Shown here one piece after another: positions 1-64,000 of a DNA stretch of 64,000 nucleotides. Position 1 is the first letter of the stretch. Each line of letters begins with the position of its first letter. Under the pieces are notes generated by a model that saw only the letters and a program-made list of their open reading frames with translations, did no database searches and was not told the DNA's origin. Source of the stretch: Lytechinus pictus (lineage: Eukaryota). The translations under genes were made by a program, and so were the position numbers. The stretch covers positions 22,260,001 to 22,324,000 of the forward strand of contig NC_087250.1 in the NCBI RefSeq assembly GCF_037042905.1, in the 5' to 3' direction.

Positions 1-846
1 ATCATAATTTTTTAAACAACCGGGTCTGGAAAAAAAATTAACCTATATTATAACTTTAAATCAACTGGGTCTGGAAAAAAGACTTTGAACTTATATTATA
101 ATTATTACATTTGGCGCAAATATTCACTACTGAATGACACGCGCCGTATAAGCTCAAACAACAGCAACAACAATTTTTTAATCTACCAGGTCTGGAAAAA
201 AGACTTTGGACTTATAATAATTCTTTGATTAACCGGGTCTGGGAAAAAAACTTTGCACATTTGTGCTATATGAACACATTATTATATGGTTTTAGTTTTT
301 AGTTACCGGGTCTGGAGAAAAGACTATGCTTGATTCTCAATTAACTCTTAGCGCATATAGTCGCAATACGCGCCGTTTAAGTGAAAACAACAACAAAGAC
401 ATACATTTCACCAATTTTAATAAACTGGGTCTGGAGAAAAGACTAAGCTGGATTTTCATTTTTATTCCACTGGAATATCACTATTGTATCTTAGTTTGGA
501 CTTATATTATAATTTTTGAAATGACTGGGTCTGGAAAAAAGACTTTGGACTTATATAATAATTATTTTAACAACCGGGTCTGGTAACATATTACTATAGG
601 ATGTTAGTTTCGAACGAGTTCGCCAAAAATCCCTTCAAATTTATTACATTTGTGGGTAAAGTCATTATTACATTTGTGGGCGATCAAAAATTATTACATT
701 TGTGGGTAAAGTGGATTATTACATTTGTGGGTAAAGTGGATTATTACATTTGTGGGTAAAGTGTTATTACATTTGTGGGCGTTGTCACATTTGTGGGTAA
801 AGTTTTATTACATTTGTGGGCGTTATTACATTTGTGGGTGTAACAC
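1..846. repeat. End of a repeat element with subterminal arrays (AACCGGGTCTGGAAAA units, then TTATTACATTTGTGGG units), ending TGTAACA
   Basis: About 8 dispersed GGGTCTGG units in 1-585 and about 9 ACATTTGTGGG units in 640-840. Confidence 0.65.
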
Positions 847-947
847 CCCCCCCCCCCCCCCGCCTCCCTGAAAAAAAAAAATGAAATAAAACCCCTTGAC
901 GTGTAGTTCGTTTGGATATGGCTTGTATGTTGGAAAATTTGACTTAC

Positions 948-1127
948 TTTCCCACAGCTCTGTAAAGGGGAGTTTTCCCACTGATAGATGTTGTCTCTAA
1001 GTTTGCACCGTATTCACAAAGTACTTTCACGCAGTCCATTTTTCCATTCTCGATGGCTTCTTGAAGCGGTGTCCATTTATTGTGGTTTGCGGCTTCTAAA
1101 CGCTGTTTCAATTGTTCCTCGTTCTGA
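948..1127 (-). CDS. Ankyrin exon ([59 protein letters not shown])
   Basis: ANK consensus; the GTAAGT donor shows the gene continues past the window edge. Confidence 0.92.
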
Positions 1128-4100
1128 CTATGAAAGATTTATAATAAGCATTTAGAGAGGTACAGTATGTGCTTCGAAATGAGCTTAAAACAGACATGAG
1201 TTTCCTACATGATTTATACGCAGCCATACATTTCCAATCCAACTATTCATGTATAATGTCTACATTTTGTTTAGGGTGTTTTTGCTAAAATAAAGCGTAA
1301 GTGAAGTGATTGATTAATTTCTTTTTTTCTCTCTCTCTCTCCTGAACGACGTTCGGCAGAACCTAGACCCCCTATCCATCTACATCATTTACCTAGTGAC
1401 CTATATCATTGGTCATTGACATCATTGACGATCGATTCGCTAATGTCATCTTAAGCAGTTCCTGATTCCAGGGTAACAAGACGACCGGATTTCAATTCAC
1501 GGTCCCGTATTTCACAATTTCGCCCTGGACGTAGCGGTTCTCTTGTGCACTTCAACACCCAATACATTATTTCAAGCCAGAGATAAATAAATAACCACTT
1601 GCTGTAATTCAAATTAATCAAATACACCGTACATGTAACGATAAGACCCTAACATACTCCCCCCCCCCTCGAAAAATCTGTAAAAATGTAAGTGTTCGAT
1701 CCTTACGTGGTTTGTTCAAGAATCAAACGAAGAATCTCAGAATGACCTCCAATTGCTGCGAAATGTAGAGCAGTACATTTTCCATGTATAGTCTGTTTGA
1801 ACACAGGATAGGTTAGCCGTTAACAATCTTTCTAAAAATACAAATCTTGGACAAATATTGTGAATCAATCAAACTCTGTTCAGAATGAAATTGCGCTTGT
1901 GCTTTACCCATGCATTATTCATTTAGGACTTATGTGATACCTGACTGAAGCTAAGATGTAATTTAAAACTTCATTCTTTTATTACGACTACCATCACAAT
2001 AAACAATAGCAAAATCAGCTTTCAGCGGCCGCTTCAGCAAAAAGTGACCCCCCCCCCCCCCCCGAATGGGCAAAAGATAGACCCAGCCCGCATACATTCG
2101 TAATTCCGAAGCTTCGTTATTGCGAAGGTTCGGTCATTCCGAAGGTTCGTATTTCCGAAGGTTTGTAATTCCGAAGGTTCGTAATTCCGAAGGTTCGTTA
2201 ATCCGAAAACGAAATAAGGTTCGTAATTCCGAAGGTTCGGTAGTCCGAAAACGAAATGAGGTTTGTAATTCTGAAGGTTCGTTAATCCGAAAACGAAATG
2301 AGGTTCGTAATTCCAAAGGTTCGTTAGTCCGAATACTAAATGATTAACGAACCTTATTTCGTTTTCGAACCTTCGGAATTACGAACCTTATTTCGTTTTC
2401 GGATTAACGAACCTTCAGAACATCAAACCTTATTTTGTTTTCGGAATTTCGAACCTTCGGAATAACGCCACAAATGTTCGGATTAACAAACCCTTTTACG
2501 TTTTCGGACTAACGAACATCGAGGTGTAGGCAATTTGCGTGTTTCGGAATTACGAACTTTCGGAATAAAGACCCTTCGGAATTACAAACCTTCGGAATTA
2601 CGACGTGTAACCGACCCAGCCTGATATGTTAAATCATGCAGAACCAATTTTGAAATTCCTCCCTGATGGGATAGATGGCTGGCAAGGGTAAAAAAACAGG
2701 GCCAATACTATATTTAGGAGAGTGTGTTTCAAATTCTTTTTAGTTGGTAAGCTTTCTTTTTCGTCTTTTGTTAGGCACTTTCAGAGGTTCGACTCTTTAC
2801 AACCTAACTCGCCGTTGGTGCTTCATATATAAGAAATGACATGCCTTCATTCAGACTTTCTCTTTTGATGTATTTATTTGTATAATGTATAAAATGATAA
2901 TAATAATAATATAGTATTTATGAGGCGCCGATCTATCTAGTTGCCTATTCAGTGGTGCACTATATATTACCACGGCTGTAGCTCCAGCTGCTAGGTGCGC
3001 TTGGTGCATTCAAGGAATTAATCCTGCCGGGTACCCATTCACCTCACCTGGGTCGAGTGCAGCATAGTGTGGATGAATTATTGCTGAAGGAAAACACGCC
3101 ATGGCTATGATTCGAACCCACGACCCTCTGTTTGAAAGGCAAGAGACAGAACCACTAGACCACGACGCGCCCACGGGTACAGTAAAACCTCATATACAAA
3201 GCCATCCATGTGACGTGTAGTCTAAAGGCGACCGCACACCTTACGACTGGTCTGCGACCCGATTTTGGAACAAATCGCATTTTGCTCATTTTCTGAAGAT
3301 GTGAATGGAACATATCATTTTATTTGAGGTTAAAATTAATTGAACTAATAATATTATAACAATTTTGAAAGATTGCAAGTCCTTATTTTGGAGTAAAGTC
3401 CAAATTAGTTTCAAATCGTAGCCAATCGTACGACTGCCATGACGTCATTACGACTAGATATTAAATTCGCTTTTATTCTAAGAAGGATGATAGCATAGTC
3501 ACGAATTTTATCATAGGTATTCGTACGATGATTTAGAACATTACACAGTAAGATATTCAAAGTCTTAATATTAGCATCAAATTCTATTACATTTTATTCT
3601 GAAATCGGGTCGCAGACCAGTCGTAAGGTGTGCGGTGGCCTTTATACACTTGATATACGAATTCCAGTTTGTATGTCAGAATAGTGTAACCTAATCTCAA
3701 GTAGGGCAGGCGTACCTTCACGTCTATATCTGCTCCTCTTGTAATAAGAATCTCTGCACAGTCGTACACCGATTTAGCTGCTGCAAAAATCAGCGGAGTG
3801 TATCCATCGTCATCAGGCGCATTGATATTCGCTCCCTTGTCGAGCAGGCACTTGACGCATTCCGCGTTGCTTCTTCAATGGAAGAATAAGAGACAATATA
3901 TCAAGCTATTCCGTAATTACTGTGGTAATACATATTTCGAACATCTATTCCTTAACATGCTCAATGACTAGGAAGTTAAAAATACTGTATCATATTAATA
4001 TTTCTTTTCCTGACGTTATCAGGAAATTATTGTACAAGTTATTTCACGTCTTACGAACGAAGTATTGGCCAATACATTTGTGTAGAATATTCAGATATTT

Positions 4101-6934
4101 ATACAACTAATGCTCTAAGTCTTATTAAAATAAATTCACTCTATATCAAAAGAAAAGTAAAAAGAACCTAGGGAATGAACAATTCAATCAATTCAGGCAA
4201 AACAATGATTTGAAAAAAAAGTAATATACTGGGATTCGATTACTCTGATTGGATGATGCTGTTTATTTTGATACACCTGTACAATGGATGTTCTTGAGTA
4301 TTTATGGGACTAGTTATTTGACCTCATGAAGCAATATAATAGTCCAGTTCGTAATTACTTCATGGACAATTTTAGTCAAATGACCTTTCATTTCTTTCAT
4401 TATGATAGGCAGATTTCAAAGCAAGATATTACGTAAGCTTGCCTTACATAGCAGGATGAAGAAATTGAATAGACCAGGGGTGGTATTCTGAAAACGTTCT
4501 TATCTTTCTTCTTATCTTTTATCTTATCTCATTGAGATAAGAAGACGCTAAAATCACTGCAAATCGGTATTCTGAAAATCTTCTTAACGCGTTTTTATCT
4601 TTGTAAGGACTGCCTCCTTCTTATCTTCAACACGCCCATTTTTAGGATATTACCAATCAAAATGCGCTTTATATTGGCACTTTAACCAATATAAGCATTC
4701 CTTATGTCAAGAGAATATCATGGGCGCTGTGTGTACACTGTTTCTGGCGCATTGCACGAAATAGGAATTTTATACGCAATGACTGATTATTATTTCGAGA
4801 CATGTGCACAAAATAAAGAAAGAAAGAAAGTAAAGATAAATAGAAAATAAAGCAGACCTGTACGAATAAAGAATAAAATATGAATAAATAAAGTAAGTAG
4901 ACAGAAAGGTGTCAGAATGAAGCAGGAATAAAAAAAAAGATGAAAGGAACAAAGCAAAAAAATAATGAAAGAAAGAAAGAGTAAACGAAAGTAAGCAAGC
5001 AAAAAGAACTTAAAAATAAAAAATAAAAAAATAATAAAATAAGGAAAAAAAATAAAACGATTATCAATGATACAGTGAGGAAGAAAAAATGAAGAAAGAA
5101 AAGAAAGAAACTTAAAAGAAAAAAGTAAAAGGACAAAATAAAAAAGAATAAAAAGAGAGGAAAAGGAAAATGAAACAAAGAAATAAAGATGAGAGAGAAA
5201 AAATGAAAAGAAAATTAAAGCAAAAATAAAGATTACAGAAAGATAAAAAGAAAGAAAGGAAAATTCAAAGAAAGAAAAGGAACGAAAAGGGAAAATAAAA
5301 AGTCAGGAAAAGTGAAGAATTAATTAAAAAAAAGAAAACAGAAAAACATTAATGGAAAGAATAAAGAAAAATATTTTTTTTAATTGATAGAAGAAAGACA
5401 CAGAGAGGAAAGTAAAGAAAGAGCGTAAATAAAGAATGAACGAAAAAAGAATGAGCGAAATAATGAATAAAACACAAGAAAGTCATTAAATAAGACACAA
5501 GAGTGTCAGGAAGCAGAAAAAAAAATGAAAGAAAGAACAAACGAATGAACGAAAAAAGAAAAAAAAAAGAACCCAAAAATTAAAAATAAAAAAAAATAAA
5601 AATAAATAAATAAGGGGAAAAAATTAATATTAAGGGAAGGAAGAAAGAAAGAAAAAGGGGGAAAACGGAAAAGCACATATAAAGACGAAAGAATGAAAGA
5701 AAAAAAAGGAAGAAATAAAAAGATTACAAAAATGTGACGGAAGAAAGAAAATGAAAAGAAAAGAAAAGGAAAGGAAGAGAGAAAGGGGAAAGAATAAAAG
5801 CAGAAATAAAGACTTATTCAAGAAAAGAAAGAAAGGGATAAAATGAAAAGGGAAAATAAAAAAGGAAGAAAGGTGAAGAATAAATGAAACAAAGCACAAG
5901 AAAAGTAAAGAAATTAAAAGATTCAAAAAAATAAAACAAAAGATATAAATGAAGAATCAACTTAAAGAAAGAAAGAAAGACAAACACATAGAAAGGAAGA
6001 AAGACAGACAGATATAAAGGAAGAAAAAGAGAAAATAAATAAATAAAGAAAGAAAGAAAAAAGGGATAGAAAAAAGAGACGGGAAAATAAAGGGTGAATG
6101 AAAGAAAGGGTGGGAGGAATACTTGTGGGAACTTGTTACTAATAGTGGCCATCGATTTCAAGCAAGAAAGAACGCGGACATCGTGAGATGTGATAACCCT
6201 CTAGCTATCTTAAATATTATCATAAATATCGTGAAAGATAAGAAAGAGAAAAGATAAGAACGTTTTCAAAATACCACTTATCTTCATTTTGTTCTTATCT
6301 TTTTAGCGCGCTTTTGTATTACATGCGCGAGTAATACATTTACGCGCTCAGCATAGGATGTTAAGCAAGATAAGAAAAAGATAAGAACAAAATATAAGAA
6401 CGTTTTCAGAATACCAATTTGAGATCGTGACGTAGATAAGAACAAAATTAAGATAAGAACGTTTTCAGAATACCGCCCCAGGGGCGGTATTCTGAAAACG
6501 TTCTAGGGGCGGTATTCTGAAAACGTTCTTATCTTAATTTTGTTCTTATCTACGTCACGTTCTCAAATTGGTATTCTGAAAACGTTCTTATCTTTTGTTC
6601 TTATCTTTTTCTTATCTTGCTTTCCATCGATGCTGAGCGCGTAAATTTATAATTCGCGCATATGATACAAAAGCGCGCTAAAAGATAAGAACAAAATAAA
6701 GATAGGTGGTATTCTGAAAACGTTCTTATCTTTTATCTTTCTTATCTTTTTACGATATTTATGATAATATTTAAGATAGCTAGAGGGTTATCACATCTTA
6801 CGATGTCCGCATTCTTTCTTGCTAAAAATCGATGGCCACTGGTAGTAACAAGTATTCCTCCCACCCTTTCTTTCATTCACCCTTCATTTTGCCCATCTCT
6901 TTTTTCTATCCCTTTTTTCTTTCTTTCTTTTTTG

Positions 6935-6986
<52 letters not shown>

Positions 6987-9900
6987 TGTTTCTTTGTTTC
7001 TTTCTTTCTTTCTTCATTCTTCCTTTCGTTCTGTCTTTCTTTATTTCATTTATTTATTTTCTCTTTTTCTTTATTTTTATCTGTTTGTCTTTCTTCCTTT
7101 CTTTTATTCTTCATTTAAATCTTTTAACTTCTTCCTTATTTTTTGCGTTATTTTATTTATTTTTTACTTTTCTTCCTTTTTTTATTTTCCCTTTTAAATT
7201 TTTCCCTTTTTTTTTTCTTTCCCCTTTTCTCTCTTTCTTTCTTTTCCTTTTCTCTCTTTCTTTCTTTTCTTTTCTCCCTTCACTGTATTTTTTGTAATCT
7301 TTTTATTTCTTCATTCTTTTTCTTTCTTTCATTCTTTCGTTTTTATATTTTTTTTTGTTCATTTTCTTTGTTCTTTTTTTCTTTCTTTCCTCTTTCACTC
7401 AATTTTTTTAAATTTTACCCTCATTCTTTTATGTTTTCTTTCTCTTCTAATTTCTTTCATTTTATTTTTTGGTTCTTTTTATTCGCTCGTTCGTTTGCTC
7501 TTTCTTTCATTTTTTTTATTTCTGCTTTATCACCCTAAATGTGTGCCTCATTTAGGCCTACTTTCTTTTTTCTTTATTTCTTTCTTTATTCTATTTTTTC
7601 GCTCATTCTTATTTCGTTTGTTCTTTACTCTTTTTTCTATTAAGTTTTAAAAATCTTTCTCTTTATTCTTCAAGTGTCTTTCCTTTTCCTTCTTTATTTT
7701 TCCTTCAATTTGTTATTCCTCTTTTTATCATTGATTATCATTCTATTCATTCCTCCTTTTTCTTTCTTGTATTCTTTCCTTTTTTATTTCTTTAGATTTT
7801 TATATTTTCTTTTAAGTTATTTTTGCTTGCTTTCTTTCGTTTACCTTTTCTTTCTTTCATTGTTTTCCGCTCTGTTCCTTTTATTTTTTAAATTTCTGCT
7901 TCATTCTGACCCTTTTCTGTCTTCTTACTTACCTACTTACTGTCTTTCTTCCTGTTTTATTCTTTATTCGTAATTGCTTTCTTTACCTTTTTCTTTACTT
8001 TCTTTCTTTATTTTGTGCACGTGTCTCGAAATAATAATCAGTCGTTGTTGCGTATAAAATGCCTATTTCGCGCAATGCGCCAGAATCAGTGTACGCGCAG
8101 TGTCCATGATATCCGCTTCTTTTGGTTAAACTGCCAATATAAAGCGCATTTTGATTTGTAATATCATAAAAATGGGCGTGTTGAAGATAAGAAGGAGGCA
8201 GTCCTTACAGAGATAAGAACGCGTTAAGAAGATTTTCAGAATACCGATTTGCAATGATTTTAGCGTCTTCTTATCTCAATGAGATAAGAACAAAGATAAG
8301 AACAAAGATAAGAACGTTTTCAGAATACCACCCCAGGTGACTAGAATAGCACACCAATGAACACTTTATGAAGGTATTTGTTGCATATACTTTGAATGCA
8401 TATCATAGCATGTTGCACATTGTACTTGACAAACTGTGAAATACCAGTCGTTCGTGGACGCATTGTTGTTTTTTGTGGATGTAAATGAAAACCACTATTC
8501 AAAAGAATATATGAATAATCAATGAAGACATCTAAGTTGGTGCTTATCTCATTAGATTTTAAACCACAATGTCACTTTAGTTCAAATGACCTTCCCCTGA
8601 TCATGCGTAGAATATTTTATCATGCGCAGAAAGGAACTACGAACTGGCTTATTGATTGATAACAAAATCCATGTGTGTCATGTTTGAAAATAATCATCTT
8701 TCCTTTCAAGTCATTATGTACCTGATAGATGAGTGAGAAAAAATAAAGTTGAACCTATGAGGGGCGACGCACAGTGGGCCGGGGCGAAACAAAAGTGCGC
8801 CAAAAGTCATTTTGGGCAATTTCAGATTTTTAATTTTTGTCATGCCCAGCTGAAAGACATCACTTTGAAGAATACTTCAGCAAAATATTTCATTCCGGAA
8901 TTTGCATAAAGGTTGTTAATTTCCTACCTCAAATCGTAAAATGTGACATTTTGCGAAATGCCGCGTATATGACAACCTAAAATTGAAAAACAGGCGATTT
9001 CACAGGAGGTTTTCCATGTAGGAATCTGAAATGGCTCCTAAATAATCCTGATATTTTCCTTTTTAGTGTGAAAGGATTCAAAGTAGATAAAAGACACCTT
9101 TCAGGAGATTTGTAGGATGACTATTACTCGAAATAGGCTGAAAATCCATGTTTTTTGCATTTACATTAGAAACGTTTATATTTCCGTGGATTTCCGTCTA
9201 AATTCTATCAGCAACATTTTACACGATGTCCAAGCTTTAAGTCGATACCAAACTTAGCTGCCCGTTTTTATGTAAAGCCGATTTTACTTGACACATCACC
9301 CCCCAAAACGGTCATTTTTATACCGCGCAGTCATCGCAGCGCACCGTATGGGGTGTATCACTTTTGCACGGCGAGGACGATTTCCATTCCATGAAAATGA
9401 CATGAATTCCGGGCATAATGTCAACAAAATAAAGGTTGCTAACGCAAATAAGGGCTACCCAAAACTCTTCCAGAGATAAAACTTACTTGTAGAATAATTT
9501 CAGCCAAAAACCCTCCTCATAGTGATGGTGTTGTATACTCTGCGTTTTGCACAAGACTGCTCTAGTCATTGCACAAGTCAACACAGCTTGATAAAGCACG
9601 GTTAAAATTTTTCAGATTTTGAAGTATTTTTAAACAAATCTAATTAATGATCATTTTGATGCCATAAGATAATTTTCGGCATCTCATACACACTTTTTAG
9701 GCATGTGGGAAGCATAAGCCAACATTCACTTGTCAATAGTAGCACATAACACAAGGTTACGTACACTGTTTAGCGTAATTTGTCTTTTTATGATAGGTTT
9801 TATTAAAGTAGCCAATCAAAATTTGGTATCAAGGTGACGTCATATCGGCTTTAAATTATGTTCAGTCGATTCTACGCCCAAAATCACCCTTAATCAACAT

Positions 9901-12900
9901 GTTAAAGTTAAAATCTAACACGGAATATAATTTTGGCGCACTTTCAACTCATTCTGGCCCACTGTGCGACGGTTCGACCTGGTCTTTGGGTTATCGTGAA
10001 GGCTCGATCTCGTCAGGCCTAAACACCGAGTTGACAGCGTTATATTTAATTACGTATATACGAGACAAAATGACAGATGTGAATTAGGAGGTGCAGAATA
10101 TGTTCCTTCACATCACATGGCATAATTACCGACTTTTTCGAGGTCCGTATAAATATGTTGTTCCTAGCTCGCACAATATCTCCCATGAAGGATCCCAAAC
10201 GTTTTCGGCCACAGCGACGTGAAGGGGCGTAATCCCACCATCTGCCTAAATTGGTAATAACAATCACAAGAAGTTCATCTAAAATAGGCCTACTAAACAG
10301 ACAATGCAATAGATCCGATCCATTAAAACTATTGTAATTCTGATTTTGGCCAAATTGAATCTAAATTCAATTAAAAAGCATAAATGGATTTCTAAATTTC
10401 GAATTGATCAATCATTGAAAATTTGCGATCATTCCGTGACAAAAATTACGTCCCCTTAGAAAAATAATTGTTTAATGTATTACCCCAATCGAAATATTGG
10501 CAACAGAGCATCATCAACATTGGTTAACACGCTGATTTTGTTTGATTTCTACAACATGTGACCTTTCTTTCTACATAATTATATGCACTCGCTAGTTTAC
10601 AGTTTAAGGCGCATGAGTTAGCAACACTACCAAAAAACATTGCAAAATTATTCATACCATGTATACCATATTTCATAACATATTTCACGTGAGCATGACT
10701 TCTACTTTCTTGCAGACGTTTAGTTATTTCAATACATAATAAATTGATTTAAACGTCTAAAATAGAGATACGAGAATTTCAGCTTGTATTTGGAGTATTG
10801 TACGCTTAACCTGGAGTTCAAATACGCTGATATCCAAGCTGCATGACAAAAAGTAGCACTAAAGCAAGGGCAATAGGCCATTCACATGCTTCAGCTTTCT
10901 GTTGTCATAGTTGTTTCGATCAAAGTCGGTACTAACAATGGACCATGGTACTTTTAAATGTCTTTATATCTAAATATGGTTGTTGTAATGTAGAGTCCCT
11001 TGAATTTATTCGTTTGATACTATAGAGGGCGTCCTAATTTTTGGAATGGGCACGTCTGTGCTTTTACTCATACAGATACTGAGACCCGTTCCCACTCGAC
11101 TTTCACCTCTACATCTTTTTGGCGACGAGGATGGGATGGAATGGGTCTCTGAGCATAGTCGGATCCAGGGGGACCCGAGGGGCCCCCCCCCCCTATTGGC
11201 GGAACCAAAAAAGAAAACAAATGAAAGAAAAAGAGGGAAAAGAGAGGAGAAAACAGAAGAGGAGGAAGACGAGTGAATAAAAAAAATTAAATGAGGGGAA
11301 CACTTGGAAATTAAAATGAATCTTCCATGTCACAATGTAAAATTTTCGCTCGCACTGTCAGGTGATTTACATAACTTGTTCAATATGGAGCTTAAATATC
11401 AAGTTTGGAAGTCAATATACAAAACATATTTCACCTCGGAAATCGAACTTTCATTATTTTCGTGTGATTTGCAAATTGATTTGTATAAAGTGCTCTGTAA
11501 AAATGTCAGTTTTATGGTCTAAATATCAATATTTTCTGCTCGTGCTGCGCGGTCGCCAATTTTGATTTATTATTCTCGTGTATTCCATACAGTTTTCAAA
11601 ATATCCCTTTTCAGGTCTGATTGTCAAAACGTATCAGCTAGCGCTGCACGCTCGCATTTTGATTGGCGAGTTATGTATGTGTCAATATTGATTACACAAC
11701 AAACTACTTAAAATCCCCTTTTCATGACAGTTTATCAAAAATTTCGGCTCGCGATTTGCACTTGCATTAATTATGCATTGATATATAAGATATCAATTTA
11801 ATAATTAAATCGTCCCTTTTGTTTCATCTCGTGCTTAGCAAGAGGAATAGAAAGATAGTCATCATTTGCATATGATGACATGTCCTAAGGATGTCCCGGT
11901 CCTATGTCAAAACTCAAAGTAATAATAATTAAAAATATCAGCTCTTTATTAAGTGCGATCCATATCCACCTCACAATTTTTCAACAAAGTGCTTGAAATA
12001 TAGAGCTGAAATTTAACCTTTTTTTTAGATCGAAATATCAAATATTTCGCGCTCGCTTTGATTTTCATGATTAAAGATGTATTTAGAATGCCTAGATTTT
12101 AGGATTAAATCTGAAACACGCGCGTGCATCTGCTCGTGCTTTGTGCTCGCATTATTAATGTAGGAAGATCCCCTGTTAATCATCGTTTTCATGATTTACA
12201 ATAGAGTGTCCCGTTTTTAGGTCTAAATCTCGAATTTTTCCACTCGCGCTTCGCGTTCGCATCAATTGTTAAGTTAGCTATCCTGTTCACGATTACAAAT
12301 ATTGATTAAAATTTTCCATTCTTTATGTAGAAATGTAAAAGAAAAATCGGTTCAAAACGTATATACAAATTTTCTGCTCGCGCTTTGCGCTCGCATTATT
12401 AATTTAAGGAAGATCCCCGAGTACTCATCCTTTTTTATTATTTACAAAACATGAATAGAGTGTCTCGTTTTTAGGTCTAAATCTCGAAATTTTCGGCTCG
12501 CGCTTCGCATCAATTATTAAGTTATATACCTATAGGCCCGTATTCTGATAGCAGGTTTAATTTAACCCTAGTCTAAAGTTAACCCTGGTTTAACTAAACC
12601 TCCTATAAACCTCACCTCTGGTCTAAGTGTAGTTTAATTATTTTGGTATTCTGATAGCCGGGTTTAACTAAACCTGGGTTAAACCCGGGTTTCAAATTAT
12701 TTTTGGAAATAATAACCCTCTTTTAACCAAGACTAGCACCTTTTTGGTAAATTACTGCTGCAGGGATGATTGCAACAAAGTTGAAAAAATGTTACTAAAG
12801 TTGTTTTTTCTTAAAAATTTGGATTTTATAGAAACTAATTACAACTATTGTAGTGAAAGAAAATCATTCATCACCCATATATGGTAAGAAATTTTCATTA

Positions 12901-15900
12901 AGTTTTTCTTTATTTTTGTTAATTACTAAAACATTTCATAGTGACTTGCACAGTTTTTTGTGTATCAGTCCCATTCATTGCTTTTCATGTTTGTCAAAAT
13001 CTAAATTGAATAGATTCCCCTCAACCATACTCTAGACTACTGACTAGAGTCTAGACTCTAGTCCTAGATCTAAAACAATAAGTTAAGAGGTCGACGTCTT
13101 TATTCTAACTTTAAGTAAGGGAATTGTTTTAACTTTTGAGAGTAGTCTTGGGTCTAACATTAGGCCTATAGTTAGATCTAGCCTAGGCCCAATTGTTTGG
13201 AGGAGAATTGAACATTGTCATTGTTTTGACTGTTTTACTTTTACTTTCCTGAAGCAAAACGTGTCTACGATACGTAGTCTAGTGAGTTAGTGGAGCAACC
13301 GAGACTGAAGATACATATAGGTCTAGGACTAGAACAACATTCAGGACTTAGGCTGGCTTAGCTTAGGGACAGGGATAGATATAGATTATTATTCTAACCT
13401 TAGATCTATCAAAGTTAGTGGAATACGAATAGATCTGATTTGTCTCAGACAAAAAGCTTTGAACAGTCTCTGGGACCGGGTCTGGGACAGGGATCATACT
13501 AGATAGGCCTATATAGATTATTCTAACCTTAGATCTAGGCCTAGTGGATAGATCTGATACTCTTACTTCGACAAAAAGCTTTGAACAGTCTCTGTATTGG
13601 TTGCTCGCTGAACTATGACAGTCTATGTTGGCCTCTCTCACCAAGGCAATGTGATACGACAGTAAAATGTCAGAATTTTTAAAATAAATCCCCAGAAACA
13701 ACGGTTGTTCCTGTCTACATTACAGTGTTAGATCCAACTATCGCTGCATTGCTTGCCAAGTAACTAGTAAAACTAGGCCTGGCTAAATTTAGAATTAGTC
13801 CTAGACATCTCTCTACCCCGGTTTTAGGTCCATATCTGTTTCTTTGAAATTGAAGAGTTTTTTTATTTAATTTTAAACATTTTTTGGGACTCGTTTAGGT
13901 TTCCAGATCCAGGACTAGAAAACAGGCCTAAACCTAGACCAACAGCTCATTCTTGACTAGACTAGGCCTGGCCTAGATTTATGTAAGAATTTAGATCTTG
14001 GCCTAACGTTTGTCTGTGCTATCTATTCTTTCTAGATTCTATTTCTAGCCTAGCCGGTAGCCCTAACATTAGGACTGGCTGATCTAGTCTAACAGTTACT
14101 GTATGATCTAGAATGTTTAATGCTGGCCTAGATCTAGTAGACTAAATAACTTAGACTAAAAGTTAGACCCTATCTAGACCTAGAACTAGATCTATATCAA
14201 TCTAGGTCTACATGTAATAGGTCTAGATCTAGAGGTTTGTAGACTCTCAACATGCTCAATGTAGATTCTAAAAAAAAAGTAAATGTAGGCTAGTCTACAG
14301 TAGATCTACTCATCTAACTTTAGGCCTTTAAAGGAAGTAGGCTATAGATCTGTTGGATTATTTCTATTACTATAGTATCTAAAGGATCTAGATCTAGGCC
14401 TAGATCTAAAGCTATGGACTGTAGTTCGAGATCTAGAGGTCTAGCACCCCCTTAAAACTAGTACTAAGCCTACAGCTACATGTACTATGTACTTCTCTTT
14501 GTAGCCAAACAAGAGTTAGCATTGTCTTAATCTTACTTTGGTGTGTGTAGTTACCATACAAACACATATTTTGATGAATGAGAAAATGTGCCTTGCAGAT
14601 TATTTTACCTCAAGTCAAAACCTAGTGTTCTAAATTTCATGAGCATAGGCCTATGTCATAAAATGAAGAAGTAGTTCAATCCATTAGATGTGCTTACACA
14701 TTTATTGATTTAATATGCTGTCACCATGGCAACACAGTTTCCAACACATGTATACAAATATATGTCTTGCAGAACTATACCTCAAAACCAATGTGTGAGC
14801 CAACTTTTATAAGAACTGGTTGAAAACTAATGAAGGAGTTCAGATTTTCACCTAATTCATTATGTAATATATTGTTAACATGGCAACACGATTTCTGATA
14901 CATACAAAAATATGTCTTGCACATCTTCAATTCAAGACTAATTAGTGTGCCAAATTTTATGAGCATTGGTTAAAAAAAGATGAAGGAGTTCGAACTACCA
15001 AATTTTCACCTTATTTTTGTTATTTAATATGTTGTTACCATGGCAACACGATTTCTGATACAGACAAAAATATATCTTAGACATCTTCACCTCAACATAA
15101 ATGTATGTGCCAATTTTTTTATTAGAATTGACCACTTGGAAACTGATAAAATAGGTCAAATCACTAAATTTTCATCTAACTTTGATATTTGATTTGTTAC
15201 CATGGCAACATGATTTATTTATAAAGTCATACTATATTTTGCACATCTTCACATCAAGACTAATGTTTGTGCCACATTTCATGAGAATTGGTTAAAACTG
15301 GGGAAGTAGTTGGAATTGCAAGATTTTTACATAAGTTTTGCCATAATATACCGTTACCATGGCAACACAATTTCTGACATATGCAAAAATGTGTCTTGCA
15401 AATTTTCACCTAAAGACTAAAGTCTGTGCCAAATATCATGAGAAATGGTTTAAAAATTCTAAAGTAATAAAAACCACAAGTTTTTCACCTAATTTTCGAT
15501 ATTTAATATGTTGTTACCATGGCAACGCAATTATATACTTTAGGCATAGAATACGTTTTGCACATCTTCACAATAAGACTAATGTATGTGCCAAATTTCA
15601 TGAGAATTGGTTAAAAACTGAGGAAGTAGTTGGAACAGCAAGATTTATACATAGCTTTTGCCATAATATACCGTTACCATGGCAACACAATTTCCGACAC
15701 ATTAAAAAATGTGTCTTGCACATCTTTACCTCAAAATCAATGTGTGAGCCAACTTTCTTGAGAATTGGTAGAAAACTGATGAAAGTATTTTAAACGGCAA
15801 AATTTTGGCCATAATATACTGTTACCATGGCAACACAATCTCCAAAAAAGGGAAAAAAACTTCTTACACCTCCTTACCTTGAGAACAATGTGTGTTCCAA

Positions 15901-18900
15901 ATTTTATGAAAATCGGTTAAAAACTGAGAAAGTAGCTTGTAATGCAATATAGGCATAAATTCTAAAAAATTGTTGGCCATGATTTGTTGGATTTAAACCA
16001 GGCTTAAACTACCCCCTGCGCGAGTTTAACTTTTTGAGGATTTATTACCACACTTAGACCAGGGTTAACTTAAACCTTGCTATCGGAATACGAAACTTAA
16101 ACCTAGGTTTAAATATGGCAGTTTATTACCACACTTAGACCAGGGTTAAGTTAAACCACGCTATCAGAATACGGGCCATTCTGTTTAAGTTACAAAAAGT
16201 GCATAGAATTTCCATTCTTTAGGTAAAAGTGTCAACAATTTTCAGCTCGCGCCTGGCGCTCGCATTATATATGTAACGTCTTCATGGCTAACTGCAAGCA
16301 CTGCACATGCTGTAGGTAGGCCTACGTACAGTACCTTTTCGATCAGTTCAAAACGTGTATCAAGGATTTCTGCTCGCGCTTTGCGTTCGTAGTATAGTTG
16401 CATACACATCTTTTTCAGGATAACAAACATTGCCTAGAATTTCAAAATTTTAGGAAAAAATACATAAATTTTCAACAACAAAAAATTGCTCGCGCTTCGC
16501 GCTCGCATTATATAAATAAGGATTATGATATGACATATTTATGTTGATTTAGAATAAAGAAGTAACTATTAGGACTACCCCTTCAAAGAAACAAGATGGG
16601 GCAACATACTCCTTCATTAGATGTGCTCTTTGCAATAAAGGAAATGGGAGAGATGGTTGTTTAGGCTGTCAGAGAGGTTGTGCTACCCACAACATTAGTC
16701 ACCCAAGCTACAAATGGTCCTCGTGCACCATATGGGGTGAAGCAACAGAGAGGTCCATGTTAATCTTTTGGTGCTTATGGACATTTTGCACGAGAGTGTC
16801 AGTGGCAGCAGTGATCGCAACCAGACCAGTATTGGAGCCAACAGGAACCACATAATTCCCAGCAGGAGCAACATAGGTATCAGCATGAACAACAGAGGTT
16901 CCAACAAGATCGTCATGACAGTCAGCAACAGATGAGGGTGGGGGACCTTGTGAAAATATTAAATAAAGATTTTACGGCGAAGGCGGTTGGTGACTGCTAT
17001 GCAGTAGATGTCGAGTTCAAGGATGCCCATGTGTCTTGTTTACGGGACCCGGGCTCACAAGTCACCACAGTGGGGGAGAAGTTTTTCAGAGAACAACTAG
17101 AACCTCGAGGATTCGTGTTGGAGAAGGTCCCGGCCCCAATGTCTCTGCAAATGAGGAGGGATATTCCCTACGTAGGGTGCTTTGAGATTGATATCAAGGT
17201 CCTTGGTTAACTATTTCGAGAAAGAGATGTCCTTGTATTGGCAGAAGGGAAGCATTCAGTCCAAGGTATCCTGGGCATGAATGTTCTACATGAATTTTGG
17301 GAGCGAATGGAAAACTCAGGACAAGGATATCTAACCAGACTGAACCAGCCTTCGTCTATTCAAGCAATGCAAAGGGTGATGAAAATCATCAGTGACCGGG
17401 CCAAACTAGGTAATGAGAGTGGTGAAGTTGGAAGAGCATACCTGAGAGGGGTAACCTCATAGTATCTGCAAGGCAGTCGGTCATTATTGCGGGACAGAGC
17501 AGTACTGACACTGGAGTTACTTTTGAAGTTTTGCTGTAGCCAGATGAAGATGGGGCTATTTCAAATAAAGTGACTGTGCCTCTGTCCTCCATCAAAGTGC
17601 AACAAGGGAAATTTCCACTGCTCCTACACAACAATAGTGATTTTGACGTTGTTTTACCAGATGCTGCAACACTTGGTCGTCTCTATGTGGGTGAAAATTG
17701 TATTCAGGATCGCCATGCATCAGAAATTGACTATAAGGGTGGTAGTAATTGCAAGATTGCAATCGAAGAGAGGGGCCTAGAACCAAATCTAGACATACCA
17801 GTAGATGTCGATTACACAGCTTTAGACGAGACAGAAGTGGCCCGTTTGCGGGAGCTCCTTCAGAAGCATCAGAAAGGATTGACACTGGATTAGAAACACC
17901 CATCAGACAGCGCCACAGATCGCTCCCTCCTCCTCAATACCAGCTTGTTCGAGAGCACATTCAAGATTTGCTGGAACGTGGCATTATTCGTGAAAGTCAG
18001 AGTCCTTGAGCTTCCCCTGTAGTGGTGGTAGCATAGAAGGACGGCTGTATTCGATTTTGCGTTGACTACCGTAAGTTGAATTGTATTACACGGCGTGATT
18101 CTTTTCCCCTCCCCCGTATAGAGGAGTCCCTTCAGGCATTAGGGGAGCCAAATATTTTAGTGTGCTAGATTTAACGAGTGGATATTACCAGGTGGCCATG
18201 CACTCCGATGATGTTGCCAAGACAGCATTTGTGGTTCCCTTTGGCCTGTTTGAGTTTACAAGGCTCCCTTTTGGATTGACTAATGCACCGGCCACTTTCC
18301 AAAGGTTAACGCAGCGCTGCCTGGGAGACAGGTGCTACTATAATAGCAGCGCTTTGTATCCTCAGGCAAACAGCGCTTTCTAAATCCAGCTATTATCATT
18401 ACTTCTGTGTGCTGATGCACCTAGATGATATAATTGTGTATTTTCCAGATTTCGGCTCCCATCTCCAGCACCTTGATGAGGTTCTGACTAGGCTGAGAGC
18501 CTACGGATTGAAGCTGAAGCCAGATAAGTGCCATCTACTGAAGGACGAGGTGCAGTATATTGGACATCGTGTATCAGCAGCAGGAGTCTCTGTAGATCCA
18601 TCAAAGATATCCATTGTCCAGGAATGGCCAAATTTGGGAACATTGACAGTCGTCAGAGCATTTCTTGAATTTACAGGTTTCTTTCGACGATTTGTGGCTG
18701 GATATGCAATGATTGTTGCACCTTTGTTCCGATACGTTGGGGTAAATCCTTTAAGAAGAAGGGCAAGAAGAAGGCAATAGTCTTAGGCTCAACCAAGTTT
18801 GAGCTAGATGAAGAAGCTCAGAAGGCAAAGGAGGCTTTGATCCAGTGTCTAACCACTGCCCCGATACTAGCCTATGCTGATTTTCAGAAGCCGTTCAAAG

Positions 18901-21900
18901 TTGAGACCGAGGCAAGTTTCACTGGTCTTGGGGCTATTCTATAACAGGAAGATGGGATGGGGTGGACCATGTCATTGCCTTTGCCTCCCAGACATTGAAG
19001 TCTGCAGAACGAAGCTGACGATACAGTGCATTCAAACTGGAGCTTCTCGCTATAAAGTGGGCCGTGACGGAAGTTTTCAAAGAATACTTCTTATGTAACA
19101 GATGCACAGTGGCCACAGACCATCATCCTTTGTTGTTCCTGGATAAGGCTAACCTTGGCTGTGTAGAGATGCGATGGGTCCAGCAATTGAGTGTGTTCGA
19201 CTTTGAAATCGTGTACCGTCCTGGCAAGGCAAATCAGGCCCCAGATGTCCTGTCACGTAGAAATACCCCCATCCTCGATAAGTCAGATGTCATTGTGACT
19301 AGTTGCAACATGAAGGCGACGTTCGAGGGTTATTCTCCAGGCACACAGGTTCCCCATGCAGTTTGTCTCCATACCGAGGTGAATCGCCAGGGAGGAACGC
19401 CCTGCCTACACGGACTGTCAATGCAGGAGATAGAAGTTTAGCAGAAGGCTGATAACGTGTTATAAGAAGTTCGAGGATTTTTTCGACGAGGTACAACTCC
19501 CGCCAGACAGGAGCAGGAGCAACTTTCCCGTGATGTATTAGACCTGCTAAGGGAATGGAAAAGGCTCTCTTTCGAAGATGGTGTCTTGCTCATTGATTCA
19601 GAACGATGGGCGGCTACATCAGACAACATCATATTCGATTGAAAACAGCAAGAGCTCTGGCCACTCAGCGAGCCAAGTCTGCCATCGCTGCAAGGCATGT
19701 TCAATTCAATTTAATTCAATTCAATTTATTTTTCATTCTTCAACATAATACAAATGATTACAAGATAAATTAATTCGATTTGAATAAAAGCATGAACAAA
19801 ATTCAATATTGAATAAATAATATACATATTCAATGAGTGATTCAAATATAAATTAACATGCATGTCAAATTCAAATCATTATAATCAATATAATTAAATC
19901 AATATAATTATATATCATGAGAAGAATGGAGGGGTCCACTGAAAAGTAAAGCTTGCAAAAAGTTAGGATAGAAAGAATATTGAAATATACGTAAAGGAAT
20001 ACATGAAGATGTTAAACAGGCAAAGAAGGTTTTCGAGACACCGCCTGGGCTGGGGCAATACGTTCTCGTCAGGAAGTAGGCCTTCAAGGGTAGACGTAAA
20101 ATCCAAGATGCCTGGGAGGAAGAGCGCCTGACAAGAAGGCAGAAGGTCCTATTTTTAAAGTATATGGTATGACTCGGCCGGGGATCGAACACACGACCTC
20201 CCGTCCATGAGGCTGGTGCTCTACCACTGAGCCACCATACGCGTGTACATGTGTACAGGAGGTCATTTCTGATGAGTCAGGAAGTAGGAATTCAAACTCG
20301 ATAGCTGTTGCAGGTCATGTCTTGCGTCAACCAGGGAATGCAGGTGAAGTGAGCCAAGTAGAAATTGGTAGTGCTGGATTTAGCCATGACGAAGAAGACA
20401 ACGACCTCCCTTCTTCTGAATCAAGGGATACGACTCATCCTTCTTCAGATAGCTCTAGTGACCGATATCCAGAGAGGGTGAATCGGGGGGTCCCGCCCAA
20501 GAGATATCGGAATGTCTATTTGGACTAGTTCTAACGATTTGTTAATTTGTTACTAGATTAGTTTTTGCTTTGTCATCACTGGACGATAAGTGGGGAAGGT
20601 TGTAGAGTCCGTTGAATTTATTCGTTTGATACTATAGATGGCGTCCTAATTGTTGGACTGGGTACTTCTGTGCATTTACTTATACAGATACTGAGACCGG
20701 TTCCCACTCGGCTTTCTGTTATTAACCTCTGTTCACCTCTAAAGCAAGGTGATACGGTTTGCGAAGATGCCTGTTAAAATATGTTTAAAAGATAGCATCA
20801 TAATAATTTGTACCTTTGCCGCGATATCTGCTCCCATTTCCACCAACATCTTTACCGAATCCAGTCTTCCCAGTGATGCAGCACGGTGCAGTGGACTCTG
20901 ACCATCGATATCCTTAGACTGAATTTCTGCTCCGTGGTCCAAAAGAAACTTGACAACCTCAGCACGATTGCTATCAATATTATCGTAAAAATAAGTATAA
21001 TTTACAATTAAACTTCAGAATTATACAAATATTTGGCAACCTATAAGAATTATTTATATCAAAATAAGAGGCTCTTTAACAAATTTCAAGATGGCGAAAG
21101 TAAAAAAAACAATAAGAAAAGAAATGGCGGTTTCAGAAAAAAGCAGTAAGCCTGAAGTAATTAAAAGCGTTTTTGATAATTTGGGAGCCCTAATAGACAT
21201 TCGAAATGTATCACGTCTTATAAAACCATAATATCAGATTCAGGAATGTTATCAATAATGTTCACAGGCTATACACATTTAAAGGTAAAAGAAAGTAGTT
21301 GCAGCAAATAATTTTTTCATGGGAAAGTTTTTCAAATTAATTTAAATTGACACCATATTAAGATGTATCTAGGTTTGGTACATTAATGTAAACTTATCAT
21401 TGTGAAATCACGAATCTTAGCTCAAAATTGATAATTTTGATGATCACTAATACAGAAAAGCCTAATAAGCGGGGTGGTGTATTAATATTGGGAAAATGCC
21501 CGATAATTGATTGAATTCTGTGCTTATTTTACTCATTTCTCAGCAATTACACATTTTATTCCATAGCCATTCGGCACATATTTTTTATTCATACATACAA
21601 ACACTTAGGTGGTAATTTTCTTGGGTTCTGTTGGAACACATTTTGAGATCGTTACCACACCTGGGGCCCGTTTCATAAAGCTGTTCGTAAGTTACGGATG
21701 ACTTTACGCACGACTGGTGACCCTTTCTTGTGCTATATGATATATCCCTATGTAGCTGATTCATGTATAAGAACATGTTCCAGTCGTTCGTAACGTTTGC
21801 GTCACTTTACGAACAGCCTTATGAAACACCACCCGGGTATATCTTTAAACCGGAGGATAAACTCAAGTGCAAACATGGGACAGATGAATAATGCTGATTC

Positions 21901-24900
21901 TTACAAATGTAACCAAATAAAATGTGTTTCTCTACAGGAAATCTGAATGTTTGATTCCATAGCTTCTCCTCAAGTAAGTCTGACCGAAACAAAGGAAAAC
22001 ATTTTCAACAAAAAAAGAGACCGGCTCATTATAAATGCTCCAGATGAGAGTTGGTTAACGTTGACTTCTACAAGTAAGTCTGACAATATTTACCATTCTG
22101 CAGCATTGTGTAAGGGAGTAGATTCTGTCTGATCTCTTAAGTTGATATCAGCATTTTTCTCCAATAGGAGTTTGACTGCCTCAATCTGTCCGAAGCCACT
22201 CGCAACGTGCAATGATGTTTGACCAGATGAGTTCTTTAAATAAATGGGCAAAGTATGGAAGCAGAAAGGAAATTGTAAAATGCCGATTGATCTACATGTA
22301 CGCACACTGTGTAAAATTTCAGTCTCATTCTACATACTGTGCCTCTACGTATATTTAATAACTAGTTCGCCTAGCAAAACTAGTGGAACGCCTCCAGTAG
22401 TCTCGACTGCATTACGCGATTCAATTTAGCAGCAGTGCTGAATTTGAAAACAACTATTGAAAACTTATTTACACAAAACATTCATACTAAGTTCATTAAC
22501 ACGGAGTTCATCATACATGTATGACCTGACACTAATGCACAAGGATTAGATATATTCGATTGCCTTTATGTCAAGGTTTCATGCAATAGATCCATTTACT
22601 TTCAAAGTTATGGTACATTTTCAAAACTTAACCTTGGTTTAGGATTTCAATGTAGAAACCACATAAAAATTATAGTGTATGCACCATGTAATAAAGGTGC
22701 AAATTCGCATCTGTTTAGCGCCAAGTATTGCCCAAATGAAAGGACAAGTCCACCCCAACAAAATGTTCATTTGAAATAAGAATTGAAAAAGCTCACAAGC
22801 ATAATACTGACAATTTCATCAAAATCTGATGCAAAAACAAGACAGATATGACATTTTAAAAGTTCACTTAATTTGAAATACATAACCTACATTTCTTTTG
22901 CATTTTATTATTGGAAATATGGAATACTTAAATTTTCCTCTCATTATCTTTGAAACAAACCTTTTTCTCTCCATATTTATGAGGAATTACCCTTGTTTTA
23001 ACATTTTGTGGTTAAGTCATGTTAAAATCTGTAAACATTTAACATTGCATAATTCAAACAATACAAAAAAATGTGCTACAAGCATATATGGTGCAAAGCG
23101 TCTTACTGTGTACCTTTAAGTTGATGTCTATGCGCCCATCGTCCAAACACACCTTCAGCAGGTCGATATTATTGTATAGTGCGGCCCAGAATAGAACACT
23201 ATCTCCCTTCTTGTTTTTAACATGAATGTCGGCATTTTTTCCTAAAAAGTACTCTATGACGTCGATCTGATTTCTTAAAAAAATAAAATATGAACAAAAC
23301 TTTACAACATAAAACTGTAAATATGCATCAAAGTCAGAACATGTGTTAACTCCATGGTCAGAAGGTGTAAGTAATATCTAATACTAGCCATTATTCCCCA
23401 ACTAACATAGGAATACTGTACGCCAACATCAGCCATCCCATATTCGTTAAATCGTATTGTTCCGTGGGCCCGCTGCGTATCACTTATATTCTTCATACGA
23501 AGAATATTCTATAGGACTGGTCACTCAAAGCCAATAACTTGATAAAATACAATTTTCCCACGAATCAGGCTTGTTATATAAAGCCGTGCCCGTGTAAATT
23601 GCGTGTAAGTCTAAAGACGACCGCACATCTTACAATTGGTATGCAATCCGATTTTATAAAAATATGTTGTAGAATTTGATGCTAATATTGAGACTTACAT
23701 GTAGAATATCTTACTGTGTAATGTTCGAAATCATCGTACGAATACCTATGTTCAAATCTATGACTATGATATCATCCTTCTTAGAATAAAAGCGAATTTA
23801 ATATCTAGTCGTAATGATGTCATAGCAGTCGTACGATTGGCTACGATTTGAAACTAATTTGGCATTTACTCCAAAATAAAGGTTTGCAATCTTTCAAAAT
23901 GGTTATATTAGCATTCTTTCAATTAATTTTAACCTCGAATGAAATGATATGTTGAACCATTCAAATTTTCAGAAAATGAGCAAAGTGCGATTTGTTCAAA
24001 AATCGAATCACGAACATTCGTAAGGTGTGCGGTGGCCTTAAGGCTGGGTTCACATAGAAGTATACTATTCGGGTATACGGTGCACGTTTTCGAGGGCACG
24101 CGAATAGCTTGAATCGAACAATAGGATTTCCTAATACCGGGTCACATGAGAGGGCACTATACGAAAATGCCGTATAGCTGCGTATAGTATAGTATAGTGG
24201 GAATCTTACTTATTCGATTTTCGTGCAGCGTATACAGACGTGGCAGGTGGTGTTCTTAATTTCCCTATAATATTTGCTGTGTGCGTTGGTTAAATGAGGT
24301 AAGTTCAAATGAAATGATTTCTTGGTACTCTTTTTATTGGAATTTCTAGCACATGCCGTCATATTTAAGTTATCCAGCACTTCAGAGTTTATCTCATTCA
24401 CATGCTGTATGATTTATGTGGGTTCTGCATTTTTCGTTCTGTCTTTTTTTGACCTTAAAATGACTGAAGATACAAGGTCAAAAAGGTCCGCAGCGAATGC
24501 TACTTGACCTATGTTGTTGTGTATCGCTGAGTCATGTTTAATTAATTACTTAATTATTCTTATAATAAGTCGATAATAATGTGGAAATAGATTTCATTCA
24601 AGAAAATATTGTTTATAAAATGATTTATTTATTATTTCACTTTTGCTATGATTTCACAAAGCTGGGATGGGAGAGTATAATCAAGCTCCCCCCCCCCCTA
24701 AAAATGACGTCATCAAAGCAAAAAATAGGAATGATTGATAAAATCAATTAGGCTGATACAGGTTTGAAATCTTAAAATATAAATTTGGAAACATAGCTAC
24801 AGTATTTCCAATAACATTCCTCAACCCCCCCCCCCCCCCTCCCCCAAAATAAAATTTAAGTTTTTAGTGTGTAAAATCATATGGCTTAAATAAGCCCATC

Positions 24901-27900
24901 TCGACGGACTGGCTGAACTAACCCCATTAAAAAAAAATCATTAAAAGTTGTATTAAATAGAAGTTTAATAATTTGCAGAGGTGACTTCTCTGCTTGAAGT
25001 TTGTCCAAAACAAGCTTATTTTCGAATCTTAGTAAGTTATGTAGAAAAAATATGATTTCTTTTTTTTTCAGAAATTAACTTCATAAATATGTACCTCCTT
25101 AGCCTCGGCCAGTAGGAGAAGAGCCAAATCTTATTCGTCTGAAGTATCCATTTTGAATATTAAAGTAGGACACGCGTGCTACCTTTATGTGACCCGCCAT
25201 GCCCGTATAGCGTATAGCGAATATCAAATAGCGAATAGAGAATACCGTATACCGTATACTTCTATGTGAACCCAGCCTAAGGTAAATTTCTATGGACAGC
25301 TGTAAGGGCCAATATTAAACGTGCGGTTCGCGCCCTTTTTAATGATAAATAAGCGGAGCCAGAAGTCATTGAGCACGACGATATGATATACTATATTTAA
25401 TCAGAATATGTCTCATAAATATTCATGGCCCTCAAAAAAAAGACATAGTGTAATTTCCAACACACCGATCAGCTCGACTAGAGTGGCGTAATCGGTAGGA
25501 CCACACGCTATTGCGAGTCCTCTGCAATCAAGCCTGTCGATGGAAGTTCAAATCTCGCTGCGAAGGATTTTTGCAGGCTTAATTTTTATTTCATTAATGA
25601 AAAATGAAGGCAAGACTCGGAATAAATTTAAGTCCAAGATTCTTAGTCTTACCCAAAGCCTCCAAAACAGATTTCCGGACCCACTTGGTTACGGAATAAA
25701 CATGATAAAAGGCGCGTGATGCGTCGCCACAGGAACTATTTACGTGTTCCGCTGAGCGCAGTGACTTGGGGAAATGTAGGTCATTAAACGCAAGTGACAG
25801 AACTCTAAAGCTCAGCAAATAGATTTTGGTTCTTATTTATTAAAAGTAGAATATAAAACACATATATCCGGGGCTCCCTTCGAAAGCTTGGTGGGAATTA
25901 TACTTAATGTCCGAGGAAGCCAGCAATAAACAGACGTTGTCACGCAAAGTAATACATTAACTAACAGAATGTATCACAACGGGAACATACATTTCAATCC
26001 CAAGTTTGTCGCTTATTGTAAACGAGTATTACGGGTGTTTATCTTGTTTTTTTTTTGTGTGTGTACTGTGTTTTACTATAAAAACAAATTTTATGTTCAT
26101 GTCTCGATTTTTATTGTAATACATCATTTGGGGATGGGGAGGAGAAAAGAAATAATCCCGCCGTGGATTTCTGACCGGAAAAAGGCACATTCCGAAAAAG
26201 GGAATGGCAAGTGCGAATTTACATAATAGATATATGGCGTATTGACGAGAAGATATATATTTCTTAATATAGATTGTTTTATTTTTAGATTTTAAGTATA
26301 GTCTTTATTGATTTTCAAGATTCATAGAAATATCGATTTTTTTTTTCAACTTAATGAAATGTAAATAAAACAAGTGGAATGCCTCTGGCCGTCTCACCTG
26401 CATCACGCGATTCAATATAGCAGCAGTGCTGATTTTGAAAACTACTATAACTCGCACAAGATGTTCAGTGATACTTGGTTACTCTTATTTCTACGTTTTA
26501 TGAACTAGACCCATACACTTATAGAGATATGATGGTAATTCAACAAATACCCCCAACGTGGCCAAAGTTCATTGACCTTACATGACCTTTGACCTTGATC
26601 ATGTGACCTGAAACTCGTACAGGATGTTCAGTGATACTTGATTACTCTTATGTCCAAGTTTCAAGAGAAAGATCCATCAACTTTCCAAGTTATGATGGTA
26701 ATTCAACAGATACCCCCATTATGGCCAAAGTTCATTGACCTTTGACATTGGTCATGTGACCTGAAGCTCGCACAGGATGTTCAGTGATACTTGATTACTC
26801 TTATGTCCAAGTTTTATGAACTAGACCAACACACTTTCAAAGTTATGGCGGTAATTCAACAAATACCCCAATTTGACCAAAGTTAATTGACCCTAAATGC
26901 CCTTTGACCTTGATCATGTGACCTGAAACTTGCACAGGATGTTCAGTAATACTTGATTACTATTATGTCCAAGTTTCATGAATCAGATCCATAAACTTTT
27001 AAAGTTATGATGGTAAATCTACAGATACCCCCAATTCGGCCAAAGTTCATTGACCCTAAATGACCATTGACCTTGGTCATGTGACGTGAAACTCATGCAG
27101 GATGTTCAGTGATACTTGATTAACCTTATGTATAAGTTTCATGAACTAAGTCCATATATTTTCTATGTTATGATGACATTTCAAAAACTTAACCTTAGGT
27201 TAAGATTTTGATGTTGATTCCCCCAACATGGTCTAAGTTCATTGACCCTAAATGACCATTGACCTTGGTCATGTGACGTGAAATTCATGCAGGATGTTCA
27301 GTAATACTTGATTAACCTTATGGCCAAGTTTCATGAACTAGGTCCATATACATATTAAGTTATGCTGTCATTTCAAAAACTTAACCTCAGGTTAAGATTT
27401 GGTGTTGACGCCGCCGCCGCCGTCGCCGCCGTCGGAAAAGCGGCGCCTATAGTCTCACTCTGCTATGCAGGTGAGACAAAAAATGACCAAAATCTTAGAT
27501 CTCATGCAAAAGCGGGAAAATGTTATGACAATTGACAAACGAACAAGTGCTATCATAAAGGTAAAGCGAGTGATCTCAAATGAAAAGATGTCCGATTTCG
27601 CTGAAAATAATTTTATTATTGTGATGTTATCATTATTCTGTCTGAGTATGTTGGTATGTAACAAGTCTTAATGCGGGCAAGTAGGGGTTTGAGAGGTGTT
27701 TGTGTATATCTATTCATTTGTATGAATGGGAGTACAGGTGCGTGTTTACCTGGAAGAAGCTGCCAAAAGCGCCGAATATGTATCTTCGCCTGGAGGATCA
27801 ATGAAAGCTCCTCTTTCGCAAAGAAACTTAACACACTCCATATGGCCCTCAAACGCCGCAAACTGGAGAGGGGTGTGGCATGGACTGTCTTCGTTTGATA

Positions 27901-30900
27901 CCTGAACCAAAGTATAGGAATATGATATGTAGTATCTTTAGACATTTAATTATCTCTCCTGAGATGATAATATCAACAAGATCAGGGTGGTTGCGTTTAT
28001 CAAAGAGTTTATAGATTTATCACACGGAAATCCAAAATTAAGTATTGTGTGCAATTGGCGATAATGCACTGCGAGCTTACAGTGTTACTCCGAGTAGGCA
28101 TGTTTGCATTATAGAGTGTTTTACAAAATGTTTTTTAAGACCTTCTGTGCATCATAAAAATGTAGGTGAACTCTTATTTCAAATCTACGATAGTAAGCAG
28201 TGACCAATTTGTATTGATTGATCCCAGTTGAACTCTCGTCTTTTAATAATAGGCGGGCAGATTGAGGCTGGAATTTGGGGTCAACAATAATTGTGGTATT
28301 ACAATCAGGTAAATTTGCCTCTGAATAGGCACCCTGGCCATTAAGCATGCATGACTTGACACATAATATACTTAAAACTCAAATAAGCACACAGCACCTG
28401 GTTTCAGAACCCTTTCCCTATGAGACTACTTTACCGCCATATGCACATCGGCTCCTGCATCCACTAAAAGCTTGATCGCGTTTAGATCCCCATCCATGCA
28501 AGCATCATGTAGTGCTGCCCTGCCTTTGCTGTTTACTGCAGACAGATCAGCCCCCTTTGCCAGGAGTAGTTTTAAGACCTCTTCGTTTTTCCTGGAAAAT
28601 GCAATAAATATAAGGCGTCAAAGAAATTAAGTTTATCCAATCATGGACCTATTACATGATCCGATCAACGTTTCGTGTCTTCATGTTGTAACCATAGTAA
28701 ATTCCGCGGATTCCCCCGGGGATTCCCCTCCTTCCCTTAATTTCCACACATCCACACACATTTCATTTGCATTTTTTATTTCATTTTTAAATTCGCGCGC
28801 GCACACATACACATCGCACGACTCACAAACACAGATAAATGCACGCGTACTTCGCTTTTTCTGTTTGATTGTTTTGGTTTTAGGTATCATTAATTCCCAC
28901 GCATACGCTTCCGGTTTTTCCAAATGTTTTCATAGAGATGCCAGTCACAAAGAAACATTTTATCCATCCATGTAAATACTCAACTCATCATACCCACAAA
29001 TAATGATCCGCTAAGAACAATGATTTAATTTGTACCCGAACGGATATGAAAAATTGTCAAGAGAATGATGACATATAGATATATTTGGTACAGCAAACGA
29101 TATTAAAGTATTTAGGCCTATATAATAAATGCTGTTTTCTGTAAACAGATATGGGGTCGTTCGTGTTTAAAATGGATATGGGCCTATCCGAGTAAAGATT
29201 TTATAATGGATATCCTAAATCATATGAGGATCAGTCAGTAGGCAGGTCCCAAAAAAGTGGCTTCTTTCATCCAAGTGATATTCATGACTTGAGAAGTTTT
29301 GCATATTTAATGAGCTTGATGCGAACCAAAACACCTCTTTTCATTCTGTCATTGCTGCTCTAATTGTGCATCGAATTTCATGATTCTGGTATCGTTGTAA
29401 AGAAGAAGAATCATTCTTTCAGGTCATGTGTTTGAATTTATTCAAAGATTCTGTAATATATGTTAAAATTGTGATCTAAAATATGCTACAAAACAATTAT
29501 TTTCACCTGACAAAAGCTGCTATTTTCACACTTTATTTTTGTTTGAGCCCAAATGATTTTTATATCATGATAAAGCTGAATATGTATGCTTTAAAATGGT
29601 ATAGGTTTCAAAATAAGAATTGGTTTAGTCGGGTCAAGATCACACTTTTCATTGTCCAAGTATATGAAGCAGCTTGAAAACAATAATACTGCACTCTGAT
29701 TGGTCAAAGGGACCACACACTGGCAAATTCCAACGGTTCCACTGCCTGGGCTCATGGAAAGGTCACACTTCCCATGTGGTAATCTCCTCAAACTACCCGC
29801 GCCTGTTGTTCTGTGAACCTTATCCAGCCAATCAGAACTCTGGATTTCATGCAAGTACAACATTTCAGAAATCTCGTCTTGTACCTTGGTGGGAAAAGTG
29901 TGATCTTGACCCGATTAAAAGGTGCCGCATGTCAAGAGTGGCATTGTGAGAAAGTACAGAAGTTCTGCTTTATGGTGATATATATATCATTGAGGCTCAA
30001 AATAAAAAGTTTTGCACAATTTGCAAAAGAAAACAGAGGAAGAAAATTCAGTTTTGAGGCACATTTTCAGGCCAGAAATTCACTTATTTCTCAAACTATT
30101 GTATACAAAATAAATGACCAGTGTGAAAGAATAACATTTACTCTATCTGACGGTGCAATGATATTTCAATTAACTAGAGATTAAAACAGGTAAATTATTA
30201 GAGAAAGAAAATCTTACGAATCACGAGATCTTGCAAGGAGGAGGATTCAGCCACGAGATGATTTGGATGAATCTGGCCTTTTTTCTCATTAGCATAGGGA
30301 CCTGCGGTCTGACTGGGATGAATCGCGTTAAACAACATAATATGTCGACGATTCGATATAGCAGCAGCTAGTGCTGACTTTAAGAACCACTAACAAATAA
30401 TCATTCACAAAAAACACCATTCATATTCATGATATAATAGTATGTTCGTTGACCCTAAATGACCATTGATCTTAAATCATGTGACCTAAGACTCAAAATA
30501 AGTGATACAATATAATAGCAGTGCTGACTTTTAAAAGAACTATTGAATAAATTATTCGCAAGACACCATTCATATGAAAATAAAACACTATTTCATTTAC
30601 CCTAAATGACCTTTAACCTTGATTATGTGACATAAGACTCATAAAAAACAATAAGTGATACTTGATATTTCACAAACTATATCGATAAAATTTCAGTTAT
30701 GATGGCAAATGAACAATGCCCCAAACATGGCCAAATTTCATTGATATTAAATGACCTTTGACCTTGGTTATGTGACCTGAAATTCGTACAGGGTTTTCAG
30801 TGATGCTTCATTGCTATTATGTCAGCGTTTCATGAACTATTTTAATAATTCATGATACTATTTTTTTTAATTCATGACATTTTGAAAACCTAACATTGGT

Positions 30901-33900
30901 TAAGATTTCATGTTGATGACGCCGCGGTTGGAAAAGCGGTGCCTATTCTCTAGCTCTGCTATGTATGCGAGACAAATAAATAAATCATAGAAGTATGATA
31001 GTAGGTATTTTGAAATGAAAGTTTGAAGACGCCACTAAAATTAGAGTTACCACATTTCCCTTTGCAGAAATTGATTATGTTTCAGCAAGAAGGGCCATTG
31101 TCTACAAAAAGTTGTGCCGCATAATTAGTTTCTCATGGTCTTATTTCTGGAACAAAACGAATGACTAGTAAAGGATGGCGGTGTTTTGAATTTAAACAAT
31201 TACTGATGATACTTACAACTTAATAGAAAGATGAAGAGGGGAGCAACCGCTACTGTCTGACATATTAACACTTGCATTCGCTTCCTCAATCATTAGTTTG
31301 ACACATTCCATATGATTTTTCCATATGGCTATAATAAGCGGTGTGCACCCGTATTTTCCATGCTGTAAGATAAAAATTATTCAGAGAACCGCATCATTCG
31401 CATGGCCCTTGGAAGTCTGGGTGCTCGGGATGCTAAAACACCCCTGGAATACATGTAGTATAAATTTGACCAAGAATCAGCTTTTGTTGAGCGAGAACCC
31501 GTTTTTGTACAATCACCCACTCTTATCGAAACCCGATGCCATTAGTGTCACCTTATATATCAACGACACTTCAGGAAGGTGGGAACTCATTCGACTGAAT
31601 AGGGACAATTTCCCTATATGTATCAAGAAACAAATACACATTGTGGTTTTCCACATTTAAGTACATTTCAAAGTAACACCAACCGTGGTGTCCAATTAAG
31701 AGCTATAGACTTCACACTGGATTGTATTATATATTTTGCCTTATAAAAATAATTATATAACCAGAAACGAATAAAGGGGTAGTACACCTGAGATCACTAA
31801 ACCCGTCTTTCGAACAAGTCAAATGCAAGGTGAAAGAATGTAAATGAAGTGGCTGAGACTAATGACACTGTTAAATAAACAAATGACAAGGAACAATCCT
31901 TGATTTTTTTAATTTAAGATTAATGAGGGGCAAATGCATATCATTTTACATACATGTTGGTCTTTTTATATCAAAGTTATCTTACTTGCTCGTCTATATC
32001 ATGACCTCCTTCTACACATTCCATAATGCGCTCGCAATTCCCTTCCCAAGCAGCAAGCTGGATACTGTTCCACTCCCGTTGATCACCAGCTACCATTATA
32101 TATGTGAATACGATATGATGACCCCTGAAAACAGATTCAAGACAATTGTACTTAAGGAACGAGATATTAGAGACATTTATGGCCATACTGGTATATTAAG
32201 AGCTATTGTGATGTATGCAGCTGGGAATAAGTCTCTTGTGTTATTACCTCGTCTCCCCTGCCCCCTGTACAAAAAATGAATTGCTTCAGTATTATGCGAG
32301 TGATCGTAGCGACAGGCGCAGTTCTAGATTTAAGGTTTGGAGTGCTTCTGGGGGCTTGAGAAATTCTCGATGTTGGTTTATCCAACACTATAAAAATGGC
32401 ATATCATCGGCAGCATAATGTACCTGGGAGACTATACTGCCTTAACAACTGCCCCCAACTCTTGAAAAATATTACAATATTTATGCAACCGATTGAAAAA
32501 TAAAAACACATTCAAAATGCTTGATTTTTTTCATAACCATTTCATTTATATATCAACCGCTCATTAGAGCATGTGATTTCACTTCACGGTAATGGGGGCA
32601 AGACTGACTTGTTATCAGGAAGGTGACCTGTCTTGTTACTATCTCAAGTCGTTTAATTTATTTATACGTGCAAAAAAAGCTATTTGAAAAGTGATATTTT
32701 CTGTTTAGAGACTTTTGACCCCCTCCCCCTCCCCCTTTTAAACTAAAACTATAACGAGAGAATGAGGTGACCGGGGGAATGATTTTCTAAATGTCACCTA
32801 CTTCCAAATATATCAAGTGCATCTACATCTTAATTAATTTTTTTTCCTACTAACACTTATATTCATACTTATTCTAATGTTACCTTGCCATGCAACTGGT
32901 AAAAGCATGGGATACATCAAAAGGATCAGTGACATCCAACAATGCTCTCACACAATCTAAGTGGCCCCCTGCCGCTGACAATGTAAGAGGCAACATTCCG
33001 CTTATAGTCTGAAAAATAGTACAAAAATATCGCAGGTTTTGAGAAAGTATTGAGGAAATTTTATACTAATTACTGTATAGTGATTGGTTCAAAACTACAC
33101 CATGTGACGACGCAAATCTTCACATCATAGCGAAAATGTCATTGGTGGCATGACGCTATTTGATCCAATCACTTTTCATGATTTAAACATGCATGGCCAT
33201 GTAGTATAGGCCTATGTGAAATGCGTGTAACCATGGTAACGTCATAGTAAATAGTGTACAAGTTGCGGGGTCTATAAACGCACAGCGTTCTGGTGACAAT
33301 GTTTAAGAAATGAATATAAAATCTGCTTTCACTCACATGATATATAGATTTCTAGATTTACATTGTAAAAAATTATTTAGTGCCATTATTTTACATTACC
33401 TTCTTTTTTGGAGAGGCGCCCTCTTTCAAAAGAATTTTTGTGATATCAGTATGTCCATTCCAAGCAGCACAGTGAAGTGCAGATAGTCCTTCGTCATCCA
33501 CAATGTCTAGCTGTCGATGATCTGGCTGTTCATTCGAGTATGTCTCAACCAACGCATTTACACAGTTTTTATGTCCGTTTAAAGACGATAAAAAAAGGGC
33601 GGTGTGGCCCTTTTCTGTCTGTGAAATTTAATTGATAATTATATTATTAGTAGTAGTAGTAGTAGTAGTGATAGTAGTAGAAGTAGAAGTAGTAGACGAT
33701 ACGCCACCATGGCCCAGATATTTGGAATGATTTGTAACATAAACAGGCTGTATCACTTTTTGTTTTCTTTCTTTCTTTTAAAGCTTCGTTGACAAGGCTG
33801 CTTATTTCTAATGCCTAATTTAATCACCTGCACTTCCCCTCGTATACTTCTTTTTATCATTATCATTATCATCATTGCTATCACCATCATCGTTATTGTT

Positions 33901-36900
33901 ATCAACCTTATTATTATTGACATATGGATTATTTGCATAATTTGATTTTTATAAAATGTTTACCTGCTTAGTTACATCGGCTTCATATAATTTCAAATAT
34001 TTTACGATATCGTCGTATCCATTTAGGGCCGCAGAATGGAGTGGCGTCCATCCATTGTGGTCAGCTAGATCTTTTTCAGCAAGCTCGTCGATCAAATACT
34101 TGGTCACTTCAATATGATTTCTTAAATATAATCAAAGTAACATAAAAAAAAAAAGGGGTTGTAAAATAATTTATGTACACACTATATTAGTAGGCATTTT
34201 AGGCTGTGATAGTTAATGGGAATCATTACTTGGTTATTCATTTCAAATGTCCTATTTTAGTATTAAAGTAACATAATAGGGCGTCAATAATCTTTGTATA
34301 CATCAAATTAGTAGGCATATTAGTAACATCGGGTATGATAGTATGTATGTGGGGATTTATCTGATATCATTGCCCTGTTATTTAGTACTATGAATAGCCT
34401 GTAATAACAAAATGAATAATCTCAATATTATCAAAATAATACTATTGATTAAAAAGGTATAACCACAAAAGTAATGATATTCATCATGTTAATTGATATC
34501 ATACTATCAATTATAGTGTCAATGATAATAATGACAGTAATAACAATATTATTGAAATCATCAAATGATATATCGAACAAATGAAACCAAAAAAATATCG
34601 GAAATAAAGATAATAACAGGTCATATAAACAGTCATGACAAAAAAGAGCAGTTCAAAGCAGGATATCAAAAATCTTTCTCAAAATATCAACAAATTATAC
34701 CACATACTGACATCGTCGCTTATATTGGCTTTGTCTTCGGAATCGACATTATCATGATTCTAAGGAAATAGTAAATATGGGTTACCAACCCGTTTACCGC
34801 CATACGAAGTGGTGTAAGTCCTCTGTCATCTACGCTATTGATGGATAGGTTAGCTCTAACAAGGAGTTTAACGATTTCAAGATGACCTTTTGCAGAAGCT
34901 GCATGGAGGGCGTTTCGTCCTCCTTGGGTTCTCTCATTAATCTAATGAATAACAAACGATCGAGAAATAAGAATTAAAAGAAATGTCTCAAATGTTTCAT
35001 AGGTGTGCAATAAAATCATTCATTCGATGAGACATTTACTTTACATTTTTAATCCCAATGTAAACGTTACTGAGCACGGGAGGGTTGACTCCTTAGCTCA
35101 TTTCATCCCTTCGCGGGACACGGCATTAGAGTCCGGTAACAAAAAAATTAACGATTAATCATACACTCGATTTTGAAGATTGATTGTACATTATAGTTTT
35201 TTTATAATCAAACGTAGAAAACTGTTATACAATCATTGCTAAGCTTGGTGTTACAGGCCCTATAGATCTGTTCTTTCGTGTGCATTTTTTTTCATGCGAC
35301 ACGTACCATGCATGCCATTCCAAGTTGTGAGATTAAATCTTGCGTTCAAGCATGTTCGACTGGCCATCAGAGCATATGCCCGCCTGAGCCCCCGGCGGGG
35401 CTGTACTCTGGCAACTGGCTGGAGATATGCGAAACACTAGTACGAGGTAGATTGACATGGATATGAAAGTGGTTTTTCAAACAAATAGGGTACATATTGA
35501 GTGAGGAGAAACCTACTGAATTCAGGCTTAGATATCAATTATTACGGTCCATCGAATCAATATTACATCTAATGTTGGTTATTGGTGGATCACTGGCAAT
35601 TGATTCCATGGGTCAGATCACCTCTACAGCTAAACCATTTCGCATTCGTTGATTATGTACACAGCATATGCAATAGGCCTATCCGCGTCTGAAAAATATC
35701 CGAATTCGCGTGTGTGTTTTTTTTTTTGTTGCTCCTACTACACAAACGGTAAACTATCTAGCGCACAATGTGATGAGCATTATGTTTTACTTTCCCCGAA
35801 ATGGGGATTAAATTCAAATTCTCGGGGGGACCACTTCCATTGACGGGTGGATACCAGGCGCGACCATGTAAGCACCCTAAACAAGGGAAGCATGCCTTTT
35901 CCAGATTGTGAAAATGCATCCCTGAACAAGTATTTGGTGTGTGGAACCCTACCCTCAACAAGTATTGGAAATTTAACCGAAAATACGTAGCTTTTCTAAC
36001 GAAATATAACTCTTTTTTTCATTATTTTAAATATCGTAGTTGACACCCTTTTGCGTTACATATACGTAACGCGCCCACTCTTTAAAAGGGAATCCTGTTT
36101 ACGCGTGGTCGCGCCTGGTATCCACTCGTCAATAAAAGTGGCCCCGGGCGGCCCCTCGAACTCTGGGAGGAACCAAATGTAGCTCTGGAAACTCGTCCTA
36201 AATTATCGCCGTTACCATAGTAGCAACCAGCACACGAAACACAGATTAAATATTTCCGTTGCGGATGCGAAACGTTAAAAAATCTAATGACACACAGTTT
36301 GAATTACAGGACGGTGTTTTACGACGGGCCAAAAAGTATCTTCCAAAATCGAAATACCGTCGTAAATTCCGCAAAGTGAGGAGTACCGATACAACGGGGT
36401 AAAATGGTGACGTGACCAAGTGGTGTCAGGCGTCTCGCCGTACATATTGAACTGAACTGGACATGGAAAGTCCGGGGCTCGATCCCCCGGCCTCGGCACC
36501 TATGTCCATGAGCAATCAACAATGCTCTTTTATCCTGCATTCAAATAAATGAAAATGCTATATGCATTATTGGTAACTGGGTGTGCACTTATTTCTTTTT
36601 AATATATGGAAAAGTGTAATATTTCTACGCTTCCCCTACAGATTGCATTGCTGAAGTAGCTTACTTCGGGTGATGCATTGCAAATGAAAAATATTGGGTT
36701 TATACAGCTAATGTTATGCAAGAGACATGGTTGGTGTATCAAGCAATTGCTCAAGCTACGCACGAATTAAAAACGACTTTCATAAGAAAGGATCATCAGA
36801 CTTGTGTAAATTAATTTGTAACTTACAACAGCTTTATAAAACACACACCAGGGTAACGTAACACAGAGATAAGCGATCAATCGAGCTTCGTAGGCCTATA

Positions 36901-39900
36901 CGTGTTTTTTTTTTCATTGTAGTCAATGCATTCAATCGTAGAAAAATGTTCTACGATCAATGCTTAGCTTTGTGTTATAAACCCCCGGTGAGCAAGTTGT
37001 AAGTTTTGGAGAGTACGAAATTATTGTATGAAGATTCTAATACAGCTCCAATGGCATTGGCATAGTACCATTCACTTACTATTTGCAGGTTGCGGTATAC
37101 GATTATATTTCTTGTAATGGGGGAACTGGCGGTGCCCCCACAACCGCCGCCCCCCCCCCCTCCCTCCTGGTGCTGCATCAGATAATGAACAAATACACTG
37201 TTTAACATTGTTTTGAGGTTTGACAATAAAACTTATAAATAAATGTAATTGAGTTCCACCCTACTTACTGACTCTCTGTTTGCCTGTAGTTGTCGTCGAA
37301 CTTCTTCCAGTTCTCCTTCATAGGCAGCTTTTACAATCGATACATATTCTTGCACCCGAATGTCTTCATTTCTAGCCCATTCATCTGTAAAAAAGGAGGG
37401 CGTGTTAATATTCTGAAGTGCTATTTTACTTCGGAACACTTTTATTGCGGACATGTGAAATCGATGATATTAGATCAATTATGACTGAGCAATCTTCTTA
37501 TAAACAGTGAATGGCGGGCCCGTGCCATTCTGTCGTTGACCCTAAATAACATTTGACCTTCATCAAATGACCTGAACCTCATGCAAGATGATTATTGATA
37601 CTTGATTACTGTTTTGTCCGAGTTCATGATATAGATCTACATACTTTCAATGTATTATGACATCCCAAAAACTTAATATTGATTTAAGATTTAAATGTTG
37701 AAGACGCCACAGTCGGAAAGGTGGTGCCTACATGTATTTACCGTGTGTCTCGCATCATCAGAAGAAGGTCACTCATCCTATAAAGTGACATGGTGGTTTC
37801 ATATTTAATGAGATAAGCACCAATTCGATGTATTGATTATTCATATATTCTTTTGATTTGTGTTTTTCATTAGATCCTCAAACAGACACTAATGCGTCCA
37901 TTAGCGTGGTATTTCACAGTTGGCCAAGTACATTTATATAGCAGCATGCTAATACATTCAAAGTAGAAACACATACCTTCATAGAGTGTTCATTGGTGTG
38001 ATATTATCTATACAATTTTTCCACCCTGTTATATAAGGCAGGTTTACATAATATCTTGCTTTGAAATATGCCTATTATAATGAAAGAAATAAAAGGTCAT
38101 TTGACCAAAGTTGCACATGATGCAACTCCGAATTGGTTTGTTGCCATCCCATAAGAAATAAAGATTTGCATCCAAATTGTATAAAATCACTATTTGCGTG
38201 CCGATCATAAAATATCTCCTAACACACGTGTTTTTTTAATTGGATACATTAAATATGAACAGTTTTCTTTTTATTATATGTGACTTTCAAGATAACCTTT
38301 ATTCGTGGAAAAAAGACACGAATCAACTGGTGTAAATGTGTTAAATTAAATATCACTAATCATTTTGGGAATTTCAATGACATTATGAAGAGCAATATGC
38401 CAATTTGCCTAAAGAGAAAAGTATTTAATCAATGCGTTATACCGGCAATGACCTATGGTTCTGAAACCTGGTCTGTAACAAAGAAAATGGAACAGAAATT
38501 AAAAACCACTCAACACAGTATGGAACGTATAATGCTACGGATATCAAAATGTGACAGGAAAACCATACAATGGATTAGGAGCCAGACTAGAGTAATATAC
38601 ATAATCAAAGCAATTAAATCAACGAAATTGAGATGGGCTGGCCACCTTGCAAGATCACATGATAATAGGTGGACCAAACGCATCGCAGAATGGAGACCAT
38701 GGCTAGGATCACGAAATCGGGGTAGACAAAAATTGAGATGGAGTGACGAGCTCACAAAATTCATTGGCATAAATTGGATTGCTTCAGCACAAGACAAGCA
38801 CCTTTGGCACCAACTTGAGGAGGCCTTCGCCTTGCAGTGGGCTGAACATGGCTGATACGATGATGATGATGATTAATCATTTCGGCCCGTATTCTGATAG
38901 CGTTGTTTAACTTAACTCTGGTCTAAGTGTGGTAATAAACTGCCATATTTAAACCTAGGTTTAAGTTTCGTATTCCGATAGCAAGGTTTAAGTTAACCCT
39001 GGTCTAAGTGTGGTAATAAATCCTCAAAAAGTTAAACTCGCGCAGGGGGGGGGGGTAGTTTAAGCCTGGTTTTAATCCAACAAATCATGGCCAACATTTT
39101 TTTAGAATTTATGCCTATATTGCATTACAAATTTTTTGCACGTAGGACCATCCTTTGCTTCTCCGTTTTCTTCACATTCGTCCTATATTCCATTAATATT
39201 TTAAACACAAATCATGACAAATTAATTGCAATCAATCTACCTTTCAGTTTTTCCAATGTTGCAAATACGTCAACTATTGTGACCAACTTATTGGCTTCGG
39301 CTTCAGATTGTGCTCCCTGGGTAGATTTCTCTCGAAGGGATTGAACGTGCTTCGACGTGATACTTTCAAACCCTCTCTGTACAGATCTGATTCATAAGAA
39401 AGCAAGAAAGTGATCAAAGAATAATGCTGACATATATATTTGTTTGTTTCTAATCCGCTAATTGGCCTGTGTTTCTCTATCCAGCTACAATGGTTTTTTT
39501 TTCTAATTCCAAAGATATTTGTAAAAGCAAAAGGCAAACTTCCAAAATATTTTGTGATTTTGTTTCACTTGAAGGGTATTTTCAATTTGCTAACACCGAG
39601 AGATAAATCGTCATTTAAATAAAAGAATAAATAGAGGGAAAAATGAACGAATCACAATATTTAAAAAAGATTAAACAGCCCTTGGTTCAAACCAATCCTT
39701 GCCAAAAAATCTCTCTGAAAAATTGAAGACTTTAATAAGGCAGATGTTTGTTACTTCTTTTATTTATTTTCTTCTGATTTTTTTTCTTCGTTTGTTGGGT
39801 TTGAAGTGCCATTGCTATGGATAGATACGAACAAATTGTTAGTGTTTGTAAGCAATACACAATAATAACAAGGTACGTAATTTAGGGTGAACAACTGTAC

Positions 39901-42285
39901 AGTTATAAAATTCAATTAAAAACAGTTTATTTCAATTCACATGTTCTTAAAAAATAATGAGGCATTGAACATACTGCCCCGTATTCTCAAAAGAGGTTAC
40001 AATTGTACCATGGTACATGACCATGGACTATGCATATTTATTAACATAATTAGGCTATCCAACTTAGATCCTGTATAGTGATTGGTTCAAATAGCATCAT
40101 GTGACCAAATATATTTCAACTATGATGTTGCGTGACGTCAGACCTCGATATATATTTCGCTATACCAATATTTTGATGTCATAATTTCAGAAAAAATGAT
40201 TTTTGGCAAAACTTTTGGGCACACCTCTCGGTAAGCTGTCTCTCACGGCCAAGTCCCGTGATGTGTGTCAACGCAGGCCCTTATCCGCGTTCCGTTGAGC
40301 CCGGTGGCTTGTGGAAAAGTAAACATGGTAAAAAGACTAGGAGATAGGGGTTTTATTCAGAATTTTTGGTGGGGAAGGTTTGACAGGCTTATCCAGGGTA
40401 ACATTATGTGCTGATTCCAAAAAAATGTGACTCTTATTGACTGTCCCCACGAATTATTGGCCAGTTTTTGACCAAAATGATAATTTTTAGCACTCTTTGG
40501 TCCATTAACATAATTCTTTTGTTACCACATCCAATTAAAAGTATCCATCCTCAGTAAAAATGCACCCAGATTCCAGATAAATTGGTTTTATTTGCTAAAT
40601 CACAACGTTTTGAAAAAAAAGGACAATTTTCATGATTTTTTTTTTTGACCAAAATGTGTTACAAGTATTGATCAGAACTTCGATTGGATGTCTTTAGAAA
40701 TCAACATTTATTTTTAAAATGTGCGCTGGATTATAATAATCAACCTCGTGTAATTTGTTCCGTCAGGTCTGGGCTATAAGGGCCATTTTGGGTACTTAAG
40801 ACACGACTTTACCATATGACGTCACCTTGATTCCAAATTTTGATTGACTACTTCAAACCTATCTGTGAATAGACAAATTACGCTAAACAATGTGTAGTAT
40901 ATAAACTTTGTGTTATGTCTTACTTTAAGATTGACCAGAGTGAATGTTGGTTTATGCTTCTCACACGCCAAAAAAGTGTGTATGGGATCCTGAAAATAAT
41001 TTTATGGCATCAAAATGATCATTAGATTTTTAAAAAATACTTTAAAATCTGAAAAAATATTAACCGTGCTTTATCAAGCTGTGTAGACTTGTGTAAAACG
41101 CAAAGTAACACCACGATTGTATCACTATGAAGAGGGTTCTTGGCTGAAATCATTCTACAAGTAATTTTTTTCTCTGGAAGAGGGGTGTGTAGCCCTTATA
41201 GTTATCAACCTTCATCTTGTTTACATTATGCCCGAAATTCATGTCATTTTCATGGAATGGAAGGGGAATCGTTCTCGCCGTGCAAAAATCAACGGCAATG
41301 TATATCCTATATACATTGTACGGTGCGCTGCGATGGCATGCGCGGTAAAAAATGACCATTTTGGGGTGATGTGTCAAGTAAAATCGGCCCCAATATGAAA
41401 ACGGGCGAAAACGGGCAGCTAAATTTGGTATCGACTTAAAGCTTAGACATCAGGAAAAATGATGTTGATAGAATTTAGACGGAAATCTACGAAAATTTAA
41501 ACATTTCTAATGTAAATGCAAAAAATGGATTATCAGCTTATTTCGAGGAATAATTATCATATAACCCTCCTGAAAAGGTGTCTTTTATCTACTTTGGACT
41601 CTTTCCCACGAAAAAAAATGTATATCAGGATTATGTTGGAGCCATTTCAGATTACTTCATGAAAAAACTCCTGTGAAATGGCTTGTTTTTCAACTAAGTT
41701 GTCATATACGCAGCATTTCGCAAAATGTCACATTTTACGATTATAAGGTAGGAAATTAAGAACGTTTATGCACATTCCAGAATGAAATATTTTGCTGAAG
41801 TATTTTTCGAAGAGTTGTCTTTCAGCTGGGCATGACAAAAATTAAAAATCTGAAATTGCCCAAAATGACTTTTGGCGCATTTTTGTTTCGCCCCTGCCCA
41901 ATGTGCGACGCTTCGTTATTTCGAAGGTTCGTCATTCCGAAGGTTTGTCATTTCGAAGGTTCGTTAGTCAGAAAACGAAATGAGGTTCGCAATTCCGAAG
42001 GTTCGTTAATCCGAAAATGAATTAAGGTTCGTTTGAAAATATTATATTCATGTATTCCATAAAGTTCTCAAAATAATAGTATTCCTTTTCCGGTCTGATC
42101 GTCAAAACTTATCACCTGGCACTGCGTGCTCGCATTTTTATTAGTATGTATACGACTACTTCTCAGGGGCCGCGGAACGGTTTTCAAAGTGGGGGGGGCT
42201 GACCATGCAAATAATCATAATCCTATGGTCATTTTTACGTTTTTGTACACGATTTTTGAAAAAAAGTGGGGGGCTGAAGCCCCCA

Positions 42286-42316
<31 letters not shown>

Positions 42317-45300
42317 CTTCCGTGGCCCGTTAATCATTTTGTTTTCGGACTAACGAACCTTCGGAATTACGAACCTTATTTCGTTTTCGGATTAACGATC
42401 TTCAGAATTACGAACCTTCGGAATTTCGAACCTTCTGAAATACGAACCTTCGGAATAACCGAACCTTCGGAATAACGAAGCATCGGAATTACGAATGTAT
42501 GCGGATGAAACATGCTAAGTCCTCAATTTCCTACCTATTTGAACAGCGGCAAAACTGCGCAAAAGTTTCTAAAGACATCCACTTTAATATTTGTAACACA
42601 TTTCGGACAAAAATATCATGAAAATTGTCATTTTGGGTCAAAACATGGCCGAAATGACCACTTCTTATGTGATTTGGCAAATGAAACCACTTTATCCGGA
42701 ATTTTGGTGCATTTTTACTTAGGATAAACCCGTTTAACTGGATGTGGTTACAAAATCTTTCTGCTAAGGCACCATTTTTCAAAGAGTGGTCAAAATGAAA
42801 ATTTTTGGTCAAAAATTGGCCAAAATGTCATGAAGACGGTCAATAAGAGTCACATTTTTTAATCAGGACACAATTTTACCCCGGATAAGCTTTTCAAACC
42901 ATCCCTACTTAAAATTATGAATAAAGCCCATATCACCTACATGTAGAATAAAATATTTTTACACAAGTAACAGGGATCTGCAAGCTCAGCGCATATTTTG
43001 GTTCTAAATGATTAGAAATAGGATATAAAACAAGTATATCAGGCAAGTATATCGAAAGCATAGTGGGAATTATCATTCCTCCGTTGAACTGGCAAAGCTA
43101 TTATATTTCCTTCGGGGCTTCGCCACACCAACCTCGGATGAATAATTCCACTATCTCAAGGCCTGATATATATTTTTTATTATTTGATCGCGTACACAAA
43201 GATAAATCAAATTAAATGCGCGCTTTTGGCAAAATGCGCTTAAAATGAAGCGCGTTAATGAAATAAATCTACATAGTCCATGGTTTGGTACCATGCAACG
43301 AACGTAGAGGGCAGCAACACACAAGCGTGTTGCTATAAGGAAGGTCAACTCGATACGCGCATGCAGCTGAGCTGCGCGCATATTTTATTGTTCATGCCAA
43401 CGAAATCAAATGCCGATCCAATACAACAACAAATTAGTAGCGATCAAGAAACGAATATGAAAGAATATGACTACAACAATATCAAAGATAACATTAAAAA
43501 ATATGTTGAGGAATTTACATACATATAAAAACATACTTTGATATCTAAAACTTTACAAGTATAAGTTTCAGGAAACTAAAATCATTACCAAGTCGGTGAT
43601 TGTTGTTATCAGCGATTTCACCAGACGGCTGTATTAGGTGATTTGCGTCGAGACGATTTTGTGACCACTCGCAAAGCATTTCGGGATTGAATATAACCAC
43701 CTTATTTTCTCTGAGCTCTTCGCTGAACCCATCATCACAGTGCAGCTGCAGCGCAGCGCGCAGCCAATGCAATGCATCCGATGCATGGGTTGTTTTTTCG
43801 CCGTCCATGCCATGGTCTCGGACTCAGAGTTGAAATTTAGACCCGGATTTCGGGGATACAGCGCCTTTATTTCAGATTTATAGACTTAAAAGTCAAATGA
43901 CATTTAAAATTTTAAATCTAACCTTGAACAATCATCGTTGATAAACATCAGCCCTGAAGCCATTACACTTCAAATCAGGCCAGGCAAATTAGACGTCATT
44001 GTCTAAGTTGCTAGATCTATGACGAGTCGCCTGAAGCCCCAGCGCATCATCAACGTCACTAGCTAGCTACGCGACCGGCCCAGACTCGGCGCACCCAGGC
44101 CAGAAAAATGACCTCGATTATTACGGTGGTTGTCTATGCATTTATTAGTGGTGCAGCGAAATTCAGCAGAAGAAAATAAGAGATATGAGGTATCCTCGTC
44201 ACAGGCTTAATATTCCAAAATGAGGAAAAATGTCAAAATCATGATTATTTAAGCTAAATATTTTCTTTAAAAATGAAAGTAATATTTTTAATATTTATAC
44301 TCAGAATTACCGATCTAATAATTGTTCATTAAAAAATATTTGAAATTAACAAATAAAAAAAAATCAACTCGACAAATTTCCCAAAACCCCACCTTATTTT
44401 TCAAAGTGGTCACAAAATTCGAGCGGAGTTGACCTTCCTTAGAGCAACACGCTTGTGTGTTGCTGCCCTCTACGTTCGTTGGTACCATGGTACAATTGAA
44501 ACCTCTTTTGAGAATACGGGCCAGTGGTTGTTTACTTTTTACACAAAGGATAAATACTGCAGCAAATTTTCACATCTTTTTAAAAAGTAGTATCATTTTT
44601 CAATCTGACACAACTTATAACCGGCAGTGATTGCTACTGAATTAACTATTGTACGATATCAATTCATATTGAATTACTCAATAAAGATATGTTTTTCATG
44701 ACGATCGCCTTCACACTATTAAACTTGAGCATTTCAACAGTGTGAATTCTTATAGTCGACCATGACACACTGACACTGTGAACACTGTCGAGGCGTTCAC
44801 AGTGTGGAAATATATTCACAATGGTGAATTTGAACATCTAACGGTGTGAATAACATTTTAATACTGTAACAATGCACTATGGGAACACACTGTGATCGAA
44901 CTATGTAACACCTTATTCTTTCAAGGAGGGTTGGGCGCCGCTCTACCCGCACCCCCCCCCCCCCCTGCCAAAACCTGGATCCGCCTGTGGTTTATAATAA
45001 AGTTAAAGTAAAATGCAATCGAAACTCTGAACAATACTTACATTGTTGGATCAATAAAACGTTCTAGCACATCCCCTAGATGGGGGTGCATGACTTCCAC
45101 CATCCTGCAGCGTCCTTCTCCCACCGAAGTCTGCAAGAAAATGATCCAGATTCTTCGATTACCAAGGGCTCATATCTAAATCTGTTTGCAGTGTGCAAGC
45201 TTATCGTCATGAAAAACATATCTTTATCGAGTAAGTCAAAATGAATTGATATCTTAAGGGGCTTATTTCCAAGTAACCATAATCTTTATTTCGAATTGTT

Positions 45301-46879
45301 CGGTGATAAACGGTTCATGTACCAAAGTTTGTTTGACAAAATATGAAGAGTTAACGTTGAATTCGTAAATATATATTTCATACCTATACACACACTACAT
45401 ATTATGGCCCCATTAATTCATATTGTGCACACATCTAAATCTGTTTGCAGTGTTCAAGCTTATCGTCATGAAAAACATATATTTATTGAGTAAGTCAATA
45501 TGGATTGATATCTTAAGGGGCTTATTTCCAAGTAACCCTAATCTTTATGTCGAATTGTTCGGTGATAAACGGTTCAAAATTTGTTTGACAAAATATGAAG
45601 AGTTAACGTTGAATTCGTAAATATATATTTCATACCTATACACACACTACATATTATGGCCCCATTAATTCATATTGTGCACACATCGTATTATCATGTT
45701 TATGGACCTGACAGGGAGTAAAGTACAGTTTTTGTTTGTATTATTATTATGGTAATTCTTACCTTTCATTTTTTATTGATTGCATTTTCAAAGTAAAATT
45801 TTGTTGTCCGATACGGAGATAAAAGTTCCATACAGGGGGTTAAATTTCGTGATCAGACATGTTGTCTGCATAGACAAACAATCAGGGCAATTATGCAGCT
45901 ATCAACAAAGAGTATTATAGTAATTTATATTGTTTCAGTTATAGTTTGTTCGTTGGCTTTGTAGAGTAGGCCCTATAAGATTGAAGGCCTATTATCTACA
46001 TTTAGTCTTAATGAGAAAAAAAACAATACAAGCGTATTGGGGAAAAAATTATAAAACGCTGCTAAAAAAATAAGATTTGATTTGATATAAGATTCAAATT
46101 TATGATTTGTTCTTTTTTTTCATATTTCCCACCTTTGTTCATATACTTTACGTTTTACTGTCTCATTTATGTCATTAGAAGTGAAACTTTGTGGGCATTC
46201 CCAAGCCCCTATCTCTACAATAGTAGTCTACACTACAAAACTATTGAGTCAAGAAGAGCAGATTTCGGTTTTCTGAGATGACATCATAAATTGAAATCAC
46301 ATCAACTTCTTATTTTACATTAGATTTGGTTTATGTTTTCAGCAATATGCTTCCTTGATCTTTCTTTAATTTTTTTTACGTTTGTATGTTGATGTTTCTC
46401 TATTGATTAAAATCAACATTTTCTGAGGTGGACTTGTCCTTTTTAGTCATCAAGTTACAAACAACATGTCTGATTAAAAATGTAAACGATGTCAATATCG
46501 AGGGAAGTAGATTGCTAAAGATTTACAATGACTTGTAAATCATACAAGGGATTAGCAGCAATTAGGAAACAAAATTATATATCGTGCTGCTGCTAAACTA
46601 GTAACCTTAGAAGTCAAAGTTAACCCGTTTTAATCACAAATAACGCGTACGACATACATAACAATGATATCTGCTTAATAGGTAAACATGACTCCCTTAC
46701 CCAACGGGCGATTAACCTCTTTTTGTGGCATTCGTTCTAATTAACTCTTAGGTCACTGTAAACAACCGTATTATAAATATAAACAATAAGAATGGATTTT
46801 GAACCCATCTCTTATGTCTTCAGTTTCTATCGATGTATCTGATAATTCATCAAACTTGAAGTTTAAAAAAACTAGTGTG

Positions 46880-46943
<64 letters not shown>

Positions 46944-47638
46944 TATACGCACACATGCACATATTTATATATATATATATTTATATATAATCAGTAAAAC
47001 GTACTTTCGCGTCGAGGCTGAAAGTACCCCTTTGTATTAGACCTACAAGCCAGGGTTCGGATGGGGGGTCGAATCTCATCAATGATAGTTTTCTTCAAGT
47101 TGCAAGTTGGAAGGAACAATAAGGGGAAATTTGGAAAGAAAGAACAGCATAAAAAGGACACCTACATGTACATGGGTCGTATAACTATCTTATACTACCC
47201 TGGCCACTATTATTCAATTGGAAAAAAATATGACGTTATTCTCGTGTCGTTTAGCACCCCACATGCATACCTTAAATATCTTCTTTTTTTTTTCCTGGTA
47301 AAAAACGACCCATCAAACCTCCTTCCAAGAGTGTTCTGTGGTATATAACTATGGCATATACTGTATATACCTTTTATGAGGAAAATTGACAAACATATCA
47401 ACTTATCAGGTGTCAAAGAACTAAGACATTTTTAAGGTCTTTTGCCATAAACAAACTCTATGAATGGAATGAGTTATAGGACAATGATTTCATCAAAGCG
47501 ACATCAAAGTTGTTGGAATAAGTGAAAATAATCAGAGATACATAATTCGTGATCCTTCAGATTCAGCTCTCTTCGTATGATTTATTCTCGTACCCTCTGA
47601 TGATTTTGATCAAAATATGATTTCCGGCGAAGCATCAT
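948..47638 (-). CDS. Multi-exon ankyrin-repeat protein gene (19 exons in window, >=879 aa, ~23 ANK repeats; 3' end beyond left edge)
   Basis: Exons (high to low): 47638-47594, 45130-45042, 39386-39241, 37384-37269, 34941-34790, 34120-33964, 33618-33400, 33008-32884, 32124-31986, 31362-31217, 28591-28435, 27901-27750, 23273-23114, 22233-22094, 20970-20814, 10245-10130, 3872-3716, 1792-1707, 1127-948. All junctions are GT-AG and phase-compatible, giving 2639 nt with no stop codon. Repeated G-TPLH-AA--G-VK-LL--GA-I motifs. Orthology not recognisable. Confidence 0.88.
1707..1792 (-). CDS. Ankyrin exon ([28 protein letters not shown])
   Basis: ANK consensus, cag acceptor and GTAAGG donor, phase 0 to 2. 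Confidence 0.9.
2088..2613. mobile_element. Foldback-type MITE built of CCGAAGGTTCG units
   Basis: Inverted arms of TTCCGAAGGTTCG repeats; 7-8 bp TSD ACCCAGC(C); related copy at 41906-42504. Confidence 0.75.
2897..3173 (-). mobile_element. tRNA-derived SINE with Nin/Deu-like core
   Basis: A and B boxes, CACTCGACCCAGGTG...AATGGGTACCCG core, (ATT)n tail. Confidence 0.8.
3226..3641. mobile_element. MITE with AGGC(C/G)ACCGCACACCTTACGA TIRs
   Basis: TIRs with TAA/TTA flanks; inverted copy at 23615-24038. Confidence 0.8.
3716..3872 (-). CDS. Ankyrin exon ([52 protein letters not shown])
   Basis: ANK consensus, 157 nt, phase 2 to 0. Confidence 0.93.
4478..6478. mobile_element. Harbinger-like non-autonomous element, copy A (internal polypurine tract)
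   Basis: TIR GGG(T/C)GGTATTCTGAAAACGTTCTTATC, flanked by CAG on both sides. Confidence 0.8.
6507..8333. mobile_element. Harbinger-like element copy B, inverted relative to copy A
   Basis: Same TIRs and internal segments in reverse orientation; followed by CAG; extra 22-bp TIR stub at 6482-6503. Confidence 0.8.
8770..9966. mobile_element. Non-autonomous Transib-like DNA transposon with RSS-like ends
   Basis: Bipartite TIR CACAGTGGGCC-N11-AAAGTGCGCCAAAA at both ends; perfect 5-bp TSD CGACG (8765-8769 and 9967-9971). Confidence 0.85.
10130..10245 (-). CDS. Ankyrin exon ([38 protein letters not shown])
   Basis: tttag acceptor, CG|GTAATT donor, TPLH motif; the only phase 0-to-2 exon found linking 20814 to 3872. 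Confidence 0.82.
10989..11113 (+). repeat. 5' LTR (125 bp)
   Basis: Direct repeat of 20601-20743 with 11 substitutions and an 18-nt deletion; TG...CA ends. Confidence 0.9.
11120..11137 (+). other. Primer binding site complementary to the 3' end of tRNA-Ser(GCT)
   Basis: TGGCGACGAGGATGGGAT is the reverse complement of ATCCCATCCTCGTCG-CCA. Confidence 0.8.
11160..16595. mobile_element. Unclassified interspersed repeat with recurrent GCTCGCGCTTCGCGCTCGC motifs, in place of most of gag
   Basis: Motif recurs in 11540-12510 and 16245-16510, and the two parts are continuous across the 12535-16177 insertion; boundaries approximate. Confidence 0.55.
12535..16177. mobile_element. Non-autonomous TIR element (Harbinger-like GGCCCG ends)
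   Basis: TIR GGCCCGTATTCTGATAGC at both ends; a copy of one end lies at 38884-39135. Confidence 0.75.
16758..19690 (+). pseudogene. Gypsy gag knuckle remnant and pol (protease, RT, RNase H), multiply disrupted
   Basis: GHFAREC knuckle remnant; [10 protein letters not shown] (DTG protease site decayed); [32 protein letters not shown] (YxDD decayed); [26 protein letters not shown]; many stops and frameshifts; integrase largely absent. Confidence 0.9.
20105..20241 (-). mobile_element. tRNA-derived SINE fragment inside the Gypsy element
   Basis: A box GGTGGCTCAGTGG, B box GTTCGATCCC, followed by a non-tRNA core. Confidence 0.7.
20601..20743 (+). repeat. 3' LTR (143 bp)
   Basis: Preceded by the purine tract aagtggggaagg; matches the 5' LTR. 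Confidence 0.9.
20814..20970 (-). CDS. Ankyrin exon ([52 protein letters not shown])
   Basis: ANK consensus, 157 nt, phase 2 to 0. Confidence 0.93.
21664..21833. mobile_element. Short Harbinger-like MITE
   Basis: GGGCCCGTTTCATAAAGCTGTTCGTAA left arm with a matching degenerate right arm. Confidence 0.6.
22094..22233 (-). CDS. Ankyrin exon ([46 protein letters not shown])
   Basis: ANK consensus, phase 0 to 2. Confidence 0.93.
23114..23273 (-). CDS. Ankyrin exon ([53 protein letters not shown])
   Basis: ANK consensus, phase 2 to 0. Confidence 0.9.
23615..24038. mobile_element. MITE, same family as 3226-3641, inverted
   Basis: Reverse-complement similarity; TAA on both sides. Confidence 0.8.
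24042..25277. mobile_element. Harbinger-like non-autonomous element
   Basis: Perfect 23-bp TIR GGCTGGGTTCACATAGAAGTATA; TAA TSD. Confidence 0.85.
26367..27483. mobile_element. Helentron/HINE-like element with an internal ~160-bp tandem array
   Basis: Starts AAACAAG; subterminal inverted repeat GTCTCACCTGCAT (26391-26403) / ATGCAGGTGAGAC (27465-27477); terminal hairpin; TGACCTTTGACC-rich units; degenerate copies near 22360-22650, 30345-30976 and 37535-37750. Confidence 0.65.
27750..27901 (-). CDS. Ankyrin exon ([50 protein letters not shown])
   Basis: ANK consensus, phase 0 to 2. Confidence 0.92.
28435..28591 (-). CDS. Ankyrin exon ([52 protein letters not shown])
   Basis: ANK consensus, 157 nt, phase 2 to 0. 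Confidence 0.93.
29232..30315. mobile_element. Unclassified TIR element with 4-bp TSD
   Basis: CAGTCAG-NNN-GCAGGTCCC inverted ends; GGAT duplicated at 29228-29231 and 30316-30319. Confidence 0.65.
31217..31362 (-). CDS. Ankyrin exon ([48 protein letters not shown])
   Basis: ANK consensus, phase 0 to 2. Confidence 0.92.
31986..32124 (-). CDS. Ankyrin exon ([46 protein letters not shown])
   Basis: ttttcag acceptor, GTAAG donor, phase 2 to 0. Confidence 0.88.
32884..33008 (-). CDS. Ankyrin exon ([41 protein letters not shown])
   Basis: ANK-like, AG/GT ends, phase 0 to 2. Confidence 0.88.
33400..33618 (-). CDS. Ankyrin exon ([20 protein letters not shown]...[30 protein letters not shown])
   Basis: ANK consensus, 219 nt, phase 0 to 0. 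Confidence 0.92.
33964..34120 (-). CDS. Ankyrin exon ([12 protein letters not shown]...[30 protein letters not shown])
   Basis: ANK consensus, 157 nt, phase 2 to 0. Confidence 0.92.
34790..34941 (-). CDS. Ankyrin exon ([51 protein letters not shown])
   Basis: ANK consensus, AG/GT ends, phase 0 to 2. Confidence 0.92.
35821..36149. mobile_element. MITE with long TIRs
   Basis: CCACTT-ATTGACG-GTGGATACCAGGCGCGACCA inverted at both ends. Confidence 0.7.
36405..36600 (+). mobile_element. Degenerate tRNA-derived SINE (same family as 51320-51490)
   Basis: Shared head and the segment CAATGCTCTTTTATCCTG...AAATAAATG. Confidence 0.6.
37269..37384 (-). CDS. Ankyrin gene exon 4 ([38 protein letters not shown])
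   Basis: ttttttacag acceptor, GTAAGT donor, first ANK-like repeat. Confidence 0.85.
38366..38873 (+). mobile_element. 5'-truncated RTE-clade LINE (3' end of the RT ORF)
   Basis: [41 protein letters not shown] motifs; (GAT)n tail; 9-bp TSD TAATCATTT (38357-38365 and 38874-38882). Confidence 0.9.
39241..39386 (-). CDS. Ankyrin gene exon 3 ([20 protein letters not shown]...TLEKLK)
   Basis: aatcag acceptor, G|GTAGAT donor; phase 2 to 1 bridges exons 2 and 4 exactly. Confidence 0.7.
40787..41905. mobile_element. Second, inverted and one-ended copy of the Transib-like element
   Basis: Reverse-complement similarity to about 8770-9890; terminus CACATTG abutting CGACG at 41906-41910. Confidence 0.8.
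43296..44481. mobile_element. Non-autonomous element with ~55-bp TIR and 8-bp TSD (P- or hAT-like)
   Basis: TIR CAACGAACGTAGAGGGCAGCAACACACAAGCGTGTTGCT-TAAGGAAGGTCAACTC; TSD GTACCATG. Confidence 0.85.
45042..45130 (-). CDS. Ankyrin gene exon 2 ([29 protein letters not shown])
   Basis: tttcttgcag acceptor, AT|GTAAGT donor, open frame, phase 0 to 2. Confidence 0.65.
45174..45684. repeat. Direct tandem duplication (~259 bp + ~252 bp)
   Basis: Units at 45174-45432 and 45433-45684 are nearly identical apart from a small indel and a few substitutions. Confidence 0.9.
46880..46990. repeat. (TA)n microsatellite
   Basis: Directly visible. Confidence 0.95.
47594..47638 (-). CDS. Ankyrin gene putative exon 1 ([15 protein letters not shown])
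   Basis: caaacATG context, AGG|GTACGA phase-0 donor matching the next exon, CCAAT about 30 bp upstream. An alternative start is the ATG at 45103. Confidence 0.5.
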
Positions 47639-47809
47639 GTTTGGTAACGGCGAAAACGCACGCCCATTGGACAATATTCATAATTTTTCATCATTACGAA
47701 AGATCGGCAGAGGAGGATGACAAGGAGGGCGAGGAGGATAAAGGAGGAGGAGGAAGAAGAGGGAGAAGAAGGAGAAGAAGAAAAAGAAAAAGAATGTCTT
47801 TAAAAAAAA

Positions 47810-47881
47810 AGGTCCCACCGGGATTTGAACTCGGATCGCTGGATTCAAAGTCCAGAGTGCTAACCATTACACCATGGGGCC
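47810..47881 (-). tRNA. tRNA-Gln (anticodon TTG)
   Basis: GGCCCCATGGTGTAATGGTTAGCACTCTGGACTTTGAATCCAGCGATCCGAGTTCAAATCCCGGTGGGACCT followed by an oligo-T Pol III terminator (47802-47809); intact A and B boxes; C-A mismatches in the acceptor and T stems. Confidence 0.9.
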
Positions 47882-48089
47882 TTTAGTGGTAATACTCTAA
47901 CAGCATACTGTACAATTCAGTTAAAATATTTGTTTCTTTTCGCTGGCCACAAAAGTTGTTCCTTTGGATTTGAAACATTATGCGAAGAATAGAAAGAATG
48001 TGCACAGCCCCAAAACCTTGTTTTAATTGAAGTTGATCATAAATGGATATTTATTCACTGCATAGGGTTCATTATATATGTTGCTAAAG

Positions 48090-48271
48090 GGGAAGGAGAA
48101 GAAGAAGATGATTATGATGAAGAAGAAGAAGATAAAGAAGAAGGAAGAGAAGGAAGAGAAGAAAAAGAAGAACAAGAAGGAGGAGAAGAAGAAGAAGGAT
48201 AAGAAGAAGAGAAATAAATAAAGAATAAGGAGGAGGAGGAGAAGAAGAAGAAGATGATGATGTATATGATA

Positions 48272-48318
<47 letters not shown>

Positions 48319-48462
48319 AATGGTGATGATGATGATGATGATGAAGAAGAAGAAGGGGAGAAGGAAAAGAAGAAGACGAGAAAGAAGAAGAAGAAAAGAA
48401 AGAAGAAGAAGGAGGAGGAGAAGAATAAGATGATTATGACGATTATGATAATGATGATGATA

Positions 48463-48497
<35 letters not shown>

Positions 48498-48525
48498 AAT
48501 GATAATGATAATGATGATGATGAAG
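48090..48525. repeat. Compound (GAA)n/(GAT)n trinucleotide repeat
   Basis: Directly visible. Confidence 0.95.
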
Positions 48526-48666
48526 AGTGTGAAGGAGAAAAAAATAATACGTAGAACAGGAGAAAATTGTGAGTCCGCAAAGAGACAAAATAGGGGGGAA
48601 ATACGTAACCACTCTTTTAATCAGCAAACCAAACAAGACAAAATAAATCAAAGAGAATGTATTAGA

Positions 48667-48769
48667 GTCACGTGATGCTATCACGTGATTCTAATCCGCC
48701 CCTTTTTTAGGTTCATTATATAATCGGTCAAATCTTACACCTTAATCACCTTTACGCGAACTTCACGTG
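48667..48769. promoter_or_regulatory. Cluster of three CACGTG E-boxes plus a GC box upstream of the MAM gene
   Basis: GTCACGTGAT (48667-48676), ATCACGTGAT (48680-48689), CCGCCC (~48696), CACGTG (48764-48769); about 180-280 bp upstream of ATG 48945. Confidence 0.5.
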
Positions 48770-48944
48770 TTTTTCTGATTTTCAGCTCGTTTTTAGAACT
48801 CCAATAATCATTGTCGAGTTCAAAACGCTGGGAAATTCGAAGGCATCCTGGGAGAATTATAGGAATAAGCTCAGAGGAAACTCACAGCTTTCATTTTGTC
48901 ACCAGAAATTTCGGACCCTGGGCTGAAATGGAAAGGAAATAAAG

Positions 48945-49011
48945 ATGGATATGATGTCTATAAACAGGATTGTTACCTTTTTTATTTTCTTCGGGACGTT
49001 CTTCACGTTTT
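48945..49011 (+). CDS. MAM-domain gene exon 1, signal peptide (MDMMSINRIVTFFIFFGTFFTF)
   Basis: aagATGG start, hydrophobic stretch, T|GTAAGT phase-1 donor joining in frame to 57337 (...[11 protein letters not shown]). Confidence 0.72.
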
Positions 49012-50861
49012 GTAAGTTTTTCTCTCTTCTTTTTGTTCATACCTATCTCTTTATAAACTCGATGGTTTAAATTGCATCTGATGGATGTATATTTAAAACA
49101 ATTAATAAAATTACCTAATGCAAAGCAGAGCGATTTTCAAGTGGTATTATATTGGACCGTATGGTGTTTGTGAAGTTACTCAAGACATAACGAACGACTG
49201 GAAAATGGTGTTAGGTTTAAAGTTTAAAGTGCGTATAAAAAAAACATTTAAATTCAAGTCTATCCAAAATTTGTTTCAAATTGTGATGTCTATATTTTGA
49301 GTTTAATAGATTCTTTGAAGTCTTATTTTTCAAATGCCATTAAGAAATAAGTTTCGTTCGTGCTTGAGCGAACACATAACGTTTTTGTCCGGGGTTCAAA
49401 AGAGAGGTTTGCGCCAAAATTGCAGAAAATGAGAAATATGATCATCAGACTTCTTGCTTATCAGCAGACTTCATCATTTCCATTTTCTTTCCCATAATTT
49501 TCTAATTATGCTTTCAAAATTCATTTTGAAATCCAATTATTTACTTGAATTATTTTGCTGTTTTAAATACGTTATATTTTATCATTGAATATTCCATCAT
49601 AAGTAATAACAAACAATGTCAACCCAAGTATTAAGGGGATTTGCATTATAAAAGGGAAAGCGTGTAATTTATTCAAATCCTTTCATTGTGTGCTACAACT
49701 TTTGAAAGACTTAAAAATTGTCAGGGTTTTTTTTATACGCAATGTGTTGGGACCTTGATAAGGTCCCAAGTTATGAGTTAAGTCATTGTAACTTGCGAAC
49801 AGCCTTATTAAATATCATAGCGGGGCCAAGTATTGAAGTAGCGTCCTTTCCGACTTTTGACGACATGCAAAACAGCCCCCCCCCCCCCCCGGTAGGCTAC
49901 ACCAAACGGTATTTTCAGGGAAAAGCCAAATATCACAAATTAAAAATAAAAATGCAATTGAAACGTAAAGATGGAAGGATAACAATGAATGTGTATCCGT
50001 TCAATTAGACATTGTGAATTTTGTGAAAAAGAAATGTACGTTTTAAAAAAATTTAGGGTGACAATCACCCCTGCCACCTCTGCATAACCTTTAAATATAT
50101 ATATATATATATATATTAAACATGAGAATAGCAATCGTAATTCTTTGCGTATTAGTCCTCTGTAAATTATAAGTTATAAGAACGTGAAAAAAATCGGATA
50201 TGAAAATTTAAATCCTTGTAACTCGCCAATTAATCATCTGATACAAATGATCTAAATCTTCCTTGCGAAATGACTTAGCATTTAGTGGATATTAAGTGGT
50301 GTCTGATATGAACTTTGGAATGTGACCAAGATTGGAAAAAATCGAATATCCTTGAGTAAGCTTTCCTTCTTTACCTGCCATTGTCATGATTGTTATCATA
50401 CATGTATGTAACTGATAATTTTCTCAAGGATATATTTCGGATAAATGCCAGTTGTGGTAACTATTTCAACTAGAATCCAACATAATGACCACCCTAGTGC
50501 CTGTATGTATGAACTAAAATATGCTAAAGGATTCTTGAAGGATTTGTGTAATTGCTGAGAAAGAAGCAAAATAATTATGACATTTCACCAGAATGTGGGG
50601 TCTCTTTCTAAGCAATCATAATAATGATACACTTTTCCTCAAGTGATCTGTGCTGGCGATCTTCCGTGTGATCGTTTTTCAGCTTAAAATTCATGATATC
50701 ACAAAGCTTATCTTATGTCACTGTAGGCCCTACTGTATATCAGGAGTCCGTTTCATAAAGAGTTACAACTGTTGTAACTTTGCCATTATGGCAACTACCA
50801 TGGTATTCTTGATTTTGATTGGCTGCTGAGCCCCGTTTCCATATCTCTGGAGGAGCCGTGG

Positions 50862-51218
50862 AGGAGCCGTGGTGTAGTGGTTCTGACTCTCGCCTTGTAA
50901 ACAGAGGGTCGTGTGTTCGAATCCCACCTCGGTCTGGTGTCCTTTGGCAAGGCGTTAATCCACACTTTGCCACTCTCGACCCAGGTGCTAAATGGGTACC
51001 CGATAGGATGTGAAAGTCATTGTAGCTTGTCCAGTACTGTGTGCGCCTCACCGGCGACTGACTGGAATACTCCCCAAGGAGTGGAGGATGTGCACACATT
51101 GTGTGCGGGAATGACTGATTGAATCCGATGACCGGGGTAATAATATATCTGTAAAGCGCTTAGACACGTCGTTCCGATGCATTAAGCGCTATATAAAAAA
51201 CGGATTATTATTATTATT
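50862..51218 (+). mobile_element. Full-length tRNA-derived SINE with Nin/Deu-like core
   Basis: A box GTGGTGTAGTGG, B box GTTCGAATCCC, CACTCTCGACCCAGGTG core, (TTA)n tail. Confidence 0.85.
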
Positions 51219-51319
51219 GTATAATTATTTTGTATCAAGTTTTGAGATACTCAAATTTAATATATGCAATTGTCTAGTCTTTATGGATCAATCAAACGGA
51301 CTTACATCATTAAGCTACG

Positions 51320-51490
51320 GGATGTGCCGTGGCCGAGTGGTGTAAGGCGCCTGAGTATACATGAAATGTCCGGGGTTCGAACCCCGGCCTCGCCCGTGAG
51401 CAAGGCATTTAATCGACAATGCTCTTTTATCCTGGATATAAATAAATGGAAATGCCATAAGTATTCATGGTCGTTAGGTGTACGCTTTTT
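51320..51490 (+). mobile_element. tRNA-derived SINE
   Basis: GTGGCCGAGTGG and GGTTCGAACCCC boxes, non-tRNA body shared with 36405-36600. Confidence 0.65.
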
Positions 51491-53196
51491 TTAATATATA
51501 TGTATATATGTATTCTTTCCAGCAGTTCCTTTTTTATCAGTTTTTTTTTGTGTGTGTGTGTTATATTTGGCCTTACTAATATTTTTACAGTAATAAAATC
51601 GAAGTGAGAAGAATTAATAAATCTATATCAGTTTAACCAATATCTACATTCGTAGGGGTTTCATAAACATAACCATTCGTCGGCATTTATTTGACTCGAT
51701 CAAAGAGTGGGTTCGATAGAGATCGATATGATTCGAATATCATTTTAGCATATCCTTTTCGGACCTTATGCAATTTCTATACACTTTATTTATACCTTTA
51801 TGCAACCAAAAAACGAATTATTGCATAAAAATCAAAGTTATAAAAGGCATATTAGACTCACCGCATCCTCTTGTAGGGAGTGGGTGGATCTGCCTGACTT
51901 TATGAGGGAAAAAGAATTTCTTCGTCATTTTTTTTGTAATTTATCGTTTTTATATAAAAAAAATCAAATGTAGATAATTGTTTTAAAAGATAGATTCATT
52001 CAAAATGAAAAAAAAATTAATAAAAAGATAGAAAGGAACTGTTCATCATTTTGTTTATATTTACATTTAGAAAAGTGAATAAAAACAAGGAGACACAAAA
52101 AAGTTTCTCTCGCCTTATCAAAACTAATTTGATATTTTTTTATTGGTCGCTACGCTCCCTCGCTTCATCATTATTTTTTTTTTTTTACCCGGGAGGCTGA
52201 TATTGCAGACATAAAATCCCAGCTCCTTAGTCAGTATAGACACCCATCTGCCCCCGATAGGCAATTTTTTTATTGAAATGACAAGTTAAAAAAGTTTTAC
52301 AACCCCTGAAAACCTCCCCCACCCCCAAAAAGGAGAAAATAGTCTGTTACCGCCCCTGAATGTAAACTTCATAGCTGATACAATGGTAATAAACCTGTAC
52401 CACTGGCTACCGTCTCGATTGATAATAGGCCTTTATCTAAACTAATGTTTGTAATGTGATACGGGCCAACTATATGTACATTCTCATTATCTTCATTCGG
52501 TTTGTCATTCACATCAGTGGTCTGCAAGCAGTGTGCTTCCTTCTCAAATGGTCTAATGTCGGTGACACGACATTTGCTCCTGCGATTTTTTATATTTCAG
52601 AAGGCATAGCCATGTGGTTAGAGTTAGGATTGTAATAGGGTGCTTTGGTAGAGAGTAATGTAAAGATAAGGATTAGGGTTTGTTTTAGTTATGGAGGTTA
52701 GATTTTATGTTTGGTTTAACGTGCAGATTTTCCATCGGAGCTATTGTCGCCGGAGCAAATGTCATGGAACCCTAAGTCAATTTGGATTAATTGCCGTTTG
52801 GTTCAAATTATACAACATACGTCTAATTTCACCTTAGTCTGTATAATTTAGTCTAATTTAATTTTGGTCTAATTTCCACTTCATCTAAAAAATATGTTGC
52901 ACTTTGTCAAATAAGCATATTTTGCAGCATCAACATTTGATCTTACATTAAATATAGACCAATTATTGATACATGAAATGAGTTTAGCCAAAATTCAATG
53001 AATATTTAAATTAGCTAAGTGACAATACCAATGGTTTGCAGACTAATTGGTTGGAGATTTACCAGAATTTGACCAAGGGCGATTATATATACCAACGGAA
53101 AGTAAACATAGCGGATGGAGACAAACTGGCTTTTATTCATACATGCATGCTGGATATGCTAGGGGAGCATGGTGGAGATGCCCATAGTTATATCAG

Positions 53197-53353
53197 GGGC
53201 CCGTTTCATAAAAGACTTGCAACTGTTGTAACTTTGCCATTATGGTAACTACCATGGTAACAGGGCTCAGCAGCCAATCATAATCAAGGTTTCCATGGTA
53301 GTTGCCATAATGGCAAAGTTACAACAGTTGCAAGTCCTTTATGAAACGGGCCC
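53197..53353. mobile_element. Palindromic Harbinger-like MITE
   Basis: GGGCCCGTTTCATAAA TIRs with CWG flanks; relatives at 61536-61692 and 50744-50840. Confidence 0.8.
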
Positions 53354-53356
53354 CTG

Positions 53357-54239
53357 GGCCCCGTCTTATACGAAGAGTTAAGATTGATCATATCAACTCA
53401 ACTGTATGAAAATCCATCCATACCATAATCTTTTCAGCAAGTAATTTGAAAAGTCTTCTTGGTAAACAAAGAGAGTCACACTGAATCTCCAAGAGAACGA
53501 TGAATGTATGAATATACATCATATCTAGAAAATATTTTGAGCAAATTTGTATTTTAGATGTTGGCGTTTAGTTGCTGGCTTTCCAAGTTTTGGTTGATTG
53601 GATCAATAGAGTTTTAGGAGCAGTGGACGTAAACGACGTAGCAGTCCTCTGATCGTTCGAGTGAACGTCGTCGTCTGCCCTCGTTCACTACAGATAGGAT
53701 GACTTTAGATTTCACTCGACTTGTACGTGTACGTACGTCCACATGAAACAGTGGGTCATGTTACGCTGCCCGACCCGGAAGATCTGGCGCACCATCGCCT
53801 GGCGACCCGGTCGGGTGATGCGAAGGTGCAACTTGTGCACATGTGCCCTTTCACTTGCTTTGATTCCTTTTTACGCGAGTTAGGATATATATCGATGTAT
53901 ATTTTAGAGATCAGAAAGCAATTTCAAATATGATAAACATAATGCATCGTACAACTTACATTAATTTTGTGAAAAGTCACTGAAAACTGTGTTTTAAAAG
54001 GGAAAGGTTCATCTTCATGCTGGGCTTGAACGGTTAAAATGACGTCACTCACGTGCACGTCGTCTATGATTTAGGAGAACCGCAAAGTGGATGTGGCGAG
54101 GTTCTCGATTCTGATAGTGGACATGTGCGAGGACCTGAGGCATATGGAACGCCAAAAAATGACGTCATCTCGTACCAGTCCACTATGTGGACGTACATTT
54201 CTAAAAGTGCTCAATGGTAACCCTTTGTAAGACGGAGCC
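53357..54239. mobile_element. Harbinger-like MITE with a nested insertion (~53608-54212)
   Basis: GGC(C/T)CCGTCTTA ends; inner element bounded by TTTTAG inverted ends and an AAT duplication. Confidence 0.6.
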
Positions 54240-56606
54240 TAGGAAAGTGAGTCTTGTTATACCGATGTACATAATGTACGACGCCAAAGCAAAATGCTAT
54301 AAGGGTAGCTTTTCTATCCTGGTAGAGGTCTGATACATGTGTGGTGAGTTTTTTTTATGACAAGAAAGACAGGAAAAAATATATGTTAAAATTTAAAAAA
54401 AATGAACATAAAATAAAAAATTTAAAACCTTGTTTTCTAATTTTTAAGCCCTTGCTGAATTTCGTCTGCATTCATTGAAGTACTTGTGATGGTTATTGTC
54501 AATTTTAACATATTATATATCACTTTAAAACTTAGGAAGTGAATTTCCAAACTCAATAAAAATCTCAATATTCATTGTGATCGACTTATTGTTGGTTTTG
54601 GGGTGGCAGGTCACAATTATTTCTAAGATATATCTAAATACTGTTTAAGCGTCTTTTCTCCCTGTGCGATGCATTATTTTTCATAAGGAGCCAATTGTAA
54701 ACAGTTAACTATGATTTTAACTGGATAATCATTATATTACGTATCATTTACGCAGAAATTGAAAAAAATATTAATGAGGGGTTTATTTTTGACAAATAAA
54801 AATATTACCTGTGATAAGGCGCTTTGGGCAAATCACTGGCTGGTTGCACGTCATTTCGGTTTTAGTAGACTGAAAACGGTAACCTTTTAAGATCGAATAC
54901 CATCGTCACCACTGGAGGATCCAGGGGGGGCAAAGCCAGCCCCGTGCCCCCTCCCCTTTGAGATGCATAATTATAATGTAAAAATGCTGTTAAAACAGAA
55001 GTGTAGCCCCCCCCCCCCCCCCTTGAAAGTGAAGACCTTTTTTTTTTGCTTATCTAATTTTTACTCGGGAGAATGTGCCCCCCCCCCCCTCTCCTTTTGG
55101 AAAATCCTGGATCCGCCCCCTGATCGTCACAATGTTGAACCAAGGAGATAATGCTTTCCAAACAATTATGTATGCTTAATAAATCAGTCGTGTACCAGGT
55201 ACGACCTTTTAATGCCGGTGCTTGCTTTTACGACGACCGAATAGTCAGCGTCGTTATTATTTAAATGTTTTACAAGGAAAGATTGGCAAATTATGATTGA
55301 ATAACGCGCAATCTGGCCTATGGCCGCAGGCCCGTTTATAAATTTAAACCCATTTGTAGATCACTTACATTATCATTTTCCTTTATTTGATATCATTATT
55401 TATATAATTCGGTATATAGGTTTCTTTTTTCTTTCTGTTTTTCTTTATTCATTTATATTTTTATCTTAAGTCATTTACCATTTAAGTTAAATTACTGTTT
55501 TACACAGTCATGCAAAGACAGCAATATCGAAGAGAATACTATTATTTTTTATCAATTCGTCTAATTTATATTAATATATACATAATAATTATATAGTATA
55601 TTCTTTTAAATAGCCCGACTTATATCGGGAAAGACTCATTTCAAAATATTCAATCATAATCAATGATAAAATATGATAGTACTTAAAATATATTTAATGC
55701 ACTTTTTGGCGAAGACTCTGTGCACTTTGCACAATATCAAATAATAATAAACACCTGAAATGAACATGTTTGATAAATGATTTACAAATGATCAAATCAT
55801 GAGTCAAGGTGTAGATTGTATATGTGTGAATATGTGATGAACGTCATATACATTTATCTTTGTATATTGTTGTTTTTTCCATTCCTCATCCCAGAAAGTT
55901 GCAGGACAGGCTAAAAATGAAATACTTATATTATAGAAAGTATTTATTCTGTTATTTGTATTACGTGGTGATTGTCATATCAGTTGCACCAAGCTGACTA
56001 CTGGTCTAGTCAATTTGACTGATTCGTTTTAAGAGTGTAAGAAAGTTAGTATAACTATAATGCTATATAACATTTAACTAAACATTTTCAATATTTATCA
56101 CGCATACACCCTAACAATAGCTAATGACGATTGAAATGGTAAATTCAAGTTATTTCCTGTGTAAAAATGAATTTGTATATTTATAGAAGTTCATTATGTA
56201 TCAAATGTTTGGTATGTGAAATCTGAAAATCGCATTGAAACAGCCATGGGTGCATGTCCAAGAGCTTCAGGACGCCCGTTCTCAATGTCATTTTCAATTT
56301 ATATCTTTAATCATTTTAATGAAATGAAATTAAACAAGGGAAACGCAAAACGCTCAAAAACATGTCTTAAGGACATAAGTATAAAAAGCACAGCAAACAG
56401 GCGATCAAGCTAATAGATCAATAAATCTGGAAGTAAGAGTTATATAAAGTTATACTTGTGCATTCCAAATAAAACAAAAAGAAATAGCAACTGGTTCTTA
56501 TCATCAAGGTCAACATGATAATGGAAAACATTAATCCCAACAAGAGCACCCTAAAGCAAAGTGATGTGCGCTAAACTGTACGGCTGAAAAGTTGCGTAAA
56601 ATTAAA

Positions 56607-57188
56607 AGGACAAGTCTACCCCAACAAAAAATTGATTTGAATAAACAGAGAAAAATCCAACAAGCATAACACTGAAAATTTCATCAAAAGTGGATGTAAA
56701 ATAAGAAAGTTATGACATTTTAAAATTTCGCTTAATTCCGCAAAACAGTTATAAGCACATCCTGGTCGGTATGCAAATGAGGATACTGATGACGTCATCC
56801 ACTCACTATTTATTTTGTATTTTATTATATGAAATATGAAATATTCAAATTTTCTCCTCATTGTCAAGTGAAACAACGATTAATTCCTCCCTGAACATGT
56901 GGAATTAGCATTGTTTAACACTATATGGTGCCGTCAAGTTGATCCTTCTTGTCAAATCTGCGAAAAATGAATGTATTATTCAAACAATAAAAAACAAAAT
57001 AAATAGTGAGTGACGGACATCATCAGCTCTCTCATTTGCATGCCACTAAGTTGTGCATATCACTGTTTTGTGCAAAATGCCATAACTTTCTTATTTTACG
57101 TCCGATTTTGATGAAACTTTCAGTCTTATGCTAGTTTGTTTTTTCTCTATTTATTCAAATTAACATTTTTCTGGAGTGGACTTGACCT
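56607..57188. mobile_element. Kolobok-like MITE
   Basis: AGG(A/T)CAAGTC ends, TTAA flanks, long inverted arms; partial copies at 22741-23075 and 46270-46443. Confidence 0.75.
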
Positions 57189-57336
57189 TTAAGTACGAAC
57201 ACGTGACTTGCAAACGCACTTACTTTTGGTTACATCATTGCACCGTGTTATGATGTGTCATCATAAAATGGCGAAATGCTCGCATTGATAATCTTTACAA
57301 TATAAAGTTGTTTTTTATTTTTATTTTTTATTATAG

Positions 57337-57477
57337 CTTTTGGTCAGTTTGACTGTGACTTCGATTCAGGGTTATGTGGATGGACTCAAGATAGCACCGA
57401 TTCGTTCGATTGGACCCTGTTATCTGGATCTACCATATCAGCCGATACAGGACCAAGTTCAGATCACACGACCGGAA
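57337..57477 (+). CDS. MAM-domain gene exon ([46 protein letters not shown])
   Basis: Canonical MAM N-terminus CDF-xxx-CGW-Q-xxD-FDW...TGP-xDHT; AG acceptor and GTAAGT donor. Confidence 0.93.
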
Positions 57478-58162
57478 GTAAGTGACGTATCCCTTCCTTC
57501 TATGAATATTCATGAGTAGTGTGAATTAAAGTGTAGTCACGTGGTAAATCTTATCAAAAAACATTCACTGGTAGATCATCATCTTAACATTATCCATCGT
57601 ATTACAAAAAAATGCTGATTGAACAAAGTATGCTGATTGAACAAAGTATGCTGCTTGAATAAATATAACCAAAAAAAATTATTTCGTCAATAACATTACA
57701 AACTTATAGCTGCGTGGGAGCGTGTTCATGTGAGTGTGTCTTATTATTCTTTTTGGTGACCAATGTAGTTGTGTTGTTTTAAATAGAAAATATCGTATAT
57801 AAAAGATGCATTATTAGATATCTTAGCTTTATAATATTCAAATATATTGATATAAAAGGGCGTAGGCTTGGGTTACGCAGCATGTGCACGTGCATCCATC
57901 CGCTGGGCAGAGGAGTCCCGACACTGGCAAGCAAAACGAAATTTGTCACGATTCTTCTGATTGCAACAGTTGATTTTCCAAACTTAAGTTCAACCCCCCC
58001 CCCCCCCCCCCATACCCCTTTAGTTCCACCTCCCTAGGATGTCCATTCCAAATGCTCAAACCAGCCTACGCTCTTGATATATTGTTTGAAGAAAAGTATG
58101 TTTTTAAAAAGCATACTGTTTGAAAAACGTCAATGACTGAAAAATATATATTTATTATACAG

Positions 58163-58401
58163 GTGGACAGTATGCATACATCGAGACATCAAGCCCCAGA
58201 GTTCCGGGGGAGAACGCACGTCTGACAAGCCCCTATAACCAGGTCGTCGCAGGCGGCACAAAATGCCTTCGATTCTATTACCACATGTACGGGGCGACCA
58301 TGGGCACTTTCAATATCTATGTGTCGAAGGTCGGGGACCCCTTGGGTAACCCCGTCTTCCAGATGATAGGGACTCAAGGAGACGAGTGGAATATTGGACA
58401 G
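58163..58401 (+). CDS. MAM-domain gene exon (GQYAYIETSSPRVPGENARLTSP...CLRFYYHMYGATMGTFNIYV...GTQGDEWNIGQ)
   Basis: Canonical MAM core (YIE-S, ARL-SP, CL-FYYHMYG, QG--W). The MAM C-terminal strands were not found in the window, so the gene probably continues. Confidence 0.93.
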
Positions 58402-60275
58402 GTAAGAATTTTTATTTTTGTATTCATTATCGATTCGGACCGGCTTTATTTTTTGTTGTTTAAACAATGCTCATTCTTTATCAACTTGGGCATCTTGCAA
58501 ACTGAGAACAAGTTTATTTTATTAATATCAAACACCCACACCCGCACACACACCCCCTCACACACATCCTCACACCTTCTTTTTTTTTTTTTTTTACAAA
58601 AAAAGATTACAAATCTTCATTTTATATCAACAAGGATATGCAAAAAATAAAATACATATATATTTACCAAAAACTGAAGCAAATAAGGACGGAATGAAAT
58701 TCCTTAAAATTATACTTTTATATCTATAGAAAAAAATTACTTAACTGAGCCCCCAACCCTCTGTGTATTTTAATGATAATTAATAATAAATGACTGAATG
58801 ATACCCTCTCCCATACACATACACACCCTCACACAAACACACCCTCTCCCACACACACACACTCACACACCGAATTTCTCCTTCCTTTAAGTTGTGTTCT
58901 CTGCGGCTATTTTCTCTCCTCCCCTCTTTTATCCATTTAAATCAAAATAACGAGAAGAGTGAATATTAATTAAACGCTATGATCAACTGAATAAATGAAT
59001 TAATAATTAAACTAGGCGATTTCTTTTATTTTAATTAATAAAGAAAATAAATCATTCAAAATAAATAAAACTGCTAAAACAAATATATGAAGCATATTAT
59101 AACAAAACGATGAAAAGTTCAACTTTACAGAACTAACAATGATATGATGACGGAAAAACAATACATTTTTAAATATGACGGGCAGCATCCCCCCACCTCC
59201 CCCCAAATAAATTAATTAAATAAATAAATTTCTAAAAAATAATTATAATAGAAAAACGTAATCAATCGGTTGATTCAGTTGAGAGCTTATAATAACGGAT
59301 GTATAGAAAGAATACGATTTTGACACAAGTTCTTTACTTTTTTTCTATTCTTACACATAAGTATTTGACTACCTCCGCCATCAATTGTTTAGCATAAATG
59401 AACATAACTCGTTAACAATATCAAAATCGAAACAGATCGAGATAAATCAATCATAAATGTTATTGAAACGTTGCAGTTATGAAAGTAGTGTTAGGGTTTA
59501 AAGCTAGAGAACAATGTTATAATTATACATGACAGGTTAATACGACTATCAGTTAGCAATTACATTGAGGTTTAGCCTTGAATTCTCGATGGCTGATTAT
59601 AGATTTACATCCCGTTTACGTTCTGTACACATTCCTTTGTAAGATAATTATAGCAAGCAGCGTATATGCTGAGGCCTATCCTAAGATGACCTCTTATCTT
59701 ACTTTATTTCTGTCGTTTATCTTTCTTTCTCTATTCTCTTCTCCCTCTTCAACTCTAAAAAATAATGGGTAAAAGTGCTCCATGAGGGTAATTAGGTGTC
59801 CAAACAACATTTGGGCATTTCTTTTGGGGCATTTTGATTTATCCAGTGTGGTGAAAATTTTGCTAATTCTAAAGTAATTGATGCTTATTTTCTTACCTTA
59901 CTAGACAATATGGTTCCCGCATTTAATTGGGTAACATACTGCCCCAAATTGGTTGAACACATAATGCATGTAATTACCCTCGTGCTGGTTAAAATTTACA
60001 CAATATTTGTTCACAGTGTAACACTCTCTTACATCTTCTCTCTTTCCTCCCCCTCCTCTCCTTTTCTCCTACCCCTCCCCATCCCTCCCTCTCTACACCT
60101 CTCTCTCTCAATCTCCTCTGTTATTCGTCCCTCTCATCACATTCCAATTTTCTTCCATCATCCTCTCCTTTTTTATCTTTCTTTCATATACCTCTCCACC
60201 TCTCCCTCACTCTATGATGTCTGCATTTGAAAATAGTCACGTTATGAGTATAGTCGAATCAGCTCTTGATGCTTA

Positions 60276-60322
60276 CTAGTATCCGATGCAGAAGTCTTGG
60301 TAATCGCCACTGGGAATATGAC
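60276..60322 (-). CDS. Terminal exon of the same gene (GHIPSGDYQDFCIGY*)
   Basis: ttttttgtgacag acceptor, phase 1 matching the 62142 donor, TAG followed by TAA. Confidence 0.65.
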
Positions 60323-60439
60323 CTGTCACAAAAAAACAAAGAAGAAAAAACAACACAAAAAATAATTATGCAAAATGTAATTAAATAGGGATTGAGCTCT
60401 TTCTCTTGACCATTGACCTACGCGGGAATTAAAGGTTAA

Positions 60440-61021
60440 AGGGGAATGAAACCATTGGAACAAGCGGGCTTGTGTGGAAAGAGAAAAATTAAAGAATAAG
60501 ATCAAAAAAAGTTTTAGAAAAATCATACAAATAATAAGAAATTTATGAGCATTTGAATATTACGATCACTAATGCTATTGAGATCCTCCCATTGGCAATG
60601 CGACAAAGATGTGTGATGTCACATGTGAACAACTTTCCCTGTGAGGGACTTTAAAATACTCCTAAAATTTAATTTTTGCTCTTTCTCATAGTGATACAAA
60701 CTCTTTATCCATAATGTATTCTTTAAAAATCCATACTACATGCCCTCTTTAAAGAAAGAATACATGATATATTGATAGATGTGATAAAAGAGGCAGTTTA
60801 AGTGAAATGTACAGAAAAGTAATGGGAAAGTTGTTCACAAGTGACATCACACATCTTTGTCGCATTGCCAATGGAGGATCTACATTATGATAATGATCTA
60901 AACTTCAAATGCTCATAGCTTTCTTATTATTTATTCAATTTTTCTCAAACTTTTGTTAATCTTTTTCTTTGATTTTTCTGTTTTAACACAAGCTATCTTG
61001 TTTCAAAGGTTTCATTTTCCT
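60440..61021. mobile_element. Kolobok-like palindromic MITE in the last intron of the SBP-like gene
   Basis: AGG...CCT ends, TTAA TSD (60436-60439 and 61022-61025), long inverted arms. Confidence 0.8.
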
Positions 61022-61535
61022 TTAAAATCCAACGAACATAGAGATCATCGACAGTTTGTTTGCAAAGTATAGACGCCCTCTACGTTCGTTGTTAAAAAAA
61101 ATGAATGATGTACATGCCCGTGACGTAAAGTATCAAACAAAAAGTTCCACTTCAAACGGTTGCTCCTCATATGCAATCACAGTCAAAATTTAGTAAACAA
61201 TACTAGTAGCTGAAAACTTCGTGTCTGACTTGTGTGTGTTGTCCCTCATCATGCTCATACTTTTACCTGTGCTAGACCCCATTTCCAATCATTTAATTGA
61301 ACTTCTAATTTGACTAGTTCTTCCATCATCCATCATTTTTCCCGTCAAATGCAATCCTTTAACCCATATCATTTTATGAACCCCTCTCCTAACCCCATCT
61401 AAACATCCATCCATATCTTTCGCATGAGCATGCCTCTAAGCCATTGTATAATTTGGGCCCTTTCGCTGAAACGGAGACTCTTTTTCTTGATTCTTGAATC
61501 ATCCCTTCAACTTAACGTGGAACTCTTGACTCCAG

Positions 61536-61692
61536 GGGCGAGTTTCATAAAGAACTTGCCACTGTTGTAACTTTTCCATAATGGCCACCAGCATGGTAAC
61601 CTTGATTTTGATTGGCTGCTGAGCCCTGCTGCAATGGTAGTTGTCATTATGGCAAAGTTACAAAAGTTGTAAGTCCTTTATGAAACGGGCAC
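61536..61692. mobile_element. Palindromic Harbinger-like MITE
   Basis: Same family as 53197-53353. Confidence 0.75.
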
Positions 61693-62141
61693 CTGGGTTA
61701 CCTTTACAGTTGCTTGTTAGTATCATTACGCCCTGTGTTTCCGAAGCTATACCCCAAACATCGGTGGCATTCATTCCTAAATCTGAACTCGCCTGCAATC
61801 ACGACAATACTACAGCTGGATAAAGTATCGGGACGAGATACCATAAATCAAGGAATTTAAGACCCTCTTCACTTGTTATGCACCACTTGGAACAGGGACA
61901 TATTATGGCGAATGCGAAGCGCCATCATAATTTTTTGGAGCTACATACTGAAGAGAATACCTTGATAATATGAATACAGAACGACGTCACATAGGCCTAC
62001 ACATTATAGTGTCAACTCTGTTTTTTTTTTTGGGGGGGGGATTTTCCGGAATTTCCTAGATTTATTCATTATCATGATTGCATGTTTAATTGAAGTAATT
62101 TAACATAATCACATAATTACACGATTGGAATGATTAATTAC

Positions 62142-62358
62142 CATGGCGTTCATTGATGGAGTCGCAGATTTCGTTATAGCGCCCTCTGTCATTGAGTAGT
62201 TGGAATGCGTCGTTCCACCATTTGACCAAATCGGTGTTAGTATGTCGTGTCATAACTGACCCACCAGCAGCTCTGCAATTATTCTCGAAGTCCGGTGGTG
62301 AGATGCGTTTCAATGAGGAGGTGAAAGCTCCAAGAACTTCACCAAACGCCACATCAAC
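62142..62358 (-). CDS. Penultimate exon of a solute-binding-protein family 3 (PBP type 2)-like gene
   Basis: VDVAFGEVLG...GGSVMTRHTNTDLVKWWNDAFQLLNDRGRYNEICDSINERH resembles the SBP_bac_3 C-terminal pattern (G---RK-N--L---IN-AL--L---G-Y--I); AG acceptor and G|GTAATT donor. Confidence 0.7.
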
Positions 62359-62503
62359 CTTACATGAAAACAAGGGGGAAAAACATGAACTAGCTAGAAG
62401 AAACTATGGAAGAATTGTTTACATGATTTCCCCGATGATTTCGGCTGAATTATTTTCGATTGCCTCCTCGAAGATGGTATGGGATACAATAAAGCTATAC
62501 TCC

Positions 62504-62821
62504 AGCCGCTGGTGTAGCGGTCGATACGGTGCTAGGCAGATACGGTTCTAGGAACACTATCTGCCGGCGGATCGGCAACTCCAGCGGATTCAGAACCAAT
62601 TTCTCCGGCGGATATCGTTCTTGCTATCGTCTCTCGATCGGCATACACACGGTACAAATTTCCTTCAAATTTATATAGGACCTACCATATTTATTTATCT
62701 ATTTTGATAGGAAAATGAATAATAAGAAAATCAAACCGCAGCAACCAGACAGATATGGATATATGGTTCCGAGGAAAGAACGATATCTGCCGGTGGAACC
62801 AGATCTGCCGCTACACCGGCT
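62504..62821. mobile_element. Small TIR element (GGTGTAGCGG ends)
   Basis: GGTGTAGCGG / CCGCTACACC inverted ends with internal GATATCTGCCGG repeats. Confidence 0.55.
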
Positions 62822-64000
62822 CAATTTGTTTGGCAAGCTGTAGACTAAATTTGTCAACAATTCTTTTCCTCGAAATTTGGTATTGAGGTTTATGTTAGTA
62901 AAACATCGAAACCTAGAACTGCCCTCGTTCCGATATTTTTTTGGTCAGCTGTTGCACCATCGGCACGAGAGTAAAGTGTCATCTAAACAGCACAGAGAGA
63001 GAGAGAGAGTGTGTGTTTGTGTGTTCGGCTGACCCGGGTCCAAAGGGTTGCCAACATGGCGCATGAGGTTTGTTAGGCAAGTCCCATTCAAAAGACAAAA
63101 CGCACCACTTTAGTAGCCCATTGAAACTGGGTTGGCCGAACTCTCTCGTTTGCCATTTATATACAGGGGGGTGAAACTCCGCTTCTGCATCCGGTTAGAC
63201 ATGGGGAAATTTTGGAAGGTCAAAAGTGCACACTGCTCCCATTTTTCGCGTACAAGCCTATGGACACCCCAATTTCATGGCACACCAGCGAAACGGAGGC
63301 GTGGTCATAATTGGCCTGCGCGCACAGCGTAAAGATATGCAAATAAGTATATTGTTACTAATTAGCATAATGCGCGACGTGATTGATTATGAAATGATTT
63401 CATAGAGTTGCGTCTTTGGTAATTAATAAGGTAGATTATGTCATTCATTCCCCGTTATTCAGTTGTTACTTCATCTTTCCTTGTTTACATATTTTCCTGT
63501 CGCGATTATTACTACATCAATTAATAAAATTATTTATTTGCTATAGCTATTTCCCTTGAAGAAATGTGGAAGCTTACAAGGAATTCATTAATAGGATTGA
63601 ACTTAGGGATCTGCTTGCTCGATCTATTCATACAGTCATCACTGCATTTTATTTTCATTACACATCATTAATAGCCATAATTGTTTATATGTTTGGTTTT
63701 TTTTTTAGGGGGGTAAATACTTAAAATGATCAGAGAAATCTTAGCAAGAGAGCAAAGCAATTTAGAAGGCCATTTTGTCTTTATTTTGAAATTGAAATGA
63801 ACAATCTGGTGCAAATCTTATAAAGATAAAAAAAAAAACAATTTCTGAGTTTGGGATGGGAGCAAAATTAAGACAGCCCAGTACCCCCCCCCCCCCTCCT
63901 CCCCCCGCATGAATTCACTCTCATCAAGGCTATCTTAAAAAGGTCACTTCCAAACAAGATAAAATTTTATTTGAACCTGCCCACCCCAAAATCTATCCAT

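Follow-up and report, generated by a model that had tools for sequence, protein, structure and literature searches.

Transib transposons with RSS-like ends and GC-rich 5-bp duplications of the target site (TSDs) have been known since 2005, and the end sequence discussed here was described from sea urchin in the same work (PMC1131882), which describes a Transib end of about 38 bp with an A-tract about 23 nt past the heptamer. CGNCG is listed as the Transib target. Transib-N1_SP of the purple sea urchin (Kapitonov and Jurka 2005, PMC1131882, Fig. S4g) is a gene-less, non-autonomous and fully symmetric Transib of about 1 kb (most listed copies about 0.9 kb), whose 36-bp ends form perfect inverted repeats and are flanked by CGNCG-type 5-bp TSDs. 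Transib1_SP is an autonomous sea-urchin Transib of about 4 kb with a CGGCG TSD and one transposase of about 700 aa (PMC1131882). The 12/23-asymmetric Transibs described there (Transib5, Transib2_AG and TransibN1-N3_AG) comprise heptamer-like ends, an A-tract within the end and a 5-bp TSD, the A-tract block being displaced between the ends (PMC1131882). For HzTransib, cleavage by nick and hairpin with a 5-bp TSD was described, its ends showing little or no nonamer likeness (PMC4840297). The RAG-like (RAGL) transposons ProtoRAG, PflRAGL-A and TransibSU belong to the same superfamily and share CAC ends and GC-rich 5-bp TSDs, but are described with two convergent genes, an A-rich TR2 adjoining the heptamer and a real asymmetry in spacer length (27/31; 10 bp in PflRAGL-A) (PMC8289069, PMC10462144, PMC7204232, PMC4411706). 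Furthermore, Kodama/Hopper of Drosophila, originating from the Transib Nozomi, is described as a long MITE-like central-deletion derivative spread in trans (bioRxiv 10.64898/2026.08.26.747230). Among the titles listed for Transib transposons in Lytechinus, none concerned the family described below.

The window, a stretch of 64,000 nucleotides from Lytechinus pictus, contains an element of 1197 bp (8770-9966), whose first bases are CACAGTG and whose last bases are CACTGTG. These termini and the perfect CGACG duplication around them were found exactly where the first-pass annotation had placed them, and its bipartite terminal inverted repeat (TIR) was recovered at both ends as CACAGTGGGCC, 11 variable nt and AAAGTGCGCCAAAA. 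The individual features are as follows:

8765-8769, forward strand: left TSD CGACG of the CGNCG type, seen in the sequence and as a single CGACG in the empty site (runs X2/X10)
8770-8805, forward strand: left 36-bp TIR, with block 1 at 8770-8780, 11 variable nt and block 2 at 8792-8805
8789-8797, forward strand: 12-spaced 9-mer with 6/9 matches to the nonamer, its final six bases being the start of block 2, which is common to both ends
8800-8808, forward strand: 23-spaced A-tract with 6/9 matches; the right end has 5/9 at equal distance
8770-9461, forward strand: 5' arm without coding sequence, which aligns colinearly to the left arm of a long Transib on contig C11 (71% over 749 columns)
9484-9558, forward strand: segment with a counterpart on C11 that lies upstream of the transposase frame by about 0.3-0.4 kb (73%, 85 columns)
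9559-9709, no strand: gap between the C11-matched blocks, where the internal deletion that removed the transposase gene would have to fall
9710-9966, forward strand: 3' non-coding arm, matching C11 DNA downstream of the transposase through the right end (70%, 270 columns)
9931-9966, reverse strand: right 36-bp TIR, with block spacing identical to the left TIR
9967-9971, forward strand: right TSD CGACG, seen in the sequence

The 11-mer showed two exact matches and one with a single mismatch in the window, compared to 0.17 expected. As in Transib, both ends show a CAC heptamer-like start, a GC-rich 5-bp TSD and, some 23 nt past the heptamer, an A-tract. Compared to Transib-N1_SP, both TIR blocks are identical and separated by an 11-nt variable stretch, the CGNCG targets are equal, and by hand count 32 of 36 bases agree for the left TIR and 28 of 36 for the right one (PMC1131882). 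The differences lie in the 11-nt stretch, which is unlike between the two ends in the family of the window element (family A), and in the copy length of about 1.2 kb; this comparison is one of ends, the interior of Transib-N1_SP not being printed (PMC1131882). The element had been described as non-coding, which agrees with a longest stop-free frame of 74 codons and a longest ATG-started frame of only 46, and an Rfam scan of it gave no match. It had also been called intact. This holds true for the ends, but not for the body, from which the entire transposase gene is absent and which differs from the family majority at 4.0% of aligned sites.

Genome-wide, exact matches numbered 195 for the left end and 723 for the bipartite end, while a control with the reversed pattern gave 0, and family A comprises at least about 200 gene-less copies. 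Among 30 fetched copies, 27 showed both ends; of these, 19 carried a perfect TSD, six one with a single mismatch, and two had damaged termini. The CGNCG type accounted for 15 of the 19 perfect TSDs, compared to 0.12% of window positions, and the heptamer CACAGTG was kept in 26/30 left and 25/27 right ends, so that the conservation of TSD and heptamer expected by the first-pass annotation was borne out. In the sister family B, all 11 of 11 TSDs were perfect and of the CGNCG type. Three over-length copies with both ends (C1:42.46 Mb, C2:64.39 Mb and C2:43.15 Mb) proved to be ordinary family copies, with no RAG1L among the matches listed for them. Judged by eye, their extra length contains frames resembling pieces of Tc1/mariner or reverse transcriptase.

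An empty site was found on a contig of 1552 bp from run X2, which covers 8671-8763, a single CGACG, the right flank and then 9966-10444. Its flanks differ from the window by about 6-10% and it stems from one sample, which may represent another population or species; runs X1 and X6 had no coverage of the left flank and were uninformative. The idea that the inverted ends and the duplication reflect chance or some local arrangement without any transposon could draw on nothing but the shortness of the motifs. Against it stand hundreds of dispersed copies with sharp boundaries and TSDs which differ between copies, the step in read depth at both element ends in four runs, and the empty site itself. 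The probability of such an arrangement is negligible, and it is regarded as refuted by copy counts, TSDs and empty site.

The origin of the family is indicated by a long element on C11 with the same ends as family A. About 85% of the window element aligns to it colinearly (70-73% identity), the arms being 70-76% identical. Between its ends, a 697-aa Transib DDE transposase is matched with frameshifts over residues 6-697, the gene being damaged by stops, frameshifts and later insertions. Its TSD is not a perfect one, with CGCCG or CACCG on the left and CGCTG on the right, and since all four C11 copies have their flanks in common they represent one insertion. With the insertions set aside, there is little room beside the transposase for another gene, and the plan is that of Transib1_SP as described, but broken (PMC1131882).

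The canonical Transib protein was reached via a 56-residue remnant in family B, whereas family A contained no coding remnant (tblastn E>=0.19), and Pfam recognised 0 families on this protein. A related frame on C15, open for 495 codons, aligned with the motifs GFDG, TMxD and SEEAxE; the N-terminal 238 transposase residues were unmatched and no element ends were present in the 15.5 kb around it. In a structure search, its best match was 6pqn (E=6.4e-83), the HzTransib structure, labelled only DNA-mediated transposase in the output and the closest solved structure to the protein of the partner lineage; the RAG1L chain 6b40 (4.5e-5) and RAG1 (0.013) followed. In a quick tree, both transposases from this genome fell on the Transib side with RAG1L opposite (SH-aLRT 100). 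Apart from C11, the Transib remnants found, on C15, C8, C17, C7, C2 (two) and C19, are all fragments. No intact direct parent was found among the 64 of 126 candidates scored, the closest long element being the broken one with 70-76% identity; for Kodama/Hopper, in contrast, the autonomous parent is described as intact in some strains, and the target motif is different (bioRxiv 10.64898/2026.08.26.747230).

Mobilisation in trans by either a Transib or a RAG-like transposase had been proposed. The latter (RAG1L-RAG2L, TransibSU) could be considered, RAG1L genes being present in the genome: searches with Pfam RAG1 and with a RAG1L protein located the RAG1L loci, the genome has 17 RAG1 family matches, with open frames over 600 codons in three places, and the exact RSS heptamer and the 5-bp TSD would fit as well. 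Nevertheless, 18 stretches (171 kb) around the RAG1L hits contained neither an end with up to five changes nor any similarity at E<=0.01, and two matches with six changes represent one chance-level sequence whose first bases are not CAC. The ends of RAGL transposons are described as A-rich at positions 8-10, in contrast to GGC here (PMC8289069, PMC10462144, PMC7204232, PMC4411706); GGCC directly follows the heptamer, neither an A-rich TR2 at this place nor a spacer-length asymmetry was seen, and the C11 element would leave little room for a second, convergent gene. Finally, the gene enclosed by matching ends on C11 is a broken canonical Transib gene and not RAG1L. A RAG-like mover is thus highly improbable and largely refuted, while the Transib half of the proposal is supported by the C11 gene and the tree.

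The first-pass annotation had further suggested that the ends preserve a 12/23-type asymmetry. Scoring confirmed its underlying matches: the 12-spaced site has 6/9 matches on the left and 3/9 on the right, where the match is absent as claimed, and CCAAAA lies at 23 nt on both ends. Within the window, however, a match of at least 6/9 occurs at 1.7% of positions (4.5% allowing +/-1), three of the six matched bases on the left lie inside the block common to both ends, and left and right differ by three bases at this site. The ends could be functionally 12/23-like, with the left using the 12-spaced and the right the 23-spaced A-tract and unlike ends being paired; 12/23-asymmetric Transibs are known (PMC1131882). 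Consistent with this reading, ACAAAAGTG is the majority form in family A (23/30 left ends), TTGAAAGTG occurs in 25/27 right ends, and the left 12-site scored higher than the right in five of five two-ended elements or majorities (6/3, 5/4, 5/1, 5/4, 5/4), although these represent two lineages only.

The asymmetry itself did not hold. Both conserved blocks are equidistant from the left and right termini, the offset being 0 for C11, C17, the copy in the window and the majority sequences of both families, compared to a shift of 11 nt in TransibN1_AG (hand count; PMC1131882), and no nonamer-like block lies about 11 nt deeper on one end only. Conservation of the 12-spaced A-tract was seen within family A, where the majority of ACAAAAGTG reflects shared descent, but not beyond it: in both the sister family and the long relative the left site falls to 5/9, other left-type ends show 4-5/9 and right ends 1-5/9, so that 6/9 is limited to family A. 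Furthermore, the ACGAAAGTG sub-group (4/30) includes the family A copies which are most alike and therefore most recently spread, and the left end retains an equally good 23-site (6/9). Transib-N1_SP, which has the same blocks, has identical ends, both with 5/9 at the 12-site by hand count (PMC1131882). A functional 12/23 pair is accordingly very unlikely. Judged by block distances, the ends are symmetric and of the 23-type, and their length would not distinguish left from right.

A further possibility would be a double end, with two A-tracts (12- and 23-spaced) one helical turn apart after an exact RSS heptamer, which could become a 12/23 pair by losing one tract per end. The left 12-site, slightly better in both lineages, would be the start of this process, and vertebrate RAG or the Transib itself would prefer a left/right pair. 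We consider this very unlikely. If two A-tracts per end did bias pairing, symmetric Transib ends could have led to the 12/23 rule by a simple path, but nothing in the sequences speaks for such a bias.

Altogether, the observed ends, TSD, copy family, empty site, C11 colinearity and protein placement with canonical Transibs make it very probable that the element is a gene-less copy from an abundant family, whose 36-bp ends are symmetric and whose TSD is 5 bp long. It likely derives from a canonical Transib by internal deletion and was likely moved in trans by the single-gene DDE transposase of that lineage. An internal deletion in a canonical Transib would have produced the 1197-bp form, and the transposase of the lineage would then move the gene-less copies. 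By analogy with HzTransib biochemistry (PMC4840297), this enzyme would bind both ends alike, nick at the border of the CAC heptamer leaving hairpins on the flanks, and insert at CGNCG with a 5-nt stagger. The sea-urchin ends comprise a long second block, unlike those described for HzTransib (PMC4840297); since block 2 (AAAGTGCGCCAAAA) is kept across lineages while the preceding 11 nt drift, it is a putative second transposase binding site.

As far as sequence can tell, the element is an ordinary non-autonomous Transib. The likeness of its ends to the recombination signals of antibody genes is real and was published in 2005, and the find as it stands is of little importance. New, on a small scale, are the empty-site allele and the fact that two abundant families without genes could be traced to canonical Transib transposase remnants in this genome.

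The window element, a gene-less Transib-type transposon copy at 8770-9966, starts with CACAGTG, finishes with CACTGTG and comprises 1197 bp, with each end consisting of an 11-bp block (block 1) and, after 11 variable bases, one of 14 bp (block 2). Compared to the RSS nonamer, the 9-mer located 12 nt past the heptamer (12-site) matched at 6/9 positions at the left and 3/9 at the right end, while the 23-spaced one (23-site) matched at 6/9 and 5/9. The sequence thus bears out the first-pass annotation in its CACAGTG ends, CGACG duplication, bipartite TIR and nonamer scores. No frames longer than 74 codons were found in the interior, and an Rfam search of the element gave no match.

8765-8769 and 9967-9971: target-site duplication CGACG, flanking the window element

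The insertion is polymorphic. A contig of sequencing run X2 showed the left flank, a single CGACG and the right flank without the element, and run X10 from the same sample agreed with this empty site, demonstrating that insertion generated the duplication. The flanks are clearly unlike the window sequence, with 9 differing bases out of 93 on the left and, over about 480 on the right, 28 changes along with 21 gaps, so that the empty-site sequence appears to come from a related species or a distant haplotype.

The surroundings hold further repeats. Just left of the element lies a large foldback-like structure (4473-8338) with 224-nt purine- and pyrimidine-rich arms, 95% complementary, and, further in, a palindrome of 123 nt at 6357-6628. 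Judged by contig depth, the adjoining stretch 8282-8657 is repeated in very high copy number. The ankyrin-repeat and MAM frames listed below are probably host exons.

18310-19438, plus strand: decayed LTR retroelement, represented by reverse-transcriptase and RNase H fragments whose short frames are separate
23057-23377, minus strand: ankyrin-repeat frame
40814-41905, minus strand: second family A copy, matching the family majority at 91% (1107 columns)
58141-58647, plus strand: MAM-domain frame

The window element belongs to a real, abundant transposon family (family A). When the 812-Mb genome was searched at the DNA level, 40 of 544 candidates were scored and yielded 48 matches, including many of full length; the bipartite end pattern occurred exactly 723 times genome-wide (reversed control 0), and the exact family A left end 195 times. 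Both ends were present in 27 of the 30 copies fetched, which were the best-scoring ones, so that the sample leans young. Among these 27, the 5-bp duplication was perfect in 19, contained one differing base in 6 and adjoined a damaged terminus in 2. CGNCG, described as the Transib target (PMC4735498), made up 15 of the 19 perfect duplications compared to 0.12% of window positions. Collecting copies, as the first-pass annotation had proposed, brought out 5-bp duplications and heptamer-type ends among the copies fetched. For Hztransib, nick-hairpin cleavage and duplications of invariably 5 bp are reported (PMC4840297). Divergence from the family majority was 3.4-7.4% across 23 aligned copies (window copy 4.0%), and the closest pair differed by 1.1%.

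In the second window copy, which adjoins a 16-bp tandem-repeat element, mutation has turned the left end into CACATTG, and the right end has lost about 120 bases. Elsewhere, head-to-tail copies lie just 8 bases apart in CGC-repeat targets (fetched stretches L070:2557-2566 and L075:1815-1824), one pair being A beside the sister family B and one A beside A, which suggests strong insertion hot spots at CGNCG runs.

Family B, found by the end-pattern search, is about 2.0 kb long and carries both blocks as in family A. Perfect CGNCG duplications flanked 11 of 11 aligned copies, a count leaving out two fetched loci, of which one carries an insertion and the other has just one end. Its coding remnant, the last ~55 transposase codons, gave at least 150 matches, and this remnant of 56 codons matched a 321-aa protein and an open frame on contig C15. 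Among solved structures, this frame matched 6pqn best (E=6.4e-83), a DNA transposase which we take to be HzTransib, with a RAG1L chain (4.5e-5) and RAG1 (0.013) far behind; all three catalytic motifs could be aligned. No element ends nearby and no N-terminal part were found for the C15 frame, which may be a remnant or a domesticated gene. Its first zinc-site cysteine is a tyrosine, and a cysteine in database protein P0054.

L066-L074, L076 and L077, e.g. G000:C1:16046120-16048121: family B loci, non-autonomous
L111:3848-5332 (G000:C15:7470347-7471831), minus strand: 495-codon open frame of a Transib transposase

A copy on contig C17 retains pieces of the transposase between two B ends and is flanked by a CGGCG duplication, and on C2 the B left arm continues into the N-terminal coding region. 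In annotated protein P0055 the B remnant lies mid-model amid Ig-type domains, possibly through exonisation or because the prediction is wrong. Two metagenome contigs have this bipartite end as well (L109:50-85, plus strand; L110:491-526, minus strand), and their subterminal sequence resembles that of B, so other genomes also contain related families.

The lineage became apparent from four copies on contig C11, both ends present, whose common flanks identify them as a single insertion, duplicated later. Compared to the window element they are colinear over positions 1-692 (71%), 715-789 (73%) and 941-1197 (70%), and the matching blocks enclose a gene with frameshifts that aligns to residues 6-697 of a complete transposase of 697 aa. 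A quick tree was built from 32 proteins (20 of 120 listed Transib-like, 10 of 53 RAG1L and two of our own); both own transposases fell into a 12-member group including a purple-sea-urchin protein, among insect Transib-like proteins, while RAG1L was separated by a long branch (SH-aLRT 100). Based on this colinearity, the enclosed gene and the tree placement, the best interpretation of the window element is a canonical Transib reduced to its two arms by deletion of the gene. Its relation to the C11 element is that of a sister, not of a direct descendant; no intact parent was found among 64 scored of 126 candidates. Long deletion derivatives spreading in trans are known for a fly Transib (bioRxiv 10.64898/2026.08.26.747230).

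RAG1L genes are present in the genome, but 171 kb around them contained no matching end and no similarity to the window element. Of the proposal that a Transib or RAG-like transposase mobilised the non-coding element in trans, the Transib part is thus favoured by the C11 gene and the tree, while the RAG-like part found no RAG1L association in these 171 kb. The open-core RAG1L genes carry a C-terminal CxxC-GH-C motif, and many broken pieces occur, including a tandem array at C9:18.14-18.20 Mb. One RAG1L protein has an identical database counterpart labelled Lytechinus pictus, which marks the host as a sea urchin.

L031-L033, L041 and L046 (G000:C182, C233 and C4:15.67 Mb): RAG1L genes whose cores are open over 612-624 codons

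The first-pass annotation had further considered that the ends may differ in 12/23 fashion, with a 12-spaced match at the left end alone and a 23-spaced CCAAAA at both. The 12-spaced A-tract at the left end stood as the majority left form of family A (23/30), unlike the right-end form (25/27), and the left 12-site outscored the right in all five two-ended cases scored, although these amount to two lineages. Outside family A the left 12-site scored lower, at 5/9 for both family B and the C11 relative and at 4-5/9 for two left-type metagenome ends. Since six of the nine 12-site bases belong to block 2, common to both ends, the left/right difference comes down to three bases in a freely drifting stretch. 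Moreover, the 23-site is equally good at the left end, and a 6/9 nonamer match occurs at 1.7% of window positions. Most telling is Transib-N1_SP of Kapitonov and Jurka (PMC1131882 Fig. S4g), which has exactly the same two blocks, with perfectly inverted ends and CGNCG-type targets; the ends of the window element equal it at 32/36 and 28/36 bases by hand count. In TransibN1_AG, a 12/23 Transib, a hand count puts the shared block 11 nt further in on one end than on the other, whereas the shift here is zero; PMC1131882 describes RSS23-like ends on both sides for most Transib families and 12/23 ends for only some. The proposed asymmetry is accordingly not supported. That two A-tracts one helical turn apart per end represent a pre-adaptation to 12/23 pairing appears very improbable. 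An inverted short copy of the CCAAAA motif (8800-8816), 4-5 bases further in, is present in left ends and absent from right ones; this left/right contrast, which goes past the nonamer position, may simply reflect shared descent.

As to mobilisation, a transposase from a then-intact relative would have bound both ends of the 1.2-kb piece, excised it and integrated it into a CGACG target. A likely candidate for a second binding site is block 2. A GRP motif was seen in the N-terminal part of 5 of 6 full-length transposase relatives inspected; by likeness to RAG1, in which a motif of this kind is described as contacting the nonamer, it is a putative contact to block 2.

Altogether, the observation is real and was correctly spotted, and it is ordinary: the window element adds a non-autonomous member to the canonical Transib transposons, close to Transib-N1_SP and with symmetric 23-type ends.
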